Assembly: GCA_030390025.1 (NCBI GenBank)
Contig: CM059431.1
Location: 108,626,001-108,690,000 of the forward strand
Direction: 5' to 3'
Source: Squalus acanthias
Lineage: Eukaryota
Length of the DNA: 64,000 nt
Numbering within the stretch: the first letter of the stretch is position 1; each line of letters begins with the position of its first letter. The notes under the pieces are model-generated. The model ran no database searches. It was not told where the DNA came from and saw nothing but the letters and a program-made list of their open reading frames with translations. This document shows positions 1-64,000 of this stretch, one piece after another. Made by a program: the position numbers and the translations under genes.

Positions 1-196
1 CAGCAGCCAACTGTACAACCTCCCTTCTTCAAAGAGCTGTGTAACATTTAGCTGCCACCAAATTAAACCATCATGATTAATCCAAAGAAGTGTAGCTTGC
101 CGTGCATTATTTTGTGACAGGAGTTGCATATCATTTCCACAGTGATGGAACAATAGGCCTCCTTATATAGGTATGCCATATAACTGTCATGTGCAC

Positions 197-458
197 TGGG
201 TATAGTAGCGTGGCCGTTACTTTACTGGATTAAGCAATCCAGAGGGCTGGACTAATAATCCAGAGAACATGAGTTCACAAACCCACTATGGCAGTTTGAG
301 AATTTGAATTCCGTTTAAAAAGGAAATCCGGAAATAAAAGGATGGCATCAGTAAAATGCGACCATGAAGCTGTCAGATTGTTGTTAAAAACTGCTTTACT
401 AATTTTATTCAGGGAAGGAATCCTGCTGTACTTAGCTGGCCAGGCCTATATGTGACTC
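197..458 (+). mobile_element. tRNA-derived SINE (family C), 5' part; continues at 4368-4402 after the provirus
   Basis: GCCTATATGTGACTC|CAGTCCCACACCA is contiguous in the copy at ~19150. The head is tRNA-like. Confidence 0.8.
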
Positions 459-551
459 TGTGAAGGAATAAGCCATATAACCTATTCAGAAAAATACCCC
501 GCCTGATCCGGGGTAGCCCTAAAGGGGCTAGGACTAGTAAAAATCCCTTCA
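459..551 (+). repeat. 5' LTR, internally deleted (93 bp)
   Basis: 459-497 matches 3238-3276 and 501-551 matches 4314-4363; about 1037 bp of the LTR middle is missing. Confidence 0.92.
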
Positions 552-553
552 GT

Positions 554-571
554 TGGTGACCAATGTGTGTG
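554..571 (+). promoter_or_regulatory. Primer-binding site, decayed tRNA-Lys1,2 type
   Basis: TGGTGACCAATGTG lies 2 nt after the LTR CA. It matches the foamy Lys1,2 PBS TGGCGCCCAACGTG at 11/14, and two of the three mismatches are CpG>TpG. Confidence 0.75.
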
Positions 572-811
572 TTAACGAGTTGATACAGAAGCCTATACTT
601 ATAATTATATCTTTATCCATCTCGTAGATTGTTAAGTATAGAAGGAGTATTTTACTGACAGTGGTACTAAGACCCAGATTTAAGTCTCTAGAGACGACAA
701 GTCCCTGATCAGGCCTTGTAGAACTTAAATCAGAACACCCTCAATATACCATTGAGGTCTAGAAATTTCTTATAAATTTCATATTAAATCCTAAGGTTAG
801 GTCCTGACGAA

Positions 812-2852
812 ATGGCAAACCCTGTCGGAATTGGCCAAGTCTTTTTATTAGGAAATTCAAACGATTGCTACCATCAAGTCATTTACTCTGATGGATCATC
901 AATGATGATTAAAAAAGGGACATCCCAACAATCCTCAGCTGGGATGGGGATAGTAGTAGGGACTTTGAGATTCCTATTCTTTTTATCCAGAAGAATTACT
1001 GTCCATACCCCTTGGCCATAAGACAGTGCAATATGCTGAAGCCGCAGCACTACGGTATGCTTTTAGAAAAGGCAGACCCTATTAAACCCACATTAATCTG
1101 TACAGATAGTGACTATTGTAAAAGAGGATATAACCAAGATCTAGTTTTCTGGGAACAAACAAACTTTACCAATCATAAGGGTAAACACATAAAACATAAG
1201 TCATTGTGGGAAGACATTCTCCATTCGAGGATGGAGAAACAGAATTGTCAGGTGATTCCTGTAAATGGGCATACCACTGGGACAGTACACTCAAAAGGAA
1301 ACAGTCTTGCAGACGAACAAGCGAAATGTTCGGCCTGTCTGACACCCCCTCAAGAGGGGCCTGCCAATATTAGTGTTATCACTAGGGCAGAACGGGCAGC
1401 TAATCAGGATGAGGAACTGATTCAGCTATTAGACCCAACAAAAGAGAATCCACCAGGATATCCATCAAAGTACTTTTACTCAGAAACCCCTACCGGTATT
1501 GTGCTAGTTAAGTTGCCCAAGGGAAACCAAGAGGTACCCCCGAGATACAAACGAGAACAGCTTGTAAAAGAAGCTCACAAAGGCATAAGTCAAGCACATT
1601 GTGGTGCCAGAACAACATTCTGCAAATTGACTCCCTTATATTGGTGGCCAGGCATGCTTAAGGCCTGTAAAATATATGTGGCAAATTGTGAGCCATGCAA
1701 TTTAACCAATAAGTCATCACTAATTAAGCCACCACCATTGGCTCCTGTGAAAGCTGATGAACCAATGGGAAAATTCTTTATTGACTTTATTGGACCACTT
1801 CCCCCATCTTTGGGATACAGACATGTTCTCGTTTGTGTAGATGGATGCACTTCCTTCTGCTGGCTGGTCCCCACAAAAACTATTTCGGAAAACGCACTCG
1901 CCAATGCTATTACTGACATAATTACTGTAGCTGGTGCACCTAAAATCTTACACTCCATTAAAGGTGGAGTCTTTGTCTCCAAGGTCTTCAAAGACTACTG
2001 CGAACAAAGGGGGATTGGGTTAGAGCACAGCACGCCACATCATCCACAATCAGCGGGGCTGGTGGAACGTAAAAACCAGGAAATAAAAAAGCTATTGGTC
2101 AAACTGTTGAGAATCAGAGGAAATAAGTGGATCACCATCATTTTGGAGGTGCAGCTAACACTTAATAATGTGCCCGCATCTGCATCAGGGACAGTGTCCC
2201 CTAAAACTCCATATTATCTAATGTATGGGGTTGAGATGCATACACCGCTTACCCATGGTTCTTTTATTGCCTCTACACTCTCTGATTCCTTGACCCGACA
2301 GCGAGTTAGATTTAAAAAAAGATGTAACAGAGGAGATACATCAAATTGATCAGAGGATAAGCGAGACAAATAGGCAGAAAAAAATTGACAAACAAAGCAT
2401 GGCAACCCCTAGCAGGAGAATGGGTACAGGAAAAGAAGTTCAAGCAAAAACTTGGTTTAAGACCTAAGTGGAAAAAACCTGTTCAAATACGTTCTGCGAT
2501 TAACGAGAGAACTGTTAAAATACATATTAATCATCCGAATGGCAAGCATATTCTTAAAACTGTCTCCATAGACAATCTCAAAAGATGTCCTGCAGGATTC
2601 CGAAATGGAGGAACAATACAAGGTGCAGTCGTATACTGTCTTCCAAGACCCAGCTTGGAGCACGACACAAGAAATGGATGCAATCGAACTACTGACGACG
2701 GTCAGCCAGACAGTGTCGCCGACTCCTCCACACGATGCCTGGCAATGCCACAGCAATTGGATTCGCAAAAAGCCACAACCAAAACAATTAAAGACCAGCA
2801 AGTTACTTCAACGAAGGAGGAAAACACTGCGGATGGAGAAGGAATCAGCTGA
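812..2852 (+). pseudogene. pol: Foamy-like pol remnant: RNase H plus integrase (NED, HHCC, core, CTD), about four frameshifts
   Basis: RNase H motifs YSDGS..SAGMGIV, SIPLGHKTVQYAEAAAL (frame from 1002), TDSDY and GNSLAD. Integrase motifs GYPSKY, AH..H..YWWP..CEPC, KFFIDFIGPLPPS, HPQSAGLVERKNQEIK, LRPKW and TVSIDNLK. All parallel PFV Pol. The second catalytic Asp is lost (HSIKG versus HSDQG). Confidence 0.92.
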
Positions 2853-2871
2853 GCTTCTGGCAAGGCCTTGA
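2605..2871 (+). pseudogene. Probable env leader start (or orphan accessory ORF), truncated
   Basis: The ATG lies within the AAT-GGA (N-G) codons just after IDNLK of integrase, the overlap position recalled for foamy env. No SU/TM motifs follow. Confidence 0.4.
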
Positions 2872-3225
2872 CGAAAACAAGAATCTGTCCTCACGCTGGA
2901 TCAATGGAACAGTGTGTCAAGCTTCAGCCAGCTCCAAATGACGTCTTCTTGACTTGTATGACTAACTCACCTCTACGGAACGTACATCTGTCAATTGGAC
3001 ATTTTAATTACATGTTGTTTCGCTAATTGCATGACAATGTACCTATCATTCTTTTAATTTGTGTTCAATTTAAAATAAGGCAAAACATTGTCCTGGGATG
3101 ACTTAAAGGAATTTTCATGTAGCACATGATTGGGCTCTTGTGAATCTCGTGAAATTAATGTACTATTGTAACCTTATTTGTAACATTGACCAAACTCTGC
3201 CCTGATGCTCGAGCTCATCTTTTGG

Positions 3226-3237
3226 TCAAGAGGGGTG
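3226..3237 (+). promoter_or_regulatory. 3' polypurine tract
   Basis: TCAAGAGGGGTG immediately precedes the 3' LTR TG. Confidence 0.8.
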
Positions 3238-4363
3238 TGTGAAGGAATAAGCCATATAACTTATTCAGAAAAATACACTATCTTATGAAAAAATTCTGGC
3301 CTTATTAAAACATGACAAACTGGGTTTGGAAATTTAGAAACCTAACTATGAAATAGCTATGAAAGCATTCTGGCTATTGAGATAAGACAGTTATTGACCC
3401 TGAATAAATAACCTTATTGAAACAGAAGGTGAAGGGCTCAGACAAACTGACCTTTTGGGAACAAAACAATGGTTCACCCTGGATAAGGTGTTCTTCGTAA
3501 AGATAGCACATAAGATAAGGAACATCTGCCCTCGTAAAGATGACATAAAGTAAGGAACACCTGCCATCACACCGTTTTATATGGTAAACTTAGAACACCT
3601 AGAGATGAGACAAGATTCTGGCTGAGGTGGCAGTAAGAGTTGCAGAGGTTGGCAGAAAAATGACTAGAGATAATTAGTTTGCATCAGCAGAATACCTTAA
3701 AGGAAATACCACTGGAAAAGGGTATAAATATTGAACTCTCAAATGGGATAACAGACTCGCTTTAATCGGGTAAAGCGATTCTTGGCTTCGGAGGCGGCTC
3801 TGTAGTCTACCACCTTTTGTACCTCAGGGATCAAAGGTATTTGATATTAATGGATATCCTGTATAGAGAACTTTAAGAACTGTAATACTGTAGTGAAGTT
3901 AAGATTTAAAAGAAAGATTCTCTGTTAAAAAGATAGTACGTTTTCTCTTTTTAGAATTGTTAATGTTGCGATTGACTGATTCACCAACTGTAAATTGCAT
4001 GTCGGTTCTTTAATAAATCTATATATTTTTAGAATTGTCTTACAAGTCATCTGTATCAAAAACTCGCAAACTCAATCTCTGTACACTTTTTGGTGGAGAG
4101 TTGCAGAATTCTGGGGGAGTTTTCCAGACCCTCATAATATCCGGAACGTTACAGTCTAGCTAAACTTATTAAAAGCATTATCTGGAGGACGGTAACATTC
4201 TCGGGTTGTTCCTTTCCTTTAGGGAGAGATGGCCCGGACCTTTAGACCCAATTAAGCGTCTTTAGGATTTGGCTACCTCAAACTTTAGTTGAAAGTGAAC
4301 GTCTGAGAAATACGCCTGATCCGGGGTAGCCCTAAAGGGGCTAGGACTAGTAAAAATCCCTCA
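3238..4363 (+). repeat. 3' LTR, full length (1126 bp)
   Basis: TG...CA ends. TATAAATA at 3723, AATAAA at 4012, and a ~35-bp tandem repeat in U3 (3496-3565). Confidence 0.92.
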
Positions 4364-4871
4364 ACTCCAGTCCCACACCAGCGTGCAGTTTATAACGGGT
4401 GACTGATCTACTATTGGTTGTTTTGCATCCTCGCTGAAGTTGAATTTCTCCCACAGATATATTTAGGTTTTCAACAAATTGACCAGACCCAGCTTCCCCA
4501 AAGCACAGCTCTCTGCTTCCCCTCACCCCAAAGTGCTGCTATTTCTTTCCCCCATTCCCAAAACGCTGATGCTGGTATCTTCCCTCTTTTTTCCCCCCCT
4601 GCACAAAAGTGCTGCTCTTACCCTGACCCTCCCCGAAGACTGTTGCTCGATTCCTTCTCCTGAGCACTGCCCCTGAGCTCTTCCCCGATGGCACTGCCGC
4701 TGTGATTGACGATGCCGGAAACTGAATGGGAATCGCTGAGCTCATGGAATTCCCATCCACAGTTCACAGCATCATCAAACGCAGCTGGATAGCCAGCAGG
4801 TAGGAGCTTGGGAGCAGCGTTAAGGGGAAGGATCTGGTCTGCACTGAATTTGGTTGGCAAGCATAGATAGG

Positions 4872-5392
4872 GTCTCTTTCGAGGCACTAGAGAGGGTGCA
4901 GAGAAGATTTACAAGGATGATACCAGAAATGCAAGGGTATACAGATCAGGAAAGGATGAACAGGCTGGGTCTCTTTTCTCTTGAAAAAAGAAGGCTGAGG
5001 GGTGACCTAATAGAGGTCTATAAAATTATGAAAGGTTTTGATAGAGTGGATACAGAGAATGTTTCCACTTGTTGGGAAGAGCATAACTGGAGGCCATCAA
5101 TATAAGATAGTCACCAAGAAATCCAATAGGAAATTCAGAAGAACTTCTTTACCCAGAGAGTGGTGAGAATGTGGAACTCGTTACCACAGGGAGTGGTTGA
5201 AGCAAATAGTATAGATGCATTTAAGGGGAGGTTGGACAAGCATATGAGGGTAAGGGAATAGAGGGTTACGCCGATAGATATAGATGAGGAAAGACGGGAG
5301 GAGGCTCGAGTGGAGCATAAACGCCGGCATGGACTGGTTGGGCCAAATGGCCAGTTTCTGTGCCGTATATCCTATGTAATCTTATGTAATCT
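4872..5392 (+). mobile_element. CR1 LINE 3' fragment
   Basis: ALERVQRRFTRMIP..RLGLFSLEKRRLRGDLIEVYKI, followed by a 3' UTR with a TATGTAATC repeat tail. Confidence 0.9.
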
Positions 5393-5924
5393 TCTCCAGC
5401 ATTTCCTGTCCGTGTGTGCTTTATATCCAGGCCTCACCAAGATTTGAGGCCTGAATATTTGTTTTGGTTATTGTTGTGATCAAACTTAAATCCTCAACAA
5501 CCTCCAGATTACCTTTCTGGATGTGCCCTACATTTGCTCACTTGACATCAATAGCTTAAGTGTTCTTTGCTCCAGGAAAGTGTCTGGCAAAAGTAAACAG
5601 GAGAACATTTTATTGATAGATGCAATATAAAATTAAACTGCACACATATCTCTGGCTTAGCATCCCTGAATTTTATTGTTATTCAATGATGAATCACACA
5701 AATTCAAATAGTGATTCATTGTTCATCCAAGGGACAATTAATTTACCACTGTTTAATTCCTTGTCCACCGAGAAAAAACCTGATGATGATGCCTGGCTGC
5801 TTATTTTCTTAATCTCTTGATCAGAACTTGATTCAGTGATCTGGCTATAACCTTCTTTGGAATGCAAGTAGACCAACTACCAGACCATCTAACTTCTTGT
5901 GGGAATCATTTCTCATTTAAGGCA

Positions 5925-6095
5925 GAGAAAAATACAATTGATAGCCCGAAAGAAAATGCACAGCAGGCCAATCAGTATCTGAAAGAGGAAGGCTGGTTCT
6001 GAGTTCTGATGAACACACACAACAGAAAAGTTAACTTATTTTTATTTTTCTAATGCTGATCAGCCAGCTGAGCATGTCTTTGGCCAATATATTAT
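5925..6095. mobile_element. Degenerate Penelope pseudo-LTR remnant
   Basis: Resembles the 19770-19900 pLTR. CTGATGA..GAAAAGTTAACT hammerhead relic at 6006-6036. Confidence 0.4.
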
Positions 6096-6204
6096 TTTGT
6101 CATCAAAGGCATTGCTACAGACAAAAGAATCAAGTAAGGTCCATCTTGATGTATAATTCTTTTAAAAGAACACATGTTTCAGCTGTATATTTGTTTTTAT
6201 TCAT

Positions 6205-6582
6205 TTATGGGATGTGGGCATCACCAGCATTTATTGCCCATCTCTAATTGCCCTTGAGAAGGTGGTGGTGTACAACTGAGTGGTTTGCTCAGCCATTTCA
6301 GAGGGCAGTTAAGAGTCAACCACATTGTTGTGGGTCTGGAGTCACATATAGGCCAGCAGATTTCCTTCTCTAAAGGATATTAGTGAACCAGAGGGGTTTT
6401 TACAACAAGTCCGATAGTTTCATGGTTACCATTAATGCTAGTAGCTTTTTAGTCCAGATTTATTTAATTGAATTTAAATTCCCCAGCTGTCATGGTGGGA
6501 TTCGAACTTATGTCTCACATAGATCATTAGTCCAGGCCTAGCTGGATTACTAGCCCAGTGACATTACCACTACACTACCATT
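6205..6582 (-). mobile_element. tRNA-derived SINE (family C), near full length
   Basis: A/B-box-like head (TAGTGTAGTGG, GTTCGAATCC on the minus strand). The 3' tail CACCACCACCTTCTCAAGGGCAATTAG is shared with LINE family B. Confidence 0.75.
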
Positions 6583-6691
6583 CCACTTACACACTGAGCT
6601 GCGCACGCTTCCACAGTGAATGATTGTAAAATTTTAGATTTTTATTTTATTCTTCACATTTTGCTCCAGTTATTTTGTCTATTCATTGACT

Positions 6692-7222
6692 CATAGAATG
6701 ATGCAGCACAGAAGGAGGCCATTCGGCTCATCATGCCTGTGCCAGCTCTTTGGTAGAGATATCTAATTAATTCCACTCCCCTGCTCTTTCCTCATAACCC
6801 TGTAAATGTTTCCCTTAAAGTATTTATCCAATTCTCTTTTGAATGCTACAATTGAATCTACTTCCACCACCATTTCCGGGAGTGCATTTCAGATCACAAC
6901 AACTCGCTGTGTAAAAAAATGTTTCCTCATGTTGCCTTTGGTTCTTTTGCCAATCACCTTAAACCTGTGTCCTCTGGTTACCGACCCTTCTGCCACTGGA
7001 AACAGTTTCTCCTTATTTACTCTATCAAAACCATTCATGATTTTGAACACCTCTATCAAATCTCCTCTTAACCTTCTCTGCTCTAAGGCTCACAAACCCA
7101 GCTCCTCCAGTCTCTCCACATAACTGAAGTCCCTCTTCCCTGGTACCATTCTACTAAATCTCTTTTGCACCCTCTCCAAGGCCTTGACATCTTTTTTAAA
7201 GTGCAGTGCTCAGAATTGGACA
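6692..7222 (-). mobile_element. CR1 LINE 3' fragment
   Basis: Reverse complement of CR1 ORF2 C-terminus and 3' UTR; homologous to 32200-32680. Confidence 0.85.
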
Positions 7223-8660
7223 CAAGCTGTTCCAGTACAGCTAAAACATTGGCATTTACCCGACAATGTGGAAAATTGCCTAGGTATGTCCTGTCCACAA
7301 AAAGCAGGACAAATCCAATCCGGCCAATTACCGCCCCATCAGTCTATTCTCAATCATCAGCAAAGTGATGGAAGGTGTCGTCAACAGTGCTACCAAGCGG
7401 CACTTACTCACCAATAACCTGCTCACCAATGCCCAGTTTGGGTTCCGCCAGGACCACTCAGCTCCAGACCTCATTTCAGCCTTGGTCCAAACATTGGTTC
7501 AGACAAAACAGCTGAATTCCAGAGGTGAGGTGAGAGTGACTGCCCTTGACATCAAGGAGCCCTAGTAAAATTGAAGTCACTGGGAATCGCCATTGGCTGG
7601 AGTCATACCTAGCACAAAGGAAGATGGCTGTGGTTGTTGGAGGCCAATCATCTCAGCCCCGGGACATTGCTGCAGGAGTCACTCAGGGCTGTGTCCTAGG
7701 CCCAACCATCTTCAGCTGCTTCATCAATGATCTTCCCTCCATCATAAGGTCAGAAATAGGGATGTTCGCTAATGATTACAGAGTGTTCAGTTCCATTCGC
7801 AACTCCTCAGTTAATGAAGTAGTCCATGCCCGCCTGAAGCAAGACTTGGACAACATTCAGGCTTAGGCTGATAAGTGACAAGTAACATTCGCGTCACACA
7901 AGTGCCAGTCATTGAATATCTCCAACAAGAGAGAGTCTAACCACTGCCCCTTGATATTCAATGGCATTACCATCGCCGAATCCCCCACCATCAACATCCT
8001 GGGGGTCATCATTGACCAGAAACTTAACCAGCCACATTATTACTGTAAGCAGGTCAGAGGCTGGGTATTCTGCAGCAAGTGGCTCACCTCCTGACTCCCC
8101 AAAGCCTTTCCACCATCTACAAGGTACAGGTCAGGAGTGTGATGGAATACTCTCCACTTGCCTGGATGAGTGCAGCTCCAACAACACTCAAGAAGCTCGA
8201 CACCATCCAGGAAAAAGCAGCCTGTTTGATTGGCACCCCATCTTGATTGGCACCTCACCTTAAACATTCACTCCCTGTACCACTGGCGCACCGTGGCTGC
8301 AGTGTGTACCATCTACAAGATGCACTGTAGTAAGAACCAAGGCTTCTTCGACAGCACCTCTCAAACATGCAACCTCAACCACCTGGAAGGACAAGGGCAG
8401 CAGACGCATGGGGACACCATCACCTCCAAGTTCCCCTCCAAGTCACAAACAACACTGACTTAGAAGTATATCGCCGTTCCTTCATCATCGCTGGTTCAAA
8501 ATCCTGGAACGCCCTCCCTAACAGCACTGTGGGAGTACCTTCACCACGTGGATTGCAGCAGTTCAAGAAGGTGGCTCACCACCACCTTCTCAAGGGCAAT
8601 TCGGAATGGGCAATAAATGCTGGCCTTGCCAGCGATACCCACATCCCATAAATGAATAAA
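7223..8660 (+). mobile_element. CR1/L2-group LINE family B, RT region to 3' end, disrupted
   Basis: QFGFRQDHSAPDLI and GVTQGCVLGPTIFSCFINDL RT motifs. Homologous to 28527-30996 and 54410-55780. Confidence 0.85.
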
Positions 8661-9369
8661 AACAAAAAAACTCCAGCTGAGGTATTTTGGCAGCAAAAAT
8701 CCTCTGATTAGGTCATAGAGGTGGTTTGTGTTGGTTCTCATTTTTCCTCCTCAGAAAAATAGCACCGGAAGACTTGCTGAGAGTTAGATGCATATTTGCT
8801 GAACTCCTATTGTTAGTCAGAACGAGAAGATTCTGTAAGTGCTGTTATTTAAACAGGTTTATTACAAAAACAAGTTGAATTTGCAAAAAAACTCTTCACA
8901 TGCATGAAGCTGCCTCAAACCACTAAACATGAATACACAATCATGGACACCAAACTGAAAGGAGCAAGAGAAGCATGAAGAAGGTTAGAGTTGGGACCAA
9001 AGACATGATCAAAGAGATGGGATTTTGAGCAGGTTTTAGAACTGTGGAGGGATTTGGGGCAGGGAGTTTCAGAGGACAGAAGCTCTGGGGGCGATTTTGT
9101 CACTGGAGGCGAGATGGAGGCGGGTTTCGGTTTGGGTGGCTTTGAAACCCGCCTCCACTGATAGTTTTCAAAAATTTGCGATTTTCCCCTGATTGACCAC
9201 TTGATTTCAGAGGTGTGGGATGCCCTTGGTCAATTAGTGTTTTGGGACTGAAACTCGCCTCTGCTGACATCACTTTTCCAGTCTGATTTTATGGCTTCTT
9301 GCTGCCTTGCCTCATTCCACAGAATTTCTGCCTATGCGACATATTTTGAGAAACCACTCTGTCCAATTC

Positions 9370-9530
9370 CAAGGCAAGGGCCTCCCCGAGGCTCTCGGAT
9401 GAGGCGCTGGAAATTTTGTTTGAGGGGGTGACAGCTAGCAGGGAGGTGCTCTTCCACTCATCTGGGAGGAAGAGGCCTCCCAATGAAACCAAGGCTATGT
9501 GGGTACAGCTGGCAAGGGATATAACCATGT
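9370..9530 (+). pseudogene. Harbinger Myb/SANT-like DNA-binding protein fragment
   Basis: PRLSDEALEILFEGVTASREVLFHSSGRKRPPNETKAMW. Confidence 0.75.
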
Positions 9531-9751
9531 TTTGATGAAATGCCATCCCTGTTGGAAAGCATTAAAATGATTTGATGCCAAAATGTTGGCGTTATGGCAT
9601 CTGGTCTTCCGCCTTAGGCAACTCCACATTGCGGGCTCCGCCACACTTGCGTTGTCAGGTTGGTGACCTGAGTGAAAAGAGGCCAGAGAGTCATGTCCAT
9701 TGTCAATGATGTCTTAGGATGGAGCCAAGGACATGTGCCAACTTTGGCAAC

Positions 9752-10995
9752 CTATGCAAATCTGGCCATGATAAGTTCATCCCTTGCATCCCGGGCAGTC
9801 ATGTGCTCGCGTGCTGCCGCTGCTGCTGATCGATACACCGGCACTCTGACCTCCTCCTCCTCCTCCTCCAGATCCTCCTCCTCCTCATCCTCATCTGAGG
9901 AGGGCTGGAACTGAGCCACTTGCTCATCAGGAAGCTGCAAGCCACGACGCTGTGCGATGTTGTGCAGTGCACAGCAGACCATTACCATTCTGGAGACCCT
10001 GTATGGTGTATACTGCAGGGCTCCACCTGATCGGTCAAGGCAAAGGAAGCGCATCTTCAACAACCCAATGGTTTGCTCGATGATGGACCTGGTCGACGTG
10101 TGGCTGGCGTTGTAGCGCTCTTCAGCCTCGTTAGCTGGCCTCCTGAACGGCGTCATTAGCCACTTCTTCACGGGGTAGCCTTTGTCACCAAGGAGCCAAC
10201 CGTTAAGTTGGTTTGGCGGATTGAAAAGCGGAGGAACACTAAAGTGCCGCAGGATGAAAGAGTCATGGCAACTACCACAGAACTTGGCGCAAACATGCAA
10301 GAACTCCTTCTTGTGGTTACACACCAGCTGTACGTTGAGGGAATGGAAGCCCTTGCGGTTGACAAAGATAGCTGGATTGTGATGGGGTGCCCTAAGGGCC
10401 ACATGTGTGCAGTCTATGACGCCCTGCACCATTGGCAAGCCTGCCATATTTGCAAAGCCAACTGAACAGGCGGTTATACTTGCTTGATCCCTTGAGAACT
10501 GGATGTAATTGTGGGCCTTAGCAAAAAGGGCATCGGTAACCTGCGTGATGCATCTGTGGGCTGCCGACTGGGAGATGCCGCTGATGTCTGCTGATGATCC
10601 CTGGAAAGAGCCTAAGGCAAAGAAGTTGAGTGCGGTGTGACTTTGACAGCCACTGGTAAGGGGTGTCCACCCGTTCCTCTGGGCACCAGGTCTTGCTGCA
10701 GCAGTCCGCAGTTCTCTCGGACAACCTCTCGCGAAAGTCTCAGCCTCCTTTGGCACTGCTGCTCACTCATGTTGAGGTATCTCATCCTCTGTCTGTAAAC
10801 CCTCTGTTGGGGCTATCTCCTGTGGTGAGGTGCCTCGATGCGCTGGCGCCTTCTGCCCTGGGCAGCATCTGGTGACTGAGCAGGAGGTTGGGGGTCCTGC
10901 TGCTGTTGCTGCTGAGCTGCCTGGTTCTGATGCTGCCGTGGATGCTCCTCATCTGAATCTGAGGTCAATGGAGAAAGAAAACGAATGGTTCCCAT
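9752..10995 (-). pseudogene. Harbinger DDE transposase (HARBI1-like family)
   Basis: [59 protein letters not shown]. The core is open, but the N-terminus (MGTIRF at 10995) is broken by a stop and a frameshift. Confidence 0.92.
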
Positions 10996-11441
10996 GCTGC
11001 TTACAGATGCCTCCATTGGGGAAGCGCTCAGAGCAAGCGGGGAGAGGGAATTCCAAGGAGGTCCCACAGTTGATAGATTCAAGCAGCAGCACCTCCGACT
11101 TCGGAAGGCCTTCTAAAAGTACTCAAAGACCTTTTAAAGCAAAGTTCTGGCACCTGCAACTAATCCCTGCTGAAATAAACGATTTATTGTTGGACCTGCA
11201 GCTGTGAGGAGACCACCCATGAGTCAACCTGCCAGGTTTAGCTGGCGTGGTTTAGGACGGTCATAGAACACGCTGAAATACTCGCAAAATCACAAGGGCC
11301 TCTCAAAATAGGCTTAGAGAGGCCCTTAACGAGCATTTAATCATAGAAACATAGAAACATAGAAAATAGGTGCAGGAGTAGACCATTCGGTCCTTCGAGC
11401 CTGCACCGCCATTTAATGCGTTCATGGCTGAACATGCTACC

Positions 11442-14380
11442 TCAGTACCCCATTCCTGCTTTCTCGCCATACCCCTTGATCCCCCTAGTTGTGAGTATTA
11501 TATCTAACTCCCTTTTGAATATATTTAGCGAACTGGCCTCAACAACCTTCTGTGGTAGAGAATTCCACAGATTCACCACTCTCTGGGTGAAGAAGTTCCT
11601 CCTCATCTCAGTCTTAAATGGCTTCCCCTTTATCCTTAGACTGTAACCCCTGGTTTTAGTTTTCCCTAACATTGGAAACATTCTGCCCGCATCTAATTTG
11701 TCTAAACCAGTCAGGATTTTAAACATCTCTATAAGATCCCCCCTCATTCTTCTGAACTCCAGAGGATACAAGTTCAGTTGATCCAGTCTTTCTTGATATG
11801 TCAGTCTGGCCATCCCAGGAATCAATCTAGTGAACCTTCGTTGCACTCCCTCAATAGCAAGAATGTCCTTCCTCAAGTTAGGAGACCAAAACTGCACACA
11901 ATACTCCAGGTGTGGCCTCACCAAGGCCCTGTACAACTGCAGCATCACCTCCCTACTCCTGTACTCAAATCCCCTTGCTATGAAGGCCATCATGCCATTT
12001 GCTTTCTTGACTGCCTGCTGCACTTGCCTTCCCACCTTCAGTGACTGATGTACCATGACGCCCAGGTCTCGTTGCACCTCCCCTTTCCCTAATCTGCCAC
12101 CATTCAGGTAATAGTCTGCCTCCCTATTTTTACCACCAAAGTGGATAACCTCACATTTATCCACATTGTACTTCATCTGCCATACATTTGCCCATTCACC
12201 CAACCTGTCCAAGTCACTCTGTAGCCTCCTAGCATCCTCCTCATTGTTCACACTGCCTCCCAATTTAGTGTCATCCACAAATTTGGAGATATTACAATTA
12301 ATCCCTTCGTCCAAATCATTAATATATAATGTAAACAGCTGGGGCCCCAGCACCGAACCCTGCGGTACCCCGCTGGTCACTGCCTGCCATTCTGAAAAGT
12401 ACCCATTTACTCCTACTCTTTGTTTCCTGTGTGCCAACCAGTTCTCAATCCACGTCAACACATTACCCCCAATCCCATGTGCTTTAACTTTGCACACCAA
12501 TCTCTTGTGTGGGACCTTGTTGAAGGCCTTCTGAAAGTCCAAATACACCACATCTACTGGTTCCCCCCCCCGTCCACCCTATTGGAAACATCCTCAAAAA
12601 ATTCCAGAAGATTTGTCAAGCATGATTTCCCTTTCACAAATCCATGCTGACTTGGACCTATCATGTCGTCACTTTCCAAATGGTCTGTTATGACATCTTT
12701 AATAATTGATTCCATCATTTTACCCATCACCGATGTCAGGCTGACCGGTCTATAATTCCCTGCTTTCTCCCTCCCTCCTTTTTTAAAAAGAGGGGTTACA
12801 TTAGCCACCCTCCACTCCTTCGGAACTGATCCAGAGTCTAAGGAATGTTGGAAAATGATCGTCAATGCATCCACTATTTCCAAGGCCACCTCCTTAAGTA
12901 CTCTGGGATGCAGACCATCAGGCCCTGGGGATTTATCAGCCTTCAGTCCCATCAATTTCCCCAACACCTTTTCCCGACTGATAAGGATTTCCCTCAGCTC
13001 CTCCCTCTTACCAGATCCTTTGATCTCTTTTATTTCCGGAAGGTTGTTTGTGTCCTCCATAGTAAACACCGAACCAAAATACTTGTTCAATTGATCTTCC
13101 ATTTCTTTGTTCCCCATTATGACTTCCCCTGTTTCTGACTGCAGGGGACCTACGTTTGTTTTTACTAACCTCTTTCTTTTTACATATTTATAGAAGCTTT
13201 TGCAGTCCGTTTTAATGTTCTCCGCAAGCTTCCTTTCATATTTTATTTTCCCTGCCCTAATCAAACCCTTCGTCCTCCTCTGCTGAGTTTTAAAGTTCTC
13301 CCAGTCCCCGGGTTTGCTGCTACTTCTGGCCAATTTGTATGCCACTTCCTTGCTTTTAATACTATCCCTGATTTCCCTTGTTAGCCATGGTTGAGCCACC
13401 TTCCCTTTTTTATTTTTACGCCAGACCGGGATGTACAATTGCTGTAGTTCATCCATGCAATCTCTAAATGTCTGCCATTGCCCTTCCACTGATAACCCCT
13501 TAAATATCGCTTGCCAATCTAACCTCGCCAATTCACGCCTCATACCCTCAAAGTTGCCCTTATTTAAGTTCTGGACCATGGTCTCTGAATTAACTGTTTC
13601 CTTCTCCATCCTAATGTAGAACTCCACCATACTATGGTCACTCTTCCCCAAGGGGCCTCGCACCACAAGATTGCTGATTAGTCCTTCCTCATTACACAAC
13701 ACCCAGTCCAGGATGGCCTCCCCTCTAGTTGAGTCCTCAACATATTGATTTAGGAAACCATCCCTTAAACACTCCAGGAAATCCTCCTCCACCGTATTGC
13801 TTCCAGTTTGAGTAGCCCAATCTATATGCATATTAAAGTCACCCATGATAACTGCTGCGCCTTTTTTGCATGCACCTCTCATTTCCTGTTTCATACCCTC
13901 CCCCACCTCACTACTACTGTTTGGAGGTCTGTACACAACCCCCACTAACGTTTTCTGCCCTTTGGTGTTCTGCAGCTCAACCCATATTGATTCCACATCC
14001 TCCAAGCTAATGTCCTTCCTAGCTATTGCATTAATCTCCTTTTTAACCAGCAATGCTACCCCACCCCCTTTTCCTTTTATTCTATCCTTCCTGAATGTTG
14101 AATACCCCTCGATATTCAGTTCCCAGCCTTGATTGTTCTGGAGCCACGTCTCTGTAATCCCAATCACATCGTATCCGTTAACATCAATTTGCACAGTCAA
14201 TTCATCCACCTTATTACTGATACTCCTTGCATTAAGACACAGAGCCTTTAGGCTTGTTTTATTAACACCCTTTGTCCTTTTAGACTTATGATTTAGTATG
14301 GCCCTTTGTGTTTCTTGCCTTTGTTTACTCGGATTTCCCTTATTGTTTCTCACCCTTCTAACATTTGTTTCTGACTGCAT
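11442..14380 (-). CDS. CR1 ORF2 (APE endonuclease plus RT), one frameshift at C9 12563-12571
   Basis: LNARS, GITETW, GDFN, SDH, NYRPVSLTS, GVPQGSVLGP, FVDD. ORFs 12554-14380 and 11442-12551 join if one C is removed. Confidence 0.92.
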
Positions 14381-14427
14381 ATTACTTCCCCCTGTTTCGC
14401 TACATAGGTTCCCCTTCCCCTGCCATA

Positions 14428-14928
14428 TTAGTTTAAATCCTCCCGAACTGCCTTAGCAATTATTACCCCGAGGACATCGGTTCCAGTCCTGCCCAAGTGC
14501 AGACCGCCCCTTTTGTACAGGTCCCACTTCCCCCAGAACTGGTTCCAATGCCTCAGGTATTTGAATCCCTCCCTCCTGCACCACTGCTCAAGCCACGTAT
14601 TTAATCTCGCTATCCTGTTCATGCTACTCTGATTAGCATGTGGCACTGGTAGCAACCCAGAGATTACTACCTTTGAGGTCCTACTTTTCAATTTAGCTCC
14701 TAGCTCCCTAAATTCTGCTTGTAGGACCTCTTCCCGCTTTTTACCTATATCGTTGGTACCTACATGCACCACGACAGCTGGCTCTTCACCCTCCCTTTCC
14801 AGAATGTTCTGCAGCCGCTCCGAGACATCCTTGACCCTTGCACCAGGGAGGCAACATACCATCCTGGAATCTCGGTTGCGGCCACAGAAACTCCTGTCTA
14901 TTCCCCTTACAATTGAGTCCCCTATCAC
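14428..14928 (-). CDS. CR1 ORF1 SGNH/GDSL esterase domain (partial)
   Basis: IGDSIVR, PGARV, VHVGTND, GLHL esterase blocks. Confidence 0.88.
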   Translation of the reverse strand: MIGDSIVRGIDRSFCGRNRDSRMVCCLPGARVKDVSERLQNILEREGEEPAVVVHVGTNDIGKKREEVLQAEFRELGAKLKSRTSKVVISGLLPVPHANQSSMNRIARLNTWLEQWCRREGFKYLRHWNQFWGKWDLYKRGGLHLGRTGTDVLGVIIAKAVREDLN

Positions 14929-15443
14929 TATAGCTCATCATCTTAATATGCGCTATGGCCAGCTGGAGGCGGGACCGTTGCCCGCCCTCAAAAACCATCA
15001 CCGGCAAAATCCCGTGGAGGCGGGTTGGAGGCGGATTCTGAAGCCGCCCTCATTGTTTCTGATTTTCCCGCCTCCAAACCCGCCTCCTCGGACGTCAGAA
15101 AATCGCCTCCATAGAGGCTGAACAAGGAACCATCAAGTTTGGAGCAGAGGGAGAGTGGGACAAGAAGTCCAGTATTCGAGGAGCAACGGGAGCATTGAGG
15201 GACATAAGGAAAAAGACAACTAAGGGAGGGTGAGGCATGGCCGTGGAGACATTTGAAAGACATTTGGACGAGAATTGTGAAGTCAGCTAACAGAGGCACA
15301 GGAGCCAGTGGAGGTTGAAAAGAATTGGGTCGATGTGAGTGGATGATTTTTTGCCGGTGAGGGTGCAGGTTGCAGTATTTTGAATGAGATGAAGCTTGTG
15401 GACGGTTGAGGCAGAGAGATCGGCTGGGAGAACATTAGAGATG

Positions 15444-18400
15444 GAAACATAGAAACATAGAAAAATAGGAGCAGGAGTCGGCCATTCGGCCCTTCGAGCA
15501 TGCTCCGCCATTCAATATGATCATGGCTGATCCTCTATCTCAATACCATATTCCCGCTCTCTCCCCATACCCCTTGACGCCTTTTGTGTCTAGAAATCTA
15601 TCTAGCTCCTTCTTAAATATATTCAGTGACTTGGCCTCCACAGCCTTCTGTGGTAGAGAATTCCACAGGTTCACCACCCTCTGAGTGAAGAAATTTCTCC
15701 TCATCTCAGTCCTAAATGTCCTACCCAGTATCCTGAGACTGTGACCCCTCGTTCTAGACCCCCCAGCCAAGGGAAACACCCTCCCTGCATCCAGTCTGTC
15801 TAGCTCTGTCAGAATTTTATACGTTTCAATGAGATCCCCTCTCATTCTTCTAAACTCTAGTGAATACAGGCCTAGTCGACCCAATCTCTTCTCATACGAC
15901 AGTCCTGCCATCCCAGGAATCAGTCTGGTGAACCTTTGCTACACTCCCTCTATGGCAAGTATATCCTTTCCTAGGTAAGGAGACCAAAGCTGCACACAGT
16001 ACTCCAGGTGTGGTCTCACCAAGGCCCTGTACAACTGTAGTAAGACATCCTTGCTCCTGTACTCAAATCCTCTTGCAATGAAGGCCAACATACCATTTGC
16101 CTTCCTAACTGCTTGCAGCACCTGCATGTTTGCTTTCAGTGACTGGTGTACAAGGACACCCAGGTCCCTTTGTACAAAACAATTCCCAATCTAGCACCAT
16201 TTAAATGATGCTCTACCTTTCTGATTTTCCTACCGAAGTGGATAACTTCACACTTATCCACGTTATACTGCATCTGACATGTATTTGCCCACTCACTGAA
16301 CTTGTCTAAATTGTCTTGAAGCCTCTTCGTATCCTCCTCACAACTCACAATCCCACCAAATTTTGTGTCATCAGCAAACTTGGAAATATTACATTTGGTT
16401 CCCTCATCCAAATCATTGATATATATTGTGAATAACTGGGGCCCAAGCACTGATCTCTGCGGTATTTCACTAGTCACCGCCTGCCACCCCGAAAAAGACC
16501 CATTTATTCCTACTCTCTGTTTCCTGTCTGTTAACCAATTTTCAATCCATGCCACTATATTACCCCCAATCCCATGTGCTTTAATTTTGCACACTAACCT
16601 CTTATGTGGGACTTTATCAAAGGCCTTCTGAAAATCCAAATACACCACATCCACTGGTTCTCCCTTATCTATTCTACAAGTTACATGCTCAAAAAACTCC
16701 AGTAGGTTTGTCAAACACGATTTCCCTTTCATAAATCCATGTTGACTTTGTCTAATCCCATTGATATTTTCTAAGTGTCCTGTTATCACATCCTTTATAA
16801 TAGACTCTAGCATTTTCCCTACGGCTAACTGTTCCCTGTTTTCTCTCCCCCTCCTTTTTTAAATAGTGGGGTTGCATTTGACACCCTCCAATCTGCAGGA
16901 ACTGTTCCATAGAAACATAGAAACATAGAATCTAGGAGCAGGAGTAGGCCATTCAGCCCGTCGAGCCTGCTCCACCATTCAATACGATCATGGCTGATCA
17001 TCCAAATCCAGTACCCTGTCCCTGCTTTAATCCCCACAGTACACATATCCCACCCTACCCCCGTAACCCCACGTATTTAATTCCCCCTAACATATCCCAT
17101 CCTATCCCCATAACCCCACATATTTAATCCCCCCCTAACACTAAGGGTCAATTTATCATAGCCAAATCAACCTAACCCACACATTTTTGGACTGTGGGAG
17201 GAAACCGGAGCACCCGGAGGAAACCCACGCAGACACGGGGAGAATGTGCAAACTCCACACAGACAGTCACCCGAGGTCAGATTCGAACCCGGGTCTCTGG
17301 CGCTGTGAGGCACCAGTGCTAACCACTATGCCACCGTGTTGCCATAATCTATAGAATTTTGGAAGATGACAACCGATGCATCCACTATTTCCATGGCGAC
17401 CTCTTTTAGTACTCTGGGATGCAGATTATCAGGCCCTGGGGATTTATTAGCTTTCAGTCCCATTAATTTCACCAGCACTATTTTTTTACTAATACTAATT
17501 TCCTTTAATTCTTCCTTCTCACTAGACCCTTGGTTCCCTAGCATTTCTGGGAAGTTATTTGTGTCCTCTTCCGTGAAGACAGAACCAACGTATTTGTTTA
17601 ATTGCTCGGCCATTTCCTTGTTCCCCGTTATAAATTTCCCATTTCTGACTGTAAGGGACCTATATTTGTCTTCACTAATCTTTTTATTTTTACATACTTG
17701 TAGAAGCTTTTACAATCCACTTTTATATTCCTTGCAAGTTTACTCTCATACTCTATTTTTCCCCTCTTAATCAATCCCTTGGTCCTTTTTGCTGAACTCT
17801 AAATTGCTCCCAATCCTCAGGCTTGCTACTTTTTCTGACAACTGTATATGACTCCTCTTTGGATCTAATACTATCCTTAATTTCTTTTGTTAGCTATGGT
17901 TGGGCCGCTTTTCCTTTTGTGTTTTTGCACCAGAAAGGAATGTATAACTGTTGCAATTCATGCATTCGTTCCTTAAATGCTCACCATTGCCTATCCACCG
18001 TCATGCCTTTTATTGAAGCTCCCCAATATATCATAGCCAACTCACTCCTCATACCATCGTAGTTTCCTTTGTTTAGATTTAGGACCCTAGTTTCGGATTG
18101 GACTTCTTCACTTTCCATTTTAATGAAGAATTCTACCATGTTATGGTCACTCTTCCCTAAAGGACCCCGCACAACAAGGTTATTAATTAACCCCTTCTCA
18201 TTGCACAATACCCAATCTAGGATAGCCTGTTCCCTAGTTGGCTCCTCAATGTACTGGTCTAAAAAACCATCTCTTACACACTCCAGGAATTCATCCTCCA
18301 CAGTATTATTGCTAATTTGGTTTGGCCAGTCTATATGTAGATTAAAGTCACCCATGATTACTGTAGTACCCTTGTTACCTGCATCTCTAATTTCCTGTTT

Positions 18401-18677
18401 GATGCCATCCCCTACATTACCACTACTGTTTGGAGGCCTATAGACAACTCCCACCAATGTTTTCTGCCCCTTGGTGCTTCTTAGCTCCACCCAGACTGAT
18501 TCTACATCTTGATTTTCTGAGCCAATATCCTTTCTCACTATTGCTCTGATTTCATCCTTTACTAACAAGGCCACGCCACCTCCTTTTCCTTTTCGCCTGT
18601 CCTTCCTAAATATCGAATATCCTTGGATATTCAGCTCCCAGCCTTGGTCACCCTGCAGCCATGTCTTCGTAATCGCG
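15444..18677 (-). mobile_element. CR1 LINE, 5'-truncated, frameshifted, interrupted by an HE1 SINE
   Basis: Endonuclease (17981-18670) and RT (16136-16813, FADD) fragments, with a CATAGAAA tail. Confidence 0.93.
16908..17343 (-). mobile_element. HE1-type V-SINE
   Basis: tRNA-like head, V-domain GTGTGGAGTTTGCACATTCTCCCCGTGTCTGCGTGGGTTTCCTCCGGGTGCTCCGG, CR1-type 3' tail, and CCATA at both junctions. Confidence 0.88.
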
Positions 18678-18792
18678 GATGTTGGGCTGTGATATGTTGA
18701 AAAATGCTCCAGCATTTCAGTGATAGGGGTGCAGAGGTAGAGGAGAAGGCTGGCAGTAATGGGGAAGTGGAGGGAAACAATCTATGTTACTG

Positions 18793-19335
18793 GACGTGGT
18801 TGACTCTTAACTGCCCTCTAAAGTGGCTGAGCGAGCCACTCAGTTGTATCAAAACTGCTACAAAGATTGAAGGCCCACCATTAGCTTCTCAGGGCATCTA
18901 GGGCTAGCAATAAATACAGGCATTGCCAGCGGTACCCACATCCCGAGAATGAATTTTTTGAAAACTAGTAATCCAGAGCACTGGACTAATAATCCACAGA
19001 GCGTGAGTTCAAATGCCACCATGGCACTTTGAGAATGTTGAATTCAGTTTAAAAGAAAATCTGGACATAGAAAGCTGGTACCAGTTAAAGTGACCATGAT
19101 GCTATCGGACTGTCATTAGGGAAAGAAACCTGCCATCTTACCCGGTCTGGGCCTATATGTGATTCCAGTCCCACACCAACGTGGTTGACTCTAAATTGCC
19201 TTCTGAAGTGGCCTAGCAAACCTGCTACAAAGAGTAGGACTTCAGTGGTTGAAGAAGGTGGCCCACCACCACCTTCTCGGGGCAATTAGGGGTGAGCACT
19301 AAATGCTGGCCTTGCCAGAGATGCCCACATCCCAA
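18793..19335 (+). mobile_element. SINE family C copies (3' fragment plus longer copy)
   Basis: Homologous to 197-458 and 6205-6582, with a LINE-B type tail. Confidence 0.75.
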
Positions 19336-19769
19336 GTGGAGACATTTGTCCTTGGTGTCGAGGAGGACTCAAGGATCCGACTTGCTGAGTCAGCCTGAAG
19401 TAACAACTGGAAAGGTTAATGGAGTTAAGGCCACAGGCACAAATATGGTGGCAGGAACCAAACAGGATGACTTTGAACTTTGCCATCTCTGGTCTTGATG
19501 TCGGACATGCAATTGGAGAGTTTAGCAACATCCTTTGGATTGATGGAGAAGATAGAAAGGTAGATCTGAGTATCAACAACTTATGTGGGGCAGTGGAGCC
19601 CATAATTTTGATTTTGTCACTTCTGAGGGGGTAATGTTTAAGCCATGTATGGGAGCAGTGCAAGGCTGGACCACAGCGGTACTGCAGACGTAACCATGAG
19701 TGCAGAGGAGAAACTGTTGGAGGTCTGTGTTCCGAAAGGTATGAGTGGAAGCAAGAAAGCAGCACGATA

Positions 19770-20950
19770 GCAAAATACTGCGGTTGCTGGAAATCCGAAA
19801 TAACAACAGAAAACGCTGGAAAAACTCAGCAGGCCAGGCAGCATCCGTGGAGAGAGAAACAGAGTTAACGTTTCAGGTCGAAGTCCTTTCGTCAGAACTG
19901 GAAAAAAGCAGGAAATGAAATACATTTAAAGCAAGGATAAAGCTGGGAAAAGGGGGAGGGGATGAAAGAACAAAAGGAGAGATTAAGAGACATTGAGAGA
20001 CATTAAGAGATGATCAAGGCAAGAGGAAGTGTTAATGTGATAGGTTGAGGCTAAAAGAAGTGTGAAATGCACTGGCAGAATGAAGGACAGCTGCCAGCTT
20101 CTGGGAGGAAAAAAAAAGGGGGGGGGGCAAACAAAAGGGTGGATGAAAAAATAAAATATAAATGTGATAGGGGCTGAGGTTATGATCTAAAATTGTTGAA
20201 CTCGATATTGAGTCCAGAGGGCTGTAGGGTGCCTAAACGAAAGATGAGGTGCTGTTCCTCGAGCTTACGCTGAGCTTCCGTGGAACAGTGTAATAGGCCG
20301 AGGACGGTGAGGTCAGAGTGGGAGTGGAGCGGAGAATTAAAGTGACAGGCCACCGGGAGCTCGGGGTCCCCCTTACGGACTGAACGGAGGTGTTCCGCAA
20401 AGCGGTCACCCAATCTGCGTTTGGTCTCCCCAATGTAGAGGAGAGCACATCGTGAGCAGCGAATACAGTATACTAAATTGCAGGAAGTACAAGTAAATCG
20501 CTGTTTCACCTGGAAGGGGTGTTTGGGGCCCTGGACAGTGGGAAGAGGGGAGGTATAAGGGCATGTGTTGCATCTCCTGCGCTTGCACGGGAAGGTGCCG
20601 GGTGAAGGGGAAGGGGTGCTGGGGGTGGTAGAGGAGTGGACTAGGGTGTCGCGGAGGGAGCGGTCCCTGCAGAATGCTGAAAGGGGAGGTGAGGGGAAGA
20701 TGCGTTTGGTGGTGGGATCATGCTGGAGGTGGCAGAAATGGCGGAGGATGATCCGTTGAATGTGGAGGCTGGTGGGGTGAAAGGTGAGGACAAGGGGAAC
20801 TCTATCGTGGTTCCGGGAGGGAGGGGCAGGGGTGAGGGCAGAAGTGCGGGAGATAGAACGGACACGGTCGAGGGCCGTGTCGACCACAGTAGAGGAGAAT
20901 CCTCGGTTGAGGAAAAAGGAAGACATGTCGGAAGCACTGGTCACCCTGGG
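19770..20950 (-). mobile_element. Penelope-like retroelement 3' part (GIY-YIG endonuclease plus pseudo-LTR)
   Basis: CKRRRCNTC, NLVYCIRC, LYIGETKRRLGDRFAEH, EQHLIFRLGTLQPSGLN; pLTR at 19770-19905. Confidence 0.93.
19863..19899 (-). ncRNA. Minimal type I hammerhead ribozyme in Penelope pLTR
   Basis: agtt-CTGACGA-a-agg(acttcga)cct-GAAACGTT-aact on the minus strand. Confidence 0.75.
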
Positions 20951-22295
20951 TATAGACTGCTGAGGAGAGACATTGAAAGAGAATGGAATGATCACCGTTT
21001 CACAAGATAGTGTAGATGTTGAGGAGGATGAAGAGAGAGAGAGAGAGAGAAAGCCAGTCAGAGTCACACAGTATTTGACCAGTCTGGTCTTAGTGCTGTG
21101 GTTGGGGTGGAAATAAATTGAAAGGTCTAGAATAAAGAGTGGTAGATAAGGTGGGAGTGCAGTTGTGAGGCAACCAACACATTCTAGGAGTCTGAAGATT
21201 AAGGGAAGGTTGGAGATAAGACAGCAGTTGGAGAGAGCTTGGAGGGACTAAAGATGACTTCCTTGTCAGGAGGAGACTGATATTGGCAGTGTTCAAGGAG
21301 ATGTTGACAGTGTCAGAGAATAATGACAAGTTGATGATGTCAACAAATATGGGACTAAGGACGTGTCATTGGGTGGTCAGGAGCTGAGACAGGGGTGGAA
21401 CAAAGCAGCAGGTGGCAGGCGTCATGGACAAGTTGGGTATATTAAGGGTTGAGGGGGAAATGGGGGAGAAAACAGATTGGCTCAGGGCTTGGTGCAAGCA
21501 GGAGGGGCAGCTGGGAAAAGTGAAAACAGAGGGACAGTCAGTGGAGGCAGTAGCAGCTTTGCAAATTACATCAGCAATAGAACTGGCAAAAATGGCATCT
21601 TCCACGTTGATTTTTCACGTCTGTGTTCAAAGACATTCAGGTGCATAACAGGTGCAGATGATGATAAACCATAAATTTGAGTGAGCTTCAAGCATGATAC
21701 AAATCCTTCCATGGAAAAGGAAGTACGAAATCATTTATATTTTTCAAAAAAAACCTCATGTGTTGGAAATAGAACAATTTATTCTAGCTTCAGACCCAAG
21801 ACTTCACCGTACCTGCCAAGAAACCACCTGGACAGTGTCTTAGATCATTGCAAATGTTCATCCCGTAGGCACTAGGATTCTTTTGAAGAGGCATCAATTT
21901 ATTTTTTATCACTTACCAGCCAGTTCAGTATCTGCTAATTACCCAAAACAGATTGGCAGAATTTTATATCACCAACAGCGCCTCAGATAAACAAATGTTA
22001 TAAAGAATTATTATTCATTTTTTTGTCTACATCTGGTGATTTTTGGTTAAACGGTGAGAACTGTTGTCATAATTGAGGGATCTGACTGAATAAAGTTACA
22101 AAGCCAAACAATGCAGCGTTCCCAAATCAGGACCCAACTTTTCCTAAAGGCTTTGCATTTACCCAATGCTGTTTCTTTTTTTGCCACAAGGTTGAAACCA
22201 AGGCAAGAAAAGTGTGTAATCAAAGACATTTTAACAACTTAGGTAGAATTTGAATGTTAGGGGATTGTACAATCTTTCAATAATTCAATAACACA

Positions 22296-22752
22296 GTGTC
22301 AGCTGTGGCTCAGTTGGTAGCAGTCTCACCTCTGAGTCAGAAGGTTGTGGCTTCATAGTCCCACGCCAGAGACTTGAGAATAAAAATCTATGCTGACACT
22401 CCCACGGGAGTGCTGCACTGTCGGAGGTGTCCGTCTTTCAGATGAGACGTTAAACCGAGGTCCCGTTTGCTCTCTCAAGTGGACGTAAAAGATCCCATGT
22501 CACTATTTCGAAGAAGAGCAGAGGAGCTATCCCTGGTGTCCAAGCCAATATTTATCCCCCAACCAACATAACAAAAACAGATTATCTGGTCATTATCACA
22601 TTGCTGTTTGTGGGAGCTTGCTGTGCGCAAATTGGCTGGTGTGTTTCCTACATTACAACAGTGACTACACTCCAAAAGTATTTCATTGGCTGTAAAGCGC
22701 TTTGAGATGTCTGGTGTTCGTGAAAGGCGCTAGTTAAATGCAAGTCTTTCTT
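22296..22752 (+). mobile_element. DeuSINE (SacSINE1/AmnSINE1-like), full length
   Basis: tRNA head, Deu domain (GAGTGCTGCACTGTCGGAGG..GATGAGACGTTAAACCGAGG), L2-type tail. Confidence 0.88.
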
Positions 22753-23117
22753 TTTTTCTTTAAAATGTTAGGCCTTAAATTGACTTAATTTTGGCAATTG
22801 TAGATTCTTGTTGTGTTTTCTGAAGAATTTTCAGATTTCCAAAGAATAAGACTGGGATTGAGAGTGAATTCACAGCCCAGAATACTGATTTTATATTGCA
22901 TATAATGGTATTTGAGTGCAGGCAATTTGATTAGAGAGAGGCACTCCACAGGCTAATGAAGCATCAATTCCATTTCAATTGGACCATAAGAACAAAAGCC
23001 ATTGGGGTAGAAGTTTGACCTCGTTGCACCCGTTTTACAAGGTCCAATTTCGGCAACTGACGTCCTGTGGCCAAGGGACACCTGATAGATGTCCGACCTG
23101 ATAGACGTTTGCCCCAG

Positions 23118-24675
23118 AGGGCTGTGCATGCTCAGTCGTTGAGTATATTGAAGGCTGAGATAGATAGATTTTTGGACTCTGGGGGAATCAAGGGATATGG
23201 AGATCAGGCGGGAAAGTGGAGTTGAGGTAGATGATCAGCCATGATCTTATTGAATGGCGGAGCAGGCTCGAGGGGCCGTATGGCCGACTCCTGCTCTTAT
23301 TTCTTAAGTTCTTATGACCGATATTGCGCCGGGCGATTTTACAGGCATTTCTGGTGGGTGTTAGTAACCGTACACCCAGCAGGGACTGGGACTGCTCCCG
23401 TTGGGATTCTGAAACGGTAACTGGGCGACTGCCACTATAAGATAACTCGGAAGAGGACTCGATAGGGTAGATACAGAGAAACTATTTCCTCTGAGGGGGA
23501 AATCCAGAATACAGGGACATAGGGGGAGAAATTCAGTATCGCCCCATTTGGGGCGCAATTATCGGCCGGGCGCAAAGATTAGCGCCTGGCGCTAATTATC
23601 GCCACCAACTGCAAACTTGACTTTTATCGCCCCTGGAGGTGATTGCAGCGCTATATCAGGCGCTTCACACCTGTCTTAAGGCGCAAATGCCGAGGAGCGA
23701 GGCGCTACCTCAGAGCGCTGGCGAAGCTCATGTAATGTCAGTCAGCAATGGAACACACACACAATGGCACGGGCCAGTTCTTAAAGGGGATGGTTAATCT
23801 TGCTTTCCATCCACATCCTGCTCATTGCAGCCTTGAATCTCGGCCTGGAGAGACCTGCACATCAAATGTGCTGGAAAGAACAATGGAGAGTACCAGGCAA
23901 AGAGCTCAGAGTGCAGCCCCCACAGTCTCTGCTAAATCGATACAAGGAATGGCAAATCAAAATGAACCTGCAAAGTGCTGCTCAGTACCCAAAACTCCTT
24001 CACACAACGTTGAATCTCTCCAGAAGTCTCTCCCTCTCTCTCTCAGAATGCGTAGTTCAAAAATGGCACCAATAATAAAAGGCAGGAAGCGGACACCTTT
24101 AAATAGAGCTCCCCCTTTCCCTTCATGACTGCAGAACGCTCCCCTCAACCTGTCATTGCTAGCATCAGGCGGTAAGGCAGGGGGCACCACTCAATATCCA
24201 CTCTGGGGCGATACCGGGGCGTTGCGCACTCGAGTGACGTCATGATCTGCCGGCGCAGGAGATCGTGGCGGTAGTGTTTAGCGCCGCCGCAAAATGTCTA
24301 GTTAATTTCGCGAGCGGCGCAAACTTCGCCGCGCCTGGGCGCTAGATGCTTTGCGCCCCATTAGCGCCCTCTTAAGGCGCTAACGGGAGGCGCAACCAAC
24401 TGAATTTTTCCCCCATAATCTTGAAATTAAAGCCAGGCCATTTAGGTATGAAAGCAGGGAAGCACTTTTTCACACAAAGGGTAGCGGAAATCTGGAACTC
24501 TATCTCCCCAAAAATCTATGGATGTTGGGTTAATTGACATTTTCAAGATTGAGATCGATATATTTTTGTTGGGCAAGGGTATCAAGGGATATGGATCAAA
24601 GGTGAGTAAATGGAGTTGAGGTACGTGATCTAATAGAATTGTGGAACAGGCTTGAGGGGCTGAATGGCCTATGTA
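23118..24675 (+). mobile_element. Two CR1 3' fragments (23118-23315; 23450-24675), the second split by a MITE
   Basis: CR1 C-terminal coding sequence and 3' UTR; GGGACATA|ATCTTG is contiguous across the MITE. Confidence 0.8.
23522..24414. mobile_element. Non-autonomous Harbinger-type element (893 bp), copy 1
   Basis: TIRs GGGGGAGAAATTCAGT / ACTGAATTTTTCCCCC; TSD ATA. Confidence 0.88.
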
Positions 24676-24929
24676 AGAAATAAGTGCAGTTAGAGTGCAG
24701 GAAATTAGTGGAACTTTTGTCGAATTTTGTTGTGGAAAGTAAAAATTGTTTGACCACGTAGATTTCGGAGAACATTTCCGTGGACAAATTGATGAACTTG
24801 GATGGCAAGTACAGGAACTTAGGGAATGCAAGAGTTTATAAAGTAGTTACGGCTGTTGCGGGGGGAGCGGGGTGGGGGAGTACAGGCAAGAGTAGGTATT
24901 TTATTAAGTATCTCAACTTTTATTTCCTG

Positions 24930-26060
24930 CAAAGACTTAGGTATAAGTTGCCACCTCCTTTTGCTGGCTCCAAGCTGAAGGTTCTCTGGCTACAGCTCCT
25001 CTGCTTGCTGTGCACCTTCCTCCTAATGGGGAGGTGTAGAGCCTTCTCCATCTTCTTCATCGTCACCCCTGCAGCTTCAGAAAGTACTAATCATTTCTGC
25101 ATCTTGATATTATGCGGAAGGCAGCAAGCAACAATGTATCTGGACTGCACTGCAGGACTCCAACCGATTTATCCAGACAACAACAACTTGCATTTGTACA
25201 GCGCCTTTAACATAATAAAACATCCCAAGGCGCTTCACAGGAACCATTATCAAACAAAATTTGACACCGAGACACATAAGGAGATATTAGGAGCTTTGTC
25301 AAAGAGGGACGTTTTAAGAAGCGTCTTAAAGGAGGAAAGACGAGGTTTAGGGAGACAATTCCAGGGCTTAGGGCCTTGGCAGCTGAAGGCACGGCCACCA
25401 ATGATGGAGAGATTAAACACCTAAAACGAGATATCAAAATTCCTATGGTCTGCTCTATTGAAATTCTTGTAGTACCATGAGCTTCATTTATTGTCATTCT
25501 TCCTCTCTGTCTGTGGATGCCTACAGCAGTCATAAGCCATGAGTGCAAAGATCATCCTGGATCATCAATCAACCATCCGAACACGTGGCCCTAATTCATT
25601 ATGCTGATGTAGTGGATTGTCACACGGTGAAAGCATCATGACAGCCGGCATTAGTGTGCATGCTAAGGTGATTGGCACCACACATTATTTGGACATTTAT
25701 TGAATGAAAGCCTTTCCTATTAATTAAATTGAGGGGGGTTGCTGGGGTTGTTGCACAGCACTTTCATTCCACCGTGTATTTCATTAATTGCTCCTTGCAC
25801 CTGTAGTAATCCTGGCAATCTATACAGTTGGACTGCTGGTTCTCTTTCTTCCATGGAGAAGATAAGGAAATGAGAGGCACACCTGAATAGAGTATCAATG
25901 GTCTTCTTAATACAGTGGTGTGCTGCTGCCTTACAAATGTAACAAAGGTACCCCAAGGCTGCCTGGAAGGATCCAGTGGCAAATAAATCTAAGGCACTGG
26001 TCACAGTGCTACAGACAATGTTGCTCTCCTGGGGAAAGTGGGCTACAGTCCTTCAGCCAG
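24930..26060 (-). pseudogene. Old Harbinger transposase remnant with nested L2 3' fragment (25176-25420)
   Basis: ALDLFATGSFQAALG, VQGAIN, TRISIEQTIGILISRFRCL; many disruptions. Confidence 0.8.
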
Positions 26061-26071
26061 CATAGAGACAT

Positions 26072-26580
26072 AGGGCTGGATTTTACCAACCTTGGCAGGT
26101 CCGTGGCGGGCGACGTCGGTGGCGGGTCCCGGCCTCGCTGCTCTCTCCAGCCCGCTGTCCAAAATGATTTTCCCCTGATTGGGCTTGTTAAGCCCGCCCA
26201 TCGCGTTTCCCGGTCAATTGAAGGAAGTGTGTCTGATGACGTCATTTGATGACGCGTCATCAACCGATTTCCTTAAAGGGACCATTCACAAATTGATTTT
26301 GACAGTTGTGCTGTCAGTGCTCTGCAGCATTGAGGTGCTGCAAACACTGACAAGCACTGCACAAAGGTGCACGGGTGCACCCAGGCTCTCCCATGACTCC
26401 CTCCATATGCTTATGGAGGGAGTCACAGCACGCAGGGAGGATCTCTTCCCTTCCCATGGGCGGAAGAGACCTCCCCAGGAGACCAAGGCAGCCTGGTTGC
26501 ACATTACACAGGAGGACACAAGCAGGGATGTCATCAGGAGGACCAGGCTGCAGTGGCGCAAAGCTTTCAATGATCTCAGA
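26072..26580 (+). mobile_element. Harbinger end with Myb/SANT exon, truncated by a CR1 fragment (26595-26770, minus strand)
   Basis: TIR GGGCTGGATTTT; APRLSHDSLHMLMEGVTARRE..AAWLH..RTRLQWRKAFNDL. Confidence 0.8.
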
Positions 26581-27254
26581 CAGCTTTTTTGGGGGGTAGA
26601 GAGTTACTAGCCTTTGTGCGAAGAAGCATTTCTTGTCATCACCCCTGAACGGCCGAGCTCTAATTTTAAGGTTATGCCCCCTTGTTCTGGACTCCCCCAC
26701 AGAGGAAATAGTTTCTCTCTATCTACCCTATCAACTCCTTTAATCATCTTAAACACCTCTATTAGATAATTGCCTCCTGGGAAAGCACTGCTCTCAGAGG
26801 CATTGATGGGAAGAGAAATCTAAATGGAAACCTCTAGGTCTATAAAGCCTGTGGAGTGGAGATCTGCAGGCTGGAAACCAACATCTGCTGGTTTGAGCGG
26901 AATCTCGTGGGCGGGAGGAATAAAAACACTTTTCAAAATGGGCGCAATTTGCGCCGGATTCGTCAATTGCGCCCAAAGCGGAAACTCTAACCACCGCACT
27001 CCCCCCCCCCCCCCGACCCACTGTCTCTCAATAGATAATTTCCCCACAGTCTATCAGCTTTTCTTACCTTCCTTCCTGAGTCTGATATTTACTTGAAGAA
27101 TGATGGAGTTGAAGCAATATAATTGGAGGTATCATCAGTGAACTCAATTGCTACAACAAGGGTATAATTTCAACTGTCCAATATGGTCAGCCTCACTGAT
27201 ATCATTCGCTCTGGTTTTCGAGATTAACTCCAATGCAAATAATTTAAAGATGCC

Positions 27255-28097
27255 GGGCTGGATTTTGAAGTTGGAGTCGGTTGGGGTCGGGATTCACACA
27301 TTCTGGCTTGTGAACCCGCCTCCATCGAGATGTGGCCAACCCACTGTATTTTCCCTTGATTGACCTTGTTGAGCCCGCCCAGTGGGCTCAGCAGGCCAAT
27401 TAAGGGCCACCCGGCAACAGGTGACGTCACAGACTGACATTTCATCTGTCAAGAGCTTTTGACAGATGAAATATCAGCGTTTGACAGCTCTGTGAAGCTG
27501 TCAAACACTCACAATATGATTTCTAACTTCAGTCCTTCCTCTCAGGCTGAGTTAGAAATCATTCCACCACAGAAAACAGAAGGCTGCAGGTTTTGACAGA
27601 ACCACGGCTTTCCTGCTTTCTGTGCCGGTGAGATTTCTAACTCCCGAGAACTGAAGGGCTGACACCTGCAGGAGGAAGTTAAGGTAAGTAAAACCTTTTC
27701 CAACACTTAGCACTTACCTTACACACTTACCTCTGCACACATGCACCCATCACTCACCTTGCCCACCAGACATATCGACCCCTCCAACCCCTGCAGACCC
27801 ACGGCCCGCCCCGATTACTTGGCGTGGTAGCCACCTGTCGGGAAGCCCACACTTTTCTTTTGAAAATAGGGATTATGCAAAAAACTGTCTGTTAACTACC
27901 TGTTAACAGGCAGTTAATTGTTACCTATCCCTTCCCGCCTCGGGGAGTCGGGTCTCAGAACAGGTTGGGTACCTGCCGCCAGAGAAACTGGCATGGAGGC
28001 GGGTTGAAGTCAGGATGGGGTCGGGACCCCCGAATCTGCAACTTTAACCCCCCCCCGCCTCCAAACCCGACTCCACGGGTCATTAAAAATCCAGCCC
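27255..28097. mobile_element. Harbinger-type MITE with internal hairpins
   Basis: TIRs GGGCTGGATTTT / AAAATCCAGCCC. Confidence 0.8.
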
Positions 28098-28526
28098 GGA
28101 GTCTCACCAGATTTTTTTCTTTAAAAACCACCTTCTTAAACTAACTAGAACTGTGAGTAATGTTATTCTATCAACACTAAACGTGCAGTAGAAAATTCCT
28201 CTCTGCCATTTTAATGAAGCTGGTAAGACATTATTTTGAACAGGTAATGCTCCTGGTTAATAATAGAGCGAGGAGCTTGATACAAGCAAATTAAGTCTTG
28301 ATACGAGAACAGCTGACAGTAATGTCCTCCATATAGCAAACCTTAACATCTTCTCGATTTCTCTTTGCATTTTTGAATCTGATTAAAAAGTGAGTTCTGT
28401 TTGCAGATGATACAAAACTTCGAAGTATAGTGCACAGTGAGGAGGAGAGTGATAGACTTCAAGAGGACATAGACAGGCTGGTAGAATGGGTGGAAACGTG
28501 GCAGATGAAATTTAATGCAGAAATGT

Positions 28527-30996
28527 TTTTTTTTTATTAGTTTTATGGGATCAGGGTGTCGCTGGCAATGCCAGCCTTTATTGCCCATTCTTAGTTGCCC
28601 TTGAGAAGGTGGTGGTGAGCTGCCTTCTTGAACCGCTGCAGTCCGTGTGGTAATGGTACTCCCACAGTGCTGTTAGGTAGGGAGTTCCAGGATTTTGACC
28701 CAGCGACGATGAAGGATCGACGATATACTTCTAAGTCAGGATGGTGTGTGACTTGGAGGGGAACTTGGAGGTGGTGGTGTTCCCATGCGTCTGCTGCCCT
28801 TGTCCTTCTAGGTGGAAGAGGTCGCAGGTTTGGGAGGTGCTGCCGAAGAAGCCTTGGCGAGTTGCTGCAGTGCATCTTGTAGATGGTACATACTGCAGCC
28901 ATGGTACGCCGGTGGTGGAGGGAGTGAATGTTTAAAGTGGTGGATGGGATGCCATTCAAGCGGGCTGCTTTGTCCTGGATGGTGTCGAGCTTCTTGAGTG
29001 TTGTTGGAGCGGCACTCATCCAGGCAAGTGGAGAGTATTCCATCACACTCCTTACTTGTGCCTTGTAGATGGTGAAAAGGCTTTGGGGAGTCAGGAGGTG
29101 AGACACTCGCCACAGAATACCTAGCCTCTGACCTGCTCTTGTTGCCATAGTATTTATGTGGCTGGTCCAGTTAAGTTTCTGGTTCATGGTGATCCCCAGG
29201 ATGTTGATGGTGGGGGATTTGGCGATGGTAATGCCATTGAATGTCAAGGGGAGGTGGTTAGACTCTCGCTTGTTGGAGATAGTCATTGCCTGGCACATCT
29301 GTGGTGCGAATGTTACCTGCCACTTATCAGCCCAAGCCTGAAAATCGTCCAGGTCTTGTTGCATGCGGGCATGGACTGCTTTATTATCTGAGGAGTTGCG
29401 AATGGTGCTGAACACTGTGCAGTCATCAGCGAACATCCCCATTTCTGACCTTATGTTGGAGGGAAGGTCATTGATGAAGCAGCTGAAGATGGTTGGGCCT
29501 AGACACTGCCCTGAGGAACTGCTGCAGCGATGTCCTGGGGCTGTGATGATTGACCTTCAACCACCCCAACCATCTTCCTTTGTGCTAGGTATGACTCCAG
29601 CCAGTGGAGCGTTTTCCCCCCCGATTCCCATTGACTTCAGTTTTACTAGGGCTCCTTGATGCCAGACTCGGTCAAATGCTGCCTTGATGTCAAGGGCAGT
29701 CACTCTCACCTCACCTCTGGAATTCAGCTCCTTTGTACATGTTTGGACCAAGGCTGTAATGAGGTTGGGAGCCGAGTGGTCTTGGCGGAACCCAAACTGG
29801 GCATCAGTGAGCAGGTTATTGGTGAGTAAGTGCCGCTTGATAGCACTGTCGATAACACCTTCCATCACTTTGCTGATGATTGAGAGTAGATTGATGGGCG
29901 GTAATTGGTCGGGTTGGATTTGTCCTGCTTTTTGTGGACAGGACATACCTGGGCAGTTTTCCACATTGTCGGATAGATGCCAGTGTTGTAGCTGTACTGG
30001 AACAGCTTGGCTAGAGGCGCGGCTAGTTCTTGAGCACAAGTCTTCAGCACAATAGCTTGGATGTTGTCGGGGCCCATAGCCTTTGCTGTAACCAGTGCAC
30101 TCAGCCGTTTCTTAATATCACGGGAAGTGAATCAAAATGGCTGAAGACTGGCTTCTGTGATAGTGGGGACCTCAGGAGGAGGCTGATATGGGTCATCTAC
30201 TCGGCACTTCTGGCTGAAGTTGGTTGCAAACGCTTCAGCTTTGTCTTTTGCACTCACCATCCATTGAGGATGGGGATATTCTTGGAGCCTCCTCCTCCCG
30301 TTAGTTGTTTAATGGTCCACCACCATTCACGACTGGATGTGGCAGGACTGCAGAGCTTTGATCTAATCCGTTGGTTGTGGGATTGCTTAGCTCTGTCTAG
30401 AGCATGCTGCTTCCGCTTTTTAGCATGTATGTAGTCCTGTGTCGCAGCTTCCCCAGGTTGGCACCTCATTTTTAGGTACGCCTGGTGCTGCTCCTGGCAT
30501 GCTCTTCTACACTCGTCGTTGAACCAGAGTTGATCCCCTGGCTTGGTGGTAATGGTAGAGTGAGGAATATGCCGGGCCATGAGGTTACAGATTGTGGTGG
30601 AATACAATTCTGCTGCTGCTGATGGCCCACAGCACCTCATGGATGCCCAGTTTTGAGCTGCTAGATCTGTTCTGAATCTATCCCATTTAGCACGGTGGTA
30701 GTGCCACACAACACGATGGAGGGTGTCCTTAGTGTGAAGACGGGACTTTGTCTCCTCATTGACTGTGCGGTGGTCACTGCCGCCAATGCTGTCATGGACA
30801 GAAGCATCTGCGACAGGTAGATTGGTGAGGACGAGGTCAAGTAGGTTTTTCCCTCTTGTTGGTTCACTAACCACCTGTCGCAGGCCCAGACTGGCAGTTA
30901 TGTCCTTCAGGACTCGGCCAGCTCGGTCAGTAGTGGTGCTACCGAGCCACTCTTGGTGATGGACATTGAAGTCCCCCACCCAGAGTACATTCTGTG
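28527..30996 (-). mobile_element. LINE family B (endonuclease C-terminus, RT, 3' end)
   Basis: VGDFNVHH, SDH, ALDIKAAFDRVWH, MFADD; several frameshifts. Confidence 0.9.
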
Positions 30997-31190
30997 CGAA
31001 GTGCGAAGTGATATATTTTGGTAGGAAGAATGAGGAGAGGCAACATAAACTAAAGGGTACAATTCTAAAGGGGGTGCATGAACAGAGAGACCTGGGGGTA
31101 CATGTGCACAAATTGTTGAAGGTGGCATGGCAGGTTGAGAAAGCAGTTAAAAAAGCAAACGGGATCCTGGGCTTGATAAATAGAGGCATA

Positions 31191-32080
31191 GGGGAGAAAT
31201 TCAGTATCGCCCCATTTGGGGCGCAATTATCGTCCGGACGCAAAGATTAGCGCCTGGCGCTAATTATCGCCACCGACTGCAAACTTGACTTCTATCGCCC
31301 CTGGAGGTGATTGGAGCGCTAAATCAGGCGCGTCACACCTGTCTTAAGGCGCAAAGGCCGAGGAGCGAGGCGCTACCTCAGAGCGCTGGCGAAGCTCATG
31401 TGATGTCAGTCAGCACTGGAACACAGACACAAGGGCGCGGGCCAGTTCTTAAAGGGGAGGGTTGATCTTGCTTTCCATCCACATCCTGCTCATTGCAGCC
31501 TTGAATCTCGGCCTGGAGAGACCTGCACATCAAGTCTGCTGAAAGAACAATGGAGAGTACCAGGGAAAGAGTTTAGAGTGCATCCCCACAGTCTCTTCTA
31601 AATCGTTACAAGGAAGGGCAAATCAAAATGAACCTGCAAAGTGCTGCTCAGTACCCAAAACTCCTTAGACAGCGTTGAATCTCTCCAAAAGTCTCTCTCT
31701 CACTCTCTCAGAATGCGTGGTTCTAAAATGTCACCAACAATAAAAGGCAGGAAGCGGTCACCTTTAAATAGCGCTCCCCCAGTCCCTTCCTGACTGCAAA
31801 ACGCTCCCCTCAACCTGTCGTTGCTAGCGGCAGGCGGTAAGGCAGGGGGCGCCGCTCAATATCCGCTCCGGGGCGATACCGGGGCGTTGCGCACTCGACT
31901 GATGTCACGATCTGCCGGTGCAGGAGATCGTGGCGGTAGTGTTTAGCGCCGCCGCAAAATGTCTAGTTAATTTCGCGAGCGGCGCAAACATCGCCGCGCC
32001 CTGGGCGCTAGACGCTTTGCGCCCCATTAGCACCCTCTTAAGGCGCTAACGGGAGGCGCAACCAACTGAATTTTTCCCCC
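31191..32080. mobile_element. Non-autonomous Harbinger-type element (890 bp), copy 2
   Basis: Closely similar to 23522-24414 along its length; TSD ATA. Confidence 0.88.
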
Positions 32081-33717
32081 ATAGCGTACAAAAGCAAGGA
32101 AGTTATGATGAACCTTTTTAAAACACTGGTTCGGCCTCAACTGGATTATTGTGTCCAATTCTGGGCACCGCACTTTAGGAAGGATGTGAAGCCTTAGAGA
32201 GAGTGCAGAAAAGATTTACAAGAATGGTTCCAAGTATCAGGGACTTCAGTTACGTGGATAGACTGGAGAAGCTTGGGTTGTTCTCCTTAGAGCAGAGAAG
32301 GTTGAGAGGAGATTTGATAGAGGCGTTCAAAATCATGAGGGGTCTAAACAGAGTAGAAAGAGAGAAACTGTTCCCATTGTTGGAAGGGTCGAGAACCAGA
32401 GGACACAGATTTAAGGTGATTGGCAGAAGAACCAAAGGCGACATGAGGAAAAGCTTTTTTACGTTGCGAGTAGTTATGATCTGGAATGCACTGCCTGAAA
32501 GGATGGTGGAGGCAGATTCAATCGTGGCTTTCAAAAGGGAATTGGATAACTACCTGAAGGAAAAAAATTTGCATGGCTACGGGGAAAGGGCGGGGAGTGG
32601 GACGAGCTGAAGTGTTCTTGCAGAGAGCCGGTATGGGCTCAACAGGCCAAATGGCCTCCTTCTGTGCTCTAACCATTCTATGTTGACATCATTGGAGGGA
32701 TCGAGTTTGGAAGAATTATCGGGCCCAATAGTGTGACAAACTGGATTAACATTTTATTAAAGCACTCCAGTTTTATTACTTTAATCTTAGTTCTCACACC
32801 TCCAAACACCATTGACTTTAATAATTGCTCCAGGCCAGTACTTCAGCTGATTTCAGAGAGAAAAATATTGGGGAAAAAACCCCACAATGTGCAGCCAAAA
32901 ACAAAAGGGTAAATGAAAGTTAATGATAATTCTTTGCAATAATTTATTTTTTAAGAGGTACTAATTGCAAGCCTCCTTCTTTCATACTTTTGCAAATAAT
33001 TGAAATTGATTGACCCATTATGAAAGTATGGTTCTTTGCCATTCATTATTAATTTTCAACCTGACACATTTAATTATATGTAAAAAATTTCAGTTAAGTA
33101 AAACATTAAAAGCAAATCTGTTTCCAACACTGCGCCTACAATGTGGTGCAATACTGCCTGAAGGGCAAAGCGGGAAGACTGGCAATGCCAGCAGAAATAA
33201 TGTCCTTGAACTGCTGTTATTCTATTCCAAATCTTTCAGCAGTTCTTTTCAATGTTCTTTTAACCAAATTCATTTAGAATTAAAAACTCCAGTGATTATT
33301 TGCTATAAGTTATATGATTTGTTACAAAAGAGAAATTGGTCATCTCCATTAACTACATTCTGGAACCGATTGAGAAGACTCAGGATGTTAACACTGAGGA
33401 TTACTTTTTGGCAGTCGTTTATCTTCAGCTTTGATTTCTGCTTTGAAGCCCATTAAGATTTAGTTATTCATGAAGCCCATGCCAGCCTTACAACCACATT
33501 CCTCCAGGCTGATGTGAGAAAATCCCTGGACCAGTGGGTATGGATTCATCCTGTTTGCCTGTGCACGAGGTATCTCAGATACATAGGCAACCCTTATACC
33601 TAGAGATCAAGGAAATGTAGATTTTTTTTAAAACCTGTACAATAGCAAAATGCTGGAAGCCTGTTTGGCCCAGTGGTAAGTGCATGATACAGTTAAACCT
33701 AGAAGCACAGGCACACC

Positions 33718-34544
33718 TGTGAGTTTTAAGTTAACTTTGGAAAAGACATTTACTTTGGACAATGAACGTCTCGATAGGTGATTTAACGGTGAATAGGTGA
33801 TTTAACTTTGGATAATGAGACTTCGTGTTTTAATGGGTTTCGATGGATCTTCGCTGGAACAATGGACGTCCTGGCCTCAATGGAAAACACTTTAACCTTG
33901 GGTAAAACACATCAGCAGTAAGACTAAATCACATTAAATATGTACCACAGTGGGGGGGAGACAAGATAAGGAATTACCTTCCATCCCTCAGCCCTGTACA
34001 TATCCTGTGGTTTGGATTACTAGGTGTGTATTGGAAAACAAGAGTTGGGGGAAGGCCCAGACTCGAAAAGGCGTGACGGAAGAGCTATAAAAATGATCCA
34101 CACCACAGCTCTCTCTCTCTCTCTCTCTCTCTCGGAAGCTAGCTCTGACTACAGCAACTGCCAGGTGTAAGAAGGAAGGGAAGACGGTCATCTCCAGCTC
34201 CCAGCCTGCAATCGACGTCAGCCACGACCAGCCGGACGGGTGGTTGTAAGTGTCAGTTGACTCTACAAGGGGTTTGCGCTGTGTAGGCAGCTGCAGTCAG
34301 ATAAAGGAGGACAGGGACAGGTCATCTCCGATCCAGGCCTACAATCCACAACAGTAATGACCGGCCGGATGGGTGATTGTAAGTTTCAGCCGAATCTCAA
34401 CAGGGTTTTTGTCTGTGTTTTGTTGGTTTTAATAAACTAACAGTTTTGGGTTGAACCTAAACCTTTGTGTCGTCTACCATTTTGTTCCTGTAAAACCCAG
34501 AGTCAAAGAACCCTTGTAAGGACGAGGAGACCAAACACCTTACA
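33718..34544 (+). mobile_element. Probable solo LTR
   Basis: TGTGAG...CTTACA ends, TATAAAA at ~34086, AATAAA at 34431, internal direct repeats; TSD ambiguous. Confidence 0.5.
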
Positions 34545-35258
34545 GACAAGTGCCACTGCACAGCCAGTAATAAAGCACAGACATCTCAGGGTTTCTTCCT
34601 CGATGTCATGTTCGCAGAATGGTACCTCACCAGCAGTTCATGAGGCCCACCCATGGCACTCGCCCTTGGTCTTAGTGTAGGGTCCGTGTTGTCTATTCCT
34701 AGTGCTCTGCTTGTCTAATTGCCACCTGTTTGGGAGGAGCACGTGTGGTGACACGTTGCTGCCCCTTATCGAGAGCCTGTGACTCACCTATGGCAAATGC
34801 CCTGTTTCCGCTGGGCCTTGAGATGGTCCTGCCACTACCTCGATGCCTATGCTGCCTGGCTGCTCCTGTCCCCTGCCAGCCTCTTCTGCACTCCTCTGAT
34901 GCGTCTGGCTTGGACAGGCAGATGGGTCATCATCACCAGATAAACCAAGTCATCACCTTGTGGTTGACAAGGAACATTCATGCAGACAGGCCCTTGACAA
35001 CCATGAAAGAAAGTGAAGCTTGCCAACAAGGTCCTCTCAAGCTGATCCCCTGACTTCTGTTGACCAGAAGTGACAGTGTCTTGTACGTTGATGCTTAAGG
35101 TCTCAATAGTGGCTTATACTGTACTAACAAGCAAAATTACATCACGCTTAGACTCTCTGTCCTCAAGGCCTCTGCACAGGTTCCCTGGAGCTACTTGTCA
35201 CTCCATGGCACTCGACAGGTTTCCGGGACGGACCCTCTCGCATGTCTATATAGATGTC

Positions 35259-35478
35259 ATGATGTGGAGATGCCGGTGTTGGACTGGGGTGGACAAATGT
35301 GAGAAGTCGCACAACACCAGGTTATAGTCGAACAGCTTTATTTGAAATCACAAGCTTTCGGAGCGCTGCTCCTTCGTCAAGTGAAGTCACTTCACCTGAC
35401 GAAGGAGCAGCGCTCCGAAAGCTTGTGATTTCAAATAAAGCTGTTCGACTATAACCTGGTGTTGTGCGACTTCTCACA
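35259..35478. mobile_element. Penelope-derived inverted pLTR insertion with hammerhead motifs
   Basis: 91-nt arms centred on 35388; TATATAGATGTC duplicated at 35247-35258 and 35479-35490. Confidence 0.85.
35392..35428 (+). ncRNA. Minimal type I hammerhead ribozyme
   Basis: tcac-CTGACGA-a-ggagc(agc)gctcc-GAAAGCTT-gtga. Confidence 0.78.
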
Positions 35479-35613
35479 TATATAGATGTCGGAACAGCAC
35501 TATCTGCATGTGCTCTGCCATTTCATTGAAGGAGCTCCTAAGATTCTCAAAAAACTGCATGAAGTGATTCTGATGATTAATCACCACCTGTAAAGCATAA
35601 ATCCATCAGTCTG

Positions 35614-36078
35614 GTGTCAGCTGTGGCTCAGTTGGTAGCACACTTGCCTCTGAGTCAGAAGGTTGTGGGTTCATAGTCCCACTCCAGGGACTTGAGCACA
35701 TAAAGCTAGGGTGACACTCCAGTGCAGTGCTGAGGGAGTGCTGCACTGTCAGATGTGCCGTCTTTCAGATGAGATGTTAAACCAAGGCCCGTGTGCTCTC
35801 TCAGGTAGACTTAAAAGATCCCATGGCACTATTTCGAAGAAGAGCAGGGGAGTTATCCCTGGTGTCCTGGCCAATATTTATCCCTCAATCAACATAACAA
35901 AAACAGATTATCTGGTCATTATAACATTGCTGTTTGTGGGATCTTGCTGTGTGCAAATTGGCTGCCACGTTTCATACATTACAACAGTGACTCCACTCCA
36001 AAAGTACTTCATTGGCTGTAAAGTGCTTTGAGATGTCCAGTGGTCATGAAAGGCGCTATATAAATGCAAGTTTTTCTT
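35614..36078 (+). mobile_element. DeuSINE (SacSINE1-like), full length
   Basis: Homologous to 22296-22752. Confidence 0.88.
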
Positions 36079-36908
36079 TCATTGGTGCTCAGTGCTTCAC
36101 TTGATGCCTCCTTATGATGCCCCTTCTCTGATTCTCCCGAAGTAGAAGGTTCTGGGCTGTTACTTGCAGGTCTGAAGGGCATGACAAGTGTTCATGCGAT
36201 GACGCTGCTTTTTGCTCCTGCCAGCATCCTCATCTTGGAAGATCCCTACACAAAGTGAAAGGGACCATGTGTTAGCGTTAGATATACAGCCAATGGTAAA
36301 CAATAGTAATTCGAACATGGTTCCTTACAGCAGAGGCACAGATGTGGCTGCCTTTAATTGAGTGCTAGGCATTTGGAAGAGGATGAAGTTGAAGCAAGTA
36401 CATACCTTGTTGGGCTGGTAGAAGGGCATCAAGTTCTCCCTTCACCCACAGTGGTTTCCAGACCAGTTATTTGAAGGGTCTACTCCTATTGACAGGTGAG
36501 GCAATGCAGTTTGGCTAGACTGCCAACAGTGGGAGGGTCTCTACTAATGATTATATGTTGTTGTATCCTTGGAAAAGAGAGCAACAGAGTTTTTCAACAT
36601 TTTGATATAACATGAGAGACACCCTAACTGACCAATCTACATTTTATCTGGTGTGAAAGGATTAGCAGTGGTTAGATGAGCCATATTGTGAGTTCAGATA
36701 CAGCATGCCAAGGTTGTAGGAAATTAAATAAATCCTACCTCTTTAAATGCTACCAAGTTGGAGGAACAGCTTTGGAAACATGATTTGGGAAGTGTATGAA
36801 GTGAGAGGTGGGGCAAGTGCTTTGGACGCTGCATTGCAGATGTAACAGCAGACTATGGACTGAGTGCTTGGTGCATGCATAATACAGCCATGCCCTAGCT
36901 CTGAATGA

Positions 36909-37222
36909 ACATAAGAACATAAGAACATAAGAAATAGGAGCAGGAGTAGTCCAATCGGCCCCTCGAGCCTGCTCCACCATTCAATAAGATCATGGCTGAT
37001 CTGATCCTAACCTCAAATCTAAAGAACACAAGAAGTAGGAGCAGGACCCGGCCACACAGCCCCTGGGCCCGCTCCGCCACCCACAGGGCCTTGACCGATC
37101 CGAACTCAGCCTCATGTCCAATTTCCTGCCCGCTCCCCGTAACCCCTAATTCCCTTTACTTCTAGGAAACTGTCTATTTCTGTTTTAAATTTATTTAATG
37201 ATGTAGCTTCCACAGCTTCCTG
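36909..37222 (-). mobile_element. CR1 3' ends (two stacked tails)
   Basis: (ACATAAGA)n tail and CR1 3' UTR. Confidence 0.8.
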
Positions 37223-40200
37223 GGAATGGCACCCTTTAGTCTTCCCTACCTTGGCATTCTTCCTCAGTCCAGGGAATATTGTTCTTATTTGCTCCCATGA
37301 ATGATGAACAAAGGAGACAGCATTGACATGATTGGCTACCTCCTACCATGCTTGCAGTACATTGTCTCGATCTGGAGGATTCCCTCGGCCCTAGAAGATT
37401 CCTCAGGGCCACCTGTTCCAATAAAACCTTCAGGTTCTCTACCATTAAGGGAGCAGATCTGGCTTCTTCTTCAGATATGTAGCTTCTCTCCTGTAATTGA
37501 AGACCTGGAAGGATTTTGTTTGGGTGTTCCTCCACAGGTAAAGTCCATCTGTGACTGTTTTGAACTTTTCTTTCGAGGTGACATCTTGGAAAAAACATGT
37601 TAGCACACAATTAAAGACAAAGTTGGCAAAACTTCCAACTTCAGCAGGGACGTAAAACCGGCGCTATCGGATCAGCTTCCCATTGTACACCCCACCGGAT
37701 TTTCCTTTCCGTTATTTAGGGTCTGTGGCTTCATACTGATGTTATTTTCTGCAGTTTAGCTTTTCTAGTTCCTTAAAAAAAACGGAAGTCACTAACCAAC
37801 CTTCTACAGTAACCGAGGTTGCAAAATTCAGATGGTATACAAAGTGTTAAAACAAAAGTCAGCACTGTAATTCTGCAGAATTGCACTCTGTGATATTGCC
37901 AGATAATGCATACTGCCGAGAAAATGCATTACTGACAATACTAATGTCACAACAAATTACATACACACAAAGCTATGCATTAAATATTCAATTTTGACTT
38001 TCAGTCTCTTGGTATGGATATAAGATGTAGAAGTCTGTAAGTTGTGAGCAACCATTGATATCTGAAGTGTAAGCATATGATTTTGTTTGATGGTCTCCAT
38101 TGGTGTACAGAGAATTGTATGATAGCGTGAAGTCTATCTCTAGTCAAAATGTATTTGTACACCATATAGCTGGATTCCTCGCAGTTTCTTATGAATTATG
38201 GGTGACGGCCACATATTCACAGGCTGAAGGGACAGCTTTTCTTAAAGGAACAGAATCAGTGTCATAAAGCGACTCGTAAGATACATTGCCATGTTTGTAC
38301 AGAGAGGTGAGCACAGCAACATGACTCCCCCTGACCCGACGATGTAATTGCATCTTCAATCACATCGAATACTTCAACTTAATTTTAATAAAACCCAAAA
38401 CAAAACTATTAAAACAATGGTGAAAAATGTCACCCTCCAACAGTTGAAGCAGCTGCAACCCCGTGAATTTGCCTTAGTGGCCGAAATAATGGCAAGATGT
38501 TGTACAAAAATAATAGAACGGATGTGGCTTCGAAACAGGGTATGTTTGTTCCGTAAGGTTGAACAAACCAATCCATCACTCAGAAAGGTATGCCCTGGGC
38601 ATAATATGAAGTCTCTACACATAAGTAAGATTCACGCCACCAAATTTGCACTATATTATTGGATCAGGATGATTTGAACTGAATGGGCTCTGGCAGCTCG
38701 TTGGCTCTGTGTTCTGGCCCAATTCAGTTCATGTGGTGATGTTATTACATTACCAGCCCGGACTGATATGTCTGTCCTTTGTCGCAGCTCAAAAAAAGGA
38801 CAGGAGTCTCATAGCTCAGATGAGCCTAATGTGTGAATACTCCAATCTGCGGCTTGCTTGAATTATCCAGAGCTTTGAAGCTATGTTCTGAAGTCAAATT
38901 AGAGCAGTTCTGAACAGTTTACACCAGAAATTTCACTTCACGTCAGCTGCCAATATACAAGAAATGTGAATATGCAGCTACAGTGTACAGGGACTCCCGA
39001 CAGTTAGCAGCTAACCAGGAAAGTGAGATCCATGGTGCATGCACTGCAGACAGTTATAATGCATAGGATTAGAATATCTCTACTGAGTCCTTTCTTCAAT
39101 AGACCATTCAAATCAAAATGTGATGAGTCTTCATGTAAAAATGCTGATTTGAAATCAATTCGGAATACGTGTCATCCTCAATTAGCCTTTCCTTCATCAA
39201 AATGATCTCGCAAACACATAAAATGAATCTTTATTTCCTCTTTTCCACATGGGAGGCTATTTGTCAGATTTAATATATTTCTACCTGTGCTTTCCTGCGT
39301 GCTCTAGATTTCAGATCACTGAAATATGTTTTAAAAAAATAATCAAAGCCATAAATTGCTGTCTGACGTAAGTAAGCATTAGATGAAATATATTACATGG
39401 CTGGAACCAAAACCAAAAAAAACATGTTCTTTCATAAGCTGGATTTTTATATAAGTCTCTTCCTTCAATAAAAGTAACTGTTTTTTCCTGGGAGGCAAAA
39501 AATTGGACATGGTTCTTCAACCTGACGTAAGCTCTTTATCATAATTATATATCTGAACAACATTGCTAAATGTTCAGAATGATACAGTATTCAAAACAGT
39601 TTAGAAAACAAATGCCTACAATTTTGAAAGCCTGTTTTTGTATGTAAAGATCAGAGCAGAATAATTACATTATTTATTTCTCCTTTTGAAGTTGCTCCGA
39701 AAACATTTGCTGGTGGTTTTGCAATTTTCCAGCCAAAACTACTTTAATGTTCTTTGAGACTCCTGCAGTTGTTTGGCTCCCAAGGAAATTATCTGATGTG
39801 ATCTGCCTGGTACCTAGACCAATAATAGATCAAGCAGCATATGATCATCAAAAATAATAACAACATCACTTTAGGCAATGTAATTATCACAAAATATTAA
39901 CAATATGTTTCCAGCATAGATTTTACTTACCCAGTTACCAGTAACTATGAATAATGAAAATGCAAACACATGTAAGGACATATTTGACCAGAGCAGTGGA
40001 AAATTATGTTGCCTTGCTTTTCACCTGAATGAAGCAAATCCATCACAGTAATCGGAGTACTTTGGGAGTCTGTCAACGTATTTAATTATACAAAATAAAG
40101 CAAAAGACAAGAGGAAATTTGTTTGGGCAAGGCGGAAAATAAAAGATATTTTTCAGTGTTGCTGCAGGGCTTATTGTTATTTGTTTGACTGTATTATCAG

Positions 40201-41251
40201 ACCTATTTAAAGGTCACTGCTGTGGGTTGGTGCATATATTCATTAATTATATTTAAAAAAATCAACATTATTGAATGGAGCTGTAGACAGGAGTTAGTAG
40301 TAATACATGGAATAGTCTACAATGGGAGTTAAATTGTAATGCTTATGTAAAGCTTATGTAAAGGAATCATGCAAAAGATTGCTAAAGAACAAATGGACAC
40401 AGAGAACTGTAAAAAAAAATACTGACCTGTGATGTTACATATTGGTCCAGAATAAATGATAGCATTGCTCACACAACAGCAAATTGTTCAGCCTGCGTAA
40501 GATATAGAGCAAACTAAAGAGCAGAACTACTGAAATATCATGCATATTTTGTTACATTCTTAGGAATCTGCCTATAAATCTCCTGGCTTGAGTCCCATTT
40601 TGTTCCGCATCCCCTGACTTTAGAGAACTAGTGTAGACACAACAGCATATCTGACATTGCTTCTCAAATTCAATACCGCCTCAGTAACAGATATCTGTGC
40701 GGAGCAGGCTCGAGGGGCCGTATGACCTACTCCTGCTCCTATTTCTTAGGTTCTAATTTAACCTTATTAAAAAGCCGCTCTACACCCCTTCCCTTCCTTC
40801 TTGTACACCTTCTTTCTTTTATTTCAAAATTTCTATTCAATTATTTGTGAGTCCCTCCATCTTGCATTCTCCCACTGTAAAACCATTTAAATTTTCATAA
40901 AATTTTAGCCGTTTTATTAACGTCAATAAATACAATTGGGTTTTGATTTTGCTACCCAATTCTATATGCTATATTAATAATTTTTCTTTCAAATTTAATT
41001 TAATGAATTTAAAATTTTAGTCCAATACAAAAACGATTTTACATTATCTATCTATCTATTTATCTGCCTGCCTTCATCGCTTTATACTTCAATCTCTCTA
41101 TCCGCCTGAATATATATCTATTTATATAAGTCTTTTTTATCTATGTCATTCTTAACTTTCAAACCATCCATATTCTAACCTAGTTAAATTGTCTGGATAG
41201 TAACTGTTATGAGGGTGATTGCAATAGGTTATTACATCTGTTACTCTAAGA

Positions 41252-41520
41252 ATGAAAGAACGAGCTTCCATTTATGTGGTGTCTTTCATATCCTTCACAG
41301 CCAATAAAATACCTTTGAAGTGTCGTCACTGTTGAAAAGTAGGCAAGCAGGGCAGCCAATTTATACACAGCAAGGTCCCACAAAGAGCAATGAGAAAAAT
41401 GACCAGAAAATATGTTTTAGTGGTGCTAACTGAGGGACAGACATTGGCCAGAACCCCAGGGGAGCTCTCGTGCTCTGCTGCAAGTGGTGCCATGGGATCC
41501 TTTACATGCATTTGAGAGGG
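41252..41520 (-). mobile_element. DeuSINE 3' fragment, diverged
   Basis: Reverse complement of the Deu domain and tail. Confidence 0.75.
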
Positions 41521-41844
41521 AAAACAGCACCTGTAAATAGATATGGAATTGTTTCATCTAGGTTGATGAACATAGGTAAGAAGTGCTACTATTTGTGATC
41601 CACTTTTACCATAGGTTAACTGGTTGATAGTCTTAAGCCTGAAGGACATATGGGCCTTGTGCAACATGAGGACAATTACCACCACCAACAGGACGATGCA
41701 AAACAAATGATCAAAGGTAAAGTTGGAATAGTGGCAACTTGATGATGATCAGAAATTATCAAATCAATAAATGAATTTTAATCTCTATATACACGAAAAA
41801 CTGAATCTACAGAGCAGATTTACACATCTCAACTACTCATTTAC

Positions 41845-42140
41845 TACCCTGCTCTCAACCCCTTCTCCTCCCACCAGAACCACGATAGTGCTCCCCTTGT
41901 CCTCACCTCCCACCTCACCAGCCTCCACATTCAACGAATCATCCTCCACCATTTCTGCCACCTCCAGCACAATGCCACCACCAAACACATCTTCCCCTCC
42001 TGTTCCCCTTCAGCATTCAGAAGGGACCATTCCCTCTGCAACAAATCAACCCCAACACACACTCCCCTTCCCACGGCACTTTCCCAAGCAACTGCCGGAG
42101 ATGCAACGCCTGCCCTTTCACCTCCTCCCTTCCCACCGAT
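41845..42140 (+). mobile_element. Penelope ORF fragment
   Basis: Homologous to the reverse complement of 20530-20840. Confidence 0.8.
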
Positions 42141-42249
42141 TTCACTCACATAATTTGTGTTATGTAACTACCCCTCCACTCACGGCATTTTGCTGGAGAA
42201 ATCATCCTGTTTTTCTCAGGACACTGCTGTAGTTTTGTTCGTAAACATT

Positions 42250-42723
42250 GGCCCTGAATTTCTGATCGGAGGCTTCCTGCGAGCGGATGCCTCCGATCAG
42301 AAAAAAATCTACGAACCTACCCATTGATTCCGTAGATCCCGAGGCTTGCAATCCTGGGTCTCTCCTGTGGAAATGCGCAGAGGCCCAGGTATCCCAGGGG
42401 CGCATGCGATTCGCAAGTGCCCCTGGGATCACGTGGGCCAGGCGAACCAATCAAAGAAGGGAATCCCCCTTCACACTTTTGACAGGTCTGTAGGGAACTG
42501 TCAAAAGTATGAATGGGGATCACATTACGCCTGCTTTTACCAGGCGTAAGAATTCTATGGCCTTTCAGCGGGCATGCGGATGGTCTGTCAAGAGAATTCT
42601 TGACAGATCTCAAGTGCTGGTTTTCAGCGCATGCGCTTCGCCTGCCTGAAACCGGCACTTGCGAGGCCCCTACGGGCGAGTACCCACCTCGTACGTACCC
42701 GTGGGGTCATAAAAAACCGGCCC
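42250..42723. mobile_element. Harbinger-type MITE, followed by a DeuSINE tail (42730-42842)
   Basis: GGCCCTGAATTT / AAAAACCGGCCC ends; shares internal motifs with 49739 and 60756. Confidence 0.7.
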
Positions 42724-44001
42724 AATAACCGTTTCCTACATTACAACAGTGGCTACACATCAAAAATTACTTTATTGGCTGTAAAGCGTTTTTGGACGTC
42801 CGGTGGTCGTGAAAGGCGCTATATAAATGCAAGTCTTTCTTTTTAAACAGATTCTGTAAATAGACTTTGCTTGCTTTGCTGTTTATTGAGTAAATAGACC
42901 TAGTTTGCTGGCAAATAGACTGCTCGCTGTGAGTCCGGCCGCAACTCCCACAACTCATTGGCTGACACTCTGGAATTTTTAATAATATGCAAAGAGCAAA
43001 GATTAACGTATTTATATAACAATGGTGGCTAGACACTTGTAGATGGTGAATAATGTGTTGTTAAACTCAATAAACAGTTCAAAGATTAGCATTTACAAAG
43101 ACGAGAATGGACCATTAATCTGCTGCTGACATTCGTATTGTGTGAATGGACTGCAGAACTATGCATTTTAAGAAAAATTATTGTATTTATGCATACAAGC
43201 TTCCAAAAAATGAATTGCTTGGGGTTATATCGATTTTTGTTTTTGACTGTGCCCTTAAAAGCAATAGATACATTTTTATATATATATATACATACACACA
43301 CACATATACATACAGATTGTGCACTTCATCAAATGTCAAAATGTTAAACCTAGCCTTTTAGCGGGGCATTGGACTATCTTGTTAAATAGGTACAGTCCAT
43401 CAGAGTGGAATATTTAAATGTGTAGAGTACTTCCTAAATCACTAAGTGGAAATGGAAAGACTTTCAATTTAATCTCACAGTGGCTTCAATATCTAAAGTA
43501 GTATTTTTTGAAATTATATTCAGTGTAAAACTAAAAACTATCATTGGCCGAATCTACATGACTTATAAGCTCAGTGCTGTTGGATTATATTTTTTCTGGG
43601 AAATAAGATTCCATCAAAAGGACTTCTGTTTAAGCCTCTGTTTTGTAGAAAGGATCACTGAGGTGCTTTTGGGTCAAGGTAGCTTGAATCTGTTTACTAG
43701 CCAGCAATCAAGGAAGTATGTTAATATTGCAATGTGTGCATGTAAACATATCTCAATTCAATATAATTGGCCCTAAAATGCAATATGAAGCACTATCAAA
43801 AATCAGCAACACCATAAATTAGTCAAGGCACCACATAGATCTGTTTAAATTGCTTTCCCATTTAATTCTCTAAAGTCAATTTTATGACCAAAATATAACA
43901 AGCACAATTATTCAAGATAGTTAACCCTTTGAAGACTATTGTAAAAACTACAATTTTTACCATTTTGTTCCCAAAACACGATGGAAAGGAAAAATTCTCT
44001 C

Positions 44002-44365
44002 TTCCTACCCACCCCCAGCCCCAGCTCCCCTCCCCGCCTCCGCCCCACAACTACCCCCAGCCCCTCCTCCCCACCCCCGCCCCCACCCCCAGCCCCCCTC
44101 CCTGCCCCTCCACCGCCAGGCCCCCTCCCCGCCAGACACCCTCCCTGCCAGACACCCTCCCCGCCAGACACCCTCCCCGCCCACCCCACCCCCAGCTCCC
44201 CTCCCCGCCTCCGCCCCACACCCACCCCCAGCCCCCCTCCCCGCCCCCGCAAACAGCACCCCTCCCCGCCCCCCACCCTACCCCCCCACCCTCCCCCCCC
44301 ACCGCCAGCCCCCCTCCCCGCCAGACACCCTCCCCGCCCCCCACTCCCACCCCCTTCACCCCTGC
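44002..44365. repeat. C-rich low-complexity minisatellite
   Basis: CCCCGCCAGACACCCT units and a duplicated CCCAGCTCCCCTCCCCGCCTCCGCCCCACA. Confidence 0.85.
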
Positions 44366-44926
44366 TGACAACAGTGACTTGTCCAGGGACACAATTCCAT
44401 AGAAGGCAGAAGATTTCTGCCACCTCATCCAAGTGGTTCCTCTTAATGTAACCAGCTGGAAAGTGAGTATCCGTGAACTATTTAACTATGTGCGTCATCA
44501 CGGGAAAGAAAATCAGGGTAAAATTTCCGAGTTCCCAGCATGGGAGCCTTCATTGATGGAAGGCCAGATTGAGAACGAAGGCCAGTGCTTTGGAATACTT
44601 CTATGAAGCACAATAAGGTGCTAGATCAATACAATTTGCTGCTTCTTTCTTTATCTTCAGGAGTCAGTCTTCAGTAAGTGTGTCGTAACTGTACAGCAAA
44701 AATGAGTTGGATTTTTTTGTTGTTGTGCTGCTGATCATGTCTCCCCCCCGCAAAGGGATTTTGTTGTGCTGGTGAAGGTTTGACAAGAAAAGGGAGAATG
44801 AAGATTGTGAAGAGGATGAACCCATTTCTGTCAGCTTTGTTCAATCCTCCTTTAAAGTGAATCATTTAATCACACCTATCCATAAAATCCCACCACTATA
44901 TTTGATAATATTTTATGGGACACAAT

Positions 44927-45949
44927 GGGCTGAATTTTACAGGGTGGTAAGCGGGCGAGATGGGTGGTGGGTTGGGTGACAAAGTTGTTATTTTTGACAG
45001 CGCTCCCACGCGCCTTTCCCACAGGTGCGCCTGTCATCGTGGCGCCAACCCGACCGGCAGCGGAGGGGGACCTAATTGAAATCATTATGAGGTACTTTAC
45101 AGGCATCTAAGAGCCTTTTTTCCCTACTTTTTAAAATTTCCCTGCATGGCCACGGGATTCACGCAGCTCGGGAACCATGTCTGTCAACCTGAGGCACGAG
45201 TTCCATGGCCATTGCTCCAGCTGATTACTTGTCAGCATAGAAAACAAACCAAAATAAAAACAATAGCAGAATACTGCGGATGCTGGATGAATTTCTGCGG
45301 AGGTTCTCTCACTTGTCCATTGTTAACTTCAACGGAAGAGCTGCAGAAATCCCAGAAACACATTGTAAGTACAACTTACACTGTTTGTCAGGGATTCCAC
45401 AGCTCTTCCGCTGAACTTGCTTAAGATTGTAAACCCACCCCTTTACAATTACATTTAAAATCTGCTTAATGTTATGTCTTACCTATACACACACCTTTAT
45501 TTGTACCAGTTACTGATACAAAAGTCCATAGATTTGTGACTAAAGCACCAATAACTTCACAATTAATGTACTTTTTAAAATTATGTTCTTGATTGTATTT
45601 GTAGATGGCATCATATTACTTAATGAGAATATTATTTAAATATTTCTTTGTCACTCATATATAACTTTTATTATATTATTGTACAGTAAAGATTCAACAC
45701 CCACTATGTTAGATTAAACTTAAAATTTAATGTGGCCATGGCCCCTTTAAGTATCCCGGCTGAAAACGCGTCATGCGTGACGTTACCAGACCCGCTCCAT
45801 CTCATTGAGCTGGGTAACGCGCTGGGCGGGCTTAATAGGCCCCATTAAGGTAAGTTCATTTTCTGCAGCGGGATGGAGCCAGCAGCGGGGTCGCGACCCG
45901 CACCGGACCACCCCCACTCCACCCCCACAAGGTAAGGAAAATTCCAGCC
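44927..45949. mobile_element. Harbinger-type non-autonomous element
   Basis: GGGCTGAATTTT / AAAATTCCAGCC; TSD AAT. Confidence 0.78.
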
Positions 45950-47001
45950 AATGATATTGTTGCGGTCACAAATCTTCAGAGATTGTTCAACTGACAAAAA
46001 GCAGTTCAGTTATGTGTCTGGCCCGTGGTTACCACAAGTTGGTATGTTTACACAGCCTTCTGACATCATCACACCGATCCTGTTACCTGGTCATGCTGCT
46101 TTAAGAGTGCCAGATTTGGAATATCAGAAATAACAGCAGGAAACATGAGGCAACTGGGAATTTTAATAACCTGTATAAATACCATCCAAAAATGATAATG
46201 GACTCATATTTTCTGTTGGCATCTTTTAAAACATATATACGGTTTGGAAAATACTGTGTTCATTAAGGTGAGTGCTGGAGAATGGAATGCTTTTCCATTT
46301 TTAAAACAGTATCAAGCAGTCCCAGGTTATTTATAACATAGGTTACAGCCAAAATAAAACTTCCCTTACTCTGCGCCAATAATGTGCTCATCCTCACAGG
46401 AGATTTTTTATTTATTTTGTGCACTACCGATCCTTTTGATCTTATGGGTGAGAGAGCGACTTTTTGTCCTAACTTGTGCTGAATTAAGAACTGTTTTAAA
46501 CCCACAACGATTCTGGAGCCAGCATTCTTGGGTTGGGAGAGCAGAAAAGGAAACGCTCACCCTAATGGGGAGGGAGGCCTGGAATTGGGACTACATCCCA
46601 AATTTCGATCCTGGGGCAGGTGTGGGTGACCCTTCTGCCCCACCCACAACGTCCTAAAACTCTTGGGCATGTCTGGGGAGGTCCCAAGCTTGTCCGGGAA
46701 ATCCGTCCAGCACATTCCCATTCGGCCCAACAGAACTTTAGCTCGCTGAGGGCTGGAGTGATTTCTGTTGTGGGCCGAGTAAAGGTCCCAAGATTGATCG
46801 CAAAAGGAATCAGTTACCTTCTCTTCTACAAATGTTGCTCCTCTTTCAAGAGAAAAGATCAAGAATTATACCTTCAACCCATTAAGGGCTTCCGGCTTCT
46901 GCCATTGGACTAGCTAGCCAGCAGCCGCTCCAACGTTTCCGACTGTCAGTCAGGGTAGGTGCTTCTCTTGCATCTGTGCAGGCACAGGTCGCCCACTCTA
47001 A

Positions 47002-48735
47002 GGCCGTGATTTTGCTGGAGCTCAGAGGGCGGGTTCGGAGGCGGGTCAGATGTTAAATTCAAAATGATTGACGGCGGGCTGTCAACCCGCCGCGATCCCG
47101 CCTCCGTGTGAGTTTCAAGAGTGTCGGGTCTGCGATTTCACAACAGACCCGACACCAAGCGGCAGGTAAGGGATTTAAGGCACTTCACTCCATGTTAAGT
47201 GCTTGTTAACTGCTATTTTGAGAGCCTTTTCCTATTTTCCAGCATTTTATTCGGGTTTCACGACGTTCGGAGATCACGCCAGGTTTGTGTGTCGGGAGGA
47301 CCAGCGAGCTGGATACTTCCCAGCTGCAACTGCAGTTTAAAAGTTGAACTCTCACATCTGTTCACTGTCAAATGTTAGAGGTGTTTGATTTCAGGATTTG
47401 GATGACACATTTGATCTGTCTGCAGGCTGCAAGTGTGTGGTGCTAGCTCCATAAGCACCATCACCTCCTTGGAGCAAGCTCTCTCACCATTGACAGATCG
47501 CTTCTGCCATCTCAACTTCAGCTGCCATCTATTCCAGCAACATCGGTGCCCTTGATCCTCTGAATCCCTCCACGATCAGCCCCAACACCAGCAGTACCAG
47601 GCACACCAGCAGCATCAACAACAACACCTACCTTCTGCACAGGACACAGGGCATCAGCACCTGACCACATTGCTGCCCGGGACGCCAGGGGTGGCCTCAC
47701 CATGGCCCGATTTACTTCACTTGACTCTGTACACCCTGGCTACCACATGATGTGCCAGTTGGCACCACCCCACACCAACACCATAAGCATCCCTACAATG
47801 CCCAAGCCATTCCTTTCACACTCATGACCATTGCGGGGGGTACCGTTATGTCTCACCATTCACTTCAACTCACTAAGCCACTTCCAAAGCTGTACACAAA
47901 TCTGTCCAAGAACGCAAAGTGTTCAAAATTAAGGTTTCTATGTTTGACACCACAACTTTACATGAACATTGTATAAAACACCCAAGTGCTTACCCTTGTG
48001 TGTTGTTAGTTGGTATGATTTGACTAGGATGAGGGTGAGTGTGAGGGGTGGCTCGTGAGATGGGGAAGTGATAAAGTAGATAGAGAGGGATGGGTGGAGG
48101 TGCAAGGTAAGTTGGTGTGAGTAAGGATGTGCAGGAGTAGGGTAGGGAAGGCAGAGTGATGGGGATGTGATGAGTGGCACAGCAGAATGAGGTTGAGTGT
48201 AGCTTTGCAGTAACATTTTGTGATCTACTGAGATCATTGAAAGGTTTGCGCCACTGCAGCCTGGTTGTCCTGACGACATCCCTGCTTGTGCCCTCCTGTG
48301 CAATGTGCAACCAGGCTGCGTTGGTGTCCTGGGGAGGTCTCTTCCACCCACGGAAAAGGAAGAGAACCTCCCTGCGTGCTGTGACTCCCCCCATAAGCAT
48401 ATGGAGGGAGTCATGGGAGAGCCTGGGTGCAGCCGTGCACCTCTGTGCATTGCTTGTCAGTGTTTGCAGCACCTCAATGCTGTAGAACACTGACAGCACA
48501 ACTGTCAAAATAAAATTGTGCATGGCCCCTTTAAGGAAACCGGCTGATGACGCGTCATCAAATGACGTCATCAGACCCGTTTCCTGTTAATTGGCCAGAA
48601 TCCTCGCAGGGCGGGCTTAACAATGCCAATCTACGGAAAATCATTTTCAGAGAGCGGCTGAAGATGGGAGCGGGACCGAAACCTGACAACCAGCTCTCCC
48701 GCCACCATCCTGCTTCCACAGGGAAAATCCTGCCC
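47002..48735. mobile_element. Internally deleted Harbinger with Myb exon (minus strand, 48230-48440)
   Basis: GGCCGTGATTTT / AAAATCCTGCCC; canonical TAA TSD; APRLSHDSLHMLM..QWRKPFNDL. Confidence 0.85.
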
Positions 48736-49738
48736 TAAGTATTTAAGAGATTCCATTCCCATAATTCGACACGGAGACATTGCCCTCGTATGCAGGCAGG
48801 TGGAACTCCGGCTTACCGCATTTTCGGTGGAGGAGTGGGAGCCCCAGAACCTTCGGGCCCTTCTTTCCATTAACCAGGCCTAGATCTGAATGCAGGTTCC
48901 CAGAAAAAACAGTAAGCTGAATACTGTACCACCAGTCCCAGATAAAAGGATCTTTGATTTTGTTTGAAGGCAGGTCAGAACTACAAGTTGGATACCACTT
49001 ATAAATTAAAGGCTACCACCCTTTCATTGCCAGTTTAACATAGAGGATCATTCACTTGCAAATTGTCAAAAAGCCTATCAAATTTATTAAAACCCGTGAA
49101 ATGGAATGCTACATCTTAAAGATACAATTCAATTTGAAATTAATTCTTATTACCCATATCTGCATTAAAAATTCCAAATAATTCAAGAAATAATGTGGTT
49201 GGCAATAATATTTCTAGTTGCTTTGATATGTATATTATCTTGATGTAGCATGCTCACAATTCATCCTTGTTTAGCCTCCCTCAAGGGAGAAGAGTTTGGA
49301 ATAGGGTCAAAGATTGCCTTTCATTCCTCCACCAAAGACAAAATAAGAGCAATCTTAATTTTACAAGGATGTTTCCTTGTACAGATACCTTTATTGAGGT
49401 TTCAGATTATGCAGACTATGATTCAGACAATAATAAGCATAAATGGTAAGTATCAATTTCTTGTTGCAACCAGATCACTGAAGCACGCAACTTAATTAAC
49501 TTCACAATTGATTTTAAGAATATGTAGATGAAAGATAATTGTCCACAGTTAAAGCAAAATGTTACGTCTTAAAATGTAGCATTAGAATAGCTTTCAAGAT
49601 GATAATGTTTCATTAAAAGGTCCGTTCTCCCACTCCAGATCTCAGCACTGATAACTGATCTCCAGTTGAAATGGAGCTCTACTCCATCCAAAACCTCACA
49701 ATCTGCAATCCTGCTTTTAACACTGGCTCAGACTCATT

Positions 49739-50494
49739 GGCCCAGAAATTTGACTCGGAGACTTGCCGCGGGGGTAAGGATCCCCCACGATATCACACTC
49801 CGCGCCGGCCGTTGTGTTTCGGGCCCACACGAACTTCTGGTCCTGGGCCTCTCCCTGGTGCCGGCGCGCAGTGTGTGCATGTCCCAGAGGCGCAGTTAGT
49901 TCGATGCGACCTCTGGGATCACGTGGGACATGGAGAGCCAATGGCAGCACACCATCTTTCATTCATAGATTTGACAGGAGAACTGTCAAAACTATGAATA
50001 CAAATTGCCCCCAAAAGAACAGCTAAACCTCAAATAAATTAAAAAAAAACCATCACATTAATAAAATAACTATAGTTAAATAAATTAACCACTTTAAACA
50101 AAAATTTTAATTTTTGAAAAAATTTAAATTCTTTTTAAAAGTTATAAAAATAAAACTTTAAAGTCTCTAAAAAAGATAAACCTGTTAAAAAAAATTTTTA
50201 AATAATACTTAATTAACTACTTACCTTGTTAAAAGGGGGTCTTACGCCTCCTTTCTTCATGTGTAAAATCTTCCATACTTACCTTCGCGTTGAAACCTGA
50301 AAAAAAACCTAAGTGTGCTGCGTGCGCACAGCCTGTAGTGCGCACGTGGTTCACCTAGGAACCGCCCCCTTCACCATACCCGAAGTGCCGGTTTCCTGCG
50401 CATGCGCAGTGCATGCAGGAAACTGGCACTTCGGGACCGAATACGCGAGAGTACACAGTTCGTACTCTCCCGTATTCAGCCGAATTTTTGTGCC
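49739..50494. mobile_element. Harbinger-type MITE, copy A
   Basis: GGCCCAGAAATT / AATTTTTGTGCC; TSD ATT; homologous to 60756-61506. Confidence 0.8.
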
Positions 50495-50561
50495 ATTATT
50501 TTTATTGCTGTTATGCATCTTAAAAAGGCAAAGAAATTTAGGGTGAACTTAAAATGCATCA

Positions 50562-50721
50562 GGGGAAATTTTCACTGCCTGGGCAGCAATCTAGTGGAGA
50601 AGATTGCCTGCCCATTATAGAACGCGCCCGATTTTCATTCCATTGATTTCTGGTTCTACAACAGCTGAGTGATCTGTTCCACTGGATTATCGACCAGGCA
50701 GTGAAGGTGAAAATTTACCCC
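50562..50721. mobile_element. Short hairpin MITE (~160 bp)
   Basis: GGGGAAATTTTCAC..CACTGCCTGG / CCAGGCAGTG..GTGAAAATTTACCCC inverted arms. Confidence 0.65.
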
Positions 50722-50767
50722 CATTATTTCATCAGGAACTTCAACATACGCAATTGTTCTGACACGA

Positions 50768-51453
50768 GGGTCTAGAAATTGGATCAGACAGCCCCGGATT
50801 TTCAGGCAACAAACAGGTGGTGGAGGGTCTAATACGGCGTTCAATCCATGTTAGGTATGCGTTGCACGCTACATTGGCCAGGGCGCCCGGCTGAAACAGC
50901 CGTTCGGCCAATTGCCGGTGCAAATCAGGGGCCTACCGCCCAAGTCAGGCTCCTTTCCGGTATCGGTTCCCGACTGACCGCAGCACGAACACCGCAGTCT
51001 TCTCAGGCGAACAGCATCCAAAGTAGTGTCTTAAAAGGGACCACTGGAGGCTGCCATCAAAGGGCAAACTACATTTTCTCTACTTACCTGAATGTGGAGC
51101 CGGAAGGAGCAGGTGCACTCCTCCTGGCTCAAAATTAAAACTGTGGGCTACTGCCAGATACAGCTCGCACACCCACCCCCCCGTCCACCACCCCGCGATC
51201 TCCTCACTGCCCACCCCCCAACATCCCCTCCTAGATTCAGGGTAGATCTAGTGGCAGCATCCCTGCCCACTGATCTTCATAATCCTCATGACCGGCGCAC
51301 TGCCACTTGGGGCGTGATCGGTGTCCTTAGCTCGCCGGTCGCATCCTGACGACGCAAAGGGGCCAATTTCGGGTGGTCCTCCTGCTCATCAATTTTGTCG
51401 CAGCAGTTCGTGGTTTGACCGGGTTCACGCCCGAGTCAAACGAATTTCCAGGT
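50768..51453. mobile_element. Probable Harbinger-type MITE
   Basis: GGTCTAGAAATT / AATTTCCAGGTC imperfect ends; CpG-rich body. Confidence 0.5.
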
Positions 51454-53349
51454 CAAGTATACTCGCCAGTTGTTAGATCAGCTAACGGTGGCAAACAGTT
51501 AGCAAAGTTGTTTCATTTTGGGCTGCCCTGTTCTTATCAGCCTTCCTGACAATTGACATTGTTTTCCTTTATAAGCCATGCGATAATAACACGGATCTTA
51601 TTGATAAATTAAAATTTGGACATCTGACAGTTCCTTATGTCGGCGAAACACAATCCTGCAGCCACAGTGTTGCTGATAACACTTTCACTATTCCTCCAAC
51701 ATTTCTGTGGTTCTCTGTATCCTGTTCACCAACACGACAAACACATTTATGGCAAGGGAAATAAGGATCTAATGCAGAATTTTTTCCTTTTCTACAGAAC
51801 TGAGGTAGTAAATGGTACCCCTATTGAAAATTCGGGCACAGAATAGCTGAATACACATCACAGAACAACATGTAATACTGTAAAGAACAAGATAGCTTCT
51901 TAATAAATCATGGTGGAGCCATTAGTGCAGCAGCTTTTGAAAGGTACTGCTCACAGCAGAGGAAAAAGCTTTTACATGTAAAGATAAATTTGGATATTGT
52001 TCTCTGTGCCATCACTGCAGTGTTTTTTCTTCTCATTCCTCCTTGGGGAATGTAAACATGCATTTAACATTCTATTTTAGCTGTTAAATAGCGGTAGGAA
52101 TTATCCCGAAACAAAAGGCGACAGGATTGTTTAGCACACATCCAAACATTATGATTCAATCAGCAAAAATATATTCATAAAGGCACAGAAGAAATTTCAA
52201 AGTGTTTCAGTGCGCAGACCCATAGGGAGGTTAGGCCAGTGAATTAAAACAGCAACCCTGCTTTCTCCAACTACACCCTGCACATCAATGATTCCACACG
52301 ACGTTTTGCTGAATCAGGAGCATGTTACTTAAACAAAATCATTCCACATTGGAAGCAATTTAAAAATGCAAAGAAACCCCATAACAGCCAGTCAGTGTGT
52401 GTCTTGCAAAGCTTCGTATGTGTAGTAACAGAGCTAAAATATGTGTGCCGGGAAGGGGCGAAGAGGAGCAGTATTGAGTTACCCGATGCCATGAGTTTTG
52501 CCGACAGCATACCGACATTGAGAAACAGCAATACTGAATGCAACAAAATAGGACACGGAAAGTTAAATTAGGCAGGGTGCGAAACGAGCGTCCGATCCGC
52601 TCCCATCAGACTCCCGCCAATTAGGAGACATACACAAAAGGCCTCCAAATTTGCCCCATAAAGACCTGAATTAAATATATACGTAGGCGTGGAGTTTCCG
52701 CTCGGGACGCAATCGGCAAAATGCACCCAGAATGCGCTGGACACTGCGTTGGTTATGCCGAGGTGAAGTTACTCACATGTTTCTGCGCAAACGTGTTAGC
52801 GTAGGCCCGAACGTAAAATCTCCCAGGAACCAGCGCAATCGAGCAGCGGAGTCGATTAGTGACTGGAACAGGCCGTCCGCCAGCATCAGAAAGAGGACGA
52901 GGATTGCCAGTAAGTGAGCCATTCTTAAACTGACTGATTTAATGCTCTTGATATTACTTTTTAATTGGCTTCAATTGACTACCTTCATGTGCCCTTGGTA
53001 GATAAGACCTGAGACCAGCAGGCAATTGAAGCCACACAGGTGTGTCCTGCGCTGCCGTAATTGACTGAATTTAGACTAATTTAAACTGAATTCCAAGTAA
53101 TTCAAACTAATTGCAGCAGCAGCAGGAGAAACAAAATCTGGGTCAGGCTTCAATAGACTGTTCCTACTGGTCACTGCAGGTCCAGGTGATTAACGCTGGA
53201 TTCATGTGACTTTGGGCACCTGTGGATCGTTGATACTCCAGCGTAAAGCGGGTATGGGCGCAACTCACGTTTACAATTCCACCATCTTTAGTGCTATTTC
53301 ATTCGGTTCCACCCAGATTATGTTGACATATATGCTGATTATAATCGCT

Positions 53350-53606
53350 CAGCCTTTGGCGGCCGTGCCTTCTGTTGCCTGGGCCCTAAGCTCTGGAATT
53401 CCCTCCCTAAACCTCTCCGCCTCGCTACCTCTCTTTCCTCCTTTAAGACGCTCCTTAAAACCTACCTCTTTGACCAAGCTTTTGATCACCTGCCCTAATT
53501 TATCCTTATGTGGATCGGTGTCAAATTTGTTGTCTTAAAATACTCCTGTGCAGCGCCATGGGACGTTTTACTACGTTAAAGGCGCTATATAAACGCAAGT
53601 TGTTGT
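53350..53606 (+). mobile_element. L2 LINE 3' end
   Basis: GGRAF..LWNSLP..FKTLLKTYLF and tail AAAGGCGCTATATAAACGCAAGTTGTTGTT; homologous to 25176-25420. Confidence 0.8.
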
Positions 53607-54409
53607 TATGTTGATATCTAGGTGGCAATCATGCAGAAACTCCCTGCCGTAGTTTATTTTATCCATTGAGCATAACACAATAATCCTGGTATGCTGGCTA
53701 AAATATCCTATTTATAGAATAGTATAGGATCTTAGCTACAATTGTGTTCACTTTTGTCTCCCGGTTGTAACAAATAATACAATACCCTAAACTAAGGCAA
53801 TTTTCAAGGAACCATTTTAAGTCCTCGAGGATTTCTGGAAATGGCACAAACGAATCAGCCATGTACATCATCAGCAATTTGCCCATAGACGTTAAAAGTG
53901 CCTCTCTCAAGAAAAAATCCCAGCTACTGTTTAAGTTTACATCAGGATTGCTCTTTGTTGCAAGCTGATTTTAAACCGACGCAGGAAAGGAAAGTTATTT
54001 CCAGAAGTGAGATCACCTAAATGTTTTCTGACCAATTCAATTAATAGCTTTGTGCTGATAACAAAAAAAAAGTTTCTGGCTGGCACAGGCTAGTTCTTAA
54101 TGCCCTTGCCGTTGACAGCCTGAGATATTCAGCACAAATTATAGCAAGTGGTAGATTCACTTAACAACACCAAGGTTTATCAGCTGAGCCAGAACACAGG
54201 GACATTAATTGAGTGCTGAAGTAAATTAAATCTGGAATTCCAATCTGTCTCATTAAGACTCTTTAGCTTCAATGACTATATCACTCAATTCAAAGTGATT
54301 TGTTATTTCAAGGATTTACTATTGATGTCCATAGACACACTCATGGCTCAATCTACATCCTGGGAGAAATATGTTTCTTTCCAAATGACATCTGAGTATT
54401 GTTGCGCTG

Positions 54410-55780
54410 ACCACAAAAAGCAGAACAAATCCAATCCGGCCAATTACAGCCCCATCAGTCTACTCTCAATCATCAGCAAACTGATGGAAGGTGTCATCGA
54501 CAGTGCTATCAAGCGGCACTTACTCACCAATAACCTGCTCACTGATGCCCAGTTTGGGTTCTGCCAAGACCACTCGGCTCCTGACCTCATTACAGCCTTG
54601 GTCCAAACATAGACAAAGGAGCTGAATTCCAGAGGTGAGGTGAGAGTGATTGCCTTTGACATCAAGGCAGCATTTGACCGAGTTGTGGCATCAAGGAGCC
54701 CTAGTAAAACTGAAGTCAATGGGAATCGGGGGTAAAACGCTCCACTGGCTGGAGTCATACCTAGCACAAAGGAAGATAGTTGTGGTGGTTGAAGGTCAAT
54801 CATCACAGCCCCAGGACATAGCTGCAGGACTTCCTCAGGGCAGTGTCCTAGGCCCAACCATCTTCAGCTGCTTCATCAATGACCTTCCCTCCAACATAAG
54901 GTCAGAAATGGGGATGTTCGCTGATGACTGCACAATGTTCAGCGCCATTCACAACTCCTCAGGTAATGAAGCAGTCCATGCTCGCATGCAACAAGACCTG
55001 GAGGATGTTCAGGCTTGGGCTGATAAGTGGCAGGCAATGACTATCTCCAACAAGCGAGAGTCTAACCACCGCCCCTTGACATTCATCGGCATTACCATCG
55101 CCGAATCCCCCACCTTCAACACCCTGGGGGTCACCATTGACCAGAAACTTAACTGGACCAGCCACATAAATATTGTGGCAACAAGAGCAGGTCAGAGGCT
55201 AGATATTCTGCGGTGAGTGTCTCACCTCCTGACTCCCCAAAGCCTTTTCACCATCTACAAGGCACAAGTAAGGAGTGTGATGGAATACTCTCCACTTGCC
55301 TGGATGAGTGCAGCTTCAACAACACTCAAGAAGCTCGACACCATCCAGGACAAAGCAGCCCGCTTGATTGGCACCCCATCCACCACCTTAAACATTCACT
55401 CTCTCCACCACCGGCGTAACGTGGCTGCAGTGTGTACCATCTACAAGATGCACTGCAGCAACTCGCCAAGACTTCTTCGGCAGCACCTCCCAAACCCGCG
55501 ACCTCTTCCACCTAGAAGGACAAGGGCAGCAGGCGCATGGGAACACCACCGCCTCCAAGATCCCCTCCAAGTCACACACCATCCTGACTTAGAAGTTTAT
55601 TGCCGATCCTTCATCGTCGCTGGGTCTAAATCCTGGAACTCCCTCCCTAACAGCAGTGTGGGAGTACCTTCACCACACGGACTGCAGCTTTTCAAGAAGG
55701 CGGCTCACCACCACCTTCTCAAGAGCAATTAGGGATGGGCAATAAATGCTGGCCTTGCCAGCGACGCCCACATCCCATAA
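54410..55780 (+). mobile_element. LINE family B, RT to 3' end
   Basis: NYSPISLLS, PQGSVLGP, MFADD; homologous to 7223-8660. Confidence 0.9.
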
Positions 55781-57281
55781 ACAAATTTTTTAAAATTCCC
55801 AAAAATGCCACCAATGCAAAAATGTTTGGTATCATTCCCTGCCTTGTTATTCAAAAGGTTTACCTTTTTAAGGATGAGTAGGCAGTATGCAGTGCAATTT
55901 TGCATATTATATTATGGAGTGAGGCATCTCGTAGCGTGTGCTGATGTTTTCCTGCAATCTTCAGCTCGAAATCTTTTTGCACAGTAACTTGCTGGAAGTG
56001 TGAGCTGATCACGAGGCGGTAAGGGAAACAGTGCACCTTAGTGAACGACAGGACCAACTGTGTATCTCCTTAACCATGAGATTTGAGGATCGAGAAAGAA
56101 ATAGAGGAATGGTGGAGCAGGAAATGGGGTGAATTAGTGTCAAATGAGGTAGAGAAAGAGAAATAAAGAGAGGGAAAGAAAGATTGGTTTAAGAGAGAGG
56201 GAAAGAAGAGACAGAAAGGAAAAAAATTCAAAATCTGACACTTAAAAAATCTCTAACAACAATTTATTACATGCTGGAATGAGATTGAATAGTATAAATT
56301 GTTCCCTTTCTGGGCCAGAGAGCTTGTTTGGTATTGCATTAACAATTATCACATGGTTAAAAGGTACTTAAGCTGTTAAGAACCAGACTTAACTTTCTGC
56401 AGCGAGTTTAATGGCCAATTTAGGTGCAAATCGAGCAAGTTCTTCAAAATAATGGGGAGGCTAAGGGCGAGATGCCATTTATGCGAGGCGGAGCAGCGTA
56501 AGTCAACTTGTAGGTTCTGTAGATTTGCAACTCACGGCGTATCTCTTAATCCCTTGAATTTGCTGACCGACTTGCACGTTAATAACGGCGTGCGTCGTTA
56601 ACATGCCGTTATTTTTCCAGGAAGATCTGGCTCAATAAGTGCGTGGGATAGCACATTAAATCTGTCCAGAGGAGATGAGAGACAAGTTTTTTCCGATTGG
56701 CGCAAATAAGGAACCAAACAACATTAATTTGCTGAAATATAGATCAAGAGAGATCCCTCGGAAAAGCAACCAATCCAAGTGCTGCAATATGAATTCATCA
56801 CTTTGGACAATTTATTGTTTCAAAGTGATTCCAGCCAGCCTTTGGATATATTATCCAGTCGAATATGAAACCTCATAAATAACATTGATAATGTAAGAAG
56901 CACATCAAAATTAAATCATTCATGCTAAAATAATTAACTTTACCCATAATATTAAGAATATATTGTTAGAAATACCTGCAAGAAATAGACAAAGCAGGGA
57001 CTGTTCCTCTCCCAGAGTTGGAAATCTCACCTGAACTGAGTGCTGGGGATGTCCAGTTGATGTAGACAAATTCAGTCTGTGTGAAAGAGCAGTGCCTCAT
57101 GGGTGCACCTCTCAAACTACAATTTGCAGAGTGCGTCACAGCCAACCCACATCATGTGACAACCGAGCACACAAGGTTCCTTCAACTGGGCATGGGATTT
57201 CCTGTCCACAAATTCTGTATGTCAGAGATGCATCATGGAAGCTGTGGTTTCCACCATGCTCTTGTGGTACGAAAGCAGCCT

Positions 57282-59188
57282 GGGGTAGAGTTTCCATTTT
57301 GGCCGTAAATTATGCCCAAAATGCGTTTGAAATGGCGCCAGTTAGGCTACGGTTCAGGTTTCCAATAAAATTAATTTGCATAATCACAAACGAAAAATCT
57401 TCCATAAACCAGCGCAATCGGGCAGCATAATACAACACAGGCCGGAATGTTTCGTGGGGTCAGCTGGGGTGTTCGGAGGCGGGTCGGCTGGGAAAATGTT
57501 TTTTTTTTGACAGCGGGTAGGGAACACGCCTCCACACTAGTCTCCCAGATGTCGGGTCTGACATCGCAGAACAGACACCAAGCAGCGGGGGAGGCAATTT
57601 ACATCATTAGCTGGATTGTTAAGAGGCAATTAACAAGTATTTTAAGCTTACCTTTAGATTTTTAGAGTTCGCCAATGGCTTCCCCGCTGCTCGGGGATCA
57701 CGTCAGGTAAGGAGCCTGTGATGATTGCTAAACTTGACAGCTTAAATGGTCTATGAAAGCACCCAATGGTCTGTGAAAGCTTCCATTTCATAGGTCTTCA
57801 CTTTGCAAGGTTAGAAGCTGTTGCTTACTGCATTTGGAAAACAGATTGAGCTTTATGCAGCTTGCAAGTGTTTGGAGCAAACTCACTATCCAGTGTCCAT
57901 CTCCAACATCCCCCCTTTCCCTGTCCTTACACTTGCTTAAAAACCTGTTCCATCGCCAACATCTCCTCTACACTGGGGAGACCAAACGCAGATTGGGTGA
58001 CCGCTTTGCGGAACACCTCCGTTCAGTCCGTAAGGGTGACCCCGAGCTTCCGGTCGCCTGTCACTTTAATTCTCCGCTCCACTCCTACTCTGACCTCTCT
58101 GTCCTCGGCCTGCTACACTGTTCCAATGAAGCTCATGGGATCATTGAAAGGTTTGCGTCACTGCAGCCTGGTCCTCCTGACAACATCGCTGCTTGTGTCC
58201 TCCTGTGCATAACGCAACCAAACTGCATTGGTCTCCTGGGAAGGTCTCTTCTGACCATGGGAAGGGAAGAGGACCTCCCTGCGTGCTGTGACTCCCTCCA
58301 TATGCTTATGGAGGGAGTCATGGGAGAGCCTGGGTACAGCTGTGCACCTTTGTGCAGTGCTTGTCAGTGTTTGCAGCACCTGAATGGTGTAGAACACTGA
58401 CAGCAGAACTATCAAAATCAATTTGGCCATGGTCCCTTTAAGGAAACCGGCTGATGACACATCATCAAGTGACGTCATCAGACCCGCTTCCTTCAATTGG
58501 CCGGGAAACACACTAGGTTGGCTTAACAAGCCCAATCAGCATAAATTCTTTTCACAGAGCGGACTGGAGGCAGCAGCAGGGTTACACTCCGCCACCGACC
58601 CCGGCCGCCCCGGACCCGCCTCGGTAGGCGAAATTGCGGCTACAATCATTTCTATTTCTTTTCTTTGCATTAAAAAGTATTCCTTGATGTGTTTAAGAGC
58701 GATAACCTGGTGCTGTTTTATTAATACAGCTGAAAATGGGTTTATCACCAAAAAATAACCATTTTTAATCAGAGTGTCCAGTCCTCCACCTGTGAGTAAC
58801 TTGATTTAAAATCACTCAAAATGACATAAAGAAAACAATACTGAAATATTTAATAGTTTCATTGGTGTACACTAGTCCGTTTCTTAGTAAATTAAATATT
58901 GTTTGATACGAAAATCATGCCGACTAGTGCCTGCGCGCCTTAGAAAATGAACACAATTTGAAGAACCTTCTCGAACCAGCGCAATCAGCGGAATCTCGCA
59001 GTTTCGACCTGGGGGCGTGGCCAGTTTTGTGGGCGGGGCCTGAATTGAATCTTAAACTAGTGTAAAGGATCACGGAAAACGGGAACATAAGTGGTTTTAG
59101 ACTCAGTTACGTTCATTGGCGCTGGTTTGGCTGATTCCACCCAGAATGCGCTGATATAACTAATGGAAACAAGTGGAAACTCTACCTT
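57282..59188. mobile_element. MITE containing a Harbinger-Myb element (57440-58641, TSD ACA), which contains a Penelope GIY-YIG fragment (~57900-58135)
   Basis: Outer TIR GGTAGAGTTTCC / GGAAACTCTACC; inner Myb exon at 58140-58350 (minus strand); LYTGETKRRLGDRFAEH. Confidence 0.72.
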
Positions 59189-59286
59189 CACTGTGTTCAC
59201 CACAACAACTGGTTTCACATCACAAGCAGATAGAACAATTTACAAATAGTAACATTGAGACATGAGTGGTGAAAGACAAACATAAT

Positions 59287-60122
59287 GGGCCGGAATTTTC
59301 ACAGGAACAAACGGGTGGGTTGGAGGTGGGGTGGAGGTGAAAGTTGTATAAATCTAAAACCAGACCCCAATCCGCCTCCAACCCGCCCACTTTCACCTTT
59401 TACTCAGGCGGGATGGGAGGCGGGCAGCCAACCAGCTGCCACGAGGTGGGTTGGCAATTTAAATATTATAATGAGGCCTGAAGCCTCTACTTTAACCTGC
59501 TTTGCTGCAGGTGACCGAAGATCCCGGGGCTCGGGATTCCCGGTGGCTGCAACAAAGTGGCCTCAGCCTCGGGGAGCAATGCTTGTGGGCCGGGAAGAGC
59601 AGGAGTGCTTCCTCCCGGCCAACAAAGCTCCCCCACCAGCTGCCTATATCCCTCGGGATCGGGGTTCAGATCTCCACCTCTGGGATCGAACCGCACCCCC
59701 CCCCCCCCCACCACCCCCGCCACCCCCTGGGCTTGGAACAACCCCCAAGATCACAACTCAGCCCTGGGGTCAGGGATCAGAACCCCCTTGGGTTAATCTC
59801 TCCCCCGGGGTCGGGGATCGGACCCCTTCCCCCTGGGGGATCGGACCCCCCTGGGCTTGGAACCCCCACTATGGCTTGAAACCCCCTCTCCCCCTACCAT
59901 CCTGGGCCCAGCACCTACCTGGTCCTGCGGCGTCCTGGTCAGCGTTACCCGCCCGACTGGAAGCCAGCCCGTCAATCAGGCTGACTTCCCGGCAGGGAAG
60001 CCGCCCTTTATGTCGCACGTTAAAACTCCACAGAGTGCCGGGAAACCAGAGCTTCCGGGTTTCCCACCGTCTCCCGGGTCCCCCCCCGCACCACGCGGGT
60101 GGGAAACGGGAAAATCCAGCCC
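59287..60122. mobile_element. Harbinger-type MITE
   Basis: GGGCCGGAATTTTC / GAAAATCCAGCCC. Confidence 0.75.
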
Positions 60123-60125
60123 AGT

Positions 60126-60575
60126 GTGTCAGTCATGGCTCAGTTAGTAGCACTCTCGCATTTGAGTCCAAAAGTTGTGTGTTCAAGTTCCACTCCAGAG
60201 ACTTGAGCACAAAAATCTAGGCTGATTCTCCAAGGCAGTACTGAATGTCGAAGGGGCCGTCTTTCGGATGAGACATTAAACCGAGGCCCCGTCTGCTCTC
60301 TCATGTGGATATAAAGGATCCTATGGCACTATTTCAAAGAGCAGGAGAGTTATCTCCGGTGTCCAAGCCAATATAATTCCTTGAATCAACATCACTAAAA
60401 AACAGATTATCTGGTCATTATCACATTGCTGTTTGTGGGAGCTTGCTGTGCGCAAATTGGCTGCCGCGTTTCCTACATTACAACAGTGACTACACTTCAA
60501 AAAGTACTTCATTGGCTGTAAAGCGCTTTGGGATGTCCTGAGGTTGTGAAAGATGCTATAGAATGCACGTCTTCC
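60126..60575 (+). mobile_element. DeuSINE (SacSINE1-like); a further tail fragment lies at 61863-61975
   Basis: Homologous to 22296-22752. Confidence 0.85.
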
Positions 60576-60755
60576 TTTTATTTCTAAAAGTGAAAGATTG
60601 GAGAGTAAATTTCACAATTTCACAATCGTGCCTCACCTGATGGGAGCATGGAGCTCAGCAGGCCTTATTCATGGTGCTCCCAATTTTCCAGAAACTTTGC
60701 ATCAAAATAATTTACCCTCTCATTTTTTTCAGTATTTTACACAGTTTAAGCTATT

Positions 60756-61506
60756 GGCCTAGAAATTCGCCTCTCCGGCTTGCCGCGGGGGTAAGGATCG
60801 CGCGCGCACTTACCTACCGCACCTGCCGTTGTGTTTTGGGCCCACGGGAACTTCAGCTCCTGGTCCTGCTCCAAGAGCCGGCGCGCAGTGCTTGCGTGTC
60901 CCAGGGGCGCAGTTAGTACGATGCGTCCCCTGGGATCACGTGGGCCATGGAGAGCCAATGGCAGCAGACCATCTTTCATTCATAGATTTGACAGGAGACC
61001 TGTCAAATCTGTGAATTGAAATCGGCCCCAAAAGAACAGCTAAACTTAAAATAAATTTTAAAAAACCCATCACATTTATAAAATAACTATAGTTAAATAA
61101 ATTAACCACTTTAAACAAAAATGTACATTTTTGAAAAAATTAAAATACTTTTTAAAAGTGATAAAAATAAACTTACCTTTCTTTAAAGTATCTAAAAAAG
61201 ATAAACCTGTTGAAAAAAAATTTAACTTATACTTAATTAACTGCTTACCTTGTTGAAAACGGATCCTGCGCCTCCTTTTTAATAGCGTAGTTTCTGCACT
61301 ACTTACCCTCGCGTAGAAACCTGAAAAAAAATCTAAGTTTGCTGCGTGCGCGCAGCCTCTACCACGCACGCGGTTCACCTAGGAACCGCGCCCCTTCACC
61401 AGACCGGAAGTTCCGGTTTCCCGCGCATGCGCAGTGCATGCAGGAAACCGGCACTTCGGGACGCCTTACGGGTGTACTCACCCGGGAAGGGCCGAATTTT
61501 TGGCCC
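60756..61506. mobile_element. Harbinger-type MITE, copy B
   Basis: GGCCTAGAAATTCG / CGAATTTTTGGCCC; homologous to 49739-50494. Confidence 0.8.
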
Positions 61507-62556
61507 ATAAATGATGACTGACAGCTTCCCTCCTCAATCTCACTGTCATGCTCCATTCCCTCGCAATCCCACACAGCCCCATCTCAATCCTTGTACTTTC
61601 CCCAACTGCTTCTCAATTGCACCAGGTTTGCTGGCCTCTATAGACATAGGAAAATGAAGGCATACTGGAACGCTTGGTGAATCAAGGCCAAATATGAATT
61701 GTCAAGTTGCTTTATTTCACAAATAAGAAGTCAACATACAGAGCAACAGTCAAAGATACTACCACTTAGTCACTTGGTTAACGTAACCTCACTTCTCCCC
61801 TTAAAAAGTAATAGGCCTTTGGTGGGCAGGCTGACTTATTTTTGGGATAACTATCTTTCTAACTTTCCTACATTACAACAGTGACTCCACTTCAAAAGTA
61901 CTTCATGGGCTGGAAAGCGCTTCGGGCTGCCCTGAGGTCGTGAAAAGCGCTATAGAAATGCAAGTCTTTCTTTCTTTAAACAAATTTCTAACTGCAAACT
62001 CTGACCTCCTGTATTTTTAGCTTCTCCAGACCAAGGGCTGTGTCTTGTATTTCTTCGTTCAAAACCTGACTGCCCCCATCATAGTTTTTTACTCTTCATT
62101 TCTGTTAAATCTGATGCTCAGAAGCAAAAGGGCAATATCTCTGACACCGTCCCATGCAAGGATCTGCATGCAGGCCTGTCAATCTAACCCCTTCTCCTTG
62201 AGTATATTCTCTGCAGACACCTCAAGCCTTGCCCACGTGAATGGAATTATCCTCACCACAATGGGTATGAGTATTTCTTGGCGATTTCCTGCGATGAGAT
62301 GATGAATTGCTTAACCTCCAAAGGATCATCCTGGTTAATGGGCCTGGAATAAGACGACAGATCCTCATTGTATCAGTTGCAGAATCATGTCTTGCAATAC
62401 ACATCAATTCTCCTTTAAGGGCCCTGACAATGTTCTTTGATGAGTTGGACTTTAGCTGTTATAAAAAGGTACAGCAGGAAAGCAATGCAGCAAGCGAAAG
62501 AGACAGGCCTGCGGACAGAGAGAGGCAGGTTGGCAGAAACAAGAATAAAGTATGAT

Positions 62557-64000
62557 AGGGTAGAAATTCGTTATAGCCAAGGAATGGGCAGTGTCAGTAG
62601 AAAAGTTGGCGAATTAGCGCCAGGCCCTAATGCTTTAGACTGCACGCAAAATTCATCCTCACTGCTCAATAAAATGACTGAAGTCCTAATTCAAGTCTTA
62701 AAACCCAAGCTCATTGGCGTTACCCTTAAAGGCTGGACCAATATCAGGTGCAGTCTAATCGCAACTCATCATTGCCACAGTCTTTTTTCACTACATAAAG
62801 GGGAGGTTCATTGATGCTGCAGCACCTCATTCTCAGTATTGCTGACTGTGCAGCTGCCTCAGCAAGCAGGAGCAGAACAAGGAGAAGGAGCCAGAGGACT
62901 GAACCAGGTGTGCTCATGGCAGGGCCACGCCCCAGGGAGACAGCCCGCAGATTCTCCGATGACGCATTGGAGGCATTGGTTTTCGCTCTAGAGAGACGGC
63001 AAATGGCAGGAGGCCCTCGCCACAAGTCTTCCGCACCATGTGGAGGGAGGTAGCGCAGCACACCTCGGGCAGCACTGTTTTCCCCACGACCCACACACAG
63101 GGCAGGAAGAAATGTAATGACCTCACTCGGGTGATCAGGGTGAGTGAATGCTTCAACAAATGCTACATATCACCATCTGAACCACAATCATCACACACTG
63201 CCCAAAGCACCACACCCCCAGCACTCACCCACCAACAATCTCTACGTGCCAACACTCACACCCACATCTCACACCTTGCACACAATGACAGCTATTCAAC
63301 TATGGCAGGCACATCACCCAAACACATTGCTCCACACTCACTCACACACTTTCCTTTCTCTTGCTGGTCAAGGTGGCTCACAACAGGAGGGAGCAGGAGT
63401 GCACAGGCGGGGGACAAGCCGACACCCAACCACTGTCTGCGTGGGAGAATCGAGTGCTGCAGATCATTGGGCGCCGTGGCCACCGGCGATGTTGACCTCC
63501 TTGGGGACAACAATGGTATGTTCATCCCTACTCCTTCTTCTCACACCCCACTTCTCCCTCACCTCACAAGCTTTTCGTACTTTCCAGCTAATCATGCTGT
63601 ATGCATGCATTTCTCCCTCCCTGTCCCCCTCTCCTCACCTTAACCTGACTCTTGTGCCTTTATGCTTTCAGATAATCAGCAAGCACCTGAGCAGCCTGTC
63701 CCTGAGGGGACCATAGAGAATGAGGCATGAGAAGAGGAGGAGGAAGAACACACCGCGTCACTGCATCTCTCACCTGCAGACACCAGCTCAAATACTGGCA
63801 GTACACGTTCTTTAGAGGCTAGTATAGTAGCAGGAACTACACAGCGAGATGCACCGGGATGAGGGGGCTGCAGCAAGGCCAGTGGGAAAGGGTAGCTCGG
63901 GGGCCAACTCCCCGGAGGGCGAGGTCGCACACGAGTTCTGCAGCACAGGACTCAGATGAGGACCTCGATGGGGAGACGTTTAGAAGAAGGGTGATGGCCA
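62557..64000 (+). mobile_element. Harbinger element with a spliced Myb/SANT-like pseudogene (runs off the window)
   Basis: TIR-like GGGTAGAAATTC. Exon 1 (62917-63139) reads RRFSDDALEALV..WREVA..QGRKKCNDLTR then GTGAGT; exon 2 from 63367 reads VKVAHNRREQECTGGG; exon 3 starts at ~63671. Confidence 0.8.

Follow-up and report, generated by a model that had tools for sequence, protein, structure and literature searches.

A short foamy-like endogenous retrovirus of Squalus acanthias, probably copied by the Gag and Pol proteins of longer relatives

The window analysed here, a stretch of 64,000 nucleotides of contig CM059431.1 of Squalus acanthias, carries a short-form, foamy-like endogenous retrovirus (ERV), which was probably copied by the Gag and Pol of longer relatives and whose 3' pol was likely kept as an RNA signal and not as a gene. 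The preliminary description pictured a single notable insertion. Instead, the element is one of a family of several hundred internal copies, and the genes it lacks are missing by descent within the family rather than through local decay. The window copy itself is now dead, because its 5' promoter has been lost and its reading frames are broken.

The insertion and its integration site

The features of the insertion, all on the + strand, are as follows.
455..458, +, left target-site duplication ACTC, within a host SINE
459..551, +, 5' LTR remnant of 93 bp, in which 39 nt of the LTR start meet 52 nt of its end
554..567, +, primer-binding site (PBS) for tRNA-Lys(CTT), decayed, 11/14 match
568..811, +, leader, common to all tiers of the family
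812..868, +, gag, first 19 codons
868..869, +, family junction C1, where ~3.3 kb (remaining gag, protease, reverse transcriptase) is gone and the gag start is joined in frame to RNase H
869..1383, +, RNase H coding sequence, with frame breaks near 970 and 1070
1384..2645, +, integrase coding sequence (N-terminal extension, HHCC, core, SH3), candidate CAS-II-like RNA region
2605..2880, +, env 5' end, overlapping the pol end and ending before the hydrophobic stretch of an env-bearing copy
2880..2912, +, 33-bp island from mid-env, flanked by two family deletions
2911..3227, +, region from the env end to the polypurine tract (PPT)
3228..3237, +, PPT, AAGAGGGGTG, with GGGTG at its end (motif as in PMC5210030, section 3.4)
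3238..4363, +, 3' LTR of 1126 bp, TATAAA at 3723 and AATAAA at 4012
4364..4367, +, right target-site duplication ACTC, after which the SINE resumes

The outer ends of the insertion are TG at 459 and CA at 4363, and both these LTR ends and the ACTC duplication, as first described, were confirmed at 455-459 and 4363-4367. The left flank belongs to a repeat, with 40 copies scored at 78-84% identity; three uninterrupted SINE copies read TGTGACTC followed by CAG or TAG, the same as the right flank in the window, and a fourth copy aligns over the insertion site, so that the SINE said to rejoin around the insertion is indeed uninterrupted there at 4/4 loci. Solo LTRs of the family have an exact 4-bp duplication in 16/18 cases, three of these 16 being one duplicated site, and one mismatch in the remaining 2/18; a 4-bp target duplication is the rule of this family. 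The 3' junction is bridged in contigs from two sequencing runs labelled as other organisms. In organism D the stretch includes just 24 LTR bases, which is below the bridging rule; among the joints listed, none was an empty-site joint. None of the sequencing runs listed with the element was an RNA run.

In the 5' LTR remnant, positions 459-497 correspond to the LTR start and 500-551 to the LTR end, and ~1.04 kb has been lost at a short microhomology, a collapse that did not show up as a trait of the family. Compared with the 3' LTR, the remnant has the one substitution and the one terminal indel that had been reported, and 2 extra bases at its internal junction besides. The Lys-type PBS holds for the family form, which matches the 3' end of the genome's own tRNA-Lys(CTT) over 14 nt, but less well for the window copy, with 3 mismatches. 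The PPT and the integrase motifs named in the preliminary description are both in place; what it had not mentioned is that gag beyond its start, protease, reverse transcriptase (RT) and most of env are absent. The window integrase has lost the second catalytic Asp, and its frame is broken near 2303 and 2390.

Foamy lineage and age of the family

The foamy-lineage origin proposed from the sequence is supported by trees and domain matches. The RT of a sibling copy, P0002, groups with foamy viruses and P0017 with support of 100/98 (35 rows), and the window integrase joins the same set, not Gypsy or orthoretroviruses, in a quick tree (34 rows, SH-aLRT 98), both trees being built on rows other than labelled FLERV or ERV-L ones. 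The integrase comparison gave E 1e-68 for PFV, against 7e-13 for Ty3 and 1e-6 for HIV, and on these grounds a Ty3/Gypsy or orthoretroviral origin was rejected. With the window frame as query and a cut-off of E 1e-20, no homologue was recovered among 4028 candidates, and no close named protein was found.

As for age, LTR pairs diverge by 3.6-5.0% in copies of the window's type (5 copies) and by 1.4-6.5% over the family, a range that leaves out the L085/L086 pair (21%) because it is likely mismatched; therefore, the family is not young. The modest age suggested at first is thus poorly sustained, given these values and the 3' junction bridged in runs with other organism labels.

Short forms share inherited deletions

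Family members fall into three tiers, namely, a few env-bearing copies, many env-deleted gag-pol copies, and short forms without gag, protease and RT, which coexist and have LTR, PBS and PPT in common, the last tier including several RT-less forms. Long copies carry Gag_FV_central, Spuma_A9PTase, RT, RNase H and integrase domains; their spumavirus Gag without a Cys-His box, A9 protease and YVDD motif are all absent from the window copy. The foamy env family PF03408 scored above cut-off at six sibling loci, a lower bound, whereas the window keeps env fragments only, and none of the systematically drawn samples extending into the env region has a full env.

The short form is present in 25/29 other top integrase loci. 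Exact junction patterns recovered C1, the window's gag-to-RNase H junction, at 45 sites spread over many contigs, a second junction, C2, at 49, and the gag-5'-intact pattern at 131, with 0 matches for reversed control patterns; these counts are floors, because pattern recall among retrieved loci was incomplete (3/11, 6/16 and 6/11, the first set including five mosaic copies). One env deletion pattern occurs in 60/63 readable loci, some of which were retrieved twice. In addition, 10/20 systematically sampled gag-bearing copies are RT-less too, via other deletions that extend up to the RNase H start, and a leader 18-mer has 286 matches against 310 for an integrase 18-mer. Short-form junctions are thus inherited across loci. 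Non-autonomous LTR retroelements are recognized by the lack of RT, retained cis ends, a shared deletion and an RT-bearing partner, and all four are found here, the same deletion recurring at many sites and the partner sharing the LTR.

C1 and C2 may not be independent, because their ends lie at most 60 nt apart and mosaic copies exist (L028-31, L034).

Sparing of 3' pol and mobilisation in trans

Since the short form is without capsid, protease, RT and most of env, it likely spread with the proteins of longer relatives, and packaging, reverse transcription and integration of RT-less copies in trans is very probable. Why 3' pol was retained is a separate matter. None of seven shared deletions enters the integrase gene, for which the chance under random placement is 0.008 (rising to 0.03 when C1 is left out, and to 0.12 when both large deletions are). 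Among the first 100 copies chosen by their leader there was no integrase-less lineage: 17 break off ahead of integrase or in its first part, each at a different point, and a PPT and LTR start is seen in none of these 17 within the stretches examined (cross-matched by eye). Against a need for the integrase DNA, two copies with a complete 3' end, L140 and L192, have single-copy deletions inside it. The sparing of integrase by the shared deletions makes 3' pol a candidate carrier of a CAS-II-like signal for packaging or reverse transcription, a step for which we consider the chances to be evenly balanced.

A further point against this signal is that a copy of the PPT in 3' pol, such as PFV has, was searched for and not found in the shark family, the best match, at 1352, having 2 mismatches; a purine run of 11 nt is located at 2428 of the window.

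Alternatively, the short forms could be non-autonomous and have kept 3' pol by accident, through a hot spot of template switching where RT borders RNase H, recombination among genomes packaged together, and selection for a long open first frame that evades nonsense-mediated decay. Consistent with this, the 3' break points are clustered between reference positions 3558 and 3664, C2 lies on microhomology, mosaics occur, C1 and C2 copies are intermixed in the integrase tree, and all three shared deletions with a start in gag preserve the frame. However, the smaller shared deletions avoid integrase too, and the 100 leader-chosen copies hold no lineage without it, although much shorter LTR elements are known in other families; accidental retention is therefore somewhat doubtful.

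Regarding the route of spread, foamy capsids leave cells only with Env, and because of this, mobilisation in trans is likely to have taken place mostly within germ-line cells. Reinfection with Env supplied by env-bearing copies, rather than intracellular retrotransposition, could also have spread the deleted genomes, as the ages of env-bearing copies are comparable (LTR pairs at 3.0-6.5% in 3/4). Nevertheless, the env-bearing loci recovered number just six, as a lower bound, compared with internal copies in the several hundreds, the systematic samples gave no full env, and three env-less copies with LTR pairs at 1.4-1.8% hint at env-less expansion after the last env-bearing insertions, so that we regard reinfection as the rather unlikely main route.

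Pol expression in the long copies

In the long copies gag and pol lie in one frame separated by UGA, TGA ending gag in 20/26 junctions, with a single env-bearing copy readable at the gag/pol junction, and no in-frame Met lies between the gag stop and the protease site in 17/17 readable copies. Given one frame, a UGA and no Pol start codon, the Pol of the helpers would likely be made by readthrough. A readthrough-stimulating hairpin after the UGA was rejected as a candidate, as it scored no better than shuffles (z -1.2 to -2.0). In true foamy viruses, in contrast, Pol has a spliced RNA and a start of its own and is read in another frame. Splicing with an incidentally shared frame would be compatible with the DNA alone, and AG dinucleotides are found shortly after the gag stop; yet it is unlikely, considering the missing Met, that no clear pyrimidine tract is seen by eye ahead of the nearby AGs, and that the class III element XtERV-S has the same TGA layout in the available text of PMC8278194. 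Production of Pol as Gag-Pol would make the Pol-encapsidation role of CAS-II unneeded, which is a point against retention of 3' pol as a CAS-II-like signal.

The short-form reading frame

The main junctions join the gag AUG in frame to RNase H-integrase (C1 in 16/17 and C2 in 18/20 copies), and shared deletions are in frame in 5/7 cases (p 0.045), which fits a need for a protein or an open frame. A small Gag-RNase H-integrase fusion protein that the short forms need, or profit from, could account for this, as well as for the first and third catalytic residues and HHCC residues, which are mostly retained. However, purifying selection on the short-form integrase, which appeared at first (w 0.2-0.37), vanished once variants of the long copies were removed: variants absent from long copies have N:S of 24:6 among shared and 451:121 among singletons, as expected under neutrality. 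Hence, the short-form integrase is shown not to be under protein-level selection. Moreover, the second catalytic Asp is replaced by Val or Ile in about half of short copies (10/20 C1, 16/30 C2 and 6/9 D copies), compared with 2/15 long env-less and 0/6 env-bearing copies, five D copies share an integrase stop, and the D4 deletion pair is out of frame. A functional fusion protein is therefore quite improbable. Finally, decay of a single full provirus at the window site, to which the 5' LTR collapse and the local-looking frameshifts might point, is rejected as the source of the internal deletions and extremely improbable overall, with C1 at 45 sites and the same env junctions in 60 loci.

Comparison with known systems

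Wang, Chen and Cui reportedly described a cartilaginous-fish EFV in 2023. Shark foamy-like ERVs are already published; the non-autonomous tier appears to be unreported, the named shark families being compared by description only, and in the literature available to us we found no description of non-autonomous shark foamy elements or of readthrough in the foamy branch. Foamy-like ERVs (FLERVs) are defined by RT grouping with foamy viruses (PMC5512871). Those of fish, sharks and amphibians, among them CmiFLERV, AciFLERV and NviFLERV (PMC5512871), teleost EFVs (PMC5210030) and ERV-Spuma-Sca (PMC10699275), have in common with the family described here RT and integrase beside foamy viruses, a Lys PBS, a 4-bp duplication, GGGTG at the PPT/LTR edge and no Cys-His box. 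Trans complementation has been raised as a possibility for young teleost FLERVs in this set of papers (PMC5512871, PMC5210030, PMC10699275), whose available text describes neither env-less or RT-less multi-copy tiers nor a gag-stop-pol layout. ERV-Spuma-Sca, as presented in the accessible part of PMC10699275, has no detectable Gag or Env domain and groups with teleost FLERVs, unlike the shark family.

The PFV, equine and feline foamy viruses have spumavirus Gag, A9 protease and Env domains in common with the shark family, identity being 43% to equine foamy virus in RT-RNase H and 40-45% to foamy integrases. Foamy viruses have accessory genes (tas/bet) and an internal promoter. In the shark family accessory genes may be lacking: no shared frame of at least 70 aa follows env in 5 decayed env-bearing copies, and in one of them env and PPT are ~0.5 kb apart. 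XtERV-S resembles the shark family in that a TGA separates gag and pol within a single frame, and ERV-L, another class III type, is env-less; as far as the available text of PMC8278194 goes, elements of this type have YIDD, dUTPase and MHR, in contrast with YVDD and the foamy Gag, protease and Env domains here.

The short form has a parallel in minimal PFV vectors, which, in the passages available, keep CAS-I, CAS-II and CAS-III (PMC5035957, PMC3185757, PMC3705263, PMC3196705), CAS-I extending into gag and CAS-II taking up ~1.8 kb in 3' pol (PMC5035957). What the short form retains is the leader and gag start, 3' pol, PPT and LTR, with 57-115 nt of gag against about 200 in the vectors. No traits of foamy viruses are odder than their separate Pol expression and the additional cis signal within 3' pol, and the shark family may bear on which of the two arose first. 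It adjoins mammalian foamy viruses in RT and integrase trees, seems not to express Pol separately and may reveal the cis signal by what its deletions spare. Tentatively, and with more doubt than confidence, we suggest that this natural deletion series repeatedly made equivalents of minimal foamy vectors, a CAS-II-like signal being already required while Pol was a Gag-Pol readthrough product. If true, the RNA signal would be older than the spliced, separately made Pol of mammalian foamy viruses and may have made it possible; should the cis-signal reading be wrong, this is still a well-resolved ERV family, though an ordinary one, together with its deletion derivatives.

Non-autonomous LTR elements copied in trans include MaLR, ETn and deletion forms of IAP. 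Loss of env followed by high copy number, as here, also characterizes env-less superspreader ERVs such as IAP in the available account (PMC10536682). The shark family differs from IAP, MaLR and ETn in that the integrase region is kept and the lineage is foamy-like, and would provide a germ-line example of a foamy-like virus that became an env-less element with parasites of its own.

Structure of the window insertion

The preliminary description had proposed an insertion with both host junctions preserved, and this reading is borne out. ACTC duplications bound the element, and the host repeat that it splits, which we take to resemble a shark-type SINE, is unbroken across the site in all four uninterrupted copies (4/4). 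The features of the window are as follows.

459-4363: foamy-like element, bounded by ACTC
within it, 5' LTR: 93-bp remnant
within it, 3' LTR: 1126 bp
18967-19113: further copy of the same host SINE
9755-10762, 11445-14452, 16139-18781, 20183-21247 and 28594-29556, all (-): other frames, namely, one DDE_Tnp_4 transposase, several LINE endonuclease/RT and a weak GIY-YIG match

The element contains RNase H, integrase (IN) and SH3 domains with four frame breaks, and the best solved match to its integrase is that of PFV (E 1e-68; Ty3, 7e-13). The polypurine tract (PPT) noticed earlier is confirmed, and ends in GGGTG, a foamy mark (PMC5210030, section 3.4). The Lys-type primer-binding site (PBS) holds for the family form, which matches tRNA-Lys(CTT) of the same genome over 14 nt, the window PBS itself being a decayed version. 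Large tRNA-Lys(CTT)-like arrays occur on contigs C21 and C26 of this genome (G000), one with a 1798-bp period.

Because the same junctions recur across family loci, the genes missing from the window copy are inherited family structure; the collapse of its 5' LTR is local. Other loci have a 5' LTR collapsed by a single-site deletion, as in the window, or an interior joined to the 3' LTR tail (L113, L125, L036; L117, L121, L122, L144, L166, L170, L178, L184), and outer ends are left intact in the single-site deletion copies, which are many.

Three tiers of a large family

Searching the LTR against the genome, as had been proposed, gave 40 matches scored at 90-100% identity from 5176 candidates. 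An exact 27-mer of the LTR end occurs 563 times, and 18-mers of leader and integrase 286 and 310 times, respectively. Exact 4-bp duplications flank 16 of 18 solo LTRs. One solo-LTR site is present in triplicate on contig C5 (L002, L004, L007) by segmental duplication, and L107 is a tandem pair of copies with one LTR in common.

Three tiers were found. First, env-bearing copies (tier A) have foamy env matches at at least six loci. Second, env-reduced gag-pol copies (tier B) keep spumavirus Gag, A9 protease, RT, RNase H and IN, and of env only the 5' end and a 33-bp island, a pattern seen in 60 of 63 readable loci, with another env deletion in two. Third, short forms (C and D) additionally lack RT. 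In C, one of two deletion junctions joins the gag start to RNase H: C1, as in the window, runs from gag codon 19 to the RNase H start and is exact at 45 sites, and C2 is exact at 49. The gag start is undeleted at 131 sites; taking every fifth copy among the first 100 of these (n=20), 10 lack RT via other deletions, 8 have it whole or partial and 2 end early.

L022/L188 and L095 have a common alternative env deletion and LTR type with separate RT-removing deletions, integrase being kept in both. A C1/C2 mosaic on small unplaced contigs (L028-L031, L034) is probably a single duplicated site.

Phylogenetic placement

RT-RNase H of a sibling copy is 43% identical to that of equine foamy virus. In an RT tree of 35 rows, the family groups with foamy viruses and the database protein P0017 at 100/98. 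The integrase phylogeny suggested for the foamy-lineage claim agrees, since a quick tree of 34 rows places the window IN in the same group (SH-aLRT 98). Tree rows were a chosen subset of 74 matches, none labelled FLERV or ERV-L. We class the family as a foamy-like ERV, outside Spumaretrovirinae in the strict sense. Another database protein, P0016 (a 1156-aa Pol), sits on a rather long branch within the clade of mammalian foamy viruses.

The short-form integrase protein

The gag AUG is fused in frame to RNase H-IN in 16 of 17 C1 and 18 of 20 C2 copies read. These fusions, with purifying-looking shared changes, first suggested a needed protein; the signal was lost after removing variants of long copies. 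In 52 short copies so filtered, shared changes number 24 nonsynonymous to 6 synonymous, and singletons 451 to 121. Moreover, Val or Ile has taken the place of the second catalytic Asp in 32 of the 59 copies that lack RT, that of the window among them, versus 2 of 21 long copies (p 3e-4, descriptive, as copies are related). This singleton-like ratio and the loss of the Asp indicate that the short-form integrase protein was dispensable. In short-copy RNase H-IN, about one in ten of the singleton amino-acid-changing changes is a stop, which is above expectation.

Retention of 3' pol

None of the seven shared deletions cuts into the integrase gene (chance of this 0.008, or 0.03 without C1 and 0.12 without C1 and C2). 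As a sample offsetting the integrase-based finding of copies, we took the first 100 of the 286 leader matches: 71 have a downstream integrase match (cross-matched by eye), and among the other 29, all inspected, 12 hold most of integrase and 17 end before or early in it. The end points of these 17 all differ, and no PPT plus LTR start was found in 6 or 9 kb stretches.

In PFV two regions are required in cis, one reaching from the leader into gag (CAS-I), the other covering about 1.8 kb of 3' pol (CAS-II) (PMC5035957, section 2.2; PMC3185757); the short forms retain the same regions. This resemblance to CAS-II, together with the statistics, hints at a candidate signal in 3' pol; a PPT copy sought there is absent. 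A live alternative is that 3' pol was kept through a switch hot spot and recombination, with which it is consistent that C1 and C2 lie close together, that C1/C2 mosaics occur, and that C1 and C2 copies intermix in the integrase tree.

Age and proposed origin

LTR pairs diverge by a median of 3.9% in C1 (5 copies), 3.6% in C2 (12) and 3.6% in D (4), by 1.4-1.8% in env-less long copies (3), and by 2.5-6.5% in 11 more pairs, one outlier of 21% being left out. The borrowed catshark rate, assumed as 0.5e-9 (PMC10699275), would put the age of C1 at about 40 million years. The family is present in sequencing runs of several labelled organisms. Contigs of two runs, from organisms B and C, span the 3' junction of the window element, their flank differing by about 6%, and in organism D 24 LTR bases stand beside a flank about 10% different.

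Foamy capsid budding requires Env, and intracellular retrotransposition is possible for primate foamy genomes (PMC3705263); high copy number is associated with env loss (PMC10536682). We propose that an infectious ancestor lost env, that the env-less form then multiplied in the germ line, and that it gave rise to RT-less forms copied by its proteins.

Comparison with known systems

Shark foamy-like ERVs were reportedly treated by Wang in 2023. They are already published (PMC5512871, PMC10699275). In the literature searched, we found neither the non-autonomous tier nor its pattern of retention described earlier.

Among 26 gag/pol junctions, TGA stands at 20, TGG at 3, TGC and TAA at 1 each, and one is shifted. 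Pol continues in the gag frame, also in the sole readable env-bearing copy, and no Met lies upstream of the protease site in 17 readable copies (0/17; the site is unreadable at 19 more junction matches). Pol is therefore likely to be made by stop-codon readthrough, to which a hairpin downstream of the gag stop lends no support. P0017 (1687 aa), in which protease, RT, RNase H and IN share a single frame with a gag-like region, is another case of fused gag-pol on the foamy branch. In true foamy viruses a separate spliced RNA encodes Pol (PMC3185757), whereas this family has gag-TGA-pol in one frame. Engineered Gag-Pol fusion foamy viruses can replicate (PMC3196705), and the class III element XtERV-S has an identical TGA layout (PMC8278194).

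Follow-up and report, generated by a model that had tools for sequence, protein, structure and literature searches.

The short retroviral element at positions 459 to 4363 of our window (the whole 64,000-nt stretch of Squalus acanthias DNA that we analysed) is one of at least 150 copies of the same stripped-down structure. We are confident that these copies make up a genuine deletion family of a foamy-like endogenous retrovirus (ERV), one that was amplified and depended on a helper, and we hold just as firmly that the family is non-autonomous and most likely mobilised inside cells. Its breakpoints are repeated at independent insertions, gag and pol are fused in frame, and gag-pol relatives of similar age are present. 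The sequence-only reading of this DNA had suggested a trans-mobilised satellite resembling a minimal foamy vector. An amplified, helper-dependent deletion family is indeed what we find: two deletion junctions recur at 69 and 82 loci, target-site duplications are independent, and gag-pol relatives exist. The term satellite does not hold in its strict sense: a strict satellite nucleic acid has little sequence in common with its helper, and this element is a deletion derivative of its helper, from whose sequence all of it comes (the two are about 95% alike in RNase H-integrase).

The window copy, on the forward strand like all its features, is bounded by an identical 4-nt target-site duplication at 455-458 (within a host repeat) and 4364-4367. 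Its 5' LTR is a remnant of 93 nt (459-551) in which ~39 nt from the beginning of the LTR are fused to ~52 nt from its end, compared with 1,126 nt for the 3' LTR (3238-4363). This collapse is private, being found in none of the other short copies L002-L021, and because of it the window copy is dead. Between the LTRs lie 2,686 nt (552-3237), as the estimate of 2.7 kb had it. They comprise a CpG-decayed primer-binding site (554-571; variants compared across copies), a leader (572-811) which together with the gag start is the putative equivalent of CAS-I, the gag start codon and first 19 codons (812-868) in a frame that long copies continue as gag, and pol, which begins at 869 and has its modal stop at 2850-2852 (the stop in 13 of 31 copies read). 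We take the primer-binding site to be of the tRNA-Lys1,2 type. Lys1,2 is the primer tRNA given for prototype foamy virus (PFV) in PMC5035957. The kept pol, 1.98 kb against a predicted ~2 kb, begins just before the first RNase H catalytic motif. Pfam recognises in the window copy RNase H (PF00075, 869-1335) and the zinc-binding, core and SH3 domains of integrase (1400-2600), the former frameshifted at a recurrent hot spot near 966 and the latter broken by private indels. Pol's tail overlaps the start of env (2608-2880), and a short env island (2881-2914), a post-env remnant (2915-3225) and the polypurine tract (PPT, 3226-3237) adjoining the 3' LTR complete the element. Probe spacings indicate that about 3.4 kb of gag, protease and RT present in long copies is missing at the junction 868/869. 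The break that had been placed near 860 is real; its exact position differs slightly and it leaves the frame intact.

Several features identify the family as foamy-like and related to the Spumaretrovirinae. The best solved relative of the window integrase is that of PFV (E 1e-68), with the next non-foamy match at 7e-13. In the long copies Pfam finds Spuma_A9PTase and an RT domain, as well as Gag_FV_central in three of eight frames scanned, and Foamy_virus_ENV gives 11 matches in copies about 91% like the window copy in integrase. Both the 4-nt target-site duplication and a GGG-TG border between PPT and LTR are present. Gag and pol share one frame in this family; among the first 100 of 191 matches listed, the gag/pol border holds a stop codon in 69 and a sense codon in 31, and we saw no Met between this border and the protease motif in the frames inspected.

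A genome search with 552-3237 returned 873 first-look candidates, and of the 40 scored, 20 matched end to end at 91-100%. Searching for the window's own junction, which we call J1a, yields 69 loci, and a second junction, J1b, is found at 82 loci, with a control count of 0 in each case; these counts include some duplicates and miss loci hidden by mismatches. Nearly all of the junction loci (145 of 151) lie on contigs C1-C28, and the J1b joint also occurs in contigs from sequencing runs of organisms labelled C and D. Both junctions join the gag start to the RNase H start, J1b keeping ~58 nt more of gag and 21 nt less of RNase H than J1a, so that neither can be a further deletion of the other. 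Their right ends thus fall within 21 nt of one another at the start of RNase H, a coincidence with a chance of 0.02 under a uniform model, and that of J1b lies exactly at the first RNase H catalytic motif. At the joint itself, J1a has 1 nt of microhomology only; J1b and its +6 variant lie in an imperfect repeat shared by gag and RNase H (11 of 17 letters alike). A gapped search recovered 86 junctions, of which 32 have the J1a length, 40 the J1b length and 4 the +6 length, and 10 are small variants. The four +6 junctions are spread over four chromosomes, and three of the 32 J1a-length junctions are J1a/J1b hybrids, all on unplaced scaffolds. We considered splicing as the origin of the deletions and rejected it, as donor and acceptor letters are missing at the joints, where microhomology is seen in their place.

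The insertions are independent. Target duplications are readable in 13 of the 20 short copies L002-L021, and all 13 differ (11 perfect, two with one mismatch). Flanks differ too, many chromosomes are represented, and the LTR pairs diverge by 2.4-4.5% in the 10 copies measured. Breakpoints unique to the window locus had been named beforehand as the observation that would count against a family; they turn out to be common to many loci with differing target duplications. Two copies, L016 and L017, share flanks and are duplicates, and junction loci cluster on unplaced scaffolds. Our alignments, which included 13 further J1b and 7 long copies, omit L017 for this reason and L023 as interrupted. Trees of four segments are star-like and poorly resolved, and do not give the order of the classes.

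Copies fall into four size classes: env-bearing, long env-less, gag-deleted and short. Env-bearing copies are rare (mid-env is matched at 6 loci) and are ~91% alike in integrase and 77-80% in the 3' region, the latter being also the similarity of the window's post-env remnant to them. Gag, protease and RT persist in the long env-less copies, and the RT/RNase H border is kept at 204 loci. The third class carries an in-frame deletion of 993 nt inside gag, seen at 14 loci among 21 paired from 40 probe matches. Env itself was removed by two deletions, of ~1,724 and ~1,410 nt, at ~2880 and ~2914, which leave an island of 33-36 nt between microhomology joints free of splice signals; the single break expected within 2650-3200 is thus really two. 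Identical env joints occur in 28 of the 30 loci L001-L030, long and short alike, and the first lies ~28 nt after the pol stop, from which we conclude that env was lost first. Its loss, common to the long gag-pol copies, is therefore no feature of the mini-element. It arose in a lineage still needing Pol and is no evidence for a packaging signal. The sequence-only reading was right that gag, protease/RT and env are mostly gone from the window copy; env disappeared earlier, and from the long copies as well.

The same relatives bear on the helper. The full-length helper that had been called for has likely counterparts in the long gag-pol copies, with the difference that they are env-less. The helper is probably a gag-pol relative of this kind copying inside cells, no infectious virus, and the cycle is probably intracellular because env is found at only 6 loci. 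According to PMC3185757 and PMC3705263, PFV can retrotranspose inside cells in culture, while feline foamy virus does not do so efficiently. This foamy-like lineage has amplified past 400 copies with env almost absent and with a single frame for gag and pol, two traits that set it apart from mammalian foamy viruses.

How did elements with no capsid, protease or RT come to be copied? Short copies lack these proteins yet have fresh LTR pairs and target duplications, and retroviral biology suggests that the proteins would have come from other copies. Long and short elements also appear to have exchanged sequence. Mean distances within and between the two classes are alike (4.1-5.4%), the same alleles occur in both classes at 14-17 of 20 informative non-CpG sites, and all four gametes are present in 158 of 190 site pairs; CpG sites and a misaligned homopolymer window (2308-2318) were left out of these counts and of the selection counts below. 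One copy, L019, combines a J1b junction with two LTRs of the long-copy type (90 vs 73%), which points to recombination before integration. Gene conversion after insertion could also yield, or add to, the mosaic alleles.

We now consider the reading frame. At both junctions RNase H follows in the frame set by the gag start codon. The joint is read through in 15 of 21 short copies, and 80 of the 86 junction spans keep the frame. The three amplified deletions (J1a, J1b and the 993-nt gag deletion) are all in frame, for which the chance is 0.037, and the limits of the kept block are the start of RNase H and the stop of pol. Natural J1b frames retain the RNase H domain nearly whole, matching Pfam profile positions 6-138 and 9-139 of 141. 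The argument from frame is weak insofar as it counts only two or three independent founder deletions. Single-sequence fold prediction for the Gag-tip/RNase H piece gave a pLDDT of 30, and a protein database search with the natural fusion frame gave no match among 1,092 candidates, restricted to lengths of 199-634.

Lesions in the frame look mostly private. Alignment of 40 copies shows 59 indels, 50 of them confined to a single copy and most of the shared ones in single-letter runs, and stops present in at least three copies fall mostly on CpG or Trp codons. The expectation that copies would share the same frameshifts is not upheld: the single common one, a 2-nt shift near 966 found at 46 loci, is evenly spread (7 of 69 J1a, 11 of 82 J1b and 10 of the 100 long loci listed, with 18 of the 46 unassigned; p 0.69) and, in 13 carriers against 39 others, unlinked to seven neighbouring sites, which marks it as a recurrent hot spot and no inherited break. 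We had at one stage read this shift as replicated proof that the frame is dispensable, when it was counted in 9 of 33 short copies and in 4 of 67 others among the first 100 of 182 matches, a difference that vanished in the full list. Deletions are not in general over-represented at CpG (8 vs 6.3 expected).

To gauge selection on the block we compared shared with private variants. In the set of 20 J1a copies, variants present in three or more comprise 11 non-synonymous and 16 synonymous changes, compared with 314 and 109 among private variants (p 0.0005), in a count that leaves out 8 of the 20 J1a loci chosen by their 5' junction as interrupted or truncated. Removing alleles also seen in 7 long copies reduces this to 8 against 7 in J1a (p 0.08) and to 16 against 9 in all short copies (p 0.36), so the purifying signal may be inherited from helpers. 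The frame was open in the pool that was replicating.

Which parts of the element are kept can be gauged with 166-nt probes, whose counts are unpaired, loose first-look candidates. These number 424 for the leader (probe 700-865), 219 for gag just past J1b, 179 for capsid and 147 for RT, then 445 for RNase H, 465 for the integrase core, 472 for the integrase C-terminus, 412 for the env stump, 6 for mid-env and 453 for post-env. The claim that 3' pol is lost less often than other parts is thus sustained against RT and mid-env, and with RNase H and integrase counts at or above that of the leader, an amplified class lacking 3' pol could hardly be accommodated. Choosing 20 J1a loci by their 5' junction alone gives a consistent result: 12 have an uninterrupted block, two carry insertions, two have private internal deletions, two have deletions reaching the end of the 3' LTR and two run into host repeats. 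Not one of the 20 shows the PPT and 3' LTR without RNase H-integrase within the 1.85 kb covered, and none of the copies examined pointed to an amplified form with the block trimmed internally.

Why, then, is this block retained? The explanation we favour, at somewhat less than an even chance, is that RNase H-integrase is kept as a translated block needed in cis, a reading suggested by the in-frame junctions and by analogy with known elements. That such a protein could act in cis is plausible by analogy with PFV, which tolerates an in-frame Gag-Pol (PMC3196705) and requires the integrase protein itself for packaging of Pol (PMC3705302).

A possible alternative, to which we give rather less credence, keeps the same trans-mobilised family and makes the 3' pol purely a CAS-II-like RNA signal for packaging of genome and Pol, the open frame being coincidence; this is close to what the sequence-only reading proposed. 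PMC5035957 and PMC3185757 describe PFV packaging through CAS-I, which extends over the first 200 nt of gag, and CAS-II, a stretch of ~1.8-2 kb in the 3' part of pol. The kept block fits CAS-II in size and place (1.98 kb at the 3' end of pol), the retained gag start fits CAS-I, and the probe counts (on their unpaired basis) and the 20 J1a loci both agree with a required region. The block also contains an 11-nt purine run (2428-2438), positioned where the homologous PFV region has its central PPT, and a cluster of predicted hairpins at the RNase H/integrase border (1300-1450), its strongest local fold (mean z -4.1). What an RNA signal does not predict is that three of three deletions are in frame and that the block ends at protein boundaries, and this is where the original claim, RNA signal rather than protein, falls short. 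CAS-II in PFV is marked by a perfect central copy of the 3' PPT (PMC5035957, and for the motif table 1 of PMC4070436), and no such copy occurs in the kept pol, nor is the purine run a copy of the 3' PPT. Position 1350 was considered as a candidate central PPT, with 10 nt matching the 3' PPT (as well matched in 23 of 2000 shuffles), and was discarded on finding it in 3 of 28 copies and accounted for by CpG decay. Folding is not enriched in the kept pol, where 5 of 35 windows lie below z -2 as against 7 of 65 in the deleted part (leader z -0.5). The absence of amplified trimming in the copies examined also sits poorly with a signal that in PFV was later cut to 1.2 kb (PMC5035957, PMC3185757). 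Finally, with gag and pol in one frame, a fused Pol may not need RNA-borne packaging at all.

RNA and protein roles could also be combined. On this speculative account, which we consider unlikely, a natural foamy 'vector' would have arisen at least twice in a lineage of cartilaginous fish, with a CAS-II-like RNA element and a translated fusion that attaches to its own RNA and recruits helper Pol or Gag through integrase contacts. If it were true, the foamy need for 3' pol in cis would predate the split of cartilaginous and bony vertebrates, and the converging breakpoints would map the 5' border of the 3' pol needed in cis.

Less probable again is that there is no cis need, and that a deletion hot spot at the imperfect repeat and luck among founders, with one or two 5' deletions, produced RNAs that spread by virtue of their small size and their retained leader and PPT, downstream sequence riding along. 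Independent founders are few, the env stump and post-env region (412 and 453 candidates) are kept as often as pol, and the repeat around J1b could fix both place and frame without selection. J1a speaks against this, having a single nucleotide of microhomology and not being nested with J1b, yet ending so near to it; three in-frame events would again be a matter of chance (0.037), and still shorter families, expected to copy at least as well, have little room in the counts. Last, decay of one provirus after insertion or copying by segmental duplication, of which the duplicate pair, the scaffold clusters and the private 5' LTR collapse are local instances, is extremely improbable and refuted for the family as a whole by 13 different duplications in 13 readable copies, by differing flanks on many chromosomes and by the 145 junction loci on C1-C28.

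Returning to the favoured reading of a translated block, we propose the following history. A foamy-like retrovirus would have colonised the germ line and shed env, with gag and pol remaining up to the pol stop, and this env-less lineage would then have multiplied as a retrotransposon, probably within cells. On at least two occasions, jumps between templates in the course of reverse transcription may have taken out most of gag, protease and RT and fused the gag start in frame to RNase H. The resulting short RNAs, unable to copy themselves, were very probably packaged by Gag and Pol of long env-less copies, recombined with long RNAs and integrated at 150-200 places. The RNase H-integrase block would be kept through its need in cis as a translated block: the open frame may stabilise the RNA, or give a Gag-tip/RNase H/integrase protein acting on its own RNA, as in the mouse element IAP 1-delta-1. 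RNA elements of foamy type within the block may contribute alongside translation. Of all this, the sequences themselves show the common breakpoints, the independence of the insertions, the size classes, the mosaic alleles and the frame, while mobilisation in trans, the intracellular cycle and the cis role of translation are inferred.

In mice, ERV deletion families that depend on a helper are a familiar phenomenon. Our literature search found no description of a helper-dependent deletion family of foamy-like elements, within a scope that took in few subscription journals and with supplements that may list some. The family amounts to a natural deletion-mapping experiment, in which hundreds of copies in four size classes record the parts that can be lost while copying continues. 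Whether the foamy need for 3' pol in cis is ancient, and whether it lies in RNA, translation or both, becomes a question testable from genomes.

The closest known case is IAP 1-delta-1, whose primary report is that of Saito et al. (2008). As described in PMC6466679 and PMC7411935, it is env-less and carries a gag-pol deletion with an in-frame fusion, takes its proteins in trans and shows a cis effect of the fusion. The parallel to our family, by analogy, covers env-less parents, the in-frame deletion, Gag and Pol supplied in trans (for us the probable route) and strong amplification. IAP is beta-like and the Squalus acanthias family foamy-like; here only 19-38 gag codons remain, protease and RT are wholly gone, and at least two junctions converged. 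The cis role of the fusion, established in those accounts for IAP 1-delta-1, is in our case what we infer.

PFV transfer vectors offer an engineered counterpart. As described in PMC5035957, PMC3185757 and PMC3705302 they keep, as our element does, the leader and gag start, ~2 kb of 3' pol, the PPT and the LTRs, with CAS-I, CAS-II and CAS-III in the vector and the structural and enzymatic proteins supplied in trans, as we think likely here. These vectors inactivate the gag start, whereas the short copies keep it in frame; our family lacks the perfect central PPT copy, has a helper without env, and has a packaging role that is putative. PFV pol is separate and spliced, while here gag and pol share a frame.

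Other mouse pairs are more distant. ETn and VL30 are generally described as retaining little or no retroviral coding sequence. The relevant passages of PMC6466679 show short LTR elements spread by a longer helper, as in our case, in the pairs ETn/MusD, VL30/MLV and MaLR/ERV-L; MaLR there keeps little or no retroviral coding sequence, whereas our short copies keep the whole RNase H-integrase frame. Nearest in ancestry are the foamy-like ERVs of fish and sharks, which in the portions available of PMC5210030, PMC5512871 and PMC10699275 share with our family a foamy-like Pol, the 4-nt target-site duplication, the GGG-TG border and a Lys-type primer site. Those portions describe no amplified non-autonomous deletion family. 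Set against the same descriptions, the long copies in Squalus acanthias also have foamy Gag and Env detectable by Pfam.

The provirus of the window's element lies within an abundant host repeat (window 200-458 and 4364-4440), of the SINE/LINE type, and fragments resembling a LINE reverse transcriptase are found downstream of it at roughly 4850-5100. Its 5' LTR (459-551) is reduced to 93 nt, a state private to this copy, and the collapse is located at a short repeat common to both LTR ends. Across other genomic copies of the family (L002-L030), the LTR U3 occurs in at least three variants, and for every short subfamily we find that a similar LTR variant is also present in some long copies.

Within RNase H, a 2-nt deletion (window 945-995) recurs in about one of every nine copies in each class. 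Its position corresponds to the loop of a predicted hairpin, and a search for linkage between this deletion and neighbouring alleles found none; candidate causes are a slip of the reverse transcriptase or the processing of a DNA hairpin. Four further hairpins are predicted at the border of RNase H and integrase (window 1300-1450), with a folding score z of -3.9 in the genomic copy L002. One of these four, a possible dimerisation site, carries a loop that is palindromic in most copies.

A second class of defective copies was also amplified, with members at L042, L050 and among the paired loci; it carries a 993-nt in-frame deletion in the capsid region and keeps pol whole. The long copies have a single shared frame for gag and pol (191 loci; in L041-L050, for example, the border between the two lies near 1435). 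Among the first 100 of the 191 listed loci, the gag/pol border is a stop codon in 69 and a sense codon in 31, while the gag-deleted class has the sense codon in 9 of 14 loci (p 0.003). A predicted fold spans the border and the adjoining 3' stretch (z -2.8). These features suggest either read-through or labour divided between copies, in contrast to mammalian foamy viruses.
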